Source: a virus (lineage: Duplodnaviria; Caudoviricetes). From it: a DNA stretch of 64,000 nucleotides. The number at the start of each line of letters is the position of its first letter. The stretch's first letter is position 1. Below, piece after piece: positions 1 to 64,000 of this stretch. The stretch lies in IMG/VR virus record IMGVR_UViG_3300021256_000012, positions 1,367 through 65,366 of that record. One strand, 5' to 3'. The notes beneath the pieces were generated by a model, which was given only the letters and a program-made list of their open reading frames with translations, was not told the origin of the DNA and did not search any database. Made by a program: the position numbers and the translations under genes.

Positions 1-234
1 ACTAAACTATATGACAAAGCCACTAAGATTATTGCTACCGAAGAGGTTGTCATCTGTGGTCATTGTGTAATGCTGAGTGCTAAAAACAATCAGCTGCTTT
101 TGGACTTGCCAGGCGTTTACCGTTTTGTATTGAACGACGTGTCTGCGCTAACTAATGTCCAGATATTTTTAAGAACATTCACTAAGCAGGAGTTTGACAG
201 AAACTCTAGTTTGTTTATAGGAGAAAGACTATGA
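1..234 (+). CDS. 5'-truncated hypothetical protein (head module)
   Basis: Frame 1 is open from base 1 to TGA 232-234, overlapping the next ATG (ATGA). Confidence 0.75.
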   Translation, partial: TKLYDKATKIIATEEVVICGHCVMLSAKNNQLLLDLPGVYRFVLNDVSALTNVQIFLRTFTKQEFDRNSSLFIGERL

Positions 235-548
235 GTTGCACAGACGAAGGCCCATTTGACGGTGGCGTTTACAACAATCCACAGATTAACGAGCCTGAAA
301 TCAATGGCGGTAAGATTACCAATACCACACTGGATGGCTCAGTAAGCATGACTGCTTCGGCTGCTAAAGCTGTAGCTGAAATTCTGCAGGAGGTTTCCCC
401 TACTGCTTTAACCGACGCACCTAAGCAGTCTGAAGGTACAGATGTTCCAACCATTATCGTTGGTGAAGATCGTACTGTGATTTTAGGTAAACCTTTTAAA
501 TGGATTAAATGCGGTGACGGTATGATTCCAGTATTCCGCAAGGGGTAA
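231..548 (+). CDS. hypothetical virion-module protein
   Basis: SD GGAG upstream, coupled to neighbours. Confidence 0.7.
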   Translation: MSCTDEGPFDGGVYNNPQINEPEINGGKITNTTLDGSVSMTASAAKAVAEILQEVSPTALTDAPKQSEGTDVPTIIVGEDRTVILGKPFKWIKCGDGMIPVFRKG

Positions 549-551
549 TCT

Positions 552-803
552 ATGGGTAACATTGTTTCAGTTACAAGTAGTCCTGTAGTTCCAAGTGCCC
601 CTTCTAAATTAGAGGAAGCACGTAGGAAAATGTGGGACATGCCTGCACCTACCACCCGTGAGCAGTTCTTAGAGCGTAAAGACATGCGCAATGAGATTGC
701 ACGTATGGAGAAACAGGATTATATGACCCTGCATAAAGCAGGTTATGGGACTGTTATGAGTCTTCGTGGCAAAGTCAGAGGGGAAAACGACAATGGCATG
801 TAG
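552..803 (+). CDS. hypothetical protein
   Basis: Tightly packed ORF in + operon. Confidence 0.65.
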   Translation: MGNIVSVTSSPVVPSAPSKLEEARRKMWDMPAPTTREQFLERKDMRNEIARMEKQDYMTLHKAGYGTVMSLRGKVRGENDNGM

Positions 804-960
804 TTCTTGCAGAAAGTCTCCTGTAGTAAGGAGACCATCATCTACACCTTCAGGTAACGGTGGTATTGTATTACCTACTCCTGAGCATGTTAATCAGACT
901 ATGGCTAAGAATGCTGATCCACGTTCTAAAGTAATGGGTCTGAAGTATGTACCAAAATAA
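793..960 (+). CDS. small basic Cys-containing protein (MACSSC...)
   Basis: SD GAGGGG before ATG 793, in frame with track ORF 766..960. Confidence 0.6.
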   Translation: MACSSCRKSPVVRRPSSTPSGNGGIVLPTPEHVNQTMAKNADPRSKVMGLKYVPK

Positions 961-1186
961 TCTGAAGACTCTGCTGACTAATTCAGTAGGTCTTGACGCA
1001 TTAAAGGATTATCTTAAGCAGCGTATTAAGGAAACTGAAGAACAGTTTACTAAGGCTGCAAAAGCAGTTGTCTTCGACGAGGGCAATAGAATGTCTGCTA
1101 TGGTTATTCACGGTAGATTACAGGAGCTTAACGACTTAGTCGTTCTGCTTGATAAACTAGAGACATCTACAGAGGGGAAAAAGTAA
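947..1186 (+). CDS. hypothetical protein
   Basis: Helical 79-aa ORF abutting the scaffold gene. Confidence 0.65.
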   Translation: MYQNNLKTLLTNSVGLDALKDYLKQRIKETEEQFTKAAKAVVFDEGNRMSAMVIHGRLQELNDLVVLLDKLETSTEGKK

Positions 1187-2209
1187 ATGTCATTACGTAC
1201 AGGAAACGCTACACGCGACCGCATACTTGCCGACCGTGACGCCTTTATAGACGGATGGAAGGCAGAACAGCAACAGAAACAGCAACAGAACACACTGCAT
1301 GAGGCTCCTGCAGCTCAATCGCCAGTTCATCCTCAGGCACAACCACAGACTCAGAGCACACCTGCTCCACAGCCTGCTCCACAGCCTGTACCAGTGTCTG
1401 ATATCCCAGTACCTGATGATTTCATCAAGTCAGTGGATAACATGGGTAAGCTTAACGTAGAACCACAGCAGCCGCAGGAAAACCCTGAGATTAAGGCTAT
1501 GCGTGAGGAGAACGCTAAGCTTCAGAAAGAGCTTGAGGAACTGCGTAAGGCTCGTGAGACTGACTCTGCTTCCTTAGCAGAGCTGAACAAGTTGCGTGAA
1601 AAGCAACGTGTTGACGAGTATCTTGCAGGAATGGACGGATTAAATTCTGTTAATGCTGACGACGCACGCAAGCTGGTAGCTCCTCTGTTACAGCAGATGG
1701 ACAAGGCACGCGAGGACAGCGCCAAGCAGTTACAGGAAGCTCGTGCTGCTATCGAACAGCGTTTCACTGAGATGGACAAGCGCAAGGCACAGGATAAGAA
1801 TAATCAGATTTATTCACAGATTATTAAAGCACACCCTGACCTGCAGCAGTTACAGAAGACCAAGGAATATTCAGAGGTTATGCTGTCACCTGTACAGCCT
1901 AACTCCAACATTACCGTAGGCGAGCTGGTTGCAGCCGAGCTTAAGAACGGTAACGCAGATTACATTATCAAGGTGTTGGATACTGTGAAACAGCGTAGTG
2001 CAGTACCTAACATCAATGCAGTTGCCTCAGTCAGTGGCAGTGCTACCGCAGGAGCAGCCACCGGTACTGATACAACTGGAGATATTTTAACTGATGAACA
2101 GATAGCCGATTTAAGGTTTAAAGTTCAGACAGGAGAAATCAGTCGTGATGAGTTTAGAGCTCGCATGGCTAGACATAGGGAAGCGTCTAAGCTTCATAAT
2201 CGTAAGTAA
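1187..2209 (+). CDS. capsid scaffolding protein
   Basis: P/Q-rich linker plus long coiled coil, immediately upstream of major capsid gene. Confidence 0.7.
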   Translation: MSLRTGNATRDRILADRDAFIDGWKAEQQQKQQQNTLHEAPAAQSPVHPQAQPQTQSTPAPQPAPQPVPVSDIPVPDDFIKSVDNMGKLNVEPQQPQENPEIKAMREENAKLQKELEELRKARETDSASLAELNKLREKQRVDEYLAGMDGLNSVNADDARKLVAPLLQQMDKAREDSAKQLQEARAAIEQRFTEMDKRKAQDKNNQIYSQIIKAHPDLQQLQKTKEYSEVMLSPVQPNSNITVGELVAAELKNGNADYIIKVLDTVKQRSAVPNINAVASVSGSATAGAATGTDTTGDILTDEQIADLRFKVQTGEISRDEFRARMARHREASKLHNRK

Positions 2210-2223
2210 AATAGGAGGGCATT

Positions 2224-3186
2224 ATGCCAGCACCATTACAATCAGCTAGTGGATACGGTGGGTTAGACGCAACACCTCTAGCCAGACCAGGTTACTACAA
2301 TATGATTATGGCTCGTGTCTATGAGCGTGACTTCTTACCTGAAATCACCAACTCAGAAATCGACGAGCGCATTATCCAGTGCCACCAGCAGGTTCAGATC
2401 TTAAAGGCTCCTGAAGTGGGTCCATGGCGTTCAATTCAGAAGAACCAGGAAATGGTACCTTCACAGGTAACCGCCGAGGCTATCTGCTTTGAAATCTGTA
2501 ACGCTGCTTACAACGATATTAAGTTTGATAAGCTTGATATTCGCTGGGCATGCGACCGCTGGGATCAGTTCGAGGACAAGTTCTTAGAGGACGTCTATGA
2601 GTCATGGGTTTCAATGCAGCGCCGCTGGGTTCTAACCGCTATGATCATGGAAGCTTCTACTGACAACCAGGGTTCGGCAGCTGGTAAGCACCATGATATT
2701 GATCTTGGTTCTCGTGGTAACCCAATCGAGATTACTCCAAGCAATATTGCTTTCCACTTCACCAACTTACAGCGTGTTCTAATGGAACAGCTACGTTGGG
2801 TTGAGGGTGACATGTTCTTAGTATTACCAGTAGCTTTCCGTACTACTTTAGTAATGTCTAACTTCGCAAACTCAATGTGGGTAGGCGACGCTAAGAAGAC
2901 TTCAGTAGCAGTGGACGGCATGTGGGAACAGCCAATTGCGGGCTTCAATCTGATTGAAACTGTACATGCACCATTCGTTAAGGAAGCTGATGGTCGTATC
3001 TGTTACTATGTTGTAGCAGGTCACCGTTCAGCATTCGCATACGCAGCCGACATTATTGACGGACGTATCGTTTATCCTGAGCGTACATGGTCAGCTGAGT
3101 ACCAGATGTTAGGCGTATGGGGCGGTAAGATGTTGTACCCAGAGGCAATTGCTGTTGGTTACTGGACATTCAACCCAGGCGTTTAA
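2224..3186 (+). CDS. major capsid protein
   Basis: 320 aa, strong SD GGAGGG, position after scaffold, capsid-like composition. Confidence 0.8.
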   Translation: MPAPLQSASGYGGLDATPLARPGYYNMIMARVYERDFLPEITNSEIDERIIQCHQQVQILKAPEVGPWRSIQKNQEMVPSQVTAEAICFEICNAAYNDIKFDKLDIRWACDRWDQFEDKFLEDVYESWVSMQRRWVLTAMIMEASTDNQGSAAGKHHDIDLGSRGNPIEITPSNIAFHFTNLQRVLMEQLRWVEGDMFLVLPVAFRTTLVMSNFANSMWVGDAKKTSVAVDGMWEQPIAGFNLIETVHAPFVKEADGRICYYVVAGHRSAFAYAADIIDGRIVYPERTWSAEYQMLGVWGGKMLYPEAIAVGYWTFNPGV

Positions 3187-3205
3187 GTGAAAGGAGACGA
3201 ATAAA

Positions 3206-3952
3206 ATGGCAAATATTAGTTTATATCGCGGTGGTACTCCTGTCGTAAAGTTCATGTGGTGCGATAAGGATCACCCTGTTTATACTCCACCATTCAGACA
3301 GAGACATGAGGGTACAACCTCTAACCTGTTTGCAGACGAGCGCCCACTGGCTGAGACTCCTCCATACGACTCTCATGCTGACGGTGCTTACAACTTAGGC
3401 AACTTTGTGATTGGTATGCCATTTGCTCCACGTGTACGTGGACAGATTGCACAGCGCAAAGCTTTACAGGCACAGCAGTTAGCTGTTGGTGATATTCTTC
3501 AGATGATTTGGTTACCTGAAGACCATGTCGCTACCTATCTGAACCTGAAGTCAATTACTGTCGACGCTTCAATGGCAGGTGCTTCTGTAGCTCTAGTAGT
3601 TCAGAACGCTGTACCTGACGCAAATGGTGACTTCACCTACACTGAAGATACTGCATTTGCAGCTGCAGTAACTGCACAGGTTGGTGCTAATGCCTTCAAC
3701 GTAGATGCACCATTCAACGCATTTGTATCTCTGTTCGCAGCAGATGCTGATGGCTATGTAAAACCAATGTATAGCTCACCATATCTGCCAGCTAAAGATG
3801 ATTCCTCAGCCGAGACCTTCCCTCAGTACAAGATTTTCGGTCTGAAGATTTTATCTCTGCCAACAGATACCAACGTAACCTTTGCTGATATGCTAAGTGC
3901 TATCTATATGTCTGTACGTATGGAAGCATTTGAGTGCCCATCAGCTAACTAA
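3206..3952 (+). CDS. minor capsid / decoration protein
   Basis: Strong SD, highly biased codon usage, follows major capsid. Confidence 0.55.
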   Translation: MANISLYRGGTPVVKFMWCDKDHPVYTPPFRQRHEGTTSNLFADERPLAETPPYDSHADGAYNLGNFVIGMPFAPRVRGQIAQRKALQAQQLAVGDILQMIWLPEDHVATYLNLKSITVDASMAGASVALVVQNAVPDANGDFTYTEDTAFAAAVTAQVGANAFNVDAPFNAFVSLFAADADGYVKPMYSSPYLPAKDDSSAETFPQYKIFGLKILSLPTDTNVTFADMLSAIYMSVRMEAFECPSAN

Positions 3953-3966
3953 TGGAGGAACCCAAA

Positions 3967-4128
3967 ATGGCAGAACCATTACAGTTCAACGGTCTACCAC
4001 GCTGCCCAGCAGGCAAGTTCGGTAGAGATACCAGTGATATGCCACGTATGATCAAATCGCTGAAGATGCCAAAGCCACAGGCTGCTGAAAGCACCGTAAA
4101 GCGTTCTGCATCAGGACGTAGACGTTAG
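3967..4128 (+). CDS. 53-aa basic protein (not in ORF track)
   Basis: SD GGAGG; MAEPLQFNG...SASGRRR. Confidence 0.65.
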   Translation: MAEPLQFNGLPRCPAGKFGRDTSDMPRMIKSLKMPKPQAAESTVKRSASGRRR

Positions 4129-4155
4129 TTCAAATTTGCATGAGGGGTATTTAAT

Positions 4156-4647
4156 ATGCAAACTTTAACTGATATTCAGAACACCATGAAACAGGATAGA
4201 ACCAACGGCTATGTGCAGACTGAGCCACAGGCTGAGTTCTATCAGAAACTTCAGGACATGCATCCAAACAACGACCGTGTATTGCCACATTCACCATGTA
4301 TTCGTATTAAGAAGACTGGTGTTATATGGCCATGGTCTGAAGCGTTTGCAGCACGTCCTGACCTTTGCGACTGCTGTAATGAGGACGGCACCCCTTGGGT
4401 AGACAACCGTGTTCCAGTGCAGCAGGCACCTGTAGCTGTCAATGGTGTGATTGAACGTAAGAATGTAAACAACGAACACGCAACCGCTGTTGGACTGGCA
4501 GGCGAGAAATTAGGCGTAGGCAAGGAGTTCTCACAGGACTACTCTCGTGCCAACGGTTCTAAGGAAGCTCTGCCACTACCTGAGCAGCAGCAATCAGTAG
4601 ATATAGGTTCAATTATAGATGCTGTATTCGCAACCAATGTAAAGTAA
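4156..4647 (+). CDS. hypothetical structural-module protein
   Basis: SD GAGGGG, 163 aa, CDCC motif. Confidence 0.65.
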   Translation: MQTLTDIQNTMKQDRTNGYVQTEPQAEFYQKLQDMHPNNDRVLPHSPCIRIKKTGVIWPWSEAFAARPDLCDCCNEDGTPWVDNRVPVQQAPVAVNGVIERKNVNNEHATAVGLAGEKLGVGKEFSQDYSRANGSKEALPLPEQQQSVDIGSIIDAVFATNVK

Positions 4648-4656
4648 GGAGACTCT

Positions 4657-5352
4657 ATGGCTTCACTGCAGGACCTCGTTAGACAGGTCAGTATTGATTT
4701 AAACGACTATGCGGCAGGCCATGAGTTTACTACCTGGACTGAGGAGCAGGTTGCAGCTTATATTCTTGAAGGCTTGCAGGTAGCCTTCACATTCCGCTCA
4801 GAACTATTTATGCGTACCGCTGTGATTGAACTCACAGCTGGTAACTCTGTTCAGCGTCCATGTGACTGTACCAAGATACGCAGAGTATATGGTATCAGCA
4901 CCAAAGACGGACGACTTCTCTATGGTATCCGTAAGCGTAAGGCTTCCGACAAGTTGCAGTGGTATGGTAAGACCTGCCCTGTTGATCCTAAATACTGGAA
5001 AGCCCGCGATTACTATATTGATTCCGAGGGTGACACCATTTTCATAGAGCCAGCTCCACCTGTAGGTCAGAAGACCTACGCGCTCATTGAGTGTGCGTCA
5101 GCTCCTACTATGGAAGACCTCAACAGTGGTATGGATATCCCGGTAGAGCTTGTAGCCCCTGCAATTCAGTGGGCATTATATCGCGCCAAGATGGTAGACA
5201 GCGAGAACAACGCTACTATCTTCAGCGTGGCACAACAGCATAAGACTACCTGTTTCCAGCTTCTGCAGGTACAGGTGCAGATGAATGACAGTCTTGAAGT
5301 AGACCGTACAGCGCCTAATCAGGCTAATGTGAGGGTAGCAGACAATGGCTAA
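4657..5352 (+). CDS. head-tail connector / adaptor (DUF6682-like)
   Basis: N-terminal DLND...WT pattern typical of podophage connectors; synteny. Confidence 0.6.
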   Translation: MASLQDLVRQVSIDLNDYAAGHEFTTWTEEQVAAYILEGLQVAFTFRSELFMRTAVIELTAGNSVQRPCDCTKIRRVYGISTKDGRLLYGIRKRKASDKLQWYGKTCPVDPKYWKARDYYIDSEGDTIFIEPAPPVGQKTYALIECASAPTMEDLNSGMDIPVELVAPAIQWALYRAKMVDSENNATIFSVAQQHKTTCFQLLQVQVQMNDSLEVDRTAPNQANVRVADNG

Positions 5353-5986
5353 TATAGTTTTTGAAAATACCCCAAAGGTACCGTTTGATGTGTTCTATGA
5401 CGACCTCTCTTATGAGTTCACAGACGCACCTTACGGTCTACTTGAAAACTGTGTAAAGAGAACTGTGACACGTATAGCAGAGCGTACCAATATGCTGCGC
5501 CGTACTGTGTTCTTAACTACAGAATGCAATGTGCATAACTATCTTTTAGAACCACCTGACTGCATGGACGTGATAGCTATTATGTCTATCTGTTATTGTC
5601 ATAGTAAGTTCCTGCATGGACCTCTGTATCGTCTGACTTCACCAACCTGTACCTGCTGTTGTTTTGACAACAACGTGTCAGTTGATCATGGTGAGATTGT
5701 ATTCAGTGCTCCTAAGTCTGGTACAACTTTTAAAATTGTTATGTCCGTCAAACCTAGAAGGGACTCCTGTGAGGTTGACAGCATTCTTGAGGAAGAACAC
5801 CACGAATTAGTGCTTGACGGTGTGCGCTCCATCTTATTTGCTATGGCTGATAAGCCATGGTCGTCAGTTCAGCGTGCGCAGCTGAGTGAGCAGGCTTTTC
5901 TGCATGGTTGTGCTGAAGCAGCGGTTGACACCATGCTCGGTAATCAGCGCGGTGTTATGCGTGTTAAACGTGGGAGAGTTTTCTAA
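5345..5986 (+). CDS. tail adaptor / tubular protein A-like
   Basis: Synteny between connector and nozzle; 213 aa. Confidence 0.5.
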   Translation: MANIVFENTPKVPFDVFYDDLSYEFTDAPYGLLENCVKRTVTRIAERTNMLRRTVFLTTECNVHNYLLEPPDCMDVIAIMSICYCHSKFLHGPLYRLTSPTCTCCCFDNNVSVDHGEIVFSAPKSGTTFKIVMSVKPRRDSCEVDSILEEEHHELVLDGVRSILFAMADKPWSSVQRAQLSEQAFLHGCAEAAVDTMLGNQRGVMRVKRGRVF

Positions 5987-6035
5987 ATGATGGAAGGTTG
6001 GGACGGGTATCCGTTTAACTAGATGAGGTTTTCTA

Positions 6036-7313
6036 ATGGCAACAAATAATTGCAGAAACACCGTTAAGGTTTTAGATTGCGGAAACGACTTGGACAATCA
6101 GCATAAGACTGTGTATGAACCATTCAGTGTATGCCTTCCTTTCGGTCGTCAGCTCGTCTATGACGGACAGGGCTTGCGACTGAAAGGCTCTGTAACTATT
6201 GCTGACGGAAAATACGGACAGATTGTAGTAGAGAACGGTTGTATTACGGACGCCCTTGAACAGCCTGTATGTGAATATACTGCCCAGCCATGCACACCTG
6301 CAGCAACTCCATGTGGCGACAGCGGTAGCGGTGACGTACCACTTCAGCCAGGTGCCGATAATATTCTTAATTATGACGCCTCAGGTCGTTTGGGCGGTCA
6401 GATAAACTACACCACTTCAACAGAGGGCTTAACCATTTCCGGCTACGGTACAGTGGCAAGTCCTCTGACTATTGACTACACACCTGGCGAGGCTGCCAAG
6501 ACTTATATACAGGGTGGTACTGCAGCTGTCACCATATCAGGACAGGGCACAGCTGACAACCCTTATAATGTTTCTCATAAGTCTTCTCCATTAGGGGCTG
6601 GTACATACGGTCAGTACACTATTGACGAGTTCGGTCATGTTACTGGCTTTGATGAGCAGAGCTTAGGTGTTACATCTATTATTGCGGGTGACGGTACAGT
6701 TGTTACTAATGCAGGTACTGTTTATACCGTAGGATTGGCACGTCAGTCAACCTACGGAACATTCAGAATGGGTGGTTATGATATAACTACCAGCGGTGAG
6801 GGTGTAGTCACCGGGGTTTCACAGGTTATTGAATTTCCTGTAGACGTTGATACACAGTCTTTTACTCTTGACCCTATTCTGAATACGCTGTCATTCAATG
6901 CTTATGGCAGTCTTGTTGGTTACACTCCACGTGAGAAAGAAGCTGCCTGCGATCAGTTCGCTGATGTGTTTGACGCCGGACGTAATTCTACTTCCATGAC
7001 GATTACAACCACTAAGAACGCTTTTTTCAAGATTACATACCGTGGTCGTTTGACAGCAAGTGCTCCTGGTTCTACTGTTTATGGCTACTATCCATTAACA
7101 TCACCATATAGTCTGTATGTAGGTTCACGCAGACTGACAGCCTATGCTTACTACAATTCTGCCAATGCTGGTATCGTTGAGGTCGTAGCCGTTACAGACG
7201 CTTATTATGCTCCTGGTAACTACACTATATCTTTGCAGTGTTCAACGGAAGACTTCACATTCACAGATGGTGCAATAATGACCGTAGAGCTTATTGGAAG
7301 AGGTAACGCTTAA
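6036..7313 (+). CDS. tail spike / fibre-like structural protein
   Basis: G/T/S-rich beta repeats (GTYGQYTIDEFGHVT, GSGTxxxPY-like motifs). Confidence 0.6.
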   Translation: MATNNCRNTVKVLDCGNDLDNQHKTVYEPFSVCLPFGRQLVYDGQGLRLKGSVTIADGKYGQIVVENGCITDALEQPVCEYTAQPCTPAATPCGDSGSGDVPLQPGADNILNYDASGRLGGQINYTTSTEGLTISGYGTVASPLTIDYTPGEAAKTYIQGGTAAVTISGQGTADNPYNVSHKSSPLGAGTYGQYTIDEFGHVTGFDEQSLGVTSIIAGDGTVVTNAGTVYTVGLARQSTYGTFRMGGYDITTSGEGVVTGVSQVIEFPVDVDTQSFTLDPILNTLSFNAYGSLVGYTPREKEAACDQFADVFDAGRNSTSMTITTTKNAFFKITYRGRLTASAPGSTVYGYYPLTSPYSLYVGSRRLTAYAYYNSANAGIVEVVAVTDAYYAPGNYTISLQCSTEDFTFTDGAIMTVELIGRGNA

Positions 7314-8950
7314 TGGCTATTATCAGCAGTTTCGGTGGTATTATTCCGCGCGTGGCATGGCACAACCTGCCACTGACGAATGCTACTATTGCCCATGATG
7401 TGAAGATTAGAAACGGTAAGCTTGAGCCTTGGCGTGAGCGTCTTGCCGTTGGTACTTCCGTCAATGACGCAGTAGCAGTGTGGTATCACGGCTGCTGTCC
7501 TTATACTTTTGACAAGTGTGTAGATATGGCTGAGTATGTCACAGACTACGGCAGACTATATTTCACAGGACGTCAGGACTATCCTGAGGTTGCAAAGATT
7601 GAACATAACTGTGGGCTTACATACTATCGTCTAGGTGTTCCACAGCCTACGAATACTCCTCGTGTATCAGGTACGGAAAGCAATGGTAGAGACACTGCTT
7701 CCCGTACCTATGTTTACACGTATGTAAATGTCTTCGGTGAGGAAGGCGCACCTTCTCAGCCTTCAGCTTCACTTACTGTGAAAGATGGGACAGCGGTCAC
7801 CGTCAGTGGTTTTAATAGTCCTTCCGTTGAGTACGGTGTGACTGCTGTCAACATCTACCGTACAGCTACTGCCTGGGAAAGCGGTGAGGAGAAGACACAG
7901 GAAATTAACACAGATTACCTTTTGGTAGCAACTATACCAGTGGGTACGTCAAGCTATACAGATACGATTTTGGAGAAGAATTTAGGTGAGGCTATCACTA
8001 CAGAGTTTGTTCGTGAGCCCCCTGAGAACCTGCGCCATATTCGTTATCTGCGTGGCACAGGCGTGCTCATAGGTGTAACCACAAATCAGGTGCATTTCTC
8101 TAAAGCCTATCAGCCTAGCAACTGGCCAGTAGAATATGATCTGACGCTGCCTTATAACATTGTGAATGTCCAGACACTCGGCAATAAACTTTTTGTCTCT
8201 ACGGACAATTTTCCATTTGTGATTGACGGTGCTCCAAACTGTGAAGCACGTCAGTGTCGCAATGTGACTGAGGTGTTCACACCTCTGCCTGACATTGGGT
8301 GTGGACATGTGAACAGTTCTGTGGCTACTCCATTTGGTATGGTGTACTCTTCAAAGGACGGACTTGTTCTAGTTTCAGCTGACGCACGCTTTCAGATTAT
8401 AACATCTGCATGGTTCAGTACCGATGATTGGGTAAAGATTAGACCTGACACAGTACGACTTGCATACTGGCGTGGTTATATTGTCTGTGTCACAGACGTG
8501 ATCTCTTTCATGCTTGAGATTGACGGTGGCGTCTATAATGATAGTAAGGTCTCGAATTTAGTTACAATCTCTGATACGCCTATGGCTATGACAATCACAC
8601 AGTCAGGTGAGCTTATCATGCTTGACGGAAATATTCTGTGGCAGTGGAATGCAGGCAGTACCTATCGTAACTATAAGTGGACTTCAAGAGAACTGAATTT
8701 TGGTGGTACAAGTACGCCAACTACAGCAAAGGTGAAAACAGACGGTACAAAGCTACACCTCATAGATATGGACGGTTACCATGTATATGAGCGTTTCGTT
8801 CCAGACGAGGAGCCTGTAAGACTTAAACGTTTGGGTAGACAACGTTGCTGGCGTCTGTCGTTCACAGGCACGGGTACTGTAGAGTATGTTGCTCTTGGTA
8901 TGCGTTTCAATACGTTAGAGGGGAATACTAATAATGGCACTGCAATATAA
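7313..8950 (+). CDS. tail nozzle / stabilisation protein
   Basis: 545 aa, YVYTYVNVFGEEGAPS motif, beta-propeller-like; podophage synteny. Confidence 0.65.
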   Translation: MAIISSFGGIIPRVAWHNLPLTNATIAHDVKIRNGKLEPWRERLAVGTSVNDAVAVWYHGCCPYTFDKCVDMAEYVTDYGRLYFTGRQDYPEVAKIEHNCGLTYYRLGVPQPTNTPRVSGTESNGRDTASRTYVYTYVNVFGEEGAPSQPSASLTVKDGTAVTVSGFNSPSVEYGVTAVNIYRTATAWESGEEKTQEINTDYLLVATIPVGTSSYTDTILEKNLGEAITTEFVREPPENLRHIRYLRGTGVLIGVTTNQVHFSKAYQPSNWPVEYDLTLPYNIVNVQTLGNKLFVSTDNFPFVIDGAPNCEARQCRNVTEVFTPLPDIGCGHVNSSVATPFGMVYSSKDGLVLVSADARFQIITSAWFSTDDWVKIRPDTVRLAYWRGYIVCVTDVISFMLEIDGGVYNDSKVSNLVTISDTPMAMTITQSGELIMLDGNILWQWNAGSTYRNYKWTSRELNFGGTSTPTTAKVKTDGTKLHLIDMDGYHVYERFVPDEEPVRLKRLGRQRCWRLSFTGTGTVEYVALGMRFNTLEGNTNNGTAI

Positions 8951-9395
8951 ATATCTTGATAGACCTAAAGATGTAGACGACTGTATTACACTTTTAGATT
9001 CTGCAATTCTTCCATTACTCAAAGAACATTGGGATAAGTTTGGAAAAGCTGAATATGGTAGAGATTTTAATCTGAACACTGAGGCTTTCGTAGCCTTGTG
9101 GCTGAATACAAGTTTTACTATTGTGCTTGCTTATGACGATAATAATCCTGTTGGTATATTTATAGGTATTCGTGTATTACCTATGGAGTTCCAGGCTCGT
9201 GTACTTCAGGTTGAAACCTGTTATGGAAAGACCACCGAAGTTGAAGAAGGACTCTATAATTATATTAAGAGTATTGCTCCTATTGTTGGTTATGATGAAA
9301 TGTGGCTTAACACAGACACTAATAAGAATGTGGGTGCAGTAAAAGGTTTTAAGCAGATCGGCGAGACTTCTGTAGTACGTTTCACAAGAGAATAA
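8934..9395 (+). CDS. GNAT-like tail/ejection assembly protein
   Basis: 153 aa after nozzle; GNAT-like secondary pattern. Confidence 0.4.
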   Translation: MALQYKYLDRPKDVDDCITLLDSAILPLLKEHWDKFGKAEYGRDFNLNTEAFVALWLNTSFTIVLAYDDNNPVGIFIGIRVLPMEFQARVLQVETCYGKTTEVEEGLYNYIKSIAPIVGYDEMWLNTDTNKNVGAVKGFKQIGETSVVRFTRE

Positions 9396-9398
9396 ATT

Positions 9399-10208
9399 AT
9401 GGTTGCAGTAACGCATAATCAAACACCATGTAATAAAGGTATAACTGATACAGATAAGAGTATTCTGTCTTCTCTGTGGAATCTTGTACCTGCTGTAGTT
9501 GCTGCATATAACACAGGACAGGCAATCGACTTTGCCATGAAACAGCATGAGATTGCCAAAGACTATCTGAAAATTTCGCAATGGTATCGTGATTACTACA
9601 ATGCTTATTTCCGACCTGTAGAAGACCAGGAGCTTTCTGAGGCTATGAACCTACAGGAGACTACACCATATTACGATACCATGCGTGGTCGTGCTCAAAC
9701 TGTAGGGCGTATCAAGTTCAAGAACGCTATCAATAAAACTGTTCAGTGTACTTCCGAGTATTGTACGGGCTTACGCCAGCAGATGCTATATGACACGCTT
9801 GAGCAGGAAGCTAAGATTATGTCTACTCTGACAGGATTAGGTTATCGTAATGAGCGTTCCTACTACGAGAAACGTTCTGATGTACGTTGGAAACGCATGA
9901 TAAATACTGCCGCAAGAGGACGTGATCAGCAGGCGCAGGCTATTAACAGTGCAGCTCTTGCCTATGGTATTTATGGTGGACTTGGACAGCAGGCAGTTAA
10001 AGGTGCAGAAGGCGCAGCACAGGCTGCTGGTTACTTCTGGAATAGGAATGATACATTCTATCCAACTTTAATGCGTTCTGAAGGTAATTTAACTCCAGTA
10101 GATCCTAGTGTCACACCTATAAAATCTGAATACCTAAATAATTATCAGTCAGGTTACTATCAGACAGGGCAGGGTATGCGTGCTGTACAGGAAGAAGATT
10201 TGAGGTAA
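9399..10208 (+). CDS. internal virion (ejection) protein
   Basis: Helical A/Q-rich; paralogue of next gene. Confidence 0.55.
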   Translation: MVAVTHNQTPCNKGITDTDKSILSSLWNLVPAVVAAYNTGQAIDFAMKQHEIAKDYLKISQWYRDYYNAYFRPVEDQELSEAMNLQETTPYYDTMRGRAQTVGRIKFKNAINKTVQCTSEYCTGLRQQMLYDTLEQEAKIMSTLTGLGYRNERSYYEKRSDVRWKRMINTAARGRDQQAQAINSAALAYGIYGGLGQQAVKGAEGAAQAAGYFWNRNDTFYPTLMRSEGNLTPVDPSVTPIKSEYLNNYQSGYYQTGQGMRAVQEEDLR

Positions 10209-10212
10209 ACTT

Positions 10213-11088
10213 ATGGCAGTATGTGTTGCAGCGGCAGATCAAGGTCTATATCAGGCAGTTCAACAGTCAGGTAAAACTGTTGCTGATTCCGTTACAAAGT
10301 TTAATGACGCTAATACAGGTCAGATGAAAGAATTAAATAGTCATGCTGATACTGTAGCACAGCGTATGTGCGCATGGGCTGCACCTGAGTACGGTGGCAC
10401 AGGTGAAGGCTGGGACAGAAAGGCTATGCTTGCAGCACAGGTAGCTATTTATGCTTCCATTATTGCGTTGAATACTTATGTGCAAAATCAGAATTATAAA
10501 ATTGCAAAGGCTTATTCAAATTTAGCACAAGATAGATGGACACGTTTCCGTGATGCTTATGCAGCCTTAGAAAAGAAAATGCTGGCTGAAACCAGCAACA
10601 CACCTGAACCTGTTGTACCTTATGACGACGCTAAGACACGTGCTATCAATGCAAGTTCATTTGCTTTTGGTTCAGCTAAATCAACACTTGCAGATTATGC
10701 GAAGAAATATGCATTGTGTATAGACGACACTTTAGATTTCGCAAGATCACATGCTTTAATGCGTGATGATAATATCAATTTCAATTACAGAGACGCAGAA
10801 AACTTTACAGAATATAAGTCTGATAAACGTTGGAACCGTAGGTCTGATATACTTAATCTTGGTCGTAGTAATTTGCCTACTGCTTATTCTTATGCGCAGC
10901 ATGCAAGTCGTGCTTTTGGTGATTTAGCGGGCGCTATAGCAGGTGTAGGAAATGGTATATCAGGTTTATTAGGTTACATGTTCAACCGTAATGAAACAAT
11001 ATATCCAGCTCAGTTCTCACAGGCTTCTATCTATGGTAATGGAGCTATATTTGCCGGTGCTGGTGGAAGTACGACTGTAGGTTTCTAG
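10213..11088 (+). CDS. internal virion (ejection) protein
   Basis: Helical, Gly/Ala-rich hydrophobic C-terminal segment. Confidence 0.55.
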   Translation: MAVCVAAADQGLYQAVQQSGKTVADSVTKFNDANTGQMKELNSHADTVAQRMCAWAAPEYGGTGEGWDRKAMLAAQVAIYASIIALNTYVQNQNYKIAKAYSNLAQDRWTRFRDAYAALEKKMLAETSNTPEPVVPYDDAKTRAINASSFAFGSAKSTLADYAKKYALCIDDTLDFARSHALMRDDNINFNYRDAENFTEYKSDKRWNRRSDILNLGRSNLPTAYSYAQHASRAFGDLAGAIAGVGNGISGLLGYMFNRNETIYPAQFSQASIYGNGAIFAGAGGSTTVGF

Positions 11089-11097
11089 GAGGGAATT

Positions 11098-11592
11098 ATG
11101 CCTATATTTGTTCCTGATTTATTTAGTGGTTATCTGCAGGGTAGACGTGCTGCTATTCAGGATAACTGGAATGATCTTACAAATTATAATAAAACCTTAG
11201 GCGGGCAATTACAGAATGCTATGTCTATGGAAACTTTCGATGACGCAGCACGAATTGCTCATAATCGTGCAGCTCTCTCCGATATGGGTAGAGTTCAGGG
11301 AGCCCTAGATACGCAGTTAGGATTACAGACCTATGCGCTCGGTCAGCAGGCTAATCTTCCACAGATGGAAATAGATGCACGTATAGCGCAGTTACAGCAA
11401 ATGATATTGAATTTACAGCAGTTGAAAGAACAGCAGCAAGTTACACAGAATACACCATTAGCACAGAATGTGGGTACTCAGACTCCTAAGTCAACGACTA
11501 ATCCAACTTCTACAAGTGCGACTACTGCATTAGAAACTACAGGTGTAGCAGCTAGTCCTAATGACCCATTAGGTACACGTACTACTAAATAA
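11098..11592 (+). CDS. internal virion protein
   Basis: SD GGAGGG; Q-rich coiled coil. Confidence 0.55.
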   Translation: MPIFVPDLFSGYLQGRRAAIQDNWNDLTNYNKTLGGQLQNAMSMETFDDAARIAHNRAALSDMGRVQGALDTQLGLQTYALGQQANLPQMEIDARIAQLQQMILNLQQLKEQQQVTQNTPLAQNVGTQTPKSTTNPTSTSATTALETTGVAASPNDPLGTRTTK

Positions 11593-12944
11593 TGGAGCAA
11601 ATCATGGCAAGCTTTGATAAGAAATTCTCTGATTTAGTTGACGAGGTCTACAATACCCCACAGGGTAAAGCCTATCTACGTATGATTAAAGCTGCCGAAG
11701 GGGGAGAGTATAATATTACCTTTGGTAATCACACTATTTCTGATTTTTCAAAGCACCCTAATATCCGTGTAAAATTTGACGACCGTGCAGGCGGTGGTGT
11801 GTCAACCGCGGCTGGAGCATACCAGATTACTAATCCGACCTGGAATAGTATGGCTCCACGTATTGCTGCTAATGATTTTGGAAATCGAAATCAAGACCGT
11901 GTAGCTTTAGCACTTGCATTAGAAAAACCAGGTATGCGTGACGCTATCATGCGTGGCGACATAGACGCTATGGTTAAGGGTTCTAATAGTATTTACACGT
12001 CTCTTGCTGGGTCTAAAGAAGGCGGTAGACGTCATGCTTTACGTCCTATGGAGTTTCTAACAGCTGCTTATAATGGAACTCTAGGGCAGTACAAAGGTCC
12101 TGCATGGACAGGTCAAGCCAATGCTAATGCTACACGTAATGCAACTACAGGGAATACGACTGTAGATTTTTTAAGTCCTGCAATACAGAACCTTATGGGT
12201 GGTAGTGGCAATACTTTCCTTGAATCGACTTTAAATGATATTCAGAATAAAGGATATGCAGATCCAGGGCGTGTCCCATTCAATGTATATTCCGGGACAC
12301 ACTCAGTATTTAATGCCAACCCTGATTTAACAGACGAAGCTAATGTTCAATCACTTGTAAATAAGTTATTCAATACCGATCCTAATAGACAGTATGGATT
12401 ATCATTTGTCGCCGGTAGTTTACGTCCAACTGTTTCAGTAACAAATGGCGACGGTAACATGGTAGATATGATTGAACTCGCTAATGGTAACTATATCAAT
12501 GCTGCTACAGGTGAACGTATGAATGCTGACGGTACTGTATATGAAGGTACACCTGTAGAATATCTAACACCTGATTATGAGGCACCTCAGAATAGTCCTG
12601 AAGCTATGCGTGCATTACGTGAAGGTAATATTCGACAGGCAGCACCTATAGCCGATATGGAAAATGAACAGGCTATTGTTCCAGTTCAGTCCGTGGCAGA
12701 ACCAGGTAACGCTATTACAGGTGAGTTCAATTATCAAGGACCGTTACCAACAGCAGCAGAAACTGCATTACCAACGAGTAATACCCCTCTTACGACCAAT
12801 GTTGGTAGTGCAGCTTCTCCTACTGCTTATGTTGATCCTAATATGCAGGTAGTGAATGCTCTTGGAGGCGACGCTGTTACCCGTACATTAAATGCGTCCC
12901 GCCCTGTAAGTGAGAATATTAAAGAGCTATTACGATTAGCATAA
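11592..12944 (+). CDS. virion-associated lysozyme (lambda R-like lytic transglycosylase domain)
   Basis: IKAAEG...STAAGAYQI..TW...QDRVAL motifs. Confidence 0.8.
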   Translation: MEQIMASFDKKFSDLVDEVYNTPQGKAYLRMIKAAEGGEYNITFGNHTISDFSKHPNIRVKFDDRAGGGVSTAAGAYQITNPTWNSMAPRIAANDFGNRNQDRVALALALEKPGMRDAIMRGDIDAMVKGSNSIYTSLAGSKEGGRRHALRPMEFLTAAYNGTLGQYKGPAWTGQANANATRNATTGNTTVDFLSPAIQNLMGGSGNTFLESTLNDIQNKGYADPGRVPFNVYSGTHSVFNANPDLTDEANVQSLVNKLFNTDPNRQYGLSFVAGSLRPTVSVTNGDGNMVDMIELANGNYINAATGERMNADGTVYEGTPVEYLTPDYEAPQNSPEAMRALREGNIRQAAPIADMENEQAIVPVQSVAEPGNAITGEFNYQGPLPTAAETALPTSNTPLTTNVGSAASPTAYVDPNMQVVNALGGDAVTRTLNASRPVSENIKELLRLA

Positions 12945-13021
12945 TGCGACAGATGTTTTATCACCGAAGACTAGCCTATCATATAATAGAGATATGACCA
13001 TACAGCGAGGGGATAAGTCTT

Positions 13022-16000
13022 ATGCCAAATAGTACAATGTTAGATCCATGGGGTATTGCAAAAGGTACTGATAATTATAAATCATCCGTCAATACCGTAA
13101 ATAAAGCCTATGGACTTGATAATTTAGACCGTAATTTAGGTAGGTTATCTACAGGTCTCAGTAAAACCGAGCAGGCTAAATTACAGGCACAGAGCATAGA
13201 AGACGCAGGTATTAAGGCTGCCAACGAAGCTGTTTCTCTGTTTCAGAACAATGCTGAATATAAGAATGCGTCTGTTCAGAAACGTGGAGAAATGATCAAT
13301 GATTATATAAAAAACAAATTACCTACCTTTATGCAGGGTCAAGCTGCATATCAGACTAATCCTAATCTTGCTGCGTCTGTAAGTAATGCTGTCAATACTG
13401 CATTAACTAAAATGCATAGTGATGATTTGCGTAAAATCAATGACGAGAGCTTCTGGTCTTTCCTATCAAATGTATGGGACTCCGGTATGGAGCAACAGAA
13501 TCTGCGTAGTACATTGAATGCTGCAGCTACAGAAGATACTCTCAAATATCAGGAAGCAGAATTACAGAACCAGGCTGAACTGATTAAGCAGGATTATGAA
13601 GCTCAGCTCGCTGAATTAAAAGCTAATGCACAGGCTGTAGCAGAAGATCCCGTTCTATCAGAAAACTATAGACAGCAGGCTGAGAAATTACAGAATAAAT
13701 ATCAGCAGTCACTTGCTTCTATTAGGTCTGCAAGAAAGAATAATGAGAATAATGCCAAGCTTGTTCAGAAAGAACAGGCTAAGGCTATTCTTGACGCTTA
13801 TGAGAAATATCAGACAGGTGAGACAGACCGCCTAGAGAATGACCCTTTATATCGTGAAACTCTATTACGACAGGGTGAGTTGTCAGAGGAGGCTAAAGCT
13901 CGCGACGAAGCTATATGGTTAGGCTTACGTAATAATGATTATAAGACTGCTACTATTGCTAAGTTTCTAGTAGAGAATATGCCTGACCTTCTAGGTACAG
14001 CTGCGGTTGCTGTAGCTACAGCTCCAGGTGGTACACCTGCACAGTCTACTGCTATTGCTGCCTATAATCTAGCTACAGTATTCGGACAGGTAGGACAGCA
14101 GGTTCTTGGCGATATTATGGAAGCCGACCTCGCAACCTTGGAAAAGTCTGATGATTACAGAGCAATCCGTGACGATCTGTTAAAGCAGGGTAGCGATGCA
14201 CAGGAAGCTGACAGCATGGCTCGTATTCAGTTAGCTGTTAAGGCTTTGCAGGATCAGAATGGGCTTAAGTATGCTCCAGCTGTACTTACAGGTTTATTAG
14301 GTCCAGTCGCTTCTGTATTGAAGAATGGCTTACCTGCAAGATTATTAAGTCAAGGTATTCTAAAACGTAATGTATTCACTCGTGCCGCAACCGGCGCAGC
14401 ATTTGAAGCCGGTGTCGAGGGTGGCGAGGAAGTCTATGAGAACGCCTTAGCTATTGACCTTGCTAATAAAACTTTAAATACAGATAGAAGTCTGTTCGAG
14501 GATTGGCAGCAGAACTTCGGTATGGGTGCATTATTAGGTGGCGTAATTGGTGCGCCTGGTCTTGTATTTTCCACAGCGGGCAGAGCTGCACAAGCCAAAG
14601 CCGCAGAACAGGCACAAACAGATGCTGAAGGTACTGCTGGTTCTACGACACGCTCTACATTGTCAGGTGAGACCGCACCTACTCCTGATGAAAATATTTC
14701 TGTAGAAGCTACCGCTACTACACATGCCTATAGTCCTGAGCGTGAGACTACACGTCAGCAGGAAATAGCAAATGCCCAACAGACTCTTGGTTCAATTGCT
14801 AACAGCTGGGTAGGTCAGAACATATCCTATGAAACTGTGAATGATATACCTGTTAACGAACTTCAGCAGGTTGCGTCTGCACTTCAGACTGTAGCAAATT
14901 CAGGTAAGCGTGGTGACAAGCTTGTTGATACATGGATTAGGTCTGTCAATACTGCTACAGGAATGGACTTAACCTATAACGCAATTCAAACACGTAATGC
15001 AGAACTACTTGCTCAGCAGGAACAGCAGGCTACTCAGCCTTCCTCAGTTCAAACTCCTACTACAGAGGGTGTAACCAATGGCACTATCAACGGAAGAAAT
15101 CAAGGAACTACTGCTACAGATAGCCAAACAGCAGATACCCAACAGACAGAAACTCCAACAGCTCAGTCCACAGACACTGAGGTCGTTAATGGAGATAGTT
15201 CAGCAGCTCAGAGCACAGGGACTAGCGGGACCACACGTCAGGACGCCAGAACGTCTGCTCAGGCTGTACAGCCTAATCAATCAGAGAATGGGCAAACAGG
15301 ACAAGGAACCTACAGCGGACGAGATAATACAGGCAATGACACCACAGGCTCGCAATCAGATCTTGGGACAGGAAGCACTGTTGGCACGACAGAGCAACGC
15401 ACAGTCGATGGTGGACGCTCAGAGACAGATGGCTCAGCTGAACAGACCAGGACTGATGTAGATCCTGCTGAAGGTGTTGATACTACTGTTGTTGATAGTA
15501 GTATAGAGACTATTGCAAATAGAGATTTCCGAGCTTTACGTGGATTATTAAATCGTGGGGAGTCTCATTACGCAAAATTATATAATCACACACGTGCTCA
15601 GATTTATAAGGTTTTAAAATTAGATCCTCAAATACCTTCTACAGTAGCTGATTACTACACTGTGATTTATATGCGTATGGCGTCTACCATATCTCAGCTT
15701 GTACACATGTCTGTAGATACAGCTCTCCCAATAGAACGTATCCGTTTTGATCCTACTTTAGAATCGTCTGGAAAAACATATTATGAGGAAAATGCCGACG
15801 CTCCTACTGTACTGATCGGTCCTTCAGGATTGGATAATCCAACTTTACCACATGAGTTCATACATGTGTTCATAGGAAGAGTTTGTGAGCTGGGTCAGTT
15901 TATAAAGAATGGTGCAGCTAATGGTGACGCTAGTTGTGCAGAATTTGTAGACCAATTTACAACTTTTGCTCATGTACTCGGTATGGACGAAAATCTTGAC

Positions 16001-19000
16001 CCATTCAATATAGAAAGTTGGGGTCGAGACCCACAGAACCCTGCTACAGGTAGTAGAGAGGAAGCCGCGGCCATAGCATTTGAAATCTATTTTTCTAAAG
16101 GTCAATTTCCTGAAAAGTTCCAAAGAAATATTGAAGGCTTAGACACTGAATCTCAAGGTAGTCTAAATAGATTTCTACGGTCAATGGCAGAAACTTACCG
16201 TAAAACAATCGACTCTATAGTACAAACTTTACAATCATTCAAATACTTTTGGAATAGACTGACTAATGGTTCAACTGTTTTCCCTGACGCCTCCAACGTA
16301 ACTATGGAGAATGTTACCTCTATTGCTGAGCAGTCCGAGTATGTTGCTGAAGCTAAAAATCAGAAAGACAGAGAAAAAAGAATATCTGAGTTTGTAACTT
16401 TAACTGTTGACTATAGTATTCCAAGAATGCGACTTGGATATAATATGGTTGGTTTAGATAACAGTATTGACGTATCTAAGATTACAGTTTTATTTGACAA
16501 TATGTTGGCTGGATATAAATCTATTGATTTCGATAGAGAAATAATACAGACAGCAGACGATTTTGCATATATAGATACAGCCGCTAATGAGATTACGATT
16601 GACCGTATACGTGACGGAATGGCACCTGATAGGGCTTATTCAGAAGCTAATGACATAATTAAGCGTGCTATGGATCTGGCAAAAGGTTCTCCTGATATTG
16701 CTACTGGTCTTCGTACTGCGGCTGAACATGCAACTGTAGATAATGCAGTAGATAATGACGCTGATTTGGAAGTTCTTTCCACAGCAGAAGACGCTAATAA
16801 TCCCGTGGTTACAGACGCTTTAACTTCTGACCAGGACCTTATTGATATTTCCACAGGGTTGAATAATCCTGATGTAAATTCCGGTGAAGACGTAACTAAT
16901 CCAATGTCAGGTCTTGGTGATATGGTTGGGCACAATGATCCACAGGTTGACGGTATTGTGTCCCCTACCAATGACGCTATAAATGTCGTAGAGTCCATAA
17001 ACGGTATAGCTTCCGCTATTGAAGACGGTCTTTCAGATTCCTATGTTGACCCTACAACACAAGATTGGTTTGCTGATTTCAATGATGGCACCATGTTCAA
17101 TAATGAGGATGGAACTCCTAAACTGTTCTATCACGTAGGTCACGTACTAACTACGGAACCTACCGGTGCTGACATGGAAACACAGACCTATGCACGTTCG
17201 GTAAATACCGTAAGCTCGATAAAAGATATTATGAAATTAGAGCTTGACGCCGATACACGTAAGTCGGTAATAGCTGCATATAATGAGTTCAGTAAGAGCG
17301 TCAAAGCTGGTAAGCCTATAGAGCTAAATATCAATATCATGGAAGATATGATTGACGCAGGTATCTATGCATTTGACGTTGACGGCACTCTGTATATTAT
17401 GGACAGTTATGACATATCAGATATGTATCAGGCTCAGCAGATTGGTGTCCGTGGTTTATATAATATGAATATTCCGCTCACCGAGAATGAGGCACTTACT
17501 TCAGCTGCCGACGTAGTGCGTCAGAACAGTGAACGTTTCAGTAGAGCTGCACAGCGTGCTACACAAAATGAGACCTTAACCGAGTCACCTATGCAGACTG
17601 CTGCAATGTCTGCTCCACAGAAAGCGGGACGCTGGCAGAAGTGGTGTACCACAGCTCGTGAGTTTATCAATTCAGACGCAGCATTCCATACATGGGACGC
17701 ACTGAACTTTGCGCAGCTCGTGGGTGAGGTAAGTTCTTCCTTATTCAGATCATGGACAATGACTAAGCCTAAAATTCAGGGTGCGGACATTGAACTGTCT
17801 GAAAAGATTATGAACCCTATCGACGCATGGATTAAGACTGTAGCCAAACAGCGTGGTGAAGACTTCGACATTGTTAAGCAGGAACTTGGAAGAATAAGAA
17901 CAGACTTCCATATATTAGAAGCTGCACGCAAAGAAGAAGAAGACCTACGTTTCGAGGTTACACGTGCTTCAATGATTGTAGACGGTGAAGTCAATCCTGA
18001 GACTGGTGCTTATGAAACTGCGGAACAGATACAGACACGTGCACAGGAAGAACTTGATAACTATTTAGCTTTCCAACGTGGAGATATTGACCCAAGAACT
18101 AATGAACCTATTAGACGTCGTGTCTATGGTGGTCGTCGTGTCAAGGATATTACTGCTGAATTGTTTGACGTTAATAACGGTCTTGTTACCAAATATGGTG
18201 AGAACCTGGTTCAGCAGGCATTAGGTCGTTTCGGTAAGGCTTTCGCTGACGCTACTCAGTTCGCTATTGAACGTGGTGCTATCTCGCAGGAGGACGTAGC
18301 TTCCTTCGGTGAGTGGGCTTACTATACACCATTGACTACCAAGCCTGAGTATGAGAATGGTGACAGCAGTGATGTTGTTTCCATGTACCCAAAGCGAATT
18401 ATCAGACACCGTGGCGGTTCCTTTGAACCAGCAGTAGACGGTTACACAGCATTGCAGATGTTACTGAAACGTACTGCCAACGCTGTAGGTTCAGTAGAGC
18501 TAAGCCGTGACACCATGGGTGCATATCAGAGACTGCGTACTTTAGCACAGAGCAAAGATCCTAATGTTGACGCACATACAGTAAATCTCATGCCTGAGAC
18601 TGAAGGACCTAATAGCCCAGCTCCATTGAAAATTACCTATTACAATGGCATGGCTGTTACTCCATACAGTTCACTCATGGCACATGTAGAACAGAACAAT
18701 GAGTTTGCCCGTGAGCTCGATAGGAACAAGAGTCTTATTATCCGTGTGCTTGAACCTGTTTACGACGCAGAAGGTAATCGTGTTTCTACACAGAATAGAG
18801 CTTATGCTGTACTGTTTGATAACGACCATGCAGATGTAGGCAAAGCATTCGGTGCTCCATTTAAATATGACAAGGAAGCAGCAGACCGTTATAAGACCAT
18901 GCGTAAGATTACTTCAGGCTTTGCGTCTCTGTTCACAACCTATAAGCCATTCTTCCCACCTATCAATGCAATCCGTGATTTCATTGAGCGTACGTACTTC

Positions 19001-20782
19001 TCTGCACGTAAGGTATTCAGAGACGTAAATGGGGAAGCTGTATATGGTGAAGAAGTCGCACTACGTATGCAGGCTAATATGACTTACGCACCTGAGGTTA
19101 TGAAAGCTGTGTTCACAGGTAAGCCTGAACAGATCGGTGGCAAAATCGGAGATTACCTTTCAGAGTTCAAACGTCAGGGTATTATGACTTCAGCTTCCAT
19201 ACGTGCAATGCTTCAGGATATGGGTAATACCAACTATGCCTATATTGAGAAAGCTATTGAAGACGTGGAAAAGGGTGGCTCAGTAACAGAAGCTTTAGAT
19301 AAATTACGTAGAGCAGGACGTGGTACATTCCGTCTATGGGCTGAAATGTATTATGCAATTCCAACCTTTGCTATGTACAAGTCTCTACGTGACAGCGGTG
19401 TATCTGAAGCCGACGCTGCATTCCATGTAACGGAAATGATGAACCTATCTGCACGTGGTAAGTTCCATAATGGAAATGGTGTAACAGGATTAGTTGGTGC
19501 GCTGTTCCCATTCGTAACTTCAATCGGTCAGACTGCTACTCAGCTTGCCAATTACTTTGGTTTGAATGTGACAACCTTCGGACACAGCAAATCAAAAGAG
19601 AATGCAGCACTTGCTGCTAAGAGCTGGGGTTATTTTGCAGGTTCAGTTGCCATGTCTTCTGCTGCGATTGCAGCCGTAGCTACTATGCTTGGAGATGGTG
19701 ATGACGAAGAAGGTTATCGTATACTTGACGACATGAGCCTTGGTTCATTCACATTCTTACCTGTGCCTGTGGGAGACGGACAGTATTTCAAATTCCCATT
19801 GGGCTTTGGTCCTTTAGTATTTGCATTCCAGACTGCTATGGGTATCAGCCGTGTTGAGCGTGGCGTAGATACAGGTGCTCATGTAGCCATGAACCTGGCT
19901 GACTCTTTCTATAGAAACATCAGCCCATTAGGAGGTCCTGATTTCGAGGTTAAATCGGCTGAAGACATGGGAAAGAAAATGCTTATGACCTGTACACCAC
20001 TGCTTGCGCAGCCTTTGGTTCAGTTAGCCGTAGACAGAAATTACTTCGGTGCAACAATTCAGCGTGACCGCTATCTGAAAGAAAATCAGAGACGTGCTGA
20101 TATTGACAGCCGTCGTACACCTGAGATATGGAAGACTCTTGCTAAAGGAATGGCAGACTCCGTAGGTTTGGATATGTCTCCTGAGTCAGTACGTCACCTT
20201 GTAACAGGTTATATGGCTGGTCCGTTGACCGGTATTGTGGCAGCCATGGAAAATGACGCTTTAACTAAAGATCCAATGTATGCAAGCACACGTGATATTC
20301 TAGGTCCTATCTATACAGCCATAGGCGCTGGTTCTATGTTCAGTACCGTAGGTAATAGAAGTACCAGCCGTTACTGGAATGAGCTGAACTTCTACAACAA
20401 TCTGATTAAAGACGCGGGCGTAGCTGATCTCATAACTGTGAAGAAAGGCGAAAAGGTTAGTGCTTATGATAAGCAGTACAATACATTGCTTGCCTTAGGT
20501 TTCGGTGAAGACGTAGCACGTGACTATGCTGATATACATCAGATGGAAAAAGATTTAGCTAAAATCGACAAAGAGTTTAAATCTCAACTAGACTTAGCAT
20601 ATAAGGCTAATAAGTCTCAGGATGTTATTGAAGAAATGTATCGTGGTTATGCGGTACGTCGTAATAATTTCATAACATCTAAATTGTCACAAACTAACTA
20701 TTATCAGGGTTTGGTAAGACGTGGCACAGTGCAGATACCTCCACGTGAATTGATTAACGCTTATAGAGAGAGGAACCAATAA
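13022..20782 (+). CDS. giant internal virion / DNA-ejection polyvalent protein (HExxH motif, LPD38-like C-terminus)
   Basis: 2586 aa; LPHEFIHVF; C-terminal QPLVQLAVDRNYFG...SPESVRHLVTGY pattern. Confidence 0.7.
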   Translation: MPNSTMLDPWGIAKGTDNYKSSVNTVNKAYGLDNLDRNLGRLSTGLSKTEQAKLQAQSIEDAGIKAANEAVSLFQNNAEYKNASVQKRGEMINDYIKNKLPTFMQGQAAYQTNPNLAASVSNAVNTALTKMHSDDLRKINDESFWSFLSNVWDSGMEQQNLRSTLNAAATEDTLKYQEAELQNQAELIKQDYEAQLAELKANAQAVAEDPVLSENYRQQAEKLQNKYQQSLASIRSARKNNENNAKLVQKEQAKAILDAYEKYQTGETDRLENDPLYRETLLRQGELSEEAKARDEAIWLGLRNNDYKTATIAKFLVENMPDLLGTAAVAVATAPGGTPAQSTAIAAYNLATVFGQVGQQVLGDIMEADLATLEKSDDYRAIRDDLLKQGSDAQEADSMARIQLAVKALQDQNGLKYAPAVLTGLLGPVASVLKNGLPARLLSQGILKRNVFTRAATGAAFEAGVEGGEEVYENALAIDLANKTLNTDRSLFEDWQQNFGMGALLGGVIGAPGLVFSTAGRAAQAKAAEQAQTDAEGTAGSTTRSTLSGETAPTPDENISVEATATTHAYSPERETTRQQEIANAQQTLGSIANSWVGQNISYETVNDIPVNELQQVASALQTVANSGKRGDKLVDTWIRSVNTATGMDLTYNAIQTRNAELLAQQEQQATQPSSVQTPTTEGVTNGTINGRNQGTTATDSQTADTQQTETPTAQSTDTEVVNGDSSAAQSTGTSGTTRQDARTSAQAVQPNQSENGQTGQGTYSGRDNTGNDTTGSQSDLGTGSTVGTTEQRTVDGGRSETDGSAEQTRTDVDPAEGVDTTVVDSSIETIANRDFRALRGLLNRGESHYAKLYNHTRAQIYKVLKLDPQIPSTVADYYTVIYMRMASTISQLVHMSVDTALPIERIRFDPTLESSGKTYYEENADAPTVLIGPSGLDNPTLPHEFIHVFIGRVCELGQFIKNGAANGDASCAEFVDQFTTFAHVLGMDENLDPFNIESWGRDPQNPATGSREEAAAIAFEIYFSKGQFPEKFQRNIEGLDTESQGSLNRFLRSMAETYRKTIDSIVQTLQSFKYFWNRLTNGSTVFPDASNVTMENVTSIAEQSEYVAEAKNQKDREKRISEFVTLTVDYSIPRMRLGYNMVGLDNSIDVSKITVLFDNMLAGYKSIDFDREIIQTADDFAYIDTAANEITIDRIRDGMAPDRAYSEANDIIKRAMDLAKGSPDIATGLRTAAEHATVDNAVDNDADLEVLSTAEDANNPVVTDALTSDQDLIDISTGLNNPDVNSGEDVTNPMSGLGDMVGHNDPQVDGIVSPTNDAINVVESINGIASAIEDGLSDSYVDPTTQDWFADFNDGTMFNNEDGTPKLFYHVGHVLTTEPTGADMETQTYARSVNTVSSIKDIMKLELDADTRKSVIAAYNEFSKSVKAGKPIELNINIMEDMIDAGIYAFDVDGTLYIMDSYDISDMYQAQQIGVRGLYNMNIPLTENEALTSAADVVRQNSERFSRAAQRATQNETLTESPMQTAAMSAPQKAGRWQKWCTTAREFINSDAAFHTWDALNFAQLVGEVSSSLFRSWTMTKPKIQGADIELSEKIMNPIDAWIKTVAKQRGEDFDIVKQELGRIRTDFHILEAARKEEEDLRFEVTRASMIVDGEVNPETGAYETAEQIQTRAQEELDNYLAFQRGDIDPRTNEPIRRRVYGGRRVKDITAELFDVNNGLVTKYGENLVQQALGRFGKAFADATQFAIERGAISQEDVASFGEWAYYTPLTTKPEYENGDSSDVVSMYPKRIIRHRGGSFEPAVDGYTALQMLLKRTANAVGSVELSRDTMGAYQRLRTLAQSKDPNVDAHTVNLMPETEGPNSPAPLKITYYNGMAVTPYSSLMAHVEQNNEFARELDRNKSLIIRVLEPVYDAEGNRVSTQNRAYAVLFDNDHADVGKAFGAPFKYDKEAADRYKTMRKITSGFASLFTTYKPFFPPINAIRDFIERTYFSARKVFRDVNGEAVYGEEVALRMQANMTYAPEVMKAVFTGKPEQIGGKIGDYLSEFKRQGIMTSASIRAMLQDMGNTNYAYIEKAIEDVEKGGSVTEALDKLRRAGRGTFRLWAEMYYAIPTFAMYKSLRDSGVSEADAAFHVTEMMNLSARGKFHNGNGVTGLVGALFPFVTSIGQTATQLANYFGLNVTTFGHSKSKENAALAAKSWGYFAGSVAMSSAAIAAVATMLGDGDDEEGYRILDDMSLGSFTFLPVPVGDGQYFKFPLGFGPLVFAFQTAMGISRVERGVDTGAHVAMNLADSFYRNISPLGGPDFEVKSAEDMGKKMLMTCTPLLAQPLVQLAVDRNYFGATIQRDRYLKENQRRADIDSRRTPEIWKTLAKGMADSVGLDMSPESVRHLVTGYMAGPLTGIVAAMENDALTKDPMYASTRDILGPIYTAIGAGSMFSTVGNRSTSRYWNELNFYNNLIKDAGVADLITVKKGEKVSAYDKQYNTLLALGFGEDVARDYADIHQMEKDLAKIDKEFKSQLDLAYKANKSQDVIEEMYRGYAVRRNNFITSKLSQTNYYQGLVRRGTVQIPPRELINAYRERNQ
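15078..15461 (+). CDS. nested overprinted 127-aa helical protein
   Basis: Own SD GAGGGT 7 nt before ATG; amphipathic sequence while host frame is low-complexity. Confidence 0.5.
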   Translation: MALSTEEIKELLLQIAKQQIPNRQKLQQLSPQTLRSLMEIVQQLRAQGLAGPHVRTPERLLRLYSLINQRMGKQDKEPTADEIIQAMTPQARNQILGQEALLARQSNAQSMVDAQRQMAQLNRPGLM

Positions 20783-21219
20783 TGCCGATCGTAAAAATAT
20801 GTCAGAACCAGCCTACGCTTGCGGTGCGTATCACGACACCGGGGTGTAACGGCGGGCAGCTTGTAGACTGGAAGCAGGTGCGCATGGTGATTGTTCCACC
20901 TCCACGTCAGACCTGTGAGCTTCCATTATCACCACAGTGTTTTAAGGGGTGCTGGCCTACACATGATATTGAGAAGTGGAACGACAGTTTCATTCTGCCT
21001 GAGACACAGCCACTGTTAATCTATCCTGCCTTTGGAACCAACGAGGACGGAGACATTGTGTTCGTGCTCGACAGTCAGCTGTGGAAAAGAGTAGGTCGTT
21101 ACATAGGCTCGATAGAGTTTAACAGCGGAGAGAAGATTTTAGAATTAGATTTGGATATATGTACGACTCAGTTCATAGCTGATCGTGTAAGCACAGAGTC
21201 CGTACCATGTGGAGGCTAA
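20782..21219 (+). CDS. hypothetical virion protein
   Basis: Coupled start/stop with giant gene. Confidence 0.65.
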   Translation: MPIVKICQNQPTLAVRITTPGCNGGQLVDWKQVRMVIVPPPRQTCELPLSPQCFKGCWPTHDIEKWNDSFILPETQPLLIYPAFGTNEDGDIVFVLDSQLWKRVGRYIGSIEFNSGEKILELDLDICTTQFIADRVSTESVPCGG

Positions 21220-21220
21220 T

Positions 21221-21808
21221 ATGATTTTACAGGCAATGAGTTTCAATCTGAATAACAAGCTGGAAGCAACAGATATTTATCTTCCATTGGCTACAGCTGA
21301 CATGGCGGCACTGACTGCGCTTGTCCCTGAGGGTGAGGAGACTATTCTTACGCTTGCCTGGGATATGGTGAAGGAATATGTGAAGGTTAAGAATGAGAGC
21401 GGAACCATACTTTTAGAGCGTGGTATTGATTCTAAGGCTGTAGCATTTCCTAAAGGTTCCTGTCTGTTCTTTGAGAACAGCATCCCTGTCACAAAATGGT
21501 TGATATGTAATTATGAGTGCTGCACTGGAGAATGCCCTGTTGATCCTGTTGGTTCTGCTGGTGTACTACTACCTAATGCTAAAGTAGGTAACGCATGGGA
21601 AGGCTCCTTCGTGTTCAGCGGAGACTTACCTATTGTGTTCGGTGTAACCGGTATGCCTGACTGGATGACTGCAACTTACGCAGACAACTATGCGAAGCTG
21701 AGCGGAACACCTACAGCTTCAGGTACATTCAGTATTTCCGTAGCAGCAAGCAACGACAGAGGCAAGAACATTGCTGTAGCTCAGGGAACTGTGACTGTGG
21801 AGGCATGA
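21221..21808 (+). CDS. virion protein with C-terminal Ig-like (He_PIG-type) domain
   Basis: LPNAKVG...GMPDWM...LSGTPTASGTFSISVAASN. Confidence 0.65.
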   Translation: MILQAMSFNLNNKLEATDIYLPLATADMAALTALVPEGEETILTLAWDMVKEYVKVKNESGTILLERGIDSKAVAFPKGSCLFFENSIPVTKWLICNYECCTGECPVDPVGSAGVLLPNAKVGNAWEGSFVFSGDLPIVFGVTGMPDWMTATYADNYAKLSGTPTASGTFSISVAASNDRGKNIAVAQGTVTVEA

Positions 21809-21809
21809 T

Positions 21810-21971
21810 ATGCAGACAAAGTTGAAACCAAACAGAGAGGGATTAGTCGGAGTAGGTGTTGCATTTGAACGAATTAGACGTGTAACAGGTTATCTTGTTG
21901 GCACGCTAGACCGTTTCAACAATGCAAAACGTGCGGAGGTTCACGACAGAGTGAAGCACATGCACGTATAA
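21810..21971 (+). CDS. stand-alone class III ribonucleotide reductase (NrdD) C-terminal glycyl-radical peptide, 53 aa
   Basis: SD GGAGG; FERIRRVTGYLVGTLDRFNNAKRAEVHDRVKH matches NrdD C-terminal RxxGY loop. Confidence 0.8.
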   Translation: MQTKLKPNREGLVGVGVAFERIRRVTGYLVGTLDRFNNAKRAEVHDRVKHMHV

Positions 21972-22024
21972 TTAAAGTACCTTATTTGAGTTGTTAATCA
22001 TTAAGACACATTCCATACATTTTG

Positions 22025-22059
22025 CCCCTGTCGCTTGTTACTCCTTGACAGGGGTTTTT
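22025..22059 (+). terminator. rho-independent terminator ending the late operon
   Basis: CCCCTGTC/GACAGGGG stem plus T5 at convergence of arms. Confidence 0.8.
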
Positions 22060-22060
22060 G

Positions 22061-22297
22061 TTATAGGCATGAGCAGATAAAAGTAATAATAAGATACCAT
22101 CCATAAACAGCAATCTCTATAGAGATTACTGCACAGGCTGAGAAAAATAAACTTTTAGCCCATTCATAAGCAAAAGTTTTCCAGGTTTGATGATTGTAGT
22201 AGCGCATAGTTCTCAGTTTAACTTCGGTCGCCTGCCATATAAAATATAGTATAAGCATGGAGATAGCACTAACCACAGCGACTAAATCAAAAATCAT
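22061..22297 (-). CDS. small membrane protein
   Basis: Two hydrophobic segments; TAATG coupling. Confidence 0.6.
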   Translation of the reverse strand: MIFDLVAVVSAISMLILYFIWQATEVKLRTMRYYNHQTWKTFAYEWAKSLFFSACAVISIEIAVYGWYLIITFICSCL

Positions 22298-22446
22298 TAT
22301 TTCCACCATTTCAGTTTTAGATAAAATAGAATTAAACAAGCTATAAATGCACAGCCAGCTAGAAATAACGTAAAAAGAAATTCTGTAGCTTCAGCTAAAT
22401 TTGTGCAAGGAAACCCTGTTACCAATTCAAATATATAGGCAATCAT
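22297..22446 (-). CDS. 49-aa membrane peptide (not in ORF track)
   Basis: SD GGAGG; MIAYIFELV...LKLKWWK. Confidence 0.55.
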   Translation of the reverse strand: MIAYIFELVTGFPCTNLAEATEFLFTLFLAGCAFIACLILFYLKLKWWK

Positions 22447-22463
22447 TTTTTCCTCCTTTTATT

Positions 22464-22658
22464 TTATGTACGTTCTGATATTATGCACTTTGCTGCCTGC
22501 TGGTATGGGACTGACCTATCGTCTTTGTTTGCGCTGAATATATGAATGTCAGGTTCGTTAGTAAAATACCTTTCACACGCCCGGAAGTATTCATTCGTCC
22601 ATACAACTGCGTCCTCTGGGAACTGTTCTAATATAGCTTTGAGTTCTTTTACCTTCAT
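22464..22658 (-). CDS. hypothetical protein
   Basis: MKVKELKAIL-type small phage protein. Confidence 0.65.
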   Translation of the reverse strand: MKVKELKAILEQFPEDAVVWTNEYFRACERYFTNEPDIHIFSANKDDRSVPYQQAAKCIISERT

Positions 22659-22666
22659 TCTTCCAC

Positions 22667-22906
22667 CTATATGATATGAATAATTAGAACGTCACTACGA
22701 GCTGCATGTCTCGGTTCAATAAGTTCTACCTCACGTTCCATCAGTGGGTATAAATTCTTTGGGACGTCGTCATCAGTTAAGGTTCCTCCAAAAAGAATGC
22801 GTGTGTTCTTACCGTATCCCTGCTCGACTCGTATGTAAATAAAATTATTTAGACACATTACAATATGTTTTAATTTAGTTGTCATTCTTTTATCTCCTAG
22901 AACCAA
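22667..22906 (-). CDS. hypothetical protein (small paralogue family)
   Basis: ORF track; shares C-terminal motif with neighbours. Confidence 0.6.
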   Translation of the reverse strand: MVLGDKRMTTKLKHIVMCLNNFIYIRVEQGYGKNTRILFGGTLTDDDVPKNLYPLMEREVELIEPRHAARSDVLIIHII

Positions 22907-23166
22907 TTAACCATATAGATATATATTGTCGCATTGTCGGCTATAGGTACAATTCTATATTTAAGAACTGGCATATCTTCCCAACGTAAGAATAGTTCTA
23001 GGTCTAATTTGATAGTTTTCTCAACAAGCTTCTTTTCTTCAGTATCTTGAAATTTTAAATAAAATTTTTTATTTTTATAATCAGACTGTAACATTAGAGT
23101 TTTTACAACTTCACCTAATGAAGCTCTAATGCCATGTGCTTCTGCTAGTATATTTGGTAAGTTCAT
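22897..23166 (-). CDS. hypothetical protein (small paralogue family)
   Basis: Coupled ORF. Confidence 0.6.
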   Translation of the reverse strand: MNLPNILAEAHGIRASLGEVVKTLMLQSDYKNKKFYLKFQDTEEKKLVEKTIKLDLELFLRWEDMPVLKYRIVPIADNATIYIYMVNWF

Positions 23167-23444
23167 TCTTCTACCTCAATGTGCAAATAAGCTTCATCAG
23201 TGTCAAACCAACAAACTCGTATAGTTTTTACTGTTTTATCTTTTATTTTTCTATCTAAAAGAATTTTATCGTTAAGATAATCATGCTTATACCCAAGATA
23301 TTCTTCTTCACCACAAGTAACAAAGATATATTCTGTTTCAGGAATAAACTTTAATTGTTCTTCTAATGTCATTTTTTCCACCTTTTTAATCTTCTCCAAA
23401 CTTATGATCATCTTCCCAAAATTTAACAGCAATATATTCACCAA
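23163..23444 (-). CDS. hypothetical protein (small paralogue family; true start probably downstream)
   Basis: ORF track. Confidence 0.55.
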   Translation of the reverse strand: MVNILLLNFGKMIISLEKIKKVEKMTLEEQLKFIPETEYIFVTCGEEEYLGYKHDYLNDKILLDRKIKDKTVKTIRVCWFDTDEAYLHIEVEE

Positions 23445-23568
23445 TTAAGACTTTCCATGCGTCGTATAATCTGCTGAAAATAGAATCATCTGGTCGTGGT
23501 TTAGCTATATGCCAATTACCTTCTTTATCGTTAATTTGAATATTTTTTAAACTATCAATATGTCTCAT
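23386..23568 (-). CDS. 60-aa hypothetical protein, with decayed copy at 56339-56508
   Basis: IFSRLYDAWKVL.GEYIAVKFW shared with second copy. Confidence 0.7.
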   Translation of the reverse strand: MRHIDSLKNIQINDKEGNWHIAKPRPDDSIFSRLYDAWKVLIGEYIAVKFWEDDHKFGED

Positions 23569-23756
23569 TCTTTCACCTTTGCATCTTTCTTGCCTTGTTC
23601 ATACATTTTGTCAAACAATGGCATTGTGTATTTCCATAATTCGTCATAAGTTTCTATATCAATATCTCCACATGAATTTAATCCATGTAAGAGATCCGCA
23701 AATTCAGACTTAATCTTTTCTTTCTCTGTTATAGTTTTAGCTATTCCCTAACTCAT
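23565..23756 (-). pseudogene. small gene with TAG at codon 3
   Basis: SD plus ATG AGT TAG, then 60 open codons ending in TGA overlapping next ATG. Confidence 0.55.
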
Positions 23757-23759
23757 TCT

Positions 23760-24047
23760 TTATCCCTTCTTAATGTACTCATTGACAACAATAGTCTTGG
23801 TTCTCTTTTCAACCTCATAAGGTTGGTTAAAGAACTCATTTTCTTGATTTTCAGTTAAACCTTCTTCCCAGTCTAAAGCGAACAGTCTACCTTGAACATC
23901 AAAGATAGTCTTAGCAGATCTCGACCATCGGTTATTCTCACCATAGATGGTTTCAACTTCATCAAGTCCCCATCTTAAAGAATCCAATTCTCTTTCTGAG
24001 AATTTTTCACCTTTGTCAAATTTCTCTAAAAATTCTTGTTCTAGCAT
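23760..24047 (-). CDS. acidic hypothetical protein
   Basis: RWSR...WEEGLTENQENEF motif typical of phage small proteins. Confidence 0.7.
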   Translation of the reverse strand: MLEQEFLEKFDKGEKFSERELDSLRWGLDEVETIYGENNRWSRSAKTIFDVQGRLFALDWEEGLTENQENEFFNQPYEVEKRTKTIVVNEYIKKG

Positions 24048-24241
24048 TTTTCCACTCCACTAAGTTGTTTGTTAATATCATCATAGAGTTTTGAGAAAGT
24101 CTCTTTTTCATTTCTATATTGCTTTTCTCTACATCTGCCCTCCCACATTTCTTCATATTGTTGAGCTTGTGTTTCGCTTTCACTTATTGATTCAAGTACC
24201 CAACTCCATTGTTCTTCTTCCAGTTCTACTTTTACTTTCAT
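24041..24241 (-). CDS. hypothetical protein
   Basis: Coupled ORF. Confidence 0.6.
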   Translation of the reverse strand: MKVKVELEEEQWSWVLESISESETQAQQYEEMWEGRCREKQYRNEKETFSKLYDDINKQLSGVEKC

Positions 24242-24747
24242 TTCTCAACTCCAAATGGCTGCCAGCTTTCTTTATCTTCATTCCAAATTTCTATTTCATT
24301 AAACCAAGTAGAAAATTTTAAAGCGCCTCCGCCTATTTGTATTTGATCTTCTCTATTAGCTTCCTCGATAAACCCCATAATTGTTGTTGTAATTATTCTT
24401 AGTGGATAATCTCTATTTCTATATGTAATTTGAGAACCTACATTCTTATTAAGAGTTTCTGAAAATTCTTTAAAACTTCTAAAAGCTCTCCATTTCTTTT
24501 CTTTTCTAACCTTGTCAACAGGAAGAAAGAATCTAAATCCGACAGAAGCATTACTACAGTTATTTCTTTGTTTTAGATAAAAGGGATAATCTGTTGTATC
24601 TTCATCAACTTGTTTTAGAATCCCTTTATCCCACCTATTTAAATCTAAATAATAACTGTCGCAAAAATACCCCTCATGGTTAATGTATTTTCTTGCATCT
24701 TCAATAGTTGCAATAGTAAATACGTCTTTCCTGTCAAATGTCTTCAT
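24238..24747 (-). CDS. W-x-PFG family protein (copy 1)
   Basis: WRAFRSFKEF...WQPFGVEK. Confidence 0.7.
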   Translation of the reverse strand: MKTFDRKDVFTIATIEDARKYINHEGYFCDSYYLDLNRWDKGILKQVDEDTTDYPFYLKQRNNCSNASVGFRFFLPVDKVRKEKKWRAFRSFKEFSETLNKNVGSQITYRNRDYPLRIITTTIMGFIEEANREDQIQIGGGALKFSTWFNEIEIWNEDKESWQPFGVEK

Positions 24748-24998
24748 TTTGCTATTCCTCCAATTATTGTTTCAATAGTAAATGCTATACCACCAATTAA
24801 ACTAATTACACCAAATGAAATATTGTGGTTATTGTTTTTATTTTCATTTTCGTATCTCCTTGTGTTATACTTATTTCATAGGTTAAAAGGCTCGTTGGCT
24901 AGATCGCGTAAGTGCTGACCTTGTGCCGAGTTCGTCCGATTGAGTGCGCGCTTTAAGCGGCAACAAAGCATAGTAAACCTTTGACCTATACCCTTCTG

Positions 24999-25277
24999 TT
25001 ATTCTTCAGGCTTCCATTCTTCTTTCTCAAGTGTGTAATTAAAGAAAGCTCCTGCAAATGTAATTAAGAAATCTGCGGTTCTTTCAGTATACTTAGTAGC
25101 TTCTTCTTTTGGACCCCACTGTAATGAAGGTAAATCAATATTACTTGTAGGTGAACCATAATGTGCTATATATTTATTACACAAATAGCTTCGATCTTCA
25201 GGTACGTCTGGTTGGATTCTTTTTAAATGATATATTGGTATTGTGTTCATCTTATTCAATCTCCCTAAATCTACCAT
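24999..25277 (-). CDS. hypothetical protein (start probably 25250)
   Basis: ORF track. Confidence 0.6.
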   Translation of the reverse strand: MVDLGRLNKMNTIPIYHLKRIQPDVPEDRSYLCNKYIAHYGSPTSNIDLPSLQWGPKEEATKYTERTADFLITFAGAFFNYTLEKEEWKPEE

Positions 25278-25533
25278 AAAGCTTATCTTCGTATGCCTTG
25301 ATAGCTTTAGTCATTGCTATAGACTTTGAAGTTTCTAGAAAAATATGTAAATATTTTCCCACAATTTTGTAATCTCTAGTTTCATATAAACAGCTAATGT
25401 GTCTTATAGGTAAGTTATAGAACTCCTTTGGAATTATATGTGCATATATAATCTTTGATGTATTCCTATTACTACTTAGTTGTACTTTTTCGAGTTCTAA
25501 ATCTATGAGATTAAGTAATTCACCTAATAGCAT
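25252..25533 (-). CDS. hypothetical protein (small paralogue family)
   Basis: MLLGELL..., YLHIFLE. Confidence 0.6.
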   Translation of the reverse strand: MLLGELLNLIDLELEKVQLSSNRNTSKIIYAHIIPKEFYNLPIRHISCLYETRDYKIVGKYLHIFLETSKSIAMTKAIKAYEDKLYGRFREIE

Positions 25534-26045
25534 TATTCAATCTCCATTCGCTTACCACATGGAACCCAGTGACCCTCTCTGTCCTGTACCTCGTACAGAT
25601 TGCAAAGTGCGTCCACGCTGATCCCACAGATACTCTTGAGCTTAGGGGTCTTGCCATAGTAGCAGTTCACTTTCTTTTTCAGAAAGACAAAGTAGTTGGC
25701 TGTGCCCTGTATACGCTGGCGTAAAGTTATCTCACTGAACAGTCTTGCACCGGTGAGGTCTTTAAGTTCACTGAACTTCTCGAAAGGGACGAACCCATGA
25801 GCAAGATAGGTAGGCAGGAACATTGAGAAACCCTGTAGCTGATTGTCTACCTTGGCAGCAAAGACAATGCTTGGGTTGTCAGTCATAAGTTCTTCAACCT
25901 TATATGTGACGTTGTTCTCAACGTTCTCGAAAAGCTGCTGCACGGTGTTGCCGAAGTAACCCTCGTCGCCTTTGGAAACCTCATTAGCAGTCGACCAGGT
26001 TTTTATGCAGCCTGCATGGAATACTACATGTTTAATGTTTGACAT
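25533..26045 (-). CDS. W-x-PFG family protein (diverged copy 2)
   Basis: FVPFEKFSEL...WVPCGK; SD AAGGAG. Confidence 0.7.
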   Translation of the reverse strand: MSNIKHVVFHAGCIKTWSTANEVSKGDEGYFGNTVQQLFENVENNVTYKVEELMTDNPSIVFAAKVDNQLQGFSMFLPTYLAHGFVPFEKFSELKDLTGARLFSEITLRQRIQGTANYFVFLKKKVNCYYGKTPKLKSICGISVDALCNLYEVQDREGHWVPCGKRMEIE

Positions 26046-26173
26046 TTTAAAATCTCCTTATCTATAATTTAATTGACCTTCTACGCTTCCTGCATGTACG
26101 CCCAGTACATGTACAGCGGACCACTGATGGCATTGCGCTACGGAATACATAACGCAGCGCCGCTCAGGGCACA

Positions 26174-26440
26174 CTAGGAACTGCTGTTGCCGGCAGGTGG
26201 TTCTGTGCCCTTAGTGTCTAACCAATGGCATCCTATATTGCAATAGCCATTCTCTACGAACCGTCTAATCTCAGCAGCGTCTAATGTCTGGTCGAATTTA
26301 TTGAAAGCATCCACTATAGATTCAGCTTCAACGATATGTTCATAGATACGCTTTTCACCATCAGCTGATATAGCATTTATTTCTAAGAGATAGCTACCCA
26401 TTTCGTCTCTCCTGTCGTCTAAGCCAGCGCACGTCCTCAT
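26174..26440 (-). CDS. hypothetical protein (start probably about 26401)
   Basis: ORF track. Confidence 0.55.
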   Translation of the reverse strand: MRTCAGLDDRRDEMGSYLLEINAISADGEKRIYEHIVEAESIVDAFNKFDQTLDAAEIRRFVENGYCNIGCHWLDTKGTEPPAGNSSS

Positions 26441-26621
26441 AGTTCATGGAATATTCCAGGTTAAGCCCCATGTGATAACGGCGCTCGAACTCGCATGGGC
26501 GTCGCATGTCCTGCCATACATGAGGCTTGAAGAATATAGGATCGTCTGCTGAAGTTATCCGCATTAAATGTTCTACGTAGTCAGGGTCACGGTATCTGTA
26601 GTATTTACGTTTCATCACCAT
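26394..26621 (-). CDS. hypothetical protein
   Basis: ORF track, coupled. Confidence 0.55.
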   Translation of the reverse strand: MVMKRKYYRYRDPDYVEHLMRITSADDPIFFKPHVWQDMRRPCEFERRYHMGLNLEYSMNYEDVRWLRRQERRNG

Positions 26622-26830
26622 TCCTTAAACTTATTGATAAGTTCCTTAGCCTCGTCTATGGTCTTTTCCATAATGAAGATACCTTCACCCAGTACATAGC
26701 CGTCTTTTAACATAGCCTCGTTATGATCAATGTAGACCTGCAGAGCATTGCCGATGAGAATTTTATCGTGCTGTGTCAGCTCTACAGGCTCTTTCTTCTC
26801 GGTCATTCTTCCACTCCAAATGGATACCAT
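26615..26830 (-). CDS. hypothetical protein (start probably 26806)
   Basis: ORF track. Confidence 0.55.
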   Translation of the reverse strand: MVSIWSGRMTEKKEPVELTQHDKILIGNALQVYIDHNEAMLKDGYVLGEGIFIMEKTIDEAKELINKFKEW

Positions 26831-27306
26831 AAGCCGTTACGTTTAAATTCAAAGTTTTTGAACAAAACTTCTGGTTCTAGTCTACATATTCCAATATCTA
26901 TAAATGCAAGTTCATCTTTATTATTCATACCAAAGCCTTGTACTATAGATACAACTTCAATTTCAGGTTCAATCTTTGTTCTATAAACAATACTTGTTCC
27001 TACAGATTTTTGAGTCACAGCTATGAAATCAGAAAAAGTTTTCAATGGTCTCCACTTTGGTTCTTTAGGAGATTGTGGTTTCCACCATGGTGTATGCTTC
27101 TTCGGGTCAAACAATTTGGTTGTTAGATTTTTAAGCTTCGTTTCCTGTTCTAAATAATACTTGCGGTCATCTTCGGTTTCAGCGTCAAGCTCGCTACGAA
27201 CAGTATGAGTCACAGCCATGTTCAATGCCTTGAACAATGTAGCCTTGTCTTCGTCGTCCAGTGGTGGTAAAGGTTTCCACTCGTTATCTTTGAAATTGTC
27301 ACACAT
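26803..27306 (-). CDS. W-x-PFG family protein (copy 3)
   Basis: WRPLKTFSDF...LFKNFEF...WYPFGVEE. Confidence 0.7.
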   Translation of the reverse strand: MCDNFKDNEWKPLPPLDDEDKATLFKALNMAVTHTVRSELDAETEDDRKYYLEQETKLKNLTTKLFDPKKHTPWWKPQSPKEPKWRPLKTFSDFIAVTQKSVGTSIVYRTKIEPEIEVVSIVQGFGMNNKDELAFIDIGICRLEPEVLFKNFEFKRNGLWYPFGVEE

Positions 27307-27311
27307 AATTA

Positions 27312-27614
27312 TTACTCCCCCATATCAGTGAATGCTCTATTGATTGTGGTCTGTAAATTCACTTCACTCGGTGCTGCGTTACGATAAGATACAGCAATGA
27401 ATAAAGCTGCGTACTGTGGTGTAATTGTAATATCAACAACAGTTAATCCCGGGTTGAATGCCTCAGCTTTGCGCACCCAGTCATTTATACCCTTGTCTAA
27501 GCAGGCATGTAATATGTCGTTTGCTTTAGACTGTATAAATTCAAGTGTGTTTTCTGTGGAAACAGACGCTGTTGCTATAAATAGTGCCATCTTACTTTTT
27601 CTCCATTGTCTCAA
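27312..27614 (-). CDS. hypothetical protein (start probably 27590)
   Basis: ORF track. Confidence 0.55.
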   Translation of the reverse strand: MRQWRKSKMALFIATASVSTENTLEFIQSKANDILHACLDKGINDWVRKAEAFNPGLTVVDITITPQYAALFIAVSYRNAAPSEVNLQTTINRAFTDMGE

Positions 27615-27918
27615 GTTTAGCTTTAAATATTATCTTGCTGACCTCAGTCTTGCGTGGCAGAGCACGTCCCTGTGCCTCAGGCATGGCAAGATATGCCCTG
27701 CATAAGTTCATACTGATATTAAACATCTTGCAGATATTGGTGCGGGACATACCGGCACGGAACATGGTAGTCACACTGTACCATGTATCGTAGTCGCGCT
27801 TGCGTGTACGCACTGCACGTGGCGGCGGGTCGTTGACATGGTCGAGTCTCATTTCAAGTTCTTTCAGCTTGAGCTCGATTAGTTCCATTCTGTCTGATAA
27901 TGATTTACGTGTTGGCAT
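27592..27918 (-). CDS. helix-turn-helix DNA-binding protein
   Basis: GMSRTNICKMFNISMNLCRAYL HTH pattern. Confidence 0.6.
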   Translation of the reverse strand: MPTRKSLSDRMELIELKLKELEMRLDHVNDPPPRAVRTRKRDYDTWYSVTTMFRAGMSRTNICKMFNISMNLCRAYLAMPEAQGRALPRKTEVSKIIFKAKLETMEKK

Positions 27919-27992
27919 AAGTTAATCTCCATTTACTATTATTATAAAACTAACTGTACCTAATACCAACACATTTATTTGGAAATGTGAGC

Positions 27993-29978
27993 TTAGGCAA
28001 TACGGAAGTCGTCGCCTATCTCAGCCTCGCAGCCAACAGGGAAACCCTCAAGCCATGAAGGAACTGAACTCATAACCTCTTCCATGATACGTTTAGTCTC
28101 CTCAGCCTTATCCTCAGGAACCACAGTAATCCATGCGTCGTGAATGTTAGCTTTCAGATTTATTCCACGATCTGCCATACGGCATGCCTGCCAGCCTAAC
28201 ATCATAAAAGCGTATGACTGACATAGGTTCTCCACACCACCAGCTCCGTATATTCTTGTAGGTGTAGGCTTACCATGGGTGATACGGTCATATACCATCT
28301 GTCCTTCAGAGAACCTTAGGTTAGGGTACCACAGGCGGTAACCGTTAGGCAGTCCGAGATAAGCACAGTTAATCTCAGTACATGGGATTAAGGCACGACC
28401 ATAGCTGAACTCATTATGTGCGCCAAACTTCCCATACTCACCCAATGCAGTGTTGGAAGCAAGACAACGGATCACCTGGTCAGTATACTTCCAGAAGGCT
28501 ACGATATAAGTAGACGCTGTACGATAAACCGCATGTGCATGGGTAGCCATGGACTCATGTTTGGTTAGGTCGTCGTCAAGTTTAACGTTGGTGCGTAGCA
28601 GTGTGTCAGAAAACTTCTTGGCAGACACACCATATCCGGCAGAAAGAATGCAGGTCTTGCCTACGTTACGTTCCATCTTCAGCTTGTTATGCTCAGGGTG
28701 GTCGTTATGCTTAGCGCCGTCGTGAATCTCCTGCGCGCTCTGACCGAAAATCTTGCTTGCCATCTCAGCGTATGGGTCGCGTCCTGTACGGAACTGTTCC
28801 ACGAGGTCATTCTGTCCTGACACCCAGGCAAGTATGCGTGCCTCAATCTGTGAAGAGTCACAGGCTACAACCTTGTACCCTTCAGGTGCTTTAATGGCTT
28901 CACGGACTACAAGCTTGGTAGGGTCTCGCTTGCTCAGGTTCTGAAAGTTCAGACCGTCAGACTTGCCCTCGTTACCTGCGGTGTATCTGCCAGTGTGTGC
29001 CTTGAACACACCCAGCATAATAGGGATAGGTTTGTCTGAGAAGTTCAGTAAGCTTTCTGAGCGTGACTTCTGAATGGAGCTGTTATGTTCAAGACGTGCA
29101 GAGACGAGGGCACGTACCTGTGGGTTCTCATGGTTCAGCAGTTTAGTAAATTCCAGGTCGGTCTTGCTGATAGCTGGAATTTCCTTGCCCTGCTTCTCAC
29201 TGAACTTCATAGGGCATGGGCAGCCAAGACTTTCCAGCAGTACAGGAAACTCTTTGCGTGAGCGGATAGCCTTAAGCATAGCGTCCACGGTATCGAAATG
29301 GAGGAAGGTAGCAAGCTCCTGACGTTTCTGTTCGGCTGCGCTGTCGAGGTCGTTCACGTAATCCTTCAGCATACTGCCGTCAGGAATGAACGCAGGCTCT
29401 GTGCCCATCTTGGCTGTGATACTCATAAGCTTTAGTGCGTCAGGGTTCTTCACGTAAGGCAGCATTGAGTAGAAGTTCTCACTACACTGGGTTACGTCGT
29501 CGCTACAGTATTGCATGAAGAACTGCCACTCCTCAGAGGTGAACTCCTCAATGGTACGCTTGCCGTCAGAGACTACAGTACCTGCCTGCTTGATACCATG
29601 GTCGAGTGCAGCCGTCAGTGTCTTGTGTGAACATGACATGACACGTGACAGACCAAGCCAGTTCATTAGACTGATAGTGTCCACAATCATATAAGGTTTA
29701 ATGCCGTAGTGTTCGGAAAGAATTAAGGCGTCGAACCCATTGATATTGTGACCTACTGTGATTGTTCCAGGCTCGTCGAGGTGAAGGGCGTTCAGCACCT
29801 GACGGTCAAGTCCGTTCTTGTAGGAAACCACATGGGTCTGTCCTCTGTCAATACGGAAGCCTACGCACTGAACAAAGAAACGTGGGTCTCTGATATATTC
29901 AATAGGTCCCATTTTGGTTAGAGTGTACTTATCTTTTGAGTTCCAGTAAGTCTCAAAGTCCAGCGTTACTATTCTCAT
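27993..29978 (-). CDS. polA: family A DNA polymerase with 3'-5' exonuclease
   Basis: TLDFETY (ExoI), CDSSQIEAR (motif A), KTCILSAGYG (motif B), NIHDAW (motif C). Confidence 0.95.
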   Translation of the reverse strand: MRIVTLDFETYWNSKDKYTLTKMGPIEYIRDPRFFVQCVGFRIDRGQTHVVSYKNGLDRQVLNALHLDEPGTITVGHNINGFDALILSEHYGIKPYMIVDTISLMNWLGLSRVMSCSHKTLTAALDHGIKQAGTVVSDGKRTIEEFTSEEWQFFMQYCSDDVTQCSENFYSMLPYVKNPDALKLMSITAKMGTEPAFIPDGSMLKDYVNDLDSAAEQKRQELATFLHFDTVDAMLKAIRSRKEFPVLLESLGCPCPMKFSEKQGKEIPAISKTDLEFTKLLNHENPQVRALVSARLEHNSSIQKSRSESLLNFSDKPIPIMLGVFKAHTGRYTAGNEGKSDGLNFQNLSKRDPTKLVVREAIKAPEGYKVVACDSSQIEARILAWVSGQNDLVEQFRTGRDPYAEMASKIFGQSAQEIHDGAKHNDHPEHNKLKMERNVGKTCILSAGYGVSAKKFSDTLLRTNVKLDDDLTKHESMATHAHAVYRTASTYIVAFWKYTDQVIRCLASNTALGEYGKFGAHNEFSYGRALIPCTEINCAYLGLPNGYRLWYPNLRFSEGQMVYDRITHGKPTPTRIYGAGGVENLCQSYAFMMLGWQACRMADRGINLKANIHDAWITVVPEDKAEETKRIMEEVMSSVPSWLEGFPVGCEAEIGDDFRIA

Positions 29979-30169
29979 TTCTTTTTCCTTACATACGTAT
30001 CAGCTATGCCGTCCAGTATTCTTCTTGCAACATCACAGAATACTGCGCTATAATTCCTGTCGTCATCCCTAACAACCTTGTTAGTCTCATTCACGCAGAC
30101 CAGATATAATATGTCTAGTAGTTGTCGTTCCAGGTCTGCGTGAATACTCCCTGTGTTTGTTTGTCCCAT
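29975..30169 (-). CDS. hypothetical protein
   Basis: Coupled to polA. Confidence 0.55.
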   Translation of the reverse strand: MGQTNTGSIHADLERQLLDILYLVCVNETNKVVRDDDRNYSAVFCDVARRILDGIADTYVRKKK

Positions 30170-30184
30170 AGGCTGCCTACCTCG

Positions 30185-30634
30185 TCAGAATTTTATATGT
30201 AGCTTATCGTCTGCCGCGGCTTCCCATCCGTCTCTATATTTTTGGGGGTCTTTCTCATCGTATATAACCAGCAGATTATTAGGCTGACCATGTTCAATCA
30301 TATAGTCTTTCCATACAGACTTTTCTAAGTCATCCAAAGAAGCATAAAATTTTGCAATAGCTTTCAGCTCGTCAGGGATACAGAAACTATTACTCAGAAT
30401 AATCTCATGTGGGTGTAAGCTATCATAGTTTAAATAGTCAAGATCATATTTACATTCTACGTCGAACCACTCACGCAGAAACTTGGCATACTCAGTAATG
30501 AGCGCCAGTGTCTTACGTTTCTTGAACTCAAGCTTTACCTGACTTAATGCAGTTTCATGATCCATTTCTCTGACTTTAGCCTGAGCTTTGCCTTCTGTAA
30601 TTCGTTTAATTTTAGCTTCGATACTGAAGTTCAT
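30185..30634 (-). CDS. hypothetical protein
   Basis: SD GGAGGGG. Confidence 0.6.
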   Translation of the reverse strand: MNFSIEAKIKRITEGKAQAKVREMDHETALSQVKLEFKKRKTLALITEYAKFLREWFDVECKYDLDYLNYDSLHPHEIILSNSFCIPDELKAIAKFYASLDDLEKSVWKDYMIEHGQPNNLLVIYDEKDPQKYRDGWEAAADDKLHIKF

Positions 30635-30784
30635 CTAAAACCCCTCCATTTCCCTGCGTAGCTTCTCGTCTTCCTTCACAAGCTCAGCAAGCCAGCGCTC
30701 TTCGTCCTGCTTTTCTTTCAGCTCACGCTCGAACTCTTCCTGTCTGCGCTTACGCTCAGCCTCTTTAATGTCTTTCTGTGTCAT
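30635..30784 (-). CDS. 49-aa charged coiled-coil peptide (not in track)
   Basis: SD GGAGG; MTQKDIKEAE...EMEGF. Confidence 0.55.
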   Translation of the reverse strand: MTQKDIKEAERKRRQEEFERELKEKQDEERWLAELVKEDEKLRREMEGF

Positions 30785-31070
30785 TGTATGTTCCTCCGTA
30801 TGGGTAATAATTATCTTCCAATACCTTTACACGTTTTTCTAAATTTTCTATGTAGTCAATCAGTGCATCAAAAATATGACGCTCCTCAACTGAACAATTA
30901 GGACGATGTCCTGCTACGGAAATAAAACCGCCAATAACTGGTCCAGGAATAGGTGTACCACCATGTATAAAATGTTTAAGTTTTTCTAAATTATCGTCCA
31001 TAATCTGTCTCCTAGATCCAAAGCAGCTCAGGATTACCGGTATATCCTTTCTGCCATATGTACCATGCAA
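30765..31070 (-). CDS. hypothetical protein (start probably about 31004)
   Basis: ORF track. Confidence 0.5.
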   Translation of the reverse strand: MHGTYGRKDIPVILSCFGSRRQIMDDNLEKLKHFIHGGTPIPGPVIGGFISVAGHRPNCSVEERHIFDALIDYIENLEKRVKVLEDNYYPYGGTYNDTERH

Positions 31071-31596
31071 AAGCTATGGCACTGTGTGTAACCTGTGCCT
31101 TAGGGTCGTTGTTCTTATCGCACTTAATTCTGAATGAGAACACCGCAACATAGCGCATAGGGTATTTCTCAAAGAAAGCCTTACGCTTGATAGTCTCAAG
31201 GAACTGAAGACGAAGCAACGCACAGCACAGCTCACCGTCCTTAAGCATTTCCAGTGTATGCTCTAAATGCTCCAGTGCCTCATTGTAGGGTGGGTTCATA
31301 ACCACACCCAAAGGTTCTTCAGTAGGACGTACTGCCTGCTTCCAGTCGCATACATAAGTACCGGGAAACCCACGGTCTACAATGTCGTAACAGTACACGG
31401 CGTGCCCTATCAGCTGTAGCATTTTTGCTATATGTCCTGTACCCACTGACGGTTCAATGCAGAGGTATGGAAGACGTAGACCTACAGACTTAAGCGTAGC
31501 AAACAGATGTGCCGTAGCCCTTGGTTCCGTAGCGTAGAAGTCATGATCACCACGATTGTCTTTTGCTCCTAACTGAATGGTCTTGCAGGTTCTCAT
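31012..31596 (-). CDS. amino (N6-adenine or N4-cytosine) DNA methyltransferase
   Basis: DFYATEP, IEPSVGTGHI (motif I), MNPPY (motif IV). Confidence 0.85.
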   Translation of the reverse strand: MRTCKTIQLGAKDNRGDHDFYATEPRATAHLFATLKSVGLRLPYLCIEPSVGTGHIAKMLQLIGHAVYCYDIVDRGFPGTYVCDWKQAVRPTEEPLGVVMNPPYNEALEHLEHTLEMLKDGELCCALLRLQFLETIKRKAFFEKYPMRYVAVFSFRIKCDKNNDPKAQVTHSAIAFAWYIWQKGYTGNPELLWI

Positions 31597-31937
31597 AACT
31601 CCTTCTCCACGGTATCAATTCGTTTACCCAGCCAATGCATAACGTTCACGCACATGGAATTACCGATTGCCTTATAGGCGGCAGTATCTGAATAACCTTC
31701 CACACCGTCGAACCAGTCGTCAGGGAAACCCTGCAGCCTTAGGCACTCAGTAGGTGTCAGCTTGCGTACACGTGTGAGTTTAGTAATATCCCCAAGGTTA
31801 GGAACCTGTGGGTAATGGTGTTTCAGTACATTGCATGGAAACTTCTCAATCTCACAGACACCCTTAAGCTCCCAACCCAAAGGATGCCATGCACATGACG
31901 CTGCTTCAATACCACTGAATAAACTTAAGTATCTCAT
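31593..31937 (-). CDS. internally deleted C5-cytosine methyltransferase (motifs I-III fused to IX-X)
   Basis: LSLFSGIE...GDIT joined directly to RKLTPTECLRLQGFPD...YKAIGNSM. Confidence 0.8.
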   Translation of the reverse strand: MRYLSLFSGIEAASCAWHPLGWELKGVCEIEKFPCNVLKHHYPQVPNLGDITKLTRVRKLTPTECLRLQGFPDDWFDGVEGYSDTAAYKAIGNSMCVNVMHWLGKRIDTVEKEL

Positions 31938-31949
31938 TCTCTGCGTCCT

Positions 31950-32720
31950 CTATTTATAAGTATGATCTGAATGAATACACATACCACCCTCATACAATGG
32001 GCAATATGAACAGAAGCGGTTTTTAGTTGGTATAAACTTATTCATAGCTAACGCTCTCTGTGCGTCGCTCACTGCGTTCAGCAGCTCAAGACATGGGGAG
32101 GACGCAAATTTCAGTGGATCAGTCTCTCTCAGATCTACATCGCTGACGTCAATGGTTTCCTTTATCATATCACCGGAGTCAAGGTAGTCGAAGATAGTTA
32201 TAAACTTGCTGATACCGTAGGTGTCACGTACACATACTGCGTTAGCCTGCAGCTGTAGGGCGTCAGCACCATATTTCTTTCCAGTCTTATGGTCGAAGAT
32301 AATGGCGTTTCCCTTTTCCTTGTTCAGAAGAAGTACGTCAATACGACAGCGCAGAAAATTCTGTGGAGCTTTAGCCCAGTAATCAAGACCATGACCATAG
32401 CCGTCAGTTGCTACACCTACCTCAGTGTGTACCTCGTAGCCATTGGCTATTAAACCTCGTATAATCCCGGTAAACTTATGTGCATGAGGCTGTGACTTGG
32501 CGTCAGTCCACTGTACTGCGTCCCACCCATGGTTGATTGCTGTCTCCATTAAAGCATGGAGCTGTTCACCTCGCTTAGCCTGTTCACTCTGTACGTATGG
32601 TACAGTCTTGTCTATGTTCATAGCCTTGAATTTAGCAGGGCACTGAACAAACGTCTTTAAGTTACTTGGGGAAAATATGAAATTCATTCTTGACTCCTTA
32701 GTATTTATAAAAATGTTCAA
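31950..32720 (-). CDS. PD-(D/E)XK Cas4-like exonuclease
   Basis: RCRIDVL, IFDHKTGK, N-terminal QCP and C-terminal CSYCP...C. Confidence 0.85.
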   Translation of the reverse strand: MNIFINTKESRMNFIFSPSNLKTFVQCPAKFKAMNIDKTVPYVQSEQAKRGEQLHALMETAINHGWDAVQWTDAKSQPHAHKFTGIIRGLIANGYEVHTEVGVATDGYGHGLDYWAKAPQNFLRCRIDVLLLNKEKGNAIIFDHKTGKKYGADALQLQANAVCVRDTYGISKFITIFDYLDSGDMIKETIDVSDVDLRETDPLKFASSPCLELLNAVSDAQRALAMNKFIPTKNRFCSYCPLYEGGMCIHSDHTYK

Positions 32721-33192
32721 ACGCTATGGTATCTATTACTTCATATGGTTTTAACAAAGTTTCACAACTGTATTTTGTAATAGCTTTCATTATCACGTCG
32801 TTGAAATACTCAGGCGTTGCATTTCTATACCAATCATAAGCGTGTAAATTCAATCTCCATACATGCGGATAGAAGGCGTCACGTCGTATGCAGTCTATAA
32901 AATCGTCCGCATTATTCTTATCAATTACGAATGTGTGCATACCCGCGGCACGTGCGTTCTGCATTTCCAGTATCTGAAGAACCGTAGGCCATGTAGACAA
33001 CGCCGTTTTGTTATTCTTGTCAAAGCGCATCTCAGCCTTGAACTCAATAAAGCATGGCACGTTATTAAACATCATAAAATCATCTGGTATACCGCGACGA
33101 CCTATGCCCTGCTGATTAACCGGAAAGGTATATATCCCACAGTCATGCAGTACCTTGCGTACCTTAGACTTGACAGCTCCCTCAGGTGTCAT
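32698..33192 (-). CDS. VRR-NUC domain nuclease
   Basis: MTPEGAVK...GIPD...FIEFKA...LQ. Confidence 0.8.
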   Translation of the reverse strand: MTPEGAVKSKVRKVLHDCGIYTFPVNQQGIGRRGIPDDFMMFNNVPCFIEFKAEMRFDKNNKTALSTWPTVLQILEMQNARAAGMHTFVIDKNNADDFIDCIRRDAFYPHVWRLNLHAYDWYRNATPEYFNDVIMKAITKYSCETLLKPYEVIDTIAFEHFYKY

Positions 33193-33599
33193 TGTTCAAC
33201 CTCCTGCCCCTGTAGCCTATCCTTCTCAAGAGACTGAAGAGTACGATACTTACGGTAGGTATCAAGTGAGCGTGGCAGTACACAGCGGTATACTTCCTGC
33301 TTAGGATCGTAAATAAACTGTAACTGCATTGAACGAATAAAGAGCTTGCCCTTCTGATAACGCATAGAAATAGCGAAGTCAGGGAACAGGTTTCTCATAT
33401 AGGTACGTCCAAAATACATGGACTGAGGGCTGCGCATTTTCTGCTCCTCAGGGTTATATGGACGTGGAATCAGTACAAGCTCAAGCTTGTCGTAGTAGCT
33501 CTTTACTTTCAAATCGTAAATCATTCCGTAACGGAGGCTCACACGCACCATGCCGGAGCTGGTAAGCGAGCCAAGCAGTCGGCTATATTCAACTTTCAT
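33189..33599 (-). CDS. hypothetical protein
   Basis: Coupled ORF. Confidence 0.6.
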   Translation of the reverse strand: MKVEYSRLLGSLTSSGMVRVSLRYGMIYDLKVKSYYDKLELVLIPRPYNPEEQKMRSPQSMYFGRTYMRNLFPDFAISMRYQKGKLFIRSMQLQFIYDPKQEVYRCVLPRSLDTYRKYRTLQSLEKDRLQGQEVEQ

Positions 33600-36558
33600 T
33601 TACATCACCTTTCAATTTAAAAACATAAACTCTCTGAGAACTCTGTGGCAATGCGGTTACTTCCTTACCCAGCACCGCACGTTTGTTGTCTGTGTCAGGA
33701 GGTATCAGCCCCTTGCTCTTAAGGTCGGAAAGCATAACGTCAAGAGAAATCAGTCGGCTCTTACACCATGCAGTCAGTGCCCTGGTCGATACGTAAACAG
33801 TATTTGTAAGCAGCTCACGACGGATCAGCAGAGCCTTGACAGGTAGCTGTACAATGTAAGGATCAATAGAAGGACCGCTGAAGGACAGTCCCTCAGGCTT
33901 GATAGTGTCCTTCACCTGCATGAAGTCTCTGCGGGTATGAGCCTGAACTATCAGTGTGGAGCTCAGGTTGTCATTCAGGAAGTCAGTCAGCAGGTTGCTT
34001 CCGGTTGGAGCCTCGGTCTTCACCTTCTCACGTAGGGAAGGCAATAGGGTATTGACACAGTAGTCAGTCAGTGCGTCCATGTCATAGTTCAGAAGACCAC
34101 GGGCACAGGCAATACGTCCTGCTATCAGTGGAATTGCTATACCATACAACCAGAAGCGCTCGTCAGCGGAGCGTGTGTAGCGGTTGGCAAACTGTTCAGC
34201 ATAGTCACCTACAACCTGTCCGATATTAGGCTGTCTCATAATGAAAGATATAAAGTCCTGACCTGCAAGCCCATAGTTATCTCTAGCGGCGCTCAGAGCT
34301 GCGTTAATCTCAAGTGCCTCAGGTCTGCCGGAGTAGTCCTTGAAGTCACATACAGCCTCTATCACACGCATACATGTAGCCTGCGACTGTACTCTATAAC
34401 TCTTCAGTGCCTCGTACATGGACTGGTTGGAAGTGAACACGGTCACGGTGTCCCAGTGTCCTGACTGTGCAAGTCCTGTACCAGTGGAAGTGGAACGTGC
34501 CTTCTCCTTACCGTTCACAATGTCATACAGCATGGAGGCAGTCTCGTCGTCACTGATACCAGTCATCTCGTCAATGAGAATAGGAATGTTACGATACACT
34601 GAATACTGTTGGAAACGTGCGGCATGGGTGTCGGTTCTGCCCATAAGCATCTGCTGTGGATCACCCCATACAGAAGCCAGTGCCTTGAGTAGAGAGGACT
34701 TACCCTTACCGCCCTGTGGTTCCCATGAGCTGAAGGCTACGTTGGTGGCTGTACCTAAACCGAACTTCATCAGCGGAGCTCCGAAGGCGGCGCACATTAA
34801 GAGCTGTGCGAACTTCTGATCGAGGGTCTTGTACAGAGCTGGAACTTTCTTCCACTCCTCCAGCGAACCCTTGGTTCTAATCTTCTGTGCCACGCTGGCA
34901 GCACGGTCGTCAAGTCTGACGTCAGTGGTACCGTGCTTCGTGTACATCTGTGAGCCTATGATAAAGCCTGGGTAAACCTCGCCTGTGGTTCTATCAGTAC
35001 AGTCAACCCAGCCGAAGTGGTTGCGCACGTAAACCTCAGGCAGTTTGTTCTGAATAGATGCAAGATAGGTATTCATAAAATTAAAAAAGTCCTTCTTGTA
35101 ACGTGGGTGTGGCAGCAGACCGCACTGTGCTGCCCACATTTCAATCTTCTGTGAACCCAGTGAGTCCTCCACGTTGAACGGAATATCCACAGGGGCGCAG
35201 CCTGGAACAACCTTGCGTACTATGTAGGTACGCTGTGGCATGGTCTTGTCTATGGTATTCACACACAGTGTGTGGATATAAATCTCGTTTTCAGTAATCT
35301 GTACCGAGTGCGGTATGTCGTTGTCGTCGTACTCGGTCTTGAATATCCCCTGTCCGGGTGAGACTTTATAGGTCTCATCATAGTAGGGGGTATAGAGAAC
35401 TTTCTCCTGTGTGGCGGTGACCGGAAGCATACCCATGGTGAAGTCAGCCTTTACAATATTTGACTTGGGCATTTCCACAGCCTTAGGTTTAGCCATGACA
35501 GCAAGCGACCATGGAGTCTTGACCTTGCCACGGAACGGACAGCCCTCACACCCCTTTGGGTTCTCCCTTGCAAGAGTCTCGCAGGTGCATGGACCTATGC
35601 TCATGTCAGCACGCAGAGCGTCTATCTGTGCCTGGCAATTAGTAGCGTCGTACTTGCGTCCGTTACGTTTGGAGAGTAAATGTATAAGCTCGTCGGTGGC
35701 TGTGGTATGCAGCAGTACACGAATACTCTGATACCATGCGCCGTAGGGACTTGCACCCATATCACGGATCTGCCTGCACTTGATAATCATCTGTTCAGGC
35801 GAACGTGGTGGCAAGTCCTTTGGAATGGTGGTGAACTCTGAACCAAAAGAAAGACCTTCTACGGACATGTGTTGAGTCGAGGTTGTGTTGATGGGTGCCG
35901 TAGAAGGTGTTAAGTTATAGCGTTTCTGTAGCACTGCGAGAACCTTAGCCATCAGTTCAGGTGTGCATGGTTTGGTTCTGCGCAGTACACGTACAGGTTT
36001 TGGAGTGTTCTTTAAATTCTGTGTGCCAGGAACTCTGAGCACGGAAGCTGCGTCAGTGGTACGGTGATGATCAGCCTTCAGATTCTGAGCGTCACACACT
36101 TTACGCAGCATGTTTGCCATGGCTTTCCATAACTTTGTTGGAACGTCACGGGTAAATGTCCAGTATAGGTGGAAACCATTACCAGAGTCCACGACCATAG
36201 GCCATGGTAGACCTGTGGTTTTCAGGAACGCACCGAGTGCCTGCATAGCCTCGGTCTTACTGGCGTATGCCTGCTCTCCATTGGTGGCTTTCCCTCCGTC
36301 ACAGTCAAGGTCAAGCCATAGCGCACGCTGATACTCTGCCATGTTCGCCTTGCGTGAAAACTTCCCCTCAACACGGAAAGACGACAGGGCAAAGTATACG
36401 TTAGCATGGGTGGCATTGGACTTGGCGTATGACGCAGCTGTAGCTATATCAACGAACGGCATGTTACTTGCGTATTTGCTCTCTCTGCTCAATGTCGTGA
36501 TACAGTACATACCCTGCGACGGAAGTACCGCACGCAGGAAGTCTACAACCTCGTCCAT
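33589..36558 (-). CDS. primase-helicase (N-terminal primase, DUF927-like region, P-loop)
   Basis: LWLDLDC, VDSGNGFHLYW, RVPGT; Walker A GGKGKS, Walker B ILIDE. Confidence 0.9.
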   Translation of the reverse strand: MDEVVDFLRAVLPSQGMYCITTLSRESKYASNMPFVDIATAASYAKSNATHANVYFALSSFRVEGKFSRKANMAEYQRALWLDLDCDGGKATNGEQAYASKTEAMQALGAFLKTTGLPWPMVVDSGNGFHLYWTFTRDVPTKLWKAMANMLRKVCDAQNLKADHHRTTDAASVLRVPGTQNLKNTPKPVRVLRRTKPCTPELMAKVLAVLQKRYNLTPSTAPINTTSTQHMSVEGLSFGSEFTTIPKDLPPRSPEQMIIKCRQIRDMGASPYGAWYQSIRVLLHTTATDELIHLLSKRNGRKYDATNCQAQIDALRADMSIGPCTCETLARENPKGCEGCPFRGKVKTPWSLAVMAKPKAVEMPKSNIVKADFTMGMLPVTATQEKVLYTPYYDETYKVSPGQGIFKTEYDDNDIPHSVQITENEIYIHTLCVNTIDKTMPQRTYIVRKVVPGCAPVDIPFNVEDSLGSQKIEMWAAQCGLLPHPRYKKDFFNFMNTYLASIQNKLPEVYVRNHFGWVDCTDRTTGEVYPGFIIGSQMYTKHGTTDVRLDDRAASVAQKIRTKGSLEEWKKVPALYKTLDQKFAQLLMCAAFGAPLMKFGLGTATNVAFSSWEPQGGKGKSSLLKALASVWGDPQQMLMGRTDTHAARFQQYSVYRNIPILIDEMTGISDDETASMLYDIVNGKEKARSTSTGTGLAQSGHWDTVTVFTSNQSMYEALKSYRVQSQATCMRVIEAVCDFKDYSGRPEALEINAALSAARDNYGLAGQDFISFIMRQPNIGQVVGDYAEQFANRYTRSADERFWLYGIAIPLIAGRIACARGLLNYDMDALTDYCVNTLLPSLREKVKTEAPTGSNLLTDFLNDNLSSTLIVQAHTRRDFMQVKDTIKPEGLSFSGPSIDPYIVQLPVKALLIRRELLTNTVYVSTRALTAWCKSRLISLDVMLSDLKSKGLIPPDTDNKRAVLGKEVTALPQSSQRVYVFKLKGDVNES

Positions 36559-36568
36559 GGTTCCCCAC

Positions 36569-36865
36569 TTAATTCTGTTTGTTTGCGATTATCCAGTTAT
36601 CATATAGTTCTTTTATCTGCTCAAGCTCATGTTCCCTATCAATACACTCAGGGTAGTCACCTGTCGCCAGTGCTTCCTTTAGGCATTCAACCAGACCTTC
36701 GATAGTCTCACGCATCATCTGTCTTGCGCCTGGGTTTTTAATAGTCAGAAAGAACCCCGGATAATGCAGACCGATACTATCGTAGGCAATGTTGTGATTG
36801 AAGCCTGACAGGTCAAGCACGTAAGCTAACTCAGTTAGCAGTTCTTCATCTGTCAGACGTTTCAT
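36569..36865 (-). CDS. hypothetical protein
   Basis: ORF track. Confidence 0.6.
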   Translation of the reverse strand: MKRLTDEELLTELAYVLDLSGFNHNIAYDSIGLHYPGFFLTIKNPGARQMMRETIEGLVECLKEALATGDYPECIDREHELEQIKELYDNWIIANKQN

Positions 36866-36874
36866 ACGCTACCC

Positions 36875-37870
36875 CTATAGAGCTGCGGCTTCAGCTAAGA
36901 TTTTCATCAGCTGGTCGTCAGCAGCAGGATCATCTGAAGTAATAACCTGTGGTTCAGGTGCTACAGGTGCCTGTGGTGCTACCTGAGGCTGAGGTGCAGG
37001 CTGCTGTACCGGTGCCTGAGGGGCTGGAGCAGGTTGTGGAGCAGGTTGTGGAGCAGGTTGAGGTGCAACCTGTGGCTGTGCTACGGTCTGCTGAACAGGT
37101 GCTGGCTGTGGCTGTGGAGCGGCTGGCTGAGCTGAAGGCTCAGTGCCGTCAATCAGTGTAACCTTCAGTAAGTCGTGAACTTCAGTAGACTTAGCCTTCT
37201 CAATTACCTGACCTAAGATAGGCTGTGGAAGAATAGCAGGAGCACTGCCGTTGCGACCTGGAATAAAGCGTACAGTTGGAACTGACTGACGCATGTCAAA
37301 GATTACACGGACAAATACAAGACAAGGTGGAATACCCTGCTTTGCACACCAGCGCCTGAATGAGCTGTAGGACATGGCAGGTGTACCGTCTGACAGCATA
37401 ATGTCGTCACCATATAGAGACATTGAACCAATGTCAAATACAACAGGTTCCATCTTCAGCTGGTTGGTATTAGGATCAATGATTGCGATCACAGCACGGT
37501 GAGCGCGTGAGTAACCTAAACGACCGGTAGCGTCCTTAGTCAGTGCGGCAGGTGGAACAACCAGTGGTGCGTCCTGACCCTGTAACCATACAGCGGTAGG
37601 CTTAACGTCTTCCTGTGTAGGATCATACTTGCCTGCATAATATGTGCAGTGGTCGGTAGGTGCGTCAGCCAGGATAACACAGTCCAGCTTGTCTGCGCTG
37701 ATCATTTCAGCTACTGAACCTGTCTTCAGAGAGAAGCGGTTACCCTTCAGTGAGATACGTGAGAAGGAATCACCGAAAGACTCACCGAAGTTACCCTGTA
37801 ACTCTGTGATCTGCTGAGCAAGCTCAGCTGGTAAGCCATAGTTCTGTAAAGCAACTAAATCGTATGCCAT
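36875..37870 (-). CDS. single-stranded DNA-binding / annealing protein
   Basis: FSRISLKGNRF N-terminal domain, P/Q-rich linker, acidic tail; replication module. Confidence 0.6.
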   Translation of the reverse strand: MAYDLVALQNYGLPAELAQQITELQGNFGESFGDSFSRISLKGNRFSLKTGSVAEMISADKLDCVILADAPTDHCTYYAGKYDPTQEDVKPTAVWLQGQDAPLVVPPAALTKDATGRLGYSRAHRAVIAIIDPNTNQLKMEPVVFDIGSMSLYGDDIMLSDGTPAMSYSSFRRWCAKQGIPPCLVFVRVIFDMRQSVPTVRFIPGRNGSAPAILPQPILGQVIEKAKSTEVHDLLKVTLIDGTEPSAQPAAPQPQPAPVQQTVAQPQVAPQPAPQPAPQPAPAPQAPVQQPAPQPQVAPQAPVAPEPQVITSDDPAADDQLMKILAEAAAL

Positions 37871-37883
37871 AATAAACTCCTAG

Positions 37884-38348
37884 TTATTTTTTGCGAACGG
37901 AAATATCAATGTTATCAACAAGGCGAAGTCCAAGCTTGTCAGCCTCGTCGATAGTATTCTGTGCGTTGACGTCCATCTCTTCGTCTTCCTTAAGACCGAG
38001 ACGAGCATGGATTAAATCGAGAACTGTGGTCTTGGCAACGGTACGCTGCAGTAGCAGTCCGTCCTGTAAAGGACGACCCTCTTCCTTAGCCTTGACCATG
38101 AGTGCAAACATAGCTTCCTGCAATTTGTTGTGGTCGGTGACCTCTGCACGTACACTATGTTTCTTGAAGATTGTGTAACCCCCTTCAGCGAGGGAGTCCA
38201 GTCCGTGAGCGTTAAGCTCTGCCAGCATTTCAGCTTTAAGCTGTGTTTCCTTGTCCTTTAAAACCTGTGCCTGTTTCTCAAATTTAGCACGAGCTTCACG
38301 GACATTATTGTAAAGTTCAATTTTATCCTTTAACATAATAAGTAACAC
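37884..38348 (-). CDS. replication-module hypothetical protein
   Basis: Coiled N-terminus, LLQRTV motif. Confidence 0.6.
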   Translation of the reverse strand: MLLIMLKDKIELYNNVREARAKFEKQAQVLKDKETQLKAEMLAELNAHGLDSLAEGGYTIFKKHSVRAEVTDHNKLQEAMFALMVKAKEEGRPLQDGLLLQRTVAKTTVLDLIHARLGLKEDEEMDVNAQNTIDEADKLGLRLVDNIDISVRKK

Positions 38349-38405
38349 CCCTCTGTATCTATTAGATTAAGTCTTAACAAACTCCTTGTCAATATTTAAA
38401 AATTA

Positions 38406-40202
38406 CTATGCAACACCTGTCACAGATTTAAACAAATCAGCTACCACCGCAGCCTGTGACTGACCCTCAATCAGTGCCAGGAATACCTTGCGCTCCTCAG
38501 TACAGGAATAAACCTGAGCTATGGTAATCTGCTTGGCTCTCTGTTTCAGTGAGCTTAGACGCTCAACTGCCTGACCAAACACGAAGTCACCAGACAGCGG
38601 AGCACCATCGAATATCATCATATCGGCTGACGCCAACTCCACACCGAACGCTGTAGTTCTTGGGTGTGCAATCAGTACATCCACTGTACTCTGCCCCTTA
38701 GGCTCATACTGGAACGCACGGAATATCTCTGTACGTTTCTTTTCAGAGGTTGAACCGTCAACCACGGCGCACTTCACACCTTTGCTGTGGAGGTCGTCAT
38801 AAAGTTTCTGTATCGCACCAGTGAACGCAGAGAAGATAACCGTCTTACCGGTTGCCTCCCCTATCAGTTCCATAATCTCATTGACACGCTCGGTGTTGTC
38901 CAGCTTCAATGTCTCACCGCTGTCTGAATACACCGCACCACAGGCACACTGCATAAGCTTGGAGACAAGCACACTCTTCTGCTGAGCTGTGATAATATCA
39001 CCGCTGTCGGCACTTGCTCTCATATCCTCACGCAGCCTGTCCATAAGCTTGCGCTGTGCAGGGGACTGTTCTATCTGTCTGCCGATATAGACCACAGGTG
39101 GCAGGTCGAAGAGGTCATCCTTTCTGAACAATACCGCAGGAGAGAGTGCCTGCTTTATAAGCATAGGCGCACAGTCCTTGTTCTTCCACTGCCATGCCTG
39201 CTGCCCCCAGCGGTACTGTGTAAGGTCACGCCATGCATACAGGGTTTTGCACGCTACAGCCTCAGGGTTGATAAGCTTGCTCATGGCAAAGGCTTTCAAC
39301 GGATCATATCCAGGTGTACCTGTCAGTCCCCACACATACGACGGTTTAATATCATTGATAAAAGTCTTGATAGCTTTCGACCTGTTGGAACTGGCATTTG
39401 CATAGTGAGTACACTCGTCAATAACAATGGCGTCTGGCTTGAACTGCCTCCACTCCTCAGGGTGCAGCTTCAGACTCTCGAAGTTGGTACACAATATATC
39501 CGCATGCGTACCAAAAGCTTTCAGTCGCTGTGCTTTCGTACCCGTCACCGCCTTGGCAATGTGCCGTGGCATGGTAGTACGCAGTGCGTCCACCCATACA
39601 GGACGGACACAGGACAGCGGCGCAATAATCATCGCCCTCTGTATCTGCTGTGTTCTGAACAGATATTCCAATGCAAGCATGGTGGAACCTGTCTTGCCTG
39701 TTCTCATGGTGGAAAGGTCGAAGGCTCTGCGGTGGTGAGACTTGAAGTAGGCCGCGTCTATCTGATGTTCCATAGGTGCATAGCGTCCCTCAATCCTTAC
39801 ATCAGCGAGCATGCCTTTGAACCTCTCCCTCTCAGCAGGGTCAATCTCTACAACAGGTTTCTTATGATTTGCTCCCATATTATTACTGGGAGTGTTAAGG
39901 GTCTTAGGTGCGCCATAGGTCTCAGTCACCAGCTTTGCAAGACGGGTAGCATCCAGGAGCATGGTAACTTCCATGTTCTTCTGCGCACAGAAACGTACCT
40001 TACTTGTCTCATGCAGCACCATGAGCGCGTCGCCTGAGTTATCCATGGCGTAACGTACATGGGAATTACTTACAGTAACCAGGAACTTTCCCTGCTGCAG
40101 ATCGAACAGGAACTGTGTCTCAGCTCTGGTTTTACTGAGCACCTGGTTGTGCGGTATTCTGAACACATACCACACACTGTCTTTAATGAATAATGAAATC
40201 AT
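38406..40202 (-). CDS. SNF2-like superfamily 2 helicase
   Basis: MRTGKTG, IVIDECT, LTGTP, AFGVEL. Confidence 0.9.
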   Translation of the reverse strand: MISLFIKDSVWYVFRIPHNQVLSKTRAETQFLFDLQQGKFLVTVSNSHVRYAMDNSGDALMVLHETSKVRFCAQKNMEVTMLLDATRLAKLVTETYGAPKTLNTPSNNMGANHKKPVVEIDPAERERFKGMLADVRIEGRYAPMEHQIDAAYFKSHHRRAFDLSTMRTGKTGSTMLALEYLFRTQQIQRAMIIAPLSCVRPVWVDALRTTMPRHIAKAVTGTKAQRLKAFGTHADILCTNFESLKLHPEEWRQFKPDAIVIDECTHYANASSNRSKAIKTFINDIKPSYVWGLTGTPGYDPLKAFAMSKLINPEAVACKTLYAWRDLTQYRWGQQAWQWKNKDCAPMLIKQALSPAVLFRKDDLFDLPPVVYIGRQIEQSPAQRKLMDRLREDMRASADSGDIITAQQKSVLVSKLMQCACGAVYSDSGETLKLDNTERVNEIMELIGEATGKTVIFSAFTGAIQKLYDDLHSKGVKCAVVDGSTSEKKRTEIFRAFQYEPKGQSTVDVLIAHPRTTAFGVELASADMMIFDGAPLSGDFVFGQAVERLSSLKQRAKQITIAQVYSCTEERKVFLALIEGQSQAAVVADLFKSVTGVA

Positions 40203-40296
40203 AAAAAACCTTACGCTGAATAAAAACTAGCCTATGCGAATGTGAATTTAAAGCTGTGTTTTTGAACACTCACTGACGGTGCATAGGCTAGGGAAA

Positions 40297-40464
40297 TCAT
40301 TTATGTAATAGCTTCCTTAGTTCTGCATTCTCATGGGCTAAGCGGTTACAGGTATATGCGTATGACTCCAGGCTGTCGGATAAAGTCTTAATGCTATAGG
40401 ACTGAATGAATACTACACCCATAAGTCCGGCAATAATTATTAAAGCTACAACATTGAGTATCAT
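40297..40464 (-). CDS. 55-aa membrane-anchored peptide (not in track)
   Basis: ATGA coupling; N-terminal TM helix then coiled coil. Confidence 0.55.
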   Translation of the reverse strand: MILNVVALIIIAGLMGVVFIQSYSIKTLSDSLESYAYTCNRLAHENAELRKLLHK

Positions 40465-40901
40465 TCTTCCACCTTCATAACAATGTCACCGTCAAAGGCT
40501 ACCTGTTCTTCGCTGTTGCATGGCATACCCGTAACAGTTTCTATAAACTCTGCAACTTCATTCTCTCTGAGGATATGGTTATTCTCCAGGAAGTAACATA
40601 CCATGGCTATATCACGCTTGATAGGGGATACAGACACAGTTCCATTGTTGTGATATACATTTGTAACCAGTGCCTCATAGATGGAAGTGTAGTCCTCCAT
40701 ACCCAAATCGAGCTCTTTGGCGCGGCTTTGCAAAAGCATTTCAAACTTTCCTACATGCAAATCGTTGGTCTTGATCCATGACAATACGGTTGACATTTCA
40801 AGAGTAAGCAGATTCTTCGCACCCTTTGGAATGTCGTTGAGGTCTGTGTCCAATATCTTACCCAATACCATAGACAATGGAATGTATTTGCGTTTGTTCA
40901 T
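40461..40901 (-). CDS. hypothetical protein
   Basis: SD GAGGAG. Confidence 0.6.
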   Translation of the reverse strand: MNKRKYIPLSMVLGKILDTDLNDIPKGAKNLLTLEMSTVLSWIKTNDLHVGKFEMLLQSRAKELDLGMEDYTSIYEALVTNVYHNNGTVSVSPIKRDIAMVCYFLENNHILRENEVAEFIETVTGMPCNSEEQVAFDGDIVMKVEE

Positions 40902-40904
40902 CTG

Positions 40905-41426
40905 CTACTCCTCAACTCCGAAAGGGTGCCATGTACCAGTTTCATCTTTCCATTCATAGTTTTTAAATAGAGTGTCTAAAGGATATAAACGTGTGCCTAA
41001 ACCAATTGTTTGTGCTTCATTCTTTCTTTCAATCATTTCTGTTATTACTGTAGTAATTTGTTCTTTATTGTATAAACTTCTAAATGTAATAATGTCACCA
41101 ATTACTTTAGAAGTTTCAAATTCAAATTCATCAAGATTTCTAAATGGTCTTAACTGTTTCTCTATCTTATGAACCTTATCAGCAGGTACACATAAAGCAT
41201 AGGAGCTGGTTGTGCAGTCGTCATTATGTACATTGAAACGTAGCTCACATAACGTACTGTTTATACCCTCTAAGGTACGGGTAGTACCGTCTTTGATTAC
41301 ATTCTCTAAACTCTTAATAGAGTCGGCAACGTATACCTCCTTGCCGGTATACTCTACAGCTCGGTCGGCTGTAATAACAGTGAACAGATAATCCATGTCC
41401 ACCATTTCAAATAAGTCTGTCTTCAT
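40905..41426 (-). CDS. W-x-PFG family protein (copy 4)
   Basis: LRPFRNLDEF...LFKNYEW...WHPFGVEE. Confidence 0.7.
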   Translation of the reverse strand: MKTDLFEMVDMDYLFTVITADRAVEYTGKEVYVADSIKSLENVIKDGTTRTLEGINSTLCELRFNVHNDDCTTSSYALCVPADKVHKIEKQLRPFRNLDEFEFETSKVIGDIITFRSLYNKEQITTVITEMIERKNEAQTIGLGTRLYPLDTLFKNYEWKDETGTWHPFGVEE

Positions 41427-41428
41427 AT

Positions 41429-41677
41429 TTAGAACCTCTCAAATCTATACTTCTGTTTCACATCAGGATATTTCTCATGATCAACCTCTGACATAAACAT
41501 GTCTAAAGGTCTTATGCATGGTTCAACTGGAATATATTTATTTATAAGTGGAGTGAATTTCTTATATACCACCATCTTTTCTTTAGTTTCAGAATGATGA
41601 CCTATACAAATAATCTGATAATATTCGCCTTTGAAATGCTGCCAAATCTCATGTTCTCTAGGTAATTCTCTATTCAT
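41429..41677 (-). CDS. DUF1653 domain protein
   Basis: WQHFKGEYY...HSETKEKMVVY...RPLDMFMSEVD...KYRF. Confidence 0.85.
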   Translation of the reverse strand: MNRELPREHEIWQHFKGEYYQIICIGHHSETKEKMVVYKKFTPLINKYIPVEPCIRPLDMFMSEVDHEKYPDVKQKYRFERF

Positions 41678-41685
41678 TTTCCACC

Positions 41686-41916
41686 TTACTCCTCAGTTAT
41701 TGCCCTTACCTGTCTGATGTATTCCATTGTAGGTGCGAACGCTCCCTTAATGAACTCACAGAAAATCTTATCGTCACTCTGCATGGCTTCCTCATAGACA
41801 AGCTCCACGTCATTTGCAAGGGTTGCAATTCTCTGCAGCTTGTCGGATAGTTTCATCACCTGCTGATTAAGATAAACTATCTGGTCTTTATAAGTTATAT
41901 CACTCACCTTTACCAC
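41686..41916 (-). CDS. hypothetical protein
   Basis: ORF track. Confidence 0.55.
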   Translation of the reverse strand: MVKVSDITYKDQIVYLNQQVMKLSDKLQRIATLANDVELVYEEAMQSDDKIFCEFIKGAFAPTMEYIRQVRAITEE

Positions 41917-42113
41917 CTGTCGTCCGGGTAATTCCAGTTTCCCCAGTCGTGGTTATCGGCTTCCCACTCCTCATACTCACGCTTACGTTGGGCAAGATCC
42001 TCATAGTCGGTCATGTCTACTTCTTCCTCGTCCTCTTCATCATGATAATTAAGGGACGCCTCCGGTGGTTCTAAGTCTGGCTCAGGACAATCATTCCACA
42101 TACTCATAGTCAT
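41910..42113 (-). CDS. very acidic small protein
   Basis: D/E-rich 67 aa. Confidence 0.55.
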   Translation of the reverse strand: MTMSMWNDCPEPDLEPPEASLNYHDEEDEEEVDMTDYEDLAQRKREYEEWEADNHDWGNWNYPDDRW

Positions 42114-42388
42114 TCCCCCTCGTCGTCTTCAACGACAATGTTATTATCCGTTGCATAAATCTCAACTGTACCGTCGGGACTTGATACGTCCATCATACCA
42201 TCCTGATTTATATACACACGGCATACGGTTTTCTCAGGCTCCATGGTTCTGAACTTTTCATTAGCCACCATTGAAGGCAGAACTGTACGCTCCATGTGTG
42301 TGCGTGTAGCCTCATAGGTCACAAGGTTAGAACCTATGAACAGAACCGTCCATACAACTGCACCACGTCTAGTCATAGTCCACCTCAT
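42110..42388 (-). CDS. membrane-anchored hypothetical protein
   Basis: N-terminal hydrophobic helix. Confidence 0.55.
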   Translation of the reverse strand: MRWTMTRRGAVVWTVLFIGSNLVTYEATRTHMERTVLPSMVANEKFRTMEPEKTVCRVYINQDGMMDVSSPDGTVEIYATDNNIVVEDDEGE

Positions 42389-42617
42389 TCAGCTGCTGAA
42401 GCTGTGTTGTGTCGTCTGCAATAAGTTTCTCCACGTCGTCCATGATAGTCTGCACTGAATCAATGGCAAACTGTACGTCAATCTTACCGTTGAGTATGAG
42501 TGCCCCTGCTGATTTGATATTCTTTACACTTTCTGCCAAGTGCTGCTGTGCTATCTTATTTATGTTCAGTCGATGCGCATAGTATGCACTCAACTGTGTC
42601 CCCTCTAACTTTGTCAT
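42369..42617 (-). CDS. hypothetical protein
   Basis: SD GGGAG. Confidence 0.55.
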   Translation of the reverse strand: MTKLEGTQLSAYYAHRLNINKIAQQHLAESVKNIKSAGALILNGKIDVQFAIDSVQTIMDDVEKLIADDTTQLQQLNEVDYD

Positions 42618-42631
42618 TTCCCGTCTCTCCC

Positions 42632-42904
42632 TTATGCGTATTCTTTTATCTCGAAGAAAATCTCTCTAAACTTATTCTGAATGAATGATGTTGTAGCTGA
42701 ATAGTCTGTGTCGTCAAAGTAAAGCACGTCACGGTTAGTCATATCGACACGACCTATCAGTGTGTCATAAGACCATACCTCATACAGCTTGCGCTTCATA
42801 ACCCTGGCACGTGCGGTCCCCGCATTGAACGGGATCATGTGCAGCAGATAGGTCCCCACCTGGTTACGTTTAATGCTGTCAATTTTTGGAAGTACCTTAG
42901 CCAT
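42632..42904 (-). CDS. hypothetical early protein
   Basis: WSYDTLIG...YSATTS motif. Confidence 0.6.
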   Translation of the reverse strand: MAKVLPKIDSIKRNQVGTYLLHMIPFNAGTARARVMKRKLYEVWSYDTLIGRVDMTNRDVLYFDDTDYSATTSFIQNKFREIFFEIKEYA

Positions 42905-43467
42905 TAGAAAATCTCCTCCTTCTCATATAGTCCATTGTTATACAGCACGTCCAGTAGCTCATCACGTGTACACTTACCGTCACGGAATGCCTGTAGTTTA
43001 TTCAGCACATCATCACTTACCAGCTTGAGCTCATAGTCCTGCATAATATCAACCTGTCCGCAACTCCTGCACTCGCATACAAACTCGTCGTCCTTGTCGT
43101 CTATGTCCGCACCCACACACTCATACAGCTGCTCCGTCTGCTCAACAGTCAAGCCCTCCATAGCAGACTCGAAGTCACTCTGAAAGCTGTCGTCATATCC
43201 GGGATAAGGACCATACTCATAATTGCGTGCCTCGTCTGCCCAGTCCTCAAGTCCTTTGTATGTCTGCCCTGCCCTTACAGCGTCTTTCCATAAGTCCTCG
43301 TAATAATCCAGTACATTGTTGTATTCATTGCGTCGCTCAATCTCATCAGGACTTACATACTCCATGGTGTATAGGTATACTGAACCAAGACCAAGTTCTT
43401 CAACTACTACAATCTCGTTGTCGGCTACACCCAGGATAATGTTCAGTTCAATTCTCTTGTCTTCCAT
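42904..43467 (-). CDS. acidic early protein
   Basis: SD GAGGAGG; D/E-rich. Confidence 0.65.
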   Translation of the reverse strand: MEDKRIELNIILGVADNEIVVVEELGLGSVYLYTMEYVSPDEIERRNEYNNVLDYYEDLWKDAVRAGQTYKGLEDWADEARNYEYGPYPGYDDSFQSDFESAMEGLTVEQTEQLYECVGADIDDKDDEFVCECRSCGQVDIMQDYELKLVSDDVLNKLQAFRDGKCTRDELLDVLYNNGLYEKEEIF

Positions 43468-43469
43468 AG

Positions 43470-44117
43470 CTATTCCTCCTCAACCTCTTCACGTGTATAG
43501 CTTGTGCCGTTGCTGTCGTATAACAGATCACTGTCCAGGTTGGCAATGATATTTTCCTCAGAACTCATATCGTCGGTAAGTTCAATCAGATAGTCATACA
43601 GTTTACGTTGCAGCTCATGCATGTACTCTGAGAGTTTAGCTTCAAGCTCTTCTGATATAGCATTCGCCATATCCTCAAACTTATCATTGTAAAAAGCACA
43701 GTCATCAATAGCCACGTGACCTGAAGAACAGAAGTAATCACGTGCGCATGGAAGCGACCAGGAGATACTAATATTGTCTATATAGTCCTGTGCGCTAACT
43801 GAAGTATTACGCCATGCATTCTCAATAAGTTCCATCGCACCGGACTTCTCAATCAGTATGTCCTTATCAAGTGTACACTGTCTGAATGCCACATGGTCAT
43901 ACTGATAATTGCTCAGGTCATAGGATAAATCACTGAGCTTGTCAATGCTTACGCCTGAGTCAATCAGTGGGCAGCGGTCGCTATCAAACAGCCATAGATG
44001 AAGGTCGTCTTCAAACATACAGTCGAAATAAAACGTGCGCTCTTTGTCAATAACTTTCTGTTTTGCCTTTTCACTGAGCTCTTCAAACTCATAGACAGGT
44101 GTCTTAATGTATTTCAT
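43470..44117 (-). CDS. acidic early protein
   Basis: VYEFEELSEKAKQK N-terminal motif; D/E-rich. Confidence 0.65.
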   Translation of the reverse strand: MKYIKTPVYEFEELSEKAKQKVIDKERTFYFDCMFEDDLHLWLFDSDRCPLIDSGVSIDKLSDLSYDLSNYQYDHVAFRQCTLDKDILIEKSGAMELIENAWRNTSVSAQDYIDNISISWSLPCARDYFCSSGHVAIDDCAFYNDKFEDMANAISEELEAKLSEYMHELQRKLYDYLIELTDDMSSEENIIANLDSDLLYDSNGTSYTREEVEEE

Positions 44118-44160
44118 ATATCCTCACTTGTACTTTGTACAGTTGTTTAAGTTTAAATCT

Positions 44161-45024
44161 TTATCCTAATACTGTCTTAGCGGCAGTACCTTTAACCAGG
44201 GAGGCGTGTATAAATATCACCTGTCCCTGTTTGTTCTTATAATAATCTGAACTCAGACGTCTGAAATGTCCACGTCTGAAATGTGTAACTCTGTGCTGTT
44301 TCTTTCCTTCTTCACGCTCGACCACACGTTTGTCTGTATGCAGTGTGTACTTACGTGCCGTAGCATGCTCAGGGTCGGGCTCTGCCTGTCGTGGTTTACC
44401 GTCCACCAGTGCATCAGGAAACGCCAGCACATAGTAAATCAGATTAAGCAATAGCTTTAAATCATTAGGCGGGGTCTCATTGAGATCTCGTATGATATAG
44501 GTTGCATACAGTCTCTCATGGTTCTCTGCTACTACTACACCGAAGTCATAATCATCCCCTACGGCTATCATATATGTGTATGCGTCCTTCTCCCCAGGGA
44601 TTCTCAGATGCAGTGACATATATTTATTACCGCTCTCACCTTCACCGACGCTGACTCCGTACTTAAGCACAAAGTCTTTTATAGCGTCGATGTCTTTTAT
44701 ACACTCAGTCTGTAGCAGAAAGTCCTTAAGCTCTGCACTGTCAAAATAATACGACGGTATACTATGTGCTATAAACTCATCCTCCAACAGATTAAGGTAC
44801 ATTTCTTTATACAGCTCACGCTTTAAAGCAGCTTCTTCATCGCTAAACTGATATGTCTGTGTCATCATTTTACTGAGTCTAAGCTCTGCCATTTCAGCAA
44901 ACAGTTTTTCCTGGAAATTTGCTCTATCTGTATGGTATTGCTTAGCGTAAGCCTTATACAGTTTATTCTGTGCAAGCTGAATATACTTACGCTCACTGAC
45001 AAACGGTTTAGAATAGCGCACCAT
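44161..45024 (-). CDS. hypothetical protein with C-terminal HFRRGHFR motif
   Basis: 287 aa; basic His/Arg motif. Confidence 0.65.
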   Translation of the reverse strand: MVRYSKPFVSERKYIQLAQNKLYKAYAKQYHTDRANFQEKLFAEMAELRLSKMMTQTYQFSDEEAALKRELYKEMYLNLLEDEFIAHSIPSYYFDSAELKDFLLQTECIKDIDAIKDFVLKYGVSVGEGESGNKYMSLHLRIPGEKDAYTYMIAVGDDYDFGVVVAENHERLYATYIIRDLNETPPNDLKLLLNLIYYVLAFPDALVDGKPRQAEPDPEHATARKYTLHTDKRVVEREEGKKQHRVTHFRRGHFRRLSSDYYKNKQGQVIFIHASLVKGTAAKTVLG

Positions 45025-45027
45025 GTA

Positions 45028-45714
45028 TTATTCCTCGCTACCCTCAGCGTTCTCGGTCTTCTCAGTGTCGGTCACGTCCAGCACTCCGAATGGGATCCAC
45101 TCGTCGTCTTTCCTGTACTCATACTGATCGAACAGCATACCTAAGGAATAAATCGCGGTTCCTAATGTTACAGAAGATTTATCTATCTCAATCAGCATAG
45201 CTTCACGCTCAGACTCAGGCTTATTCTTAATCCTGAACTCAAGGGACTCACCAACCTTAATCGGAATAGTCTGTTTGAACTCGTCAATGGTCGTGAATGC
45301 ACGGTATGAACCGCACTCTTTTCTAACCTCTTCCTTAATCTCGTCCAGGTCAAGGCCATCAATCTCCACCTCACCGTCAATGACATTCTGTGCAAGCTCG
45401 TTCTGGTCGATAACATCATACGGATCATCAGTAGACTTGTATGATCCATAGTCAATATAGAAAAAGTCCTCACTGTCATCGAAGCTGTTAAAGCTGTCGT
45501 CTACCTTTCTGATAATCTCACTTGCACTCATGCCGACGAATGTATCACACACCTCGTCGAAGTCTGCCATAGGATAGATGTGATATGAGTCGCCGCATAT
45601 TTCATTCCATGCTTCTACAACGTCGGCACGGTCGCAATCATAGATAGCTTCTTTAACAGCAGCGTGTAATTTAGTTTCAAAATTATCGTTCATAATGTTT
45701 CCTTGCATGTTCAC
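45028..45714 (-). CDS. fusion of acidic WNE domain and W-x-PFG domain (copy 5)
   Basis: N-half resembles 46691..47101; C-half YRAFTTIDEF...WIPFG. Confidence 0.7.
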   Translation of the reverse strand: MNMQGNIMNDNFETKLHAAVKEAIYDCDRADVVEAWNEICGDSYHIYPMADFDEVCDTFVGMSASEIIRKVDDSFNSFDDSEDFFYIDYGSYKSTDDPYDVIDQNELAQNVIDGEVEIDGLDLDEIKEEVRKECGSYRAFTTIDEFKQTIPIKVGESLEFRIKNKPESEREAMLIEIDKSSVTLGTAIYSLGMLFDQYEYRKDDEWIPFGVLDVTDTEKTENAEGSEE

Positions 45715-45738
45715 ATGCTTTATTTACGTTATGTGTTA

Positions 45739-45766
45739 ATTATAACACGGTTTAATTTAAATGCAA
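45739..45766 (-). promoter_or_regulatory. sigma70-type promoter
   Basis: TTGCAT-16-TATAAT upstream of 45714. Confidence 0.55.
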
Positions 45767-45794
45767 CATTTAATTGTAGATATACATCACATAT

Positions 45795-46010
45795 TTAATT
45801 TCCTTTAATGTGCGCACTAAAGAATTTAATCAGGTAATGAATGCCCTCGGATAGTCCTTTACCGCCCTGCTGCTGTCCTAAATAATCAAGCAGCTTTTTC
45901 TCTGCCGGTGTAATATAAATTGAATAGGACTTACCCTTAGTCTGTGTGTCATTGCGGACTGGTCGTCCGCTCTGTTTCTTAGTGTCCAGTGGTGGTATTA
46001 AATCGCTCAT
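45795..46010 (-). CDS. ribbon-helix-helix-like DNA-binding protein
   Basis: GRP...SYSIYITPAEKKLLDYLG...LSEGIHYLI. Confidence 0.55.
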   Translation of the reverse strand: MSDLIPPLDTKKQSGRPVRNDTQTKGKSYSIYITPAEKKLLDYLGQQQGGKGLSEGIHYLIKFFSAHIKGN

Positions 46011-46357
46011 TAGTCTATCTCCTTTACTTTATCCAGTAAGTTGTCAACGTCATTCTGTAACATTTCAATTCTTTCCTGATATGACTCAGCCAGGGACTGT
46101 AAGTCATACAGCTTCCATTTTATGTCGTCTGCATAGGCAGCTTCCCTCTTATCTGAAGTCGCGCTCACCTGTCTGTCAAGTCCATACTGTAGTTCCTGTA
46201 ACTGATGAATAAGCTCATGGATAGATGAGCGTGCCGTTTCCAGACCGACTCTAAGATTATGCTGTGCATTCCATTCGTCTCTCATACTAGCCTCCCACGT
46301 AAATACCTGAACCAAAATTTGAACCACATATATCTGTAATGTGTACACCCTGCACAC
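46010..46357 (-). CDS. coiled-coil hypothetical protein (start probably 46284)
   Basis: ORF track. Confidence 0.55.
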   Translation of the reverse strand: MCRVYTLQIYVVQILVQVFTWEASMRDEWNAQHNLRVGLETARSSIHELIHQLQELQYGLDRQVSATSDKREAAYADDIKWKLYDLQSLAESYQERIEMLQNDVDNLLDKVKEID

Positions 46358-46691
46358 CCAGCAATGGCTCCTCGTCGCATAGCAGGTCGCTCTCCTCTAG
46401 CTCAAGCTCCTCATTGTTTATGGAAAGAATGAGCGAGTCAAAGATAAGCTCGTCGCGGCGCTCGTCGTCCAGTGACTCATCTTTGTACAGGTCGTCTATG
46501 TAGTCCTGTATCTCTGCAAACAGAGTCACAAGTGTACCATACAAGTTGTCGGTCACAATGGGATAGCCATTGTACATCCCGGAAATAATCTTATATCTGT
46601 ACTTATGGTTACCAACAAATGTAAGTGAACCATGTTCAAGCCCTATCTCTAAAGGCCCGATAGCTTTCAGCTCCTTAGTAAAGTAACTCAT
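46287..46691 (-). CDS. acidic early protein
   Basis: D/E-rich. Confidence 0.6.
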   Translation of the reverse strand: MSYFTKELKAIGPLEIGLEHGSLTFVGNHKYRYKIISGMYNGYPIVTDNLYGTLVTLFAEIQDYIDDLYKDESLDDERRDELIFDSLILSINNEELELEESDLLCDEEPLLGVQGVHITDICGSNFGSGIYVGG

Positions 46692-47101
46692 TACTCCTCC
46701 TCGTCACCGTTGACAATCTCGTTCAGCTCGTCATAGTGAGTGACGTCAACGTCACCGTCTGCAATAGCCTTAGCAAGTATCTCACAGTCAAGCGGGCATC
46801 CCTCGTCTGCATACTCAAGACTATTGAATGAGATATAATGACCGTAACCGTTAATAAAGAAATAGTCATCGTTAGTGTCGAACCGTCTAAAGTCTATCTG
46901 AATACGGTCAATAAGTTCTAAAGTTGTGCGATTATTACCCACCATATACTCAACGTCGTATATCTCGTTGAGATCTTCTATGTTATATATGCGATCATCC
47001 ATGTAGTTGCACTCGTCGCAATACTCATTCCATAACCCGATAAGTTCTGAGTCATCCATGCTCTCAAGTGCAAGGATTAAAGCGTTAATTCTTTCTTCCA
47101 T
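46691..47101 (-). CDS. acidic early protein, candidate DNA mimic / anti-restriction
   Basis: About 37 D/E versus 7 K/R in 136 aa (manual count). Confidence 0.6.
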   Translation of the reverse strand: MEERINALILALESMDDSELIGLWNEYCDECNYMDDRIYNIEDLNEIYDVEYMVGNNRTTLELIDRIQIDFRRFDTNDDYFFINGYGHYISFNSLEYADEGCPLDCEILAKAIADGDVDVTHYDELNEIVNGDEEE

Positions 47102-47112
47102 AATCCTGTCTC

Positions 47113-47286
47113 CTATAACTTAAAGATGTTGTCATAGCCTAGGTTCTCTATACTATACCCGGCACGATTGAATTGTTTACGTATCATGCCATAGGCTATC
47201 CTGAGTCCACGCATACTGTCATAATGTTTTGAGCAATAATGGAATGCACCATCACTGTTATGTACAAATACTCTGAAATAATACAT
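47113..47286 (-). CDS. 57-aa hypothetical protein (not in track)
   Basis: SD GGAG; MYYFRVFVH...IFKL. Confidence 0.55.
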   Translation of the reverse strand: MYYFRVFVHNSDGAFHYCSKHYDSMRGLRIAYGMIRKQFNRAGYSIENLGYDNIFKL

Positions 47287-47294
47287 AAGCTCTC

Positions 47295-47657
47295 CTATAA
47301 TCCTACAACGCTATGCTTAGCCAGATTGTCCTGCATAAACTGATACTCATTTGTATGCACTGTGAATTTGAACAGGTCGATAACCTCCTGTCTTGAGTAT
47401 CTCTTAAACAATACAGTAAACAGTTCAAACATTATGCGGTCGTCCATCTCTGTCCTAACCTCGTTTGTAAAGCGTGCAATCAATACACGGTCATAGAACA
47501 GGTTTATACCATAACGTCTGATGTTGTCTGAAAACTCTTCCCATGTACCCTGAGTCTGAATGTCGTATGCAAGCTGCATAAGTGCAAGTTTAATCTGATA
47601 CAGTGTCATAGTCCCCTCCTTACACCAGGTCATAGTCACCTGTATACAACTCGTCAA
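47295..47657 (-). CDS. hypothetical protein (start probably 47609)
   Basis: SD AAGGAGGG before MTLYQ. Confidence 0.6.
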   Translation of the reverse strand: MTSCIQVTMTWCKEGTMTLYQIKLALMQLAYDIQTQGTWEEFSDNIRRYGINLFYDRVLIARFTNEVRTEMDDRIMFELFTVLFKRYSRQEVIDLFKFTVHTNEYQFMQDNLAKHSVVGL

Positions 47658-48120
47658 GTGTATAGTTATTTGCGCGGCTTATGTCGTCAATTAAATTCAT
47701 CTGTGCCTGAACCAGATAGTCATCCTTTGAACAATAGACTGAATGATCTTCACATAGCGGTGAGTCGTCGTCTTTGAGCTGAATAAATGAATAATCATAT
47801 TCTTCATTCATTGCGCTAGTAGTGGTTCGTCGCAGACTGAACTGTAAAATATAAACGTCGTCGTCAATCATAAATATACATGGATCATTTGCTTCTTTTA
47901 TCTGCTCGACCTGGTCGTCACCCCATGTTTCTGATGACTCTGAATAATAGAATGCTATCAGTGTCACGTATACATTGTCCGAAACGTTGCCTAAATCTCT
48001 GTGCCATGTTGTAGCAGCTCGGTCCTGCGGTGACATTTTCTTAATGTCGTCAACCACACCGTTAATAAATTTGTTTACACATTCATGCATATAGGACCAG
48101 TTTAAATCTATGTATGCCAT
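47620..48120 (-). CDS. acidic early protein
   Basis: ORF track. Confidence 0.6.
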   Translation of the reverse strand: MAYIDLNWSYMHECVNKFINGVVDDIKKMSPQDRAATTWHRDLGNVSDNVYVTLIAFYYSESSETWGDDQVEQIKEANDPCIFMIDDDVYILQFSLRRTTTSAMNEEYDYSFIQLKDDDSPLCEDHSVYCSKDDYLVQAQMNLIDDISRANNYTLDELYTGDYDLV

Positions 48121-48126
48121 AATCTG

Positions 48127-48513
48127 TTACTCCTGTCTTAGTGCTGCCTGAATTTTGTTATATGCCTGAAATACAGCTCTTGTTTGCACGTCCAGCCAGT
48201 TCTCCCTAGCATTTGCCATCTGTTTCATTGAACCGTCTTTATAGTGTGCACGTTTGAACTCGGATGGGGTGCATAGACGCGCTGCTATGTCCTCGTCGTA
48301 GATCTCGAAACAGCCACCCTCGGATTGCCATTTCGCTACTGAATACAGTGACTCATGCTTGTCACGTCTATAGTTCAGGACGTCATCCACGGTCTTAATA
48401 TCACCGTCCCCATGCTCATCGACAATCTCTTGAGCATAACATAATACACCCCTGTCCCATGCTGATCTTGTTTTAACGGTATTCAGCTTTTTAAGTAAAT
48501 CAATCTTGTTCAT
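48127..48513 (-). CDS. early hypothetical protein
   Basis: RSAWDRGV..YA motif; first gene after promoter at 48560. Confidence 0.65.
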   Translation of the reverse strand: MNKIDLLKKLNTVKTRSAWDRGVLCYAQEIVDEHGDGDIKTVDDVLNYRRDKHESLYSVAKWQSEGGCFEIYDEDIAARLCTPSEFKRAHYKDGSMKQMANARENWLDVQTRAVFQAYNKIQAALRQE

Positions 48514-48559
48514 AATTTATCCTTGCTATTTAATAGCGTTATTTGCATTTGTTGTTTAT

Positions 48560-48588
48560 ATTATAGATTGTATATTTTATAATGTCAA
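48560..48588 (-). promoter_or_regulatory. perfect-consensus sigma70 early promoter
   Basis: TTGACA-17-TATAAT. Confidence 0.9.
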
Positions 48589-48616
48589 CAACTTTTTAGT
48601 GATTTGCAACAATTAT

Positions 48617-48838
48617 TTATGCCACCATGATTTTTTTGGTAAATGTTACAGTTGAATTATTGATCGCAACTGATCCCCACTGTATCTTTGAACCAAATTT
48701 ATTCAGGCGTATATATGAGTTATATCCATCAGCACTAAAGAAATATTCTTTACCGTTACGGTCAAGGGCGATCCCTTCCATTCCATCGGTTATGTACTGA
48801 CTGAGTGTTAAGTGTTTGCAGCGGTTTAATAATTTCAT
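48617..48838 (-). CDS. early hypothetical protein
   Basis: SD AAGGGG before MKLLNRC. Confidence 0.55.
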   Translation of the reverse strand: MKLLNRCKHLTLSQYITDGMEGIALDRNGKEYFFSADGYNSYIRLNKFGSKIQWGSVAINNSTVTFTKKIMVA

Positions 48839-48855
48839 GGTTGCCCCCTTGTATA

Positions 48856-49149
48856 TTAACCGTATACTCTTGTTAGCTTGTTGACGCTCACCCATTGCGT
48901 GCCTATCTGTATCTTGTTTGATTTGATAGTGCATCTAATAGGGTGACTATCTGAAGCTCTGAAGCACATCAGACGCTCACCATATTTGACTAGACGATAA
49001 CTAATGCCCTCGGTCATGGCACATAGTACAGAGCCGTCATTTAATCTGTTCAGGTTTGATATTGAGCGTGAACTGCTTACTAACTTTGTAGTAGCTATTG
49101 TTGCCCTTGATTCAAAGCGTCTGAATTTCATAAGGTTGTCCCCCCCCAT
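48856..49149 (-). CDS. first early ORF (hypothetical)
   Basis: G-rich SD-like run before MKFRR. Confidence 0.45.
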   Translation of the reverse strand: MGGDNLMKFRRFESRATIATTKLVSSSRSISNLNRLNDGSVLCAMTEGISYRLVKYGERLMCFRASDSHPIRCTIKSNKIQIGTQWVSVNKLTRVYG

Positions 49150-49420
49150 TTACTGAATGAATATTATTAAGGGCACTTAAAGCAAATGCCCTCTAAATAT
49201 GCACTTAGTCACATGATTTTTAACAGTCATTTAAGCCGTCCGATTAAGATTCATGATCGCACTATCAGTGTTATAAAATTCTGGACACACTGATCCCACA
49301 TCATTACGGCATACGCTGATCACTCGAATTTCATACGTGATCTATTTAAACGGTACTAACCGTCACGTTCGTTGCTACTTGTCAAGCTGTTTATTCCTTG
49401 CCTTATTCGCAACTGTTTAC

Positions 49421-49436
49421 AAATTTTTAAAGAGCT
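49421..49436 (-). promoter_or_regulatory. rrn-type boxA antitermination element
   Basis: AGCTCTTTAAAAATTT, 14/16 to E. coli rrn TGCTCTTTAACAATTT, about 25 nt downstream of promoter. Confidence 0.65.
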
Positions 49437-49466
49437 ATTGACCGTTTAGGTCGTTTGTTTTCTTTA

Positions 49467-49495
49467 ATTATAGATTAGGTAATTTAAATTGTCAA
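49467..49495 (-). promoter_or_regulatory. perfect-consensus sigma70 early promoter
   Basis: TTGACA-17-TATAAT. Confidence 0.9.
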
Positions 49496-49557
49496 TAGAT
49501 TTTTTAAAAATTTTACAATCTATTTTAACTGTTATTAAATTTTCTAATCTTATTTAC

Positions 49558-49586
49558 AGTATAGATTATAAAATGTGTAATGTCAA
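49558..49586 (-). promoter_or_regulatory. sigma70 early promoter
   Basis: TTGACA-17-TATACT. Confidence 0.8.
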
Positions 49587-49659
49587 ATCTTTTTGACTTT
49601 GAATTATCCAACCTATTTTTAAAAGAGCATTTAAAAGGTGTATCAACCTTTCATCTATA

Positions 49660-49687
49660 ATTATACATTGTCTAATCTATATTGCAA
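49660..49687 (-). promoter_or_regulatory. sigma70 early promoter
   Basis: TTGCAA-16-TATAAT, followed by boxA-like TGCTCTTTTAAAAAT at 49615-49629. Confidence 0.6.
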
Positions 49688-49814
49688 GAAGAATTTTAGA
49701 TCGTATAGCAGAAAATGCGTAACCTATTGAATTAAAAGGAAATTTAGTTATAGGTATTGAATACACCTTTTATATGGTGTTTGTTCAGGAATAGGATTTC
49801 ATGGAAAATATGTT

Positions 49815-50288
49815 ATAAATCAAGGTGTTAAGTCACTTTTGGTATGGAGTGGTCGTGATGGGCGTCACATTTTACCACAGAATTTATAAGTAAATCAATG
49901 ACATAACAGCTTCGACAGCTTTACCGCTGAATTTTACAGAATTGTAATTTTATTTCAAAAATGAAAAATGCAAAATTTCAAATTTGTAAAATTTTTCTTC
50001 AGCCTCTCACACGTAAAATATTAAAAAATTATAATTGTCTGTTATTTATTTTTATTTAACTATATATAATAATAATAATAATATTCAGATAAAATAAATA
50101 TTTCTTTTATTTCAGTAACTTAGACACACCATGCAAAACCAGAAAACGTGACGCCCATCACAAGCCGCACTTATGCCAAAATGGTGAAGCATTTGTAATT
50201 TATCCTTGTAATTCAAACACATAACAATTTTTACAAAACTGTTCATAGCTGTTGTTTTTACCAAAAGTGACATAAGCCTTTGATTTAT
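49815..50288. repeat. nested inverted repeats with IHF consensus sites around an AT-rich core (candidate origin or packaging site)
   Basis: 30-bp IR (26/30) 49815-49844 / 50259-50288; 14-bp perfect IR 49855-49868 / 50148-50161; WATCAANNNNTTR matches at 49818 and 50273. Confidence 0.7.
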
Positions 50289-50398
50289 ATAATGTTTTTA
50301 GTATTGCATTACATTAGACAATCTACATCTAAAATAATACAAATAAAAATTATACGTGTTTCCTGAGCATGATTTGTTTAGCATGTTTCATTTGTCTG

Positions 50399-50416
50399 AT
50401 GTTCTACGTGGAACAT
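50399..50416. promoter_or_regulatory. parS-like palindrome
   Basis: TGTTCTACGTGGAACA, 15/16 to TGTTCCACGTGGAACA. Confidence 0.45.
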
Positions 50417-50464
50417 TAGCTTATGCTAACTCAAGTTAGCAATGGCTAACCAAGCTGCTGAAAG

Positions 50465-50491
50465 AAAAGGCGGTATACAAACCGCCTTTTT
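50465..50491. terminator. bidirectional intrinsic terminator
   Basis: AAAAGGCGGT-atacaa-ACCGCCTTTTT. Confidence 0.75.
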
Positions 50492-50496
50492 GGTAA

Positions 50497-50919
50497 TTAG
50501 ACCTCTATCAAATAAACATACAATAATTTTAATTTATCCCTTTCAAGTTTCATGATCCAATTAACAAACATTGTTTTTAATTCATGCAACCAAAACAGAT
50601 CATGATCTTGTCTAAAGTATTCTTCATTTATACTGTAAATGCTGTTAATTCCGTCATTCCTGATTAGAGTAAATAGTGACTCATCTATGTTAATCACGTC
50701 TAAATGAAAGCAAGCGAAATTATCCATTTCTTCTAGTAGTGAGTCGGTTCTAGTAGTTAATATATAGTTGATTAAACGTTTACGCATAATATCTAATGAT
50801 CTAGTATTTTCTTTCATAATTATGATCCCCTTTCCTATGTGGTTGATTAAATAATGTTGCAATGCAACTAAGTAAAGTATAGATACTATATCACAAATAT
50901 TGTGTGATATGCAACACAA
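50497..50919 (-). CDS. AT-rich hypothetical protein (start probably about 50817)
   Basis: SD AAAGGGG before MKENTRS; own terminator. Confidence 0.55.
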   Translation of the reverse strand: MCCISHNICDIVSILYLVALQHYLINHIGKGIIIMKENTRSLDIMRKRLINYILTTRTDSLLEEMDNFACFHLDVINIDESLFTLIRNDGINSIYSINEEYFRQDHDLFWLHELKTMFVNWIMKLERDKLKLLYVYLIEV

Positions 50920-51100
50920 ATTTAAATTGTTTTAAACACACCTTATATATGTACTTATGTGAACGTGTTTAGAATTTGTGGCTGATATATAGATAGGTCT
51001 AGTTGTTGTGCTTGCTCTAACAGCACCGCTTACTAGCTTGGACTTACTTAATATGCTAGACATACCTGAAGCGTATAGTTTTTAAACGTGATGGACTAAA

Positions 51101-51428
51101 AGGGGGTGGGGGGTATTTGGACAGAGGGGGCTGCGTGGGCGTGGCATTTATATATAGCTCCGCTCGCAAAATTTTCCTAATTTCCGTCAAAATGCAACAC
51201 CTTCTAAAATGTCTTATCCCTCTCCACCTTAGCTAAGCCCACGACACATGATACGCCCTCTATGCTTTCTGCACTCTCAACGCCCATTAAGTTCCATCAA
51301 CACGCAATGTCTCTTGCATATCTTTCATTCATGCGCTATACTTCATATACTAACTCCCTTATTCCCCACCAACCTTATTACAGATTTAACGAAAAATTTT
51401 TCACAGAGGGTGGGGGATATGTGGACAG
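51101..51428 (+). repeat. G-rich 24-bp direct repeat
   Basis: 51101-51124 vs 51405-51428, 21/24 identical. Confidence 0.7.
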
Positions 51429-51550
51429 CCCACCCCCTTCCTTTTATAACGTGACCTCTGTATAAAATTTTTTCCAAAAATTTCAGAACTCTGCTGTGTT
51501 CACCTATAATGTATGTAGTAATTACGTAACTTCATATATGGAGATCAACC

Positions 51551-53005
51551 ATGGCTGAGAATTTAAAGCCTGTCGTAATTAGTTCCGACGGCTCAAAACA
51601 TGTTATTGCCACCGAGGGCGAAAAGCTCGACTCCCAGTTCATAAACAAAGAAACACTTATTTCTTCAGACGCAGACAACCAGCTCAAGGCTGGAACTGAC
51701 GGTAATCTGTTCGTTCCACCAGCAGAGCAGCAGACCATTGACCCAGCTACTCTGGTTTCCGCAGAAGCAGGTAATACACTGACTACTGCTGTAGACGGCA
51801 AGCTCTTTGTTCCAGCACCTGCAACCCCTGATATTCCAACCCCAGCTGAGCTTATTTCAACCGACCTTGGCAACTCAATCACCACCGGCACAGACGGCAA
51901 GCTGATTGCAAAGGCAGTGTCCACAGACGCAAATAATTTAATCAAGCGTGGCGGTGACAACGGTGCTCACCTTACCGGTTCAGACATTATCTCTTCCGGC
52001 ACTGAGGAGAACCTACTGTCCGTCAACGCAGTAGACCATAGAGTTCAGCTTCCAACTGCGAAGATAAACGACATTATCGAGCACAAGCTGGACGACCTGC
52101 ACATTGTGTCAACTGACGCAGACAACAAGCTTTCTGTAGGTTCAGACGGTGGCGCATACTACAATGGCGGTTCAGGCGCTACTGTGACTGCTGGCGATGG
52201 TATTAAAGTTCGTGACGGTGAGGTTTCCGTAGCTTACGGACACGGCTTGGCTGTGAACGACACCACCAACAAGCTGTACGTTGACGAGTCACAGCTTGAG
52301 CTCCAGCAGATTTCTGTAGCTTCAACTGATAAGATTTTAACCCTGTCTGCTTCCGTGCTGTCAGCTACCGTGTCCATGTCTTATAACGCAGGTACCGGTT
52401 ATCTGACTCTGATAGGAAAGAACAATGAGGAGCTTTCCACTGTATACATGCCGGGTTCCACTTCTGCACTTATCAGCGTAGAGGTAACCACTGAGCCACC
52501 TGCAGGTTATCCAGCCGGTACATACTTTAAGTATACCTACTCAACTGTATCAGGCATGAGCACCGTGTACGTACAGGTACCTGAGGGTTCTACTGTAGCT
52601 GCAGGTAACGGTATTACTACAAACACTTCAGGCGGTGTAACCACTGTGTCAGCTTCAGCTTCTGCTATCGGCGGTATTGAGGTAGACAACGCAGGTATCG
52701 GTATTAAGATTAAGGCTAACACTGGTCTGGCTACTGACAGCTCTGGATTACAGACAGTGCTTAAGGCAAACGGCGGTATCGTGGCAACTGCTGACGGTCT
52801 TGCTGTTGACACCACCATTGTTCCAACAGAGGAGGCACTGCAGGCTTTGACTGAGCGCGTTGCTGAGGCAGAGGGTGACATTGACCAACTGCAGGCAGAT
52901 GTGGCAGACGCCGTTACTCTGACCACTGTTCAGACCCAGCCTGATCCTGCAAATCTGCAGCCAGGCGAGGGTGCACTGTACCCAGCTGAGGATCTGCTTC
53001 CATAA
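51551..53005 (+). CDS. tail fibre protein 1 with S.D.dN.L..G.DG.L repeats
   Basis: At least five internal repeats, C-terminal coiled coil. Confidence 0.7.
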   Translation: MAENLKPVVISSDGSKHVIATEGEKLDSQFINKETLISSDADNQLKAGTDGNLFVPPAEQQTIDPATLVSAEAGNTLTTAVDGKLFVPAPATPDIPTPAELISTDLGNSITTGTDGKLIAKAVSTDANNLIKRGGDNGAHLTGSDIISSGTEENLLSVNAVDHRVQLPTAKINDIIEHKLDDLHIVSTDADNKLSVGSDGGAYYNGGSGATVTAGDGIKVRDGEVSVAYGHGLAVNDTTNKLYVDESQLELQQISVASTDKILTLSASVLSATVSMSYNAGTGYLTLIGKNNEELSTVYMPGSTSALISVEVTTEPPAGYPAGTYFKYTYSTVSGMSTVYVQVPEGSTVAAGNGITTNTSGGVTTVSASASAIGGIEVDNAGIGIKIKANTGLATDSSGLQTVLKANGGIVATADGLAVDTTIVPTEEALQALTERVAEAEGDIDQLQADVADAVTLTTVQTQPDPANLQPGEGALYPAEDLLP

Positions 53006-53020
53006 GAGATTTTTTAACCT

Positions 53021-53043
53021 GCCATGGATAACACCATGGCTTT
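53021..53043 (+). terminator. intergenic hairpin / weak terminator
   Basis: GCCATGG-ataaca-CCATGGC-TTT. Confidence 0.45.
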
Positions 53044-53069
53044 CATTCAAACTTCATGGAGATTGAAAC

Positions 53070-53873
53070 ATGACAACTGTAAATTATGCTAATGTCATTT
53101 TAAAGGACGCTTCCGGTAACGTTGGTGTCGTACGTACACTTACTGCAGCAGACGTTGCAAAGGTACAGCAGGTTAAGACTGACGTTGCTCTAATTGTAGA
53201 TGCAACCACCCATCAGTTAATCACTGCTGACCAGACCACCTTTGGTGCAACCCGCATTGCAACTGCTGCTGAGTTAGCTGCCGGTACTGCAAACATCGCT
53301 GTTGACGCTGCTGCTTACAAGGCATTAGCTGACAAGATGGTATCAGGTGTTCACTACAAGGGCACTGTAGCTACCTACGCAGACCTGCCTGACCTATCAG
53401 ACGACCCAGCACCAGAAGCTGGCGATATGTACAACGTAACTGCTGCCTTCACCAAGGACGGTATTGCATACCCAGCAGGCACTAACGTTATCGCTTCAAT
53501 CACTGGTGATCCAGCTGTTCTTGATTGGGATGTTCTGGATGGTGATCCATCAGGCTATGCTAAGCAGGCTGTAGCTAACACCTTCACTGCTGCAAACACC
53601 TTCAACAACAACGTAACTGTTGCTGCTGCTTCAGGTGGTGCAACTCCTGCTGTAAACTTAACTGGTGCTGATGTTACCGTAGCTGACGCTGAGTTAGATA
53701 CTACTGATGCAGGCTATGTAGCAGCTGCTCCTGTTAACGCTGGCGTATTAAACGCAGCATTAACCGATGCTATTGAGGGCATTGTGAACTACGAGGCTTC
53801 AGAGCCAGCAGACACTTCAGCTCTTGATAACAACACTGTAACCTTCTTCCCTGCTTCAGACTTACTGTCTTAG
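53070..53873 (+). CDS. tail fibre protein 2
   Basis: Ala-rich; YKGTVATYADLP...GDMYNV fibre motif. Confidence 0.7.
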   Translation: MTTVNYANVILKDASGNVGVVRTLTAADVAKVQQVKTDVALIVDATTHQLITADQTTFGATRIATAAELAAGTANIAVDAAAYKALADKMVSGVHYKGTVATYADLPDLSDDPAPEAGDMYNVTAAFTKDGIAYPAGTNVIASITGDPAVLDWDVLDGDPSGYAKQAVANTFTAANTFNNNVTVAAASGGATPAVNLTGADVTVADAELDTTDAGYVAAAPVNAGVLNAALTDAIEGIVNYEASEPADTSALDNNTVTFFPASDLLS

Positions 53874-53882
53874 CACGAAGGG

Positions 53883-53963
53883 TAAACCTTTCTCCCTTAG
53901 GGGAGGGGGTTTATCACAGTGTCATGGGTTTCCATGCGGGTTATCTTCCTGTGGCACTGTGAT
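53883..53963 (+). other. structured intergenic RNA element (two long stems with G-U pairs)
   Basis: 13-bp and 16-bp stems that pair fully only on the + strand. Confidence 0.55.
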
Positions 53964-53992
53964 AAGCCTTAAACGTTTAAGAGGAAAAAGAT

Positions 53993-55135
53993 ATGACAGT
54001 TGTAAACAACGCAAGTGTAATCTTCAAGGACAAGAACGGTAATGTCGGCAAGGTTAAAGCACCTAGCGCTAATGACATTACAAAGATTAGCACCGCAATT
54101 TCTGACGTGGCACAGGTAGTTGATCCTACTTCTCATCTGCCAATTAACGCAACCACATCATCAGTAGGCGTAGTACAGCTTGCAGACAGCGCAGCCGTAG
54201 CAGCAGGTACATCAGGACGTGTGGTTGATGCAGCACAGCTTAAGGATGCTATTGAGCACGTGACCCCTGCAGGTAATCTGATGACCACTAACACAGCACA
54301 GACTGTATCAGCAGTCAAGACTTTCAGCACTCTGCCTGAGTCATCTGTCGTACCAACCTCAGCTAATCAGCTGGTGAACAAGCAGTACGTGGACGACCAC
54401 GCAATTCCAACACCAACCAACATGATGACCACTGACACAGCACAGACTGTATCAGCAGTTAAGACTTTCAGCACTCTGCCTGAGTCATCTGTAGCACCAA
54501 CTACAGCAAATCAGCTTGTAAACAAGACCTATGCTGACACCAAGGCAGACATTGAGGTAGCATCTACATATGCAGAGCCTGCTGTGGAGAACGGTATTCT
54601 GTTCGCTGCTACCAACTGTATTACAGCACCAGGTTCAGGCTCTACCTTCGCGGCACGTGGAGTTAAGACTGGTTCTGTAGAGTTATTTGCGGGTGCATCA
54701 GTACCAGAGGGATATCTGTTGTGCAATGGTGCTGCTGTAAGCAGAACTCTATATGCAGATTTGTTCGATGCCATTGGCACGATCTATGGTGCAGGTGACG
54801 GTTCCACCACCTTCAATGTACCTGACTTTAGAGACAGATACCCAATTGGCGTTGGTACTAATGTGCTCGGAACTAAGCTCGCAGAGCAGTTACCTAACAT
54901 ATTAGGTAACGTTGATACAAGATTATCTGTTTATAAACAAAATCCCCCAACTGGTGCTTATTCATCATCCGTATTAACTTCAGCAAATTCATATAATTGG
55001 AGTGCAAATACATCAGATAATTATATGGATATTTATTCAATTTTATTTAGAGCATCTTCTTCTAATTCCGTATACACCAATTCAGGCAAGGTATATCCTT
55101 TGAGCCTTGCCTTGAACTTCATTATCAAAGCCTAA
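53993..55135 (+). CDS. tail fibre protein 3 with tail-collar domain and variable tip
   Basis: YLLCNGAAVSRTLYADLF..IGTIYGAGDGSTTFNVPDFR collar motif; 48-aa tandem repeat. Confidence 0.9.
   Translation: MTVVNNASVIFKDKNGNVGKVKAPSANDITKISTAISDVAQVVDPTSHLPINATTSSVGVVQLADSAAVAAGTSGRVVDAAQLKDAIEHVTPAGNLMTTNTAQTVSAVKTFSTLPESSVVPTSANQLVNKQYVDDHAIPTPTNMMTTDTAQTVSAVKTFSTLPESSVAPTTANQLVNKTYADTKADIEVASTYAEPAVENGILFAATNCITAPGSGSTFAARGVKTGSVELFAGASVPEGYLLCNGAAVSRTLYADLFDAIGTIYGAGDGSTTFNVPDFRDRYPIGVGTNVLGTKLAEQLPNILGNVDTRLSVYKQNPPTGAYSSSVLTSANSYNWSANTSDNYMDIYSILFRASSSNSVYTNSGKVYPLSLALNFIIKA
54275..54540 (+). repeat. 144-bp-period tandem duplication in fibre 3
   Basis: MTT.TAQTVSAVKTFSTLPESSV.PT.ANQLVNK twice. 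Confidence 0.9.
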
Positions 55136-55365
55136 GCCTTAATGATGAAATTTAATGCCAACGACAGCGGGTATACTTTTCCGCTGTCAGTGTATACAGA
55201 GTTGGAATTAGATGCATGAAAAGAAAGCTGTTGGAAGTAGTTTGCTGTACCCGTAGGTGACGCTGTTTTACCTCCTAAATAAGAACTGCTAAATGCGAAC
55301 GTAGCATTAACACCATTACCAGCGACCATGTTACCTGAGAGTTCTCCAGTAATGTTCGGTAATCG
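55132..55365 (-). other. silent inverted alternative tail-fibre tip cassette
   Basis: Encodes RLPNITG-variable-SNSVYTDSGKVYPLSLALNFIIKA; stop overlaps fibre 3 stop; no collar domain or convincing start. Confidence 0.85.
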
Positions 55366-55366
55366 C

Positions 55367-55392
55367 AAAGACCTCCACATGGGGGTCTTTTT
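55367..55392 (+). terminator. intrinsic terminator after the inverted cassette
   Basis: AAAGACCTCC-acat-GGGGGTCTTT-TT. Confidence 0.7.
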
Positions 55393-55525
55393 GATCTCCC
55401 ACACAATTTACATATGATTTAGGTATCATTTTAGATAGGGAAATTGTGCTAATTTATTGTATATTCCATTAGAACACTTATAATTTATTTAGATATAAAC
55501 GTTTATATATTCAATGGAGTTTCCT

Positions 55526-56125
55526 ATGGCAACTATCCTACCTGCAAATTTTGCATTTAAAGACGCCGATGGTGACGTCGGCACTGTCAAATCATTGACT
55601 AACGCAGATATTACACTGCTTAATACAGCCCTTCAGGACATTGAAGACTTAAAGTTATGTATTGACGACCCAGCACCAGTGGGCTTTATTGGATTGTGGG
55701 GTGATGATACCGTTCCATCAGGCTGGTTGTTATGTAACGGAGCCGCAGTTTCACGTACTACATACGCGGGACTGTTCGCAAAGATTGGCACACGTTATGG
55801 CGTAGGCGATGGTTCTTCAACCTTTAACCTCCCTGACATGAGAGACCGCTACCCAATCGGTGTTGGTACAAACGTACTGGCAACTAAGATAGCAGAACAG
55901 TTACCAAATATTACTGGTCAAATAGGTCGAAACTATACGGAGATAGAGATTTCTAATGGAGCATTTGTTAGAAATTCAGTTTCGGGTCAAAATGTTTCTT
56001 TAACAGTCGCTGATGGAGCATGGTCGATTGTTGATTTTACTGCAACACACAGTAATTCAATCTACACCGACAACGGCAAAGTTTACCCTCTATCTCTAGC
56101 CTTGAACTTCATCATTAAAACTTAA
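55526..56125 (+). CDS. short tail fibre protein 4 with tail-collar domain and third tip variant
   Basis: Collar motif; EQLPNITG...KVYPLSLALNFIIKT. Confidence 0.9.
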   Translation: MATILPANFAFKDADGDVGTVKSLTNADITLLNTALQDIEDLKLCIDDPAPVGFIGLWGDDTVPSGWLLCNGAAVSRTTYAGLFAKIGTRYGVGDGSSTFNLPDMRDRYPIGVGTNVLATKIAEQLPNITGQIGRNYTEIEISNGAFVRNSVSGQNVSLTVADGAWSIVDFTATHSNSIYTDNGKVYPLSLALNFIIKT

Positions 56126-56167
56126 TCTTCTATAATAGATAAAAGATAAGTTTTTAAGGAGATTCTT

Positions 56168-56326
56168 ATGAAGATGAAATATAAGAAATACACAAAATTG
56201 TATATGTATTACTTAAGAGTGCAACATACAAATCATTTGGCTGAAATATTCAATTTTAGAAATGCGCTTTGTATGGGGCATTGGAATAGACTTAAGTATT
56301 TGCATAAGAAAGTAATGGAAATGTAA
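56168..56326 (+). CDS. 52-aa basic moron protein (not in track)
   Basis: Own TATAAT and SD AAGGAG; AT-rich. Confidence 0.55.
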   Translation: MKMKYKKYTKLYMYYLRVQHTNHLAEIFNFRNALCMGHWNRLKYLHKKVMEM

Positions 56327-56331
56327 TAAAT

Positions 56332-56352
56332 AAGGCGGTTAATTACCGCCTT
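56332..56352. terminator. hairpin between convergent small genes
   Basis: AAGGCGGT-taatt-ACCGCCTT. Confidence 0.6.
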
Positions 56353-56508
56353 CTTCATCTTTCCAAAACTTAACCGCTATATATTCACCAGTGAGAACTT
56401 TCCAAGCGTCATATAATCTGCTGAAAATAGAGCTATTTACGCATGGCTTTTTAATATGCCATTCGCCCTTCTTATCCTGAATTTTCTATTAAAGTGTTAA
56501 TGCCTAAT
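56339..56508 (-). pseudogene. frameshifted copy of the 23386..23568 gene
   Basis: QDKKGEWHIKKP...SIFSRLYDAWKVLTGEYIAVKFW; 5' end disrupted. Confidence 0.75.
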
Positions 56509-56526
56509 CTCGAAGACCCAGTGGAA

Positions 56527-56546
56527 CCAGTAATGTTCGGTAATCG
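56527..56546 (-). repeat. 20-bp site identical to 55346-55365 (stub of a second inverted tip)
   Basis: CGATTACCGAACATTACTGG on - strand, encoding RLPNITG. Confidence 0.85.
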
Positions 56547-56806
56547 GTAAAAGTAATCTTTCGCTTCTTCCCACAATGATTATTTTTCATAACTATGTGA
56601 AGTGGTTCGAGTACCTACGGTATTGCTGGGTTTTATCCCGTGCTGTGGATTCTGCGTATGTGACTAAGGCGCATAGAAGCGATTTAGATATGCTGATTAG
56701 CTGATTATACACAGGATTAGGTGTTAAATTGTTACATGCGTTATAGTTTTTTTGTAACTGATAGCTATAATTAAAGTATCTTGAATTGCAATTTGAGGAT
56801 AAAACT

Positions 56807-57319
56807 ATGCTTACAGCTTATCGTTTTGACAACGAAGGATATTTCAACGGTACCTGCGCTGTGCAGGAAGATGGCCAGGGCGGTGTTCTTCTACCACCTG
56901 ACTGCAATATGGATGCACCTGTTATCCAGGAAGGCTACTTCGCACGTTTCGTAGACGGTGTATGGACTTCAGAGAAGATTCCTACCACCTGTGCAGAGGC
57001 AATTGAGCAGAACTTCACTGCTATCTCAAATGGCCCAGGTCAGCACAATCTTGAGAAGAGAGCTATTATCGAGGCTCTTGTAGCTGCCGATACCGAGAAT
57101 TATCGTACCAAAGTTGACGAGAACTTCATCATGTCAATCGAGGAAATTACTGAGGAAGAAAAGCAGGCTAAGGAAGACGAGGCTGCCAAGGCTGAGCTTG
57201 AGGCTGATATTGCAGCAGTTCGTGAGGATATGATGACTGCTATCGCTATCAATGACGACGAGTGGTTGGAAGAACTCAGAGCTGAGTACGAAGAGTTAGT
57301 AAACGGTGGGGAGAACTAA
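56807..57319 (+). CDS. tail fibre assembly chaperone-like protein
   Basis: AYRFDNEGYF...LPPDC...P...GY..RF..GVW pattern; after fibres. Confidence 0.7.
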   Translation: MLTAYRFDNEGYFNGTCAVQEDGQGGVLLPPDCNMDAPVIQEGYFARFVDGVWTSEKIPTTCAEAIEQNFTAISNGPGQHNLEKRAIIEALVAADTENYRTKVDENFIMSIEEITEEEKQAKEDEAAKAELEADIAAVREDMMTAIAINDDEWLEELRAEYEELVNGGEN

Positions 57320-57321
57320 TC

Positions 57322-57504
57322 ATGGCTAGAGTACGTACACGTTGCAAATACTGCGGTGCAAAGACCTTTGAGAAATATGGTTTACAGTGGTGTTCAAAGC
57401 CATGTGCACCTGGTGAGTTAGATCTGAAAGTTTACGAGGAAGAGCACCATTTAGGTGAGTATGCTTCCGAGGAAGACAACAAGAAGAAGTCTGAGGAGAA
57501 GTAA
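57322..57504 (+). CDS. small Cys-motif (Zn-binding-like) protein
   Basis: CKYC...CSKPC. Confidence 0.6.
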   Translation: MARVRTRCKYCGAKTFEKYGLQWCSKPCAPGELDLKVYEEEHHLGEYASEEDNKKKSEEK

Positions 57505-57505
57505 T

Positions 57506-57568
57506 ATGGCCTGCGGTGGTTCTTCAAAAGGAAAAGGCAGGGGCGGTAAAGGCCCAGGCCGTAAATAG
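57506..57568 (+). CDS. 20-aa Gly/Lys-rich peptide (not in track)
   Basis: SD GAGGAG; MACGGSSKGKGRGGKGPGRK. Confidence 0.5.
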   Translation: MACGGSSKGKGRGGKGPGRK

Positions 57569-57600
57569 ATTATCTCTAAAATAGCAAACAAACGAAACTT

Positions 57601-57630
57601 AAACCCCAGTCACAAGCTGGGGTTTTTATT
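57601..57630 (+). terminator. intrinsic terminator
   Basis: AAACCCCAG-tcacaag-CTGGGGTTTTT. Confidence 0.8.
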
Positions 57631-57723
57631 ATCATAAGGTGAACTATAATAGAAAAAGGAAACCGTGCATTTCTACACGGTTCAAACACATTTAGTTAAG
57701 ACTTTTGCTTGAGAGGAGTGCGT

Positions 57724-58305
57724 ATGATAGGCAAATTGATAAATTTATACAAACGACTCCGTTACGTATTGTACGAGACGGGGGATTACAATGTCAACCT
57801 CTTTGGTATACGTAACAGTAACGATACGCACTCCAATGGTTTCAACGATTATCTTGGTGTGCTGTACAGACTCAATGGTGAGTGGAAGATTTTTATGTGT
57901 GCGGGAACCACAGACCCAGGACTTACTTCACGTACTGTTCCTGTCAGTACCTTAGGCACAGCTATTCTCCCCTGTGGGCAGTATCCTAAGATGTTCCGCA
58001 TAGGAAAGCATAAGGGACAGTATGAGGCACTGGTGCAGAATACACCTGTCCCACTGTTTCGAGACCGTAATAAAGATGGAAAATTAGATTTCTGTAACTT
58101 ACAGCCCCCTGCTATGTGTGGTATAAATTTCCACAGAGCAAATGCAAATGTGAAGTCCAAGCAGGTTGACGGCTGGTCAGCTGGCTGTCAGGTAGTTGCT
58201 GACCCTAAGGACTTCGCTGAGATAATGCGGATTATTAAAGAGTCTGCCAAACGCTATGGGAATGTATTCACCTACACCCTTTTTGATATTAAGGATCTGG
58301 TATAG
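57724..58305 (+). CDS. endolysin candidate, L,D-transpeptidase (YkuD)-like cysteine peptidase
   Basis: H-x14-SAGC motif; heads the holin-spanin cluster. Confidence 0.7.
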   Translation: MIGKLINLYKRLRYVLYETGDYNVNLFGIRNSNDTHSNGFNDYLGVLYRLNGEWKIFMCAGTTDPGLTSRTVPVSTLGTAILPCGQYPKMFRIGKHKGQYEALVQNTPVPLFRDRNKDGKLDFCNLQPPAMCGINFHRANANVKSKQVDGWSAGCQVVADPKDFAEIMRIIKESAKRYGNVFTYTLFDIKDLV

Positions 58306-58317
58306 ACGGAGAGCAAC

Positions 58318-58647
58318 ATGTACGATGATTTAACACAGCTTATTATATGGAGTGCAGTGGGCGGTCTTTGCTGTGCCCTCACGTCGTATTTCGTTGTCGG
58401 CTGGCGTAAACCACGTCCTACCTTAAAGCACCGTGTCGAGTATTCTATCCTTAGCGGCATTGGTTCATTCGGTCTTATATGGGCTCTTCACCGTTTTTTC
58501 CCCGACCAGTTTATGCTCTATGACAGTCCAGCCGTGGGTATTTTCTCAGGTGCTGCTGGCATATCGAGAGTTCTATCACTATTTGCAAAGAAGCTGGGTA
58601 TAGATTCTGATATTCAGTTCTTAGACAACAAGGATAAAGATAGCTGA
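58318..58647 (+). CDS. holin
   Basis: Three hydrophobic segments, charged C-terminus. Confidence 0.65.
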   Translation: MYDDLTQLIIWSAVGGLCCALTSYFVVGWRKPRPTLKHRVEYSILSGIGSFGLIWALHRFFPDQFMLYDSPAVGIFSGAAGISRVLSLFAKKLGIDSDIQFLDNKDKDS

Positions 58648-58657
58648 GGTATGATAT

Positions 58658-58852
58658 ATGTCACGTATTTTGCTTGAGGTAATCGCTATGAGGCACAGTT
58701 TAAAACATTACTCAATGATAGGTCTGGCACTCCTGAGTGAGTTTGCCATTGCTTTTTTGTTTGTCTCCAATGGACTATTGTCATGGTACGGCTTCATAGC
58801 TCTAGGTTGCCTGCTGTTTGCAGTGACACACGATCATACAAGGGAAGCATGA
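58658..58852 (+). CDS. small 2-TM protein (holin or antiholin)
   Basis: Two TM helices in lysis cluster. Confidence 0.5.
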   Translation: MSRILLEVIAMRHSLKHYSMIGLALLSEFAIAFLFVSNGLLSWYGFIALGCLLFAVTHDHTREA

Positions 58853-58853
58853 C

Positions 58854-59336
58854 ATGATTAACAGGATTGTAATTGGCACAGGTTTATTGCTGGTGGGTTT
58901 CTGCTCTGGATGGCAGACACGTTCCTGGCAGTGCGAGCGTGACATGGCAGAACTTCAGGCACAGATGCAGACTGAGCTTAATGAGGCAAAGGATAATGCA
59001 CTGGTCTTATCACAGGAGCTTGCAGCCATTACTGCCATAGTGGACGAAGAGGGGTTGCAGAATGAGGACGATATTACTAATAGCTATCATGATTATCTTG
59101 AGTGGCTGCAGCAGCAGAACGATAGTACAGCCGGTGACAGTGAAGCCGGTGATCCCGGAACTGCCAGCGAGGCTAAAGACCCCTGCCCGTGCGGACAGTA
59201 TGCAGCGAGCAAACGAGCTTATGACAAACTACAGGAAAACATACTTACCATAACCCGTGACTGTGACATAACAGCGGTACGCTACAACGAGCTGTACCGT
59301 CTGCACAACGAGTTTATGGAACTGGTAAGCAAGTGA
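58854..59336 (+). CDS. Rz: inner-membrane spanin
   Basis: N-terminal TM plus coiled coil; contains nested lipoprotein gene. Confidence 0.8.
   Translation: MINRIVIGTGLLLVGFCSGWQTRSWQCERDMAELQAQMQTELNEAKDNALVLSQELAAITAIVDEEGLQNEDDITNSYHDYLEWLQQQNDSTAGDSEAGDPGTASEAKDPCPCGQYAASKRAYDKLQENILTITRDCDITAVRYNELYRLHNEFMELVSK
59062..59253 (+). CDS. Rz1: outer-membrane spanin lipoprotein
   Basis: Nested frame, SD GAGG, lipobox LSGC, Pro-rich. Confidence 0.85.
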   Translation: MRTILLIAIMIILSGCSSRTIVQPVTVKPVIPELPARLKTPARADSMQRANELMTNYRKTYLP

Positions 59337-59343
59337 GGTGTTT

Positions 59344-59439
59344 ATGGTTTATCCCGCAGATCAGTCTTTTTGGTTGTGGCTATCTGCACGGGATGAGCAT
59401 TATTTAGCGCTCACAGGTGACTATTTTGACGACGAATAA
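59344..59439 (+). CDS. 31-aa peptide (not in track)
   Basis: SD GAGGTG. Confidence 0.4.
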   Translation: MVYPADQSFWLWLSARDEHYLALTGDYFDDE

Positions 59440-59469
59440 TTGTATAATTGATTAGAGGGGAATTATGCA

Positions 59470-59958
59470 ATGATTGAAGAACGCAAATGGGCTGACATAG
59501 CACATGACATTGCTATGCTGGCAGTACCGAGCAAGGGCGGTACAACGTATACGGCGCATGACATAGCGCAGGCACATCATATCTCGGACGCTGAGTTTAA
59601 GGCACTCCTGGCACTGCCTATGTTCCAGTCTATTGTGCAGGCTGAGGTTAAGCGTATCAAGGAGCTGGGGCCACAGGCGGGCGCACGCATACGTGCAGAG
59701 GCTATGGCTATCGAGCTGCAGGAAGAAATGTTCAAGAAGGCGGTGACTAATCAGCTTAATGACGACCTGTCGATTAAACTTTTAGGTATGCTCTTAAAGT
59801 CTTCAGGGCTTGAGCAGCCTCCTGAGGTTGTTAAAGCACAGGCTGCGGCGCAGGGTAATACGGTGAACATTGCCTTTAATATCCCTAAGATGAACAATCC
59901 TAAGCTTAAACATTTAATCAATCAGCCACAGGTTAATGTGGTAGACGCAGAGGACTAG
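59470..59958 (+). CDS. terminase small subunit candidate
   Basis: HTH-like N-terminus, upstream of large terminase. Confidence 0.55.
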   Translation: MIEERKWADIAHDIAMLAVPSKGGTTYTAHDIAQAHHISDAEFKALLALPMFQSIVQAEVKRIKELGPQAGARIRAEAMAIELQEEMFKKAVTNQLNDDLSIKLLGMLLKSSGLEQPPEVVKAQAAAQGNTVNIAFNIPKMNNPKLKHLINQPQVNVVDAED

Positions 59959-59961
59959 ACC

Positions 59962-60336
59962 ATGCTAAGAGATCACATTCAACCTATACAGTACCATTGC
60001 AGCGGTATTCCATTAGAGATTAGAAAACAGCTTAATGTACTGGCACTGGCTAAGACAATTAAAATGGACGAGGGTGTCCGTATTAAGCTTTTAGATCAGG
60101 CACTTGAGCTTTATGAGAAACTTTTAGATCAGTGTGAGAAGTATGAGAAGATTGGAGATGCACGCTGTCCTGTGGAGAAAGAGGAGCATGCTGCTGAAAT
60201 TCTCGCACATCAGATTATAGATTTGGCATATATCCACAATGCAATCTGTTCAAGCGGTCATCAGCTGGGGGAGTTCCCATACAATGACCTCGTAGACAAG
60301 ATATTTGGAGCTAAAGAGGAAAGCATATGCAAGTAG
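59962..60336 (+). CDS. hypothetical protein
   Basis: Between small and large terminase genes. Confidence 0.55.
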   Translation: MLRDHIQPIQYHCSGIPLEIRKQLNVLALAKTIKMDEGVRIKLLDQALELYEKLLDQCEKYEKIGDARCPVEKEEHAAEILAHQIIDLAYIHNAICSSGHQLGEFPYNDLVDKIFGAKEESICK

Positions 60337-61913
60337 TCGAGGGCTTCAAATATGTGCCCACTGAAACGGGCATAAAATTCCATGAGTCAGACGCTAAGGT
60401 AAAGTTGGTAGTAGGTCCATTTGGTTCGGGTAAATCATGTATGGTGATGAATGACGCCCTGTTCTATTGTTTGGCACAGACTCCGGCTTCTGACGGCGTT
60501 CGTTATACGCGTATTGCGGTTATTCGTGGTACATATCCTGAGTTACAGTCTACTACTCGTAAGTCATTGATGGAGGTTTTTCCTGCACAGTTTGGAACTA
60601 TGAAAGAAAGTGGTGCTCCTATATCGGGGCATTATTTCTTCCCTGTAGGTGATGGTCCTTATGATTATAGGGAACAGGGTAGACCATGGCATGAAGGTGA
60701 TGGCACGTACTGTAATGTAGAAATTGAAATGTATGCAGTTCCTGATATGTTTGCAACTGAGAAGGTTAAGTCTCTCAATGCATCCCTAGCAATTATCAAT
60801 GAAGGAACGTCAGTCACTAAGGAAGTTGTGGCTGCGCTAATGGGACGTGTAGGACGTTACCCTCCTGAGAGCATGGGTGGCTGTTCTTATTCTGGTATTC
60901 TTATAGATACCAACCAGCCAGTGCAGGGTCATTTTTTACTTGATTATATTGAACACCCTTTACCAGGTTGGGCAGTATTTAAACAGCCGCCAGCAGCATT
61001 CAAACATGTAGATGATAGTAATCAGGCTACCTATGAGTTGAACCGTAGTGCTGAGAATTTGTGTAATCTTGGTTCTGCACAGAAACCTGAAGGTTTCAAT
61101 AAGTGGGATGACGCACGTAAGCATGAATGGTTCATAGAAAGAGGATTGTCTTATTATCAGTCACAGATTGATTTACATCTTAAGAACGGTCGCCCTGATT
61201 TGGTTGACTCTTTGTTCTGTATGAAGGACGTACCTATTCAGGATGGCAAGCCTGTGTTCACTATGTTTAATGCAAACTTACATGTGTCACATAGTGAAAT
61301 ACAGCCTATTCCTTATAAGAATGCTATAGTAGGATATGATACTTCAGGTATTCATCCTGCGTCTGTTTTCATGCAGGAACAGAATGGTAAATGGGTTGTG
61401 TTGGACGAACTCTATGGCGAAGATATGGGTATGGAAGCATTCTTGGATAAAGCCTTAATGCCACTAATTGCGGAGAAATACTATAATTGTAATATCGTAG
61501 TATCATGTGACCCAGCTAATGCTAAAGACAGTTATACAGGTTTATCTCCAAGTCAGCATCTACAGGATAGAGGTCTACCTGTGTATATGCCGAAAACAAA
61601 CGATCCGAAGACTCGTGTCAATGGTGTGGAAAATCTGTTGAATAAAAATGTTGGTGGTCTGCTTATAAGTTCTAACTGTAAGTTCTTGATTAAAGCTATG
61701 CAGGGTGGCTATCATTTTAAGCGGATGCGTTTGACTGGTTCAATTGAAGAAGCTTATGACTCACGTCCTGAGAAGAACAAGTATTCTCACGTAGCGGACG
61801 CTCTACAGTATGCCTGTCTGTGTATACAGCGTGACGATTATATAAATTATGATGCACGTCCACTCATTAAGGAGACTACACGTAGGCGTAAAGTATTACG
61901 GAGGATTATGTAA
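60327..61913 (+). CDS. terL: terminase large subunit
   Basis: GPFGSGKS Walker A, IINE Walker B, VGYD...HP and HVADALQY nuclease motifs. Confidence 0.92.
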   Translation: MQVVEGFKYVPTETGIKFHESDAKVKLVVGPFGSGKSCMVMNDALFYCLAQTPASDGVRYTRIAVIRGTYPELQSTTRKSLMEVFPAQFGTMKESGAPISGHYFFPVGDGPYDYREQGRPWHEGDGTYCNVEIEMYAVPDMFATEKVKSLNASLAIINEGTSVTKEVVAALMGRVGRYPPESMGGCSYSGILIDTNQPVQGHFLLDYIEHPLPGWAVFKQPPAAFKHVDDSNQATYELNRSAENLCNLGSAQKPEGFNKWDDARKHEWFIERGLSYYQSQIDLHLKNGRPDLVDSLFCMKDVPIQDGKPVFTMFNANLHVSHSEIQPIPYKNAIVGYDTSGIHPASVFMQEQNGKWVVLDELYGEDMGMEAFLDKALMPLIAEKYYNCNIVVSCDPANAKDSYTGLSPSQHLQDRGLPVYMPKTNDPKTRVNGVENLLNKNVGGLLISSNCKFLIKAMQGGYHFKRMRLTGSIEEAYDSRPEKNKYSHVADALQYACLCIQRDDYINYDARPLIKETTRRRKVLRRIM

Positions 61914-63886
61914 TGGAAGATTCCAAGATAAGTTCTACAGGTGTATATGACTACGCCCGCGATAACATAGAAGTACCTGAGGCTTCGCTTGATAAGCTGG
62001 CACGTACTGTTATTACACGTTTCAATGAGGCTGCACGCTGGCAGACTATGGAACGTCTCGGCAACCGTAACCTACGCGAGACCCTTAGAGATTGCTATGA
62101 GCAGTATAACGGTATACTTGGACCTGCTGACAGAGAGATTGTGGAGGAGCTTGGAGTTGACGCTTACGTGAACCTCACCGCTATGAAGTCAGGGTTGGTG
62201 CAGTCTTATTTGTTGGAGTCTCTAGTTCAGGCAAATCAGATACCATGGGTGATTGAGCCTACACCTGTCTCAGACTTATCAGCTTCCAACGAGGAAGAGG
62301 CTGCCAATCAGCTGCTTCAAACATTGTCAGCGTCCCCTATGGCATTACAGCCTAATGATGTGCTGGCACTTGCCAAGACTATCAAGTCTGACTTTATACG
62401 TAAACAGCAGGACATTGCCAAGAGCTGTGCTGAGAACATGGAAAGGCTTATCACTGATCAGTGTATCGAGGGTGGGTGGAACAACGCTATGTACTCATTC
62501 ACCTCAGATTTCACGGTTTATCCTTATGCAGTCCTGCAGGGTCCAGTGCCTGTGGTTAAGGCAAGACCTGTATGGAACGGTAATATCTACACCGTGAAGC
62601 AGGAAACTTTCTACGAGTTCAAGTCTGTGTCTCCATGGGACTTTTGGTATTCACCTGACAGCCCTGACACACAGCGTGGTACAGGTGTGTTTGTGCGTCA
62701 GCGTTGGACAAGACGCCAGCTTCTTGACGCTATGCGTATGCCTTCTTATAACGTTGATAATATCAAGGTGGTTCTTGAAGAGTCGTCACGTACAGATTTT
62801 ATTTTCCGATGGCTGTCTGAGAACCCTGAGCAGCCGGATGAGAGACTGTTGAACTGGAACAACTGTACTGCTACCGTTGACGTGCTGATCCACTATGGCT
62901 ATTTCAAGGGCTCTGAGCTTAGGGATTATGGCGTTACCGACGTTGAGGATCTTGAGTTTTACAACGCACAGGTAACTGTTATCGGTAAGCATACTATTCA
63001 GGTGATTGTGCATAAGAACCCTAATCTTAATATCAGACCTATATTTACTTCAAGTTTCTATAAGACACAGGACAGAATACCAAGTTATTCTATTGCACAG
63101 CGTTTACGTGACGTAGAGCGTGCCTATATGTGTGCGCTACGCTATCTGATGATTAACGCTTACAACTCCTCAGGTCCTATCACCGAGGCCGATTACACAC
63201 GTCTTGCTAAGTATATGAGCAATGATGATATGAACAAGGTTGTGCCTAACACCGTGTACCTTGCTTCTGCTGACGTACCAACCTCAAACCCTGCGCTGCG
63301 TTTCTACACAGTGCCAAGCGCTGTACCACAGTATCAGGCAATGATGTCCTACTTCATGGACTTAGCCGATAGGGTAACCAATATCCCTGCTGCACTGCAT
63401 GGAACTGCTGTAGGCTCCGGTGCTAACCGTACCTTCCGTGGTGCTGCTATGCTGCAGGGCAATGCGGTGAAAGCTATTCAGGCGTCCGTTGCCAATATTG
63501 ACGAGTATATATTCAAACCAATGGGTGAGCTGCTGTATAACTACAACATGGTTTATTCCAAGGATGAGAGCGTCAAGGGTGACTGCCGTATTTCCGCATG
63601 TGGCGCAACAGGACTTATGCAGCGTGAAATCAACCGTCAGAACTCTTACGAAATTCTACAGTTGGTTGGCTCTGCAGGTCAGCAGATTATGCAGATGCCT
63701 AAGGGTACAGAGATTATTACATGGGCTCTGAAGAACGTTCTCGGTAACATGGGTATACCTAAAGATTTACTTGATGCACAGGGGCAAACGCCACAGGCAC
63801 AGCAGGCTATGCAGGAGGCTAATGCAGAAGGTCAGGCATTATCTTCAGGGGCTGCACTTGCGACACAAGTACCACAATCTGAATAA
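61913..63886 (+). CDS. portal protein
   Basis: 657 aa directly after terL; SPWDF, IPAALHG motifs. Confidence 0.85.
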   Translation: MEDSKISSTGVYDYARDNIEVPEASLDKLARTVITRFNEAARWQTMERLGNRNLRETLRDCYEQYNGILGPADREIVEELGVDAYVNLTAMKSGLVQSYLLESLVQANQIPWVIEPTPVSDLSASNEEEAANQLLQTLSASPMALQPNDVLALAKTIKSDFIRKQQDIAKSCAENMERLITDQCIEGGWNNAMYSFTSDFTVYPYAVLQGPVPVVKARPVWNGNIYTVKQETFYEFKSVSPWDFWYSPDSPDTQRGTGVFVRQRWTRRQLLDAMRMPSYNVDNIKVVLEESSRTDFIFRWLSENPEQPDERLLNWNNCTATVDVLIHYGYFKGSELRDYGVTDVEDLEFYNAQVTVIGKHTIQVIVHKNPNLNIRPIFTSSFYKTQDRIPSYSIAQRLRDVERAYMCALRYLMINAYNSSGPITEADYTRLAKYMSNDDMNKVVPNTVYLASADVPTSNPALRFYTVPSAVPQYQAMMSYFMDLADRVTNIPAALHGTAVGSGANRTFRGAAMLQGNAVKAIQASVANIDEYIFKPMGELLYNYNMVYSKDESVKGDCRISACGATGLMQREINRQNSYEILQLVGSAGQQIMQMPKGTEIITWALKNVLGNMGIPKDLLDAQGQTPQAQQAMQEANAEGQALSSGAALATQVPQSE

Positions 63887-63963
63887 ATAATGTATAGATT
63901 GTGTGTTACGCACAATATGTACCTAGTTTTTTGATATATACTATGATATATGAGAGGTGAATT

Positions 63964-64000
63964 ATGCTAGACGGTGTAGAAGTAAATATCGGCGACAAGG
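63964..64000 (+). CDS. 3'-truncated hypothetical protein
   Basis: SD GAGGTG; MLDGVEVNIGDK. Confidence 0.6.
   Translation, partial: MLDGVEVNIGDK

What the first reader, a model, noticed from the sequence alone, without database searches (positions are those of the whole stretch)
54887..56546. Tail-fibre tip-switching locus with a silent inverted tip but no phage recombinase
Seen: fibre 3 ends collar-QLPNI-[variable]-SNSVYT.SGKVYPLSLALNFIIKA. Back-to-back with it, with overlapping stop codons at 55132-55135, is an inverted, intact tip (RLPNITG-[different variable region]-same C-terminus). That tip has no collar domain and no good start, and lies inside the fibre-3 transcript before a terminator. 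Fibre 4 carries a third tip, and a second inverted LPNITG site occurs at 56527-56546. Known: this constant-plus-inverted-variable layout is the logic of Mu Gin, P1 Cin and p15B Min host-range switches, but those encode an adjacent invertase. Inference: inversion at the TTACCnAAyAT core would fuse the silent tip in frame, giving a host-range switch run by a host recombinase in trans or by short-homology recombination.
Basis: partly seen in the sequence, partly recalled or inferred. Interest (0 to 1): 0.82.

Follow-up and report, generated by a model that had tools for sequence, protein, structure and literature searches.

The report
Tail-fibre shufflon that lost its invertase
This ruminant-gut phage keeps a spare, upside-down tip for its tail fibre. 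It is the remains of a known kind of DNA-flipping host-range switch whose own recombinase gene has been deleted, so the switch is probably frozen, not run by a host enzyme.

Summary
Two of the sites are exact 20-nt copies.

The proposed driver is not supported. The complete 65-kb genome has no recombinase, but window 56594-56704 holds the last 36 codons of a tyrosine recombinase gene.

- **Close relatives:** L136 has the same layout with four intact tips and an intact 340-aa recombinase at exactly this position. L151 also keeps this end of the recombinase gene, running on upstream of the window's break.
- **Distant relatives:** L002, L004 and L008 carry 4-6 cassettes beside a 44%-identical recombinase. 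The same cassettes appear there in different orders and expressed positions.
- **Within the lineage:** one tip is silent behind fibre 3 in L136 and expressed on fibre 4 in L148. The window's tip pair is flipped relative to L136 and L150.

So this is the relic of a tyrosine-recombinase tail-fibre shufflon, the kind known from the Rin and BV01 systems. The invertase gene is deleted and the second spare tip is reduced to a 12-codon stub, so the switch is most likely locked. L148 lost the recombinase independently. This scan has already noted over 100 phage shufflons on other DNA, including one that lost its enzyme. Interest is modest.

The parts
53993..55135 (+). Fibre 3 gene (380 aa): shared N-terminal module, two ~48-aa repeats, Collar domain, then tip A
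   Evidence: ORF. Pfam Collar E 8e-22 and PHROG tail-fibre families. 77-89% nt identity to fibre 3 of L136, L149 and L150.
54887..54909 (+). Site A, CAGTTACCTAACATATTAGGTAA, coding QLPNILG. It is near-palindromic and departs from the usual ATTACNGG
54890..55135 (+). Tip A, expressed on fibre 3 (81 aa from LPNI to the stop); C-terminal codon flavour 2
55132..55362 (-). Tip B: a silent, intact inverted cassette (76 aa from LPNITG to the stop) with no Collar domain and no credible start; codon flavour 1
   Evidence: Tips 45-54% identical sit at the C-termini of full-length Collar fibres elsewhere.
55346..55365 (-). Site B, CGATTACCGAACATTACTGG, coding RLPNITG
   Evidence: Exact 20-nt copy of site D.
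55362..55395 (+). Hairpin plus T-run: the likely terminator of the fibre-3 transcript. It is conserved next to the inverted sites of L136, L148 and L150
   Evidence: -17.8 kcal/mol, z -4.7. Flanks compared.
55514..56125 (+). Fibre 4 gene (203 aa, or 199 aa from the second ATG): N-terminal module, Collar domain and tip C, behind its own AT-rich upstream region
   Evidence: 86% nt identity to L136 and L148.
55898..55918 (+). Site C, CAGTTACCAAATATTACTGGT, coding QLPNITG
56126..56510 (.). About 385 bp that stand where relatives have tip D. Contents: a 52-aa ORF (56168-56326, +); a two-way hairpin (56332-56352); and a frameshifted copy (about 56339-56510, -) of the phage's own early gene 23386-23568
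   Evidence: No similarity to L136 or L148 here. 76% nt identity to 23408-23537. Members of the same small-protein family are listed.
56511..56546 (-). Site D (56527-56546, the exact copy of B) plus the 12-codon stub RLPNITGSTGSSR, all that is left of tip D. The frame stops after 23 codons (LPNITG...ENSG)
56547..56593 (.). 47 nt of unrelated filler at the deletion junction. Relatives have a terminator, a promoter and recombinase codons 1-304 here
56594..56704 (+). 3' remnant (36 codons plus stop) of the shufflon tyrosine recombinase gene
   Evidence: tblastn with the L136 recombinase: residues 305-339, 94% identity, E 2e-16. 15 synonymous against 3 non-synonymous codon differences. L151 carries residues 275-339 and is collinear with the window from 56592 onwards.
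56807..57319 (+). Conserved gene downstream of the switch, homologous to the N-terminal half of the DUF4376 protein that follows the recombinase in L002, L008 and L145. Possibly a fibre-assembly protein
   Evidence: tblastn E 2e-18. 76-88% identity to L136, L137 and L148. Synteny.

Best explanation
The locus is the relic of a tail-fibre shufflon driven by a phage-encoded tyrosine recombinase.

In the intact form (relative L136) there are four 17-20-bp sites coding (Q/R)LPNITG, in the order + - + -. They bound three invertible segments:
1. tipA-> <-tipB
2. a terminator, the fibre-4 promoter and the fibre-4 N-terminal part
3. tipC-> <-tipD

A 340-aa P4-integrase-like recombinase without an arm-binding domain is encoded just after the last site. 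It inverts DNA between oppositely oriented sites, so either fibre's constant N-terminal part can receive a different ~75-aa tip. The tip presumably binds the receptor.

In the window's phage two things have been lost. The recombinase gene is deleted except for its last 36 codons. Tip D has been replaced by unrelated DNA, leaving a 12-codon stub. The genome is therefore most likely locked with fibre 3 carrying tip A and fibre 4 carrying tip C. Tip B is an intact but unexpressed leftover. It could be used again only if the recombinase came in trans, for example from a co-infecting relative, or through rare homologous recombination.

Shown: the anatomy, the remnant, the intact system in relatives, and rearranged cassettes among relatives.
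Inferred: that the recombinase catalyses the inversions, that the tips set host range, and that this genome no longer switches.
For: 1. **Remnant.** Window 56594-56704 matches residues 305-339 of the L136 recombinase at 94% identity, E 2e-16. L151 is 90% identical to the window from 56592 onwards and carries recombinase residues 275-339 upstream of that point.
2. **Intact relative.** L136 is 77-86% identical in nt and has the same order: fibre 1, fibre 2, fibre 3, inverted tip, fibre 4, inverted tip, terminator, PF00589 recombinase, downstream gene. It has four sites and four intact tips.
3. **The module travels as a unit.** A myovirus-type backbone (L002, L004, L008, L142) has one Collar fibre, 4-6 alternating cassettes at (L/G)PNI(T/I)G sites and a recombinase 44% identical to that of L136. 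Named phage and plasmid integrases are at most 33% identical. Other members of the recombinase clade sit in tail or tail-fibre gene neighbourhoods.
4. **Rearrangement is real.** L002, L004 and L008 carry the same cassettes in different order, orientation and expressed position. Tip 136_B, silent behind fibre 3 in L136, matches tip 148_C, expressed on fibre 4 in L148 (65/78 aa, 199/234 nt).
5. **Flipped pairs.** The invariant KVYPLSLALNFIIK tail comes in two codon flavours, and each back-to-back pair has one of each (5 of 5 pairs). The window's A/B pair and L148's C/D pair are flipped relative to L136, L150 and L137. A goat-gut contig joins 54900 to 55200 on the opposite strand.
6. **No recombinase in the genome.** Searches found none in the complete record. 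The junction is present with 0 mismatches in an independent Logan contig of the source sample.
7. **Past selection.** Tips A and B differ at 19 of 24 C-terminal codons synonymously and at 1 non-synonymously.
Against: - No raw reads were available, only contigs. Low-level inversion in this genotype cannot be excluded.
- Tip B is still intact. A second relative that lost the recombinase independently (L148 with L150) also keeps intact silent tips. That fits a recent loss, but it also fits continued use through a recombinase supplied in trans.
- Several early ORFs have no match in any family library, so an unrecognised recombinase is not formally excluded.
- That this recombinase is the invertase rests on adjacency and co-inheritance. 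There is no biochemical evidence.
Confidence: 0.8

Rival explanations
1. The switch still works in this phage, but at population level. The recombinase comes in trans from co-infecting relatives that keep the gene, or from a related prophage. The genomes without it keep usable sites and spare tips and 'borrow' the enzyme.
For: Relatives with the recombinase occur in animal-gut metagenomes like those that hold the window's phage. Sites B, C and D are canonical, and B and D are identical. Tip B is intact. An independently recombinase-less relative also keeps both silent tips intact.
Against: There is no evidence of mixed orientation: the source sample's contigs show one form only. Tip D is destroyed, so C x D or A x D inversion would make truncated fibres. 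Site A departs from the usual core. Intact cassettes are equally expected after a recent loss, and the remnant's 15:3 ratio of synonymous to non-synonymous changes suggests the loss is recent.
Confidence: 0.12
2. One reading: a host-encoded recombinase, or short-homology recombination, flips the segment as a designed switch without an invertase of its own.
For: No recombinase in the complete genome. The inverted sites are in frame.
Against: The remnant of the cognate recombinase gene, together with recombinase-bearing relatives, shows that its absence is a deletion. The nearest homologue found in 185,579 species genomes is only 27-31% identical, an ordinary integrase. Sites A and B share only about 11 contiguous similar bases, which is poor substrate for homologous recombination.
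Confidence: 0.05
3. The inverted cassette is an independent small gene, or a chance or duplication product unrelated to inversion.
For: A 90-aa ORF with a GTG start exists.
Against: It has no Shine-Dalgarno sequence, and the start lies within the terminator hairpin region. It lacks the Collar part that all full-length homologues have. The same cassette layout with sites recurs in many relatives. The chance expectation for the sites is about 0.01.
Confidence: 0.03

Closest known systems
Rin shufflon of Bifidobacterium breve/longum prophages (Mavrich et al. 2018, PMC6109161)
   Same: A phage-encoded tyrosine recombinase sits next to alternating-orientation cassettes. The cassettes replace the C-terminal part of a receptor-binding or tail-fibre protein. 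Short asymmetric crossover sites head each cassette. Different arrangements are seen among related genomes.
   Different: Rin has one constant N-terminal gene, an 11-bp rix site (TTCCCTAACCC) and an unrelated receptor-binding protein, in temperate siphophages of Actinobacteria. Here there are two constant fibre genes with Collar domains, 17-20-bp sites coding LPNITG, and a P4-integrase-like recombinase clade. The genome looks lytic (DNA polymerase, primase-helicase, giant ejection protein, no integrase). In the window itself the recombinase is deleted.
R64 / IncI1 plasmid shufflon with Rci (Komano 1999, cited in PMC13418256; from my own knowledge)
   Same: Multiple inversions by a tyrosine recombinase encoded next to the segments. 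Head-to-head cassette pairs give alternative C-termini to one protein (PilV). The sites lie within coding sequence.
   Different: It sits on a plasmid and changes a pilus adhesin, not a phage fibre. The recombinase here shows no particular closeness to plasmid recombinases: 27-29% identity in the plasmid matches listed.
BV01-like Phocaeicola phage tail-fibre shufflon (PMC13596623, preprint 2026)
   Same: A multi-cassette inversion window flanked by a recombinase overlaps the distal end of a tail-fibre gene. All configurations were seen in reads.
   Different: Different motif (TGGGAGAACT), host and fibre. It is active, with its recombinase present.
Gin (Mu), Cin (P1), Min (p15B), Pin (e14): Din-family serine invertases
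   Same: A constant N-terminal fibre part with alternative inverted C-terminal parts, and host range as the presumed output.
   Different: These are serine recombinases with 26-bp sites and a Fis-dependent enhancer (from my own knowledge). PF00239 is absent here, and the relatives' enzyme is PF00589. The fibre-assembly gene is not inside the invertible DNA here.
Programmed inversions in 'phage tail collar' genes and their DUF2612, tail-protein-I and tail-fibre-assembly neighbourhoods (Milman et al. 2023, PMC9881135)
   Same: That survey lists tail fibre proteins, DUF2612 proteins, tail-fibre-assembly proteins and tyrosine recombinases as enriched at gene-altering inversions. This matches the L002 and L145 type of locus.
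   Different: It is a survey of bacterial genomes. This recombinase clade, the LPNITG site and the two-fibre podovirus-type version are not described there, as far as I read.

Membership tests
Tyrosine-recombinase shufflon (Rci / Rin type) | Two or more DNA segments bounded by short repeats in inverted orientation | tested here: met
   Four sites in the order + - + -. 5 pattern matches against 0.01 expected. B and D are exact 20-mers.
Tyrosine-recombinase shufflon (Rci / Rin type) | Alternative C-terminal coding cassettes that join in frame to a constant N-terminal coding part at the repeat | tested here: met
   Tips A, B and C all start at LPNI in frame. Tip D is only a stub.
Tyrosine-recombinase shufflon (Rci / Rin type) | A dedicated tyrosine recombinase gene next to the segments | tested here: not met
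   Only the last 36 codons remain, at 56594-56704. There is no PF00589 match in the genome. The feature is met in relatives L136, L002, L008, L145 and L149; L151 holds the 3' part of the gene.
Tyrosine-recombinase shufflon (Rci / Rin type) | Several arrangements of the same segments seen in a population or among near relatives | tested here: inconclusive
   For this genotype only one arrangement is seen, and only contigs were available. Among relatives the answer is yes: permuted cassettes in L002, L004 and L008; 136_B matches 148_C; flipped codon-flavour pairs.
Tyrosine recombinase superfamily (for the relatives' enzyme) | PF00589 catalytic domain with the conserved Arg, His-x-x-Arg, His and Tyr motifs | tested here: met
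   PF00589 and Phage_int_M matches. SMxR, HGLRxTGRT, AHxxG and ERxYxRGDY are invariant in alignment A1. Assigning catalytic roles to these residues is inference. A single-sequence search found no solved structure.
Din-family serine invertase switch (Gin / Cin / Min / Pin) | A serine recombinase (Resolvase domain, PF00239) adjacent to the segment | tested here: not met
   No PF00239 in the genome. The relatives' enzyme is a tyrosine recombinase.
Din-family serine invertase switch (Gin / Cin / Min / Pin) | 26-bp gix/cix-type crossover sites and a Fis-bound enhancer | not tested
   The site sequence here, TTACCNAAYATTACNGG, bears no evident resemblance. No formal comparison was run.
Phage tail Collar-domain fibre (PF07484) | Collar domain above the Pfam cut-off | tested here: met
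   Fibre 3 scores 77 bits and fibre 4 scores 79 bits, against a cut-off of 24.

The most novel reading that the evidence does not exclude
Loss of the invertase may be a recurrent and selected event in this phage lineage. The window and L148 lost the gene by different deletions, and both are fixed with one tip pair in the 'flipped' state. Silent tips stay intact because the enzyme is still supplied in trans by co-infecting kin. Switching would then be a shared, population-level function, and recombinase-less genomes would be locked specialists that can be unlocked.
Probability: 0.12. Interest if true: 0.55.

Novelty: new member of a known kind. Interest (0 to 1): 0.3.

Why it matters
Tail-fibre shufflons let a phage carry several receptor specificities in one genome. 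This case adds three things.

- A previously undescribed recombinase clade and site, with LPNITG coded inside Collar-domain fibres. It is shared by two unrelated phage backbones in animal-gut (mostly ruminant) metagenomes.
- A version in which two separate fibre genes draw on one pool of tips.
- Clear examples of how such switches die: independent deletions of the invertase gene leave intact but stranded cassettes.

In practice, 'silent cassette but no invertase' should first be read as a decayed or locked shufflon. The flanks should be searched for recombinase remnants before a host-driven mechanism is proposed.

Tried and rejected
- **Phage collection, DNA search.** A megablast of the locus against 50,697 phage records gave no match.
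- **Exact site search.** The exact 20-mer has no other copy in IMG/VR.
- **Single-protein locus searches.** Searches in IMG/VR with the downstream gene and with the L136 recombinase found nothing. The fibre-3 search returned only distant Collar matches. Close relatives came instead from protein look-ups in Logan and ENA assemblies.
- **Laid runs.** All were contigs, not reads. The source sample shows one arrangement only. This says nothing about rare inversions, and the parts without cover in other runs are not evidence.
- **Leftover recombinase DNA.** tblastn with the L002 and L008 recombinases found nothing in the window. Only the closer L136 enzyme revealed the remnant.
- **Species genomes.** The genome-contig scan gave only 27-31% integrase homologues, one in a Succinatimonas MAG. 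That is too distant to name a host or a trans-acting enzyme.
- **Solved structures.** phmmer of the recombinase against PDB sequences gave no hit.
- **Site decay.** I checked whether sites are more degenerate in genomes without the recombinase. By my count from the site sequences, 4 of 8 sites there depart from ATHACNGG, against 1 of 7 in L136 plus L149. The numbers are too small, and the L002 group tolerates ATCATTGG, so I draw no conclusion.
- **Rejected readings.** A Gin/Cin-type serine system, because no PF00239 is present. Independent expression of tip B, because it has no ribosome-binding site and no Collar part.
Full report
**What is there**

The window is bases 1367-65366 of a 65,366-bp IMG/VR virus record. 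The record has direct terminal repeats and a CheckV completeness of 100%. The gene content looks like a lytic podovirus: family-A DNA polymerase, primase-helicase, helicase, exonuclease, internal virion proteins, a 2,586-aa protein, terminase and a head-tail adaptor (portal-position) protein.

Four fibre-like genes lie at 51.5-56.1 kb. Fibre 3 (53993-55135) and fibre 4 (55514-56125) have Pfam Collar domains (E about 1e-22). Both end in QLPNI(L/T)G, then about 50 variable residues, then SNS(V/I)YT..GKVYPLSLALNFIIK(A/T).

Back to back with fibre 3 is an inverted 90-aa frame (55132-55404) whose stop overlaps the fibre-3 stop. From RLPNITG onwards it is a third complete tip. It has no Collar part and no family match, and its GTG start has no ribosome-binding site. 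On the + strand it is followed by a strong hairpin and a T-run.

The pattern TTACCNAAYATNNNNGG occurs only at four places in 64 kb: 54890 (+), 55346 (-), 55901 (+) and 56527 (-). The chance expectation is 0.01. The two minus-strand sites are exact 20-nt copies.

**The missing enzyme is a deletion**

Six-frame searches of the whole record with PF00239 and PF00589 found nothing. PHROG or Pfam scans of 43 ORFs found no recombinase.

A protein search with the silent tip led to a 12-kb Logan contig, L136, that is 77-86% identical to the window. Its order is fibre 1, fibre 2, fibre 3, inverted tip, fibre 4, inverted tip, terminator, a 340-aa PF00589 tyrosine recombinase, and then the gene that follows the locus in the window. 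It has four sites at the same positions and orientations and four intact tips.

tblastn with this recombinase hits the window at 56594-56698 (residues 305-339, 94% identity, E 2e-16). The remnant runs to a stop at 56704. Compared with L136 it differs at 15 codons synonymously and at 3 non-synonymously. Most of the divergence therefore accumulated while the gene was under selection, so the deletion is probably recent.

A metagenome contig, L151, is 90% identical to the window from 56592 onwards. Upstream of that point it carries recombinase residues 275-304, including the ERSYIRGDY region, which the window lacks.

An independent Logan contig of the source sample covers 54463-58000 with no mismatch. 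The junction is therefore not an artefact of a single assembly.

**The second spare tip is also gone**

Relatives have tip D after fibre 4. The window instead has about 385 bp of other DNA:
- a 52-aa ORF;
- a two-way hairpin;
- a frameshifted, 76%-identical copy of the phage's own early gene 23386-23568. This gene belongs to a family of 59-120-aa proteins of unknown function.

Only RLPNITGSTGSSR survives behind site D.

**The module is a shufflon in relatives**

A myovirus-type backbone (L002, L004, L008, L142; Baseplate_J and DUF2612 upstream) has one Collar fibre and 4-6 cassettes in alternating orientation. Each cassette begins at (L/G)PNI(T/I)G. Next to them lie a 393-aa tyrosine recombinase and a DUF4376 gene homologous to window 56807-57319.

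That recombinase is 44% identical to the one in L136. Named phage and plasmid integrases are at most 33% identical. Other members of the clade also sit in tail or tail-fibre gene neighbourhoods.

Three contigs from one metagenome (L002, L004, L008) hold the same cassettes (KFGIIW, IFTTHN, xLYLVT, SSFIIT) in different order, orientation and expressed position. This is the signature of a multiple-inversion system. Several contigs also end inside or just after the fibre tip, as expected where an assembly meets invertible DNA.

**Rearrangement within the window's own lineage**

Tip 136_B is silent behind fibre 3 in L136. The same tip (65/78 aa, 199/234 nt) is expressed on fibre 4 in L148. Tips therefore move between silent and expressed positions, and between the two fibres.

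The invariant 14-residue tail KVYPLSLALNFIIK exists in two codon flavours. In all five back-to-back pairs one member has each flavour. It would keep the two arms from forming a long perfect inverted repeat.

In L136, L150 and the cassette-less L137, flavour 1 is the expressed one. In the window's A/B pair and in L148's C/D pair, flavour 2 is expressed and flavour 1 is silent. Tip A differs from the silent 136_D and 150_B by 2-4 of 42 nt. Tip B differs from the expressed L137 tip by 4 nt.

L136 and L150 align with the window's tip junction better in inverted orientation. A goat-gut contig joins 54900 to 55200 on the opposite strand.

The window's segment thus appears to have been inverted at some time in its ancestry. 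The variable cores differ even between close relatives, so cassette replacement by ordinary recombination between the conserved ends also occurs.

**Loss of the invertase is recurrent**

L148 comes from the same sample as L150 and overlaps it. It keeps intact tips C and D and the terminator, but only about the last 10 codons of the recombinase gene. Its breakpoints differ from the window's.

L137 has fibre 3 followed directly by the downstream gene, with no fibre 4, no cassettes and no recombinase. L149 and L153 have a more distant recombinase on the other strand.

**Interpretation**

The locus is the relic of a tyrosine-recombinase tail-fibre shufflon. With no recombinase, one spare tip destroyed and site A departing from the usual core, this genome is most likely locked as fibre 3 with tip A and fibre 4 with tip C (about 0.8).

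If an enzyme were supplied, two inversions would give whole fibres:
- A x B, giving fibre 3 with tip B;
- B x C, giving fibre 4 with tip B.

Inversions that use site D would truncate a fibre.

Trans-activation by co-infecting relatives that carry the recombinase cannot be excluded (about 0.12).

That the recombinase is the invertase, and that the tips set host range, are inferences. They rest on adjacency, on co-inheritance, and on analogy with Rin (PMC6109161), BV01 (PMC13596623) and the Gin-driven FRphi shufflon (PMC13418256).

**Novelty**

Phage tail-fibre shufflons run by tyrosine recombinases have been known since 2018. Tail collar and DUF2612 neighbourhoods appear in a survey of programmed inversions (PMC9881135). 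This scan already holds more than 100 such notes on other genomes, including a Gilliamella case that also lost its enzyme.

New here are the recombinase clade, the LPNITG site, the two-fibre version and the documented independent losses of the enzyme. I rate it a new member of a known kind, of modest interest.

Noticed in passing
window 55090-55180; L136 8541-8596 and 9711-9766; L148 638-686; L150 3663-3718: The invariant C-terminal 14 residues of the tips exist in two codon 'flavours'. Every back-to-back tip pair (5 of 5) has one of each, so the protein-level palindrome is not a DNA palindrome. This may be selection against long perfect inverted repeats.
   Followed up: partly
window 23386-23568 (-) and 56339-56510 (-): There is an intact 60-aa early gene and, beside site D, a 76%-identical frameshifted copy of it. 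The family (59-120 aa, motif G.WHIAKP...F.RL.DAWKVL.GE..AVKF) has no annotation in any library searched.
   Followed up: partly
window 54279-54403 and 54423-54547: A 125-nt direct repeat (85% identity) inside fibre 3 encodes a duplicated ~48-aa shaft module (...TDTAQTVSAVKTFSTLPESSV.PT.ANQLVNK.Y.D). The Logan contigs of the source sample break exactly here.
   Followed up: no
window 54887-54909: Site A (TTACCTAACATATTAGGTAA) is nearly a perfect palindrome and matches the site pattern on both strands. In the L002 group, internal sites occur as head-to-head 15-nt palindromic pairs separated by 1 nt. This may hint at the true recombinase-binding geometry.
   Followed up: no
L136 10095-11117, compared with L002 7605-8786 and L149 5294-6443: [quoted passage not shown] The enzymes of the myovirus-type relative L002 and of L149 keep it. 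In L149 and L153 the gene lies on the opposite strand.
   Followed up: partly
L146 1362-3180: In one contig a member of the same recombinase clade is followed by a tail-assembly-chaperone gene and a protein with an mtd_2nd domain, the fold of the major tropism determinant of diversity-generating retroelements.
   Followed up: no
L004, L007, L009, L023 and L026 (contig ends): Many IMG/VR contigs of the L002 group stop within a few tens to hundreds of bases after the fibre's LPNITG site. L004 and L139 are the two ends of one 50.7-kb contig that breaks inside the cassette array. This is a likely assembly signature of active inversion.
   Followed up: partly
window 53070-53150, 53993-54080, 55526-55610: Fibres 2, 3 and 4 share an N-terminal module (..N.(S/N)V(I/V)(F/L)KD..G(N/D)VG.V(K/R)....(A/N)D(I/V)(T/A)K(I/V/L)..). 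This suggests a common docking site on the virion.
   Followed up: no
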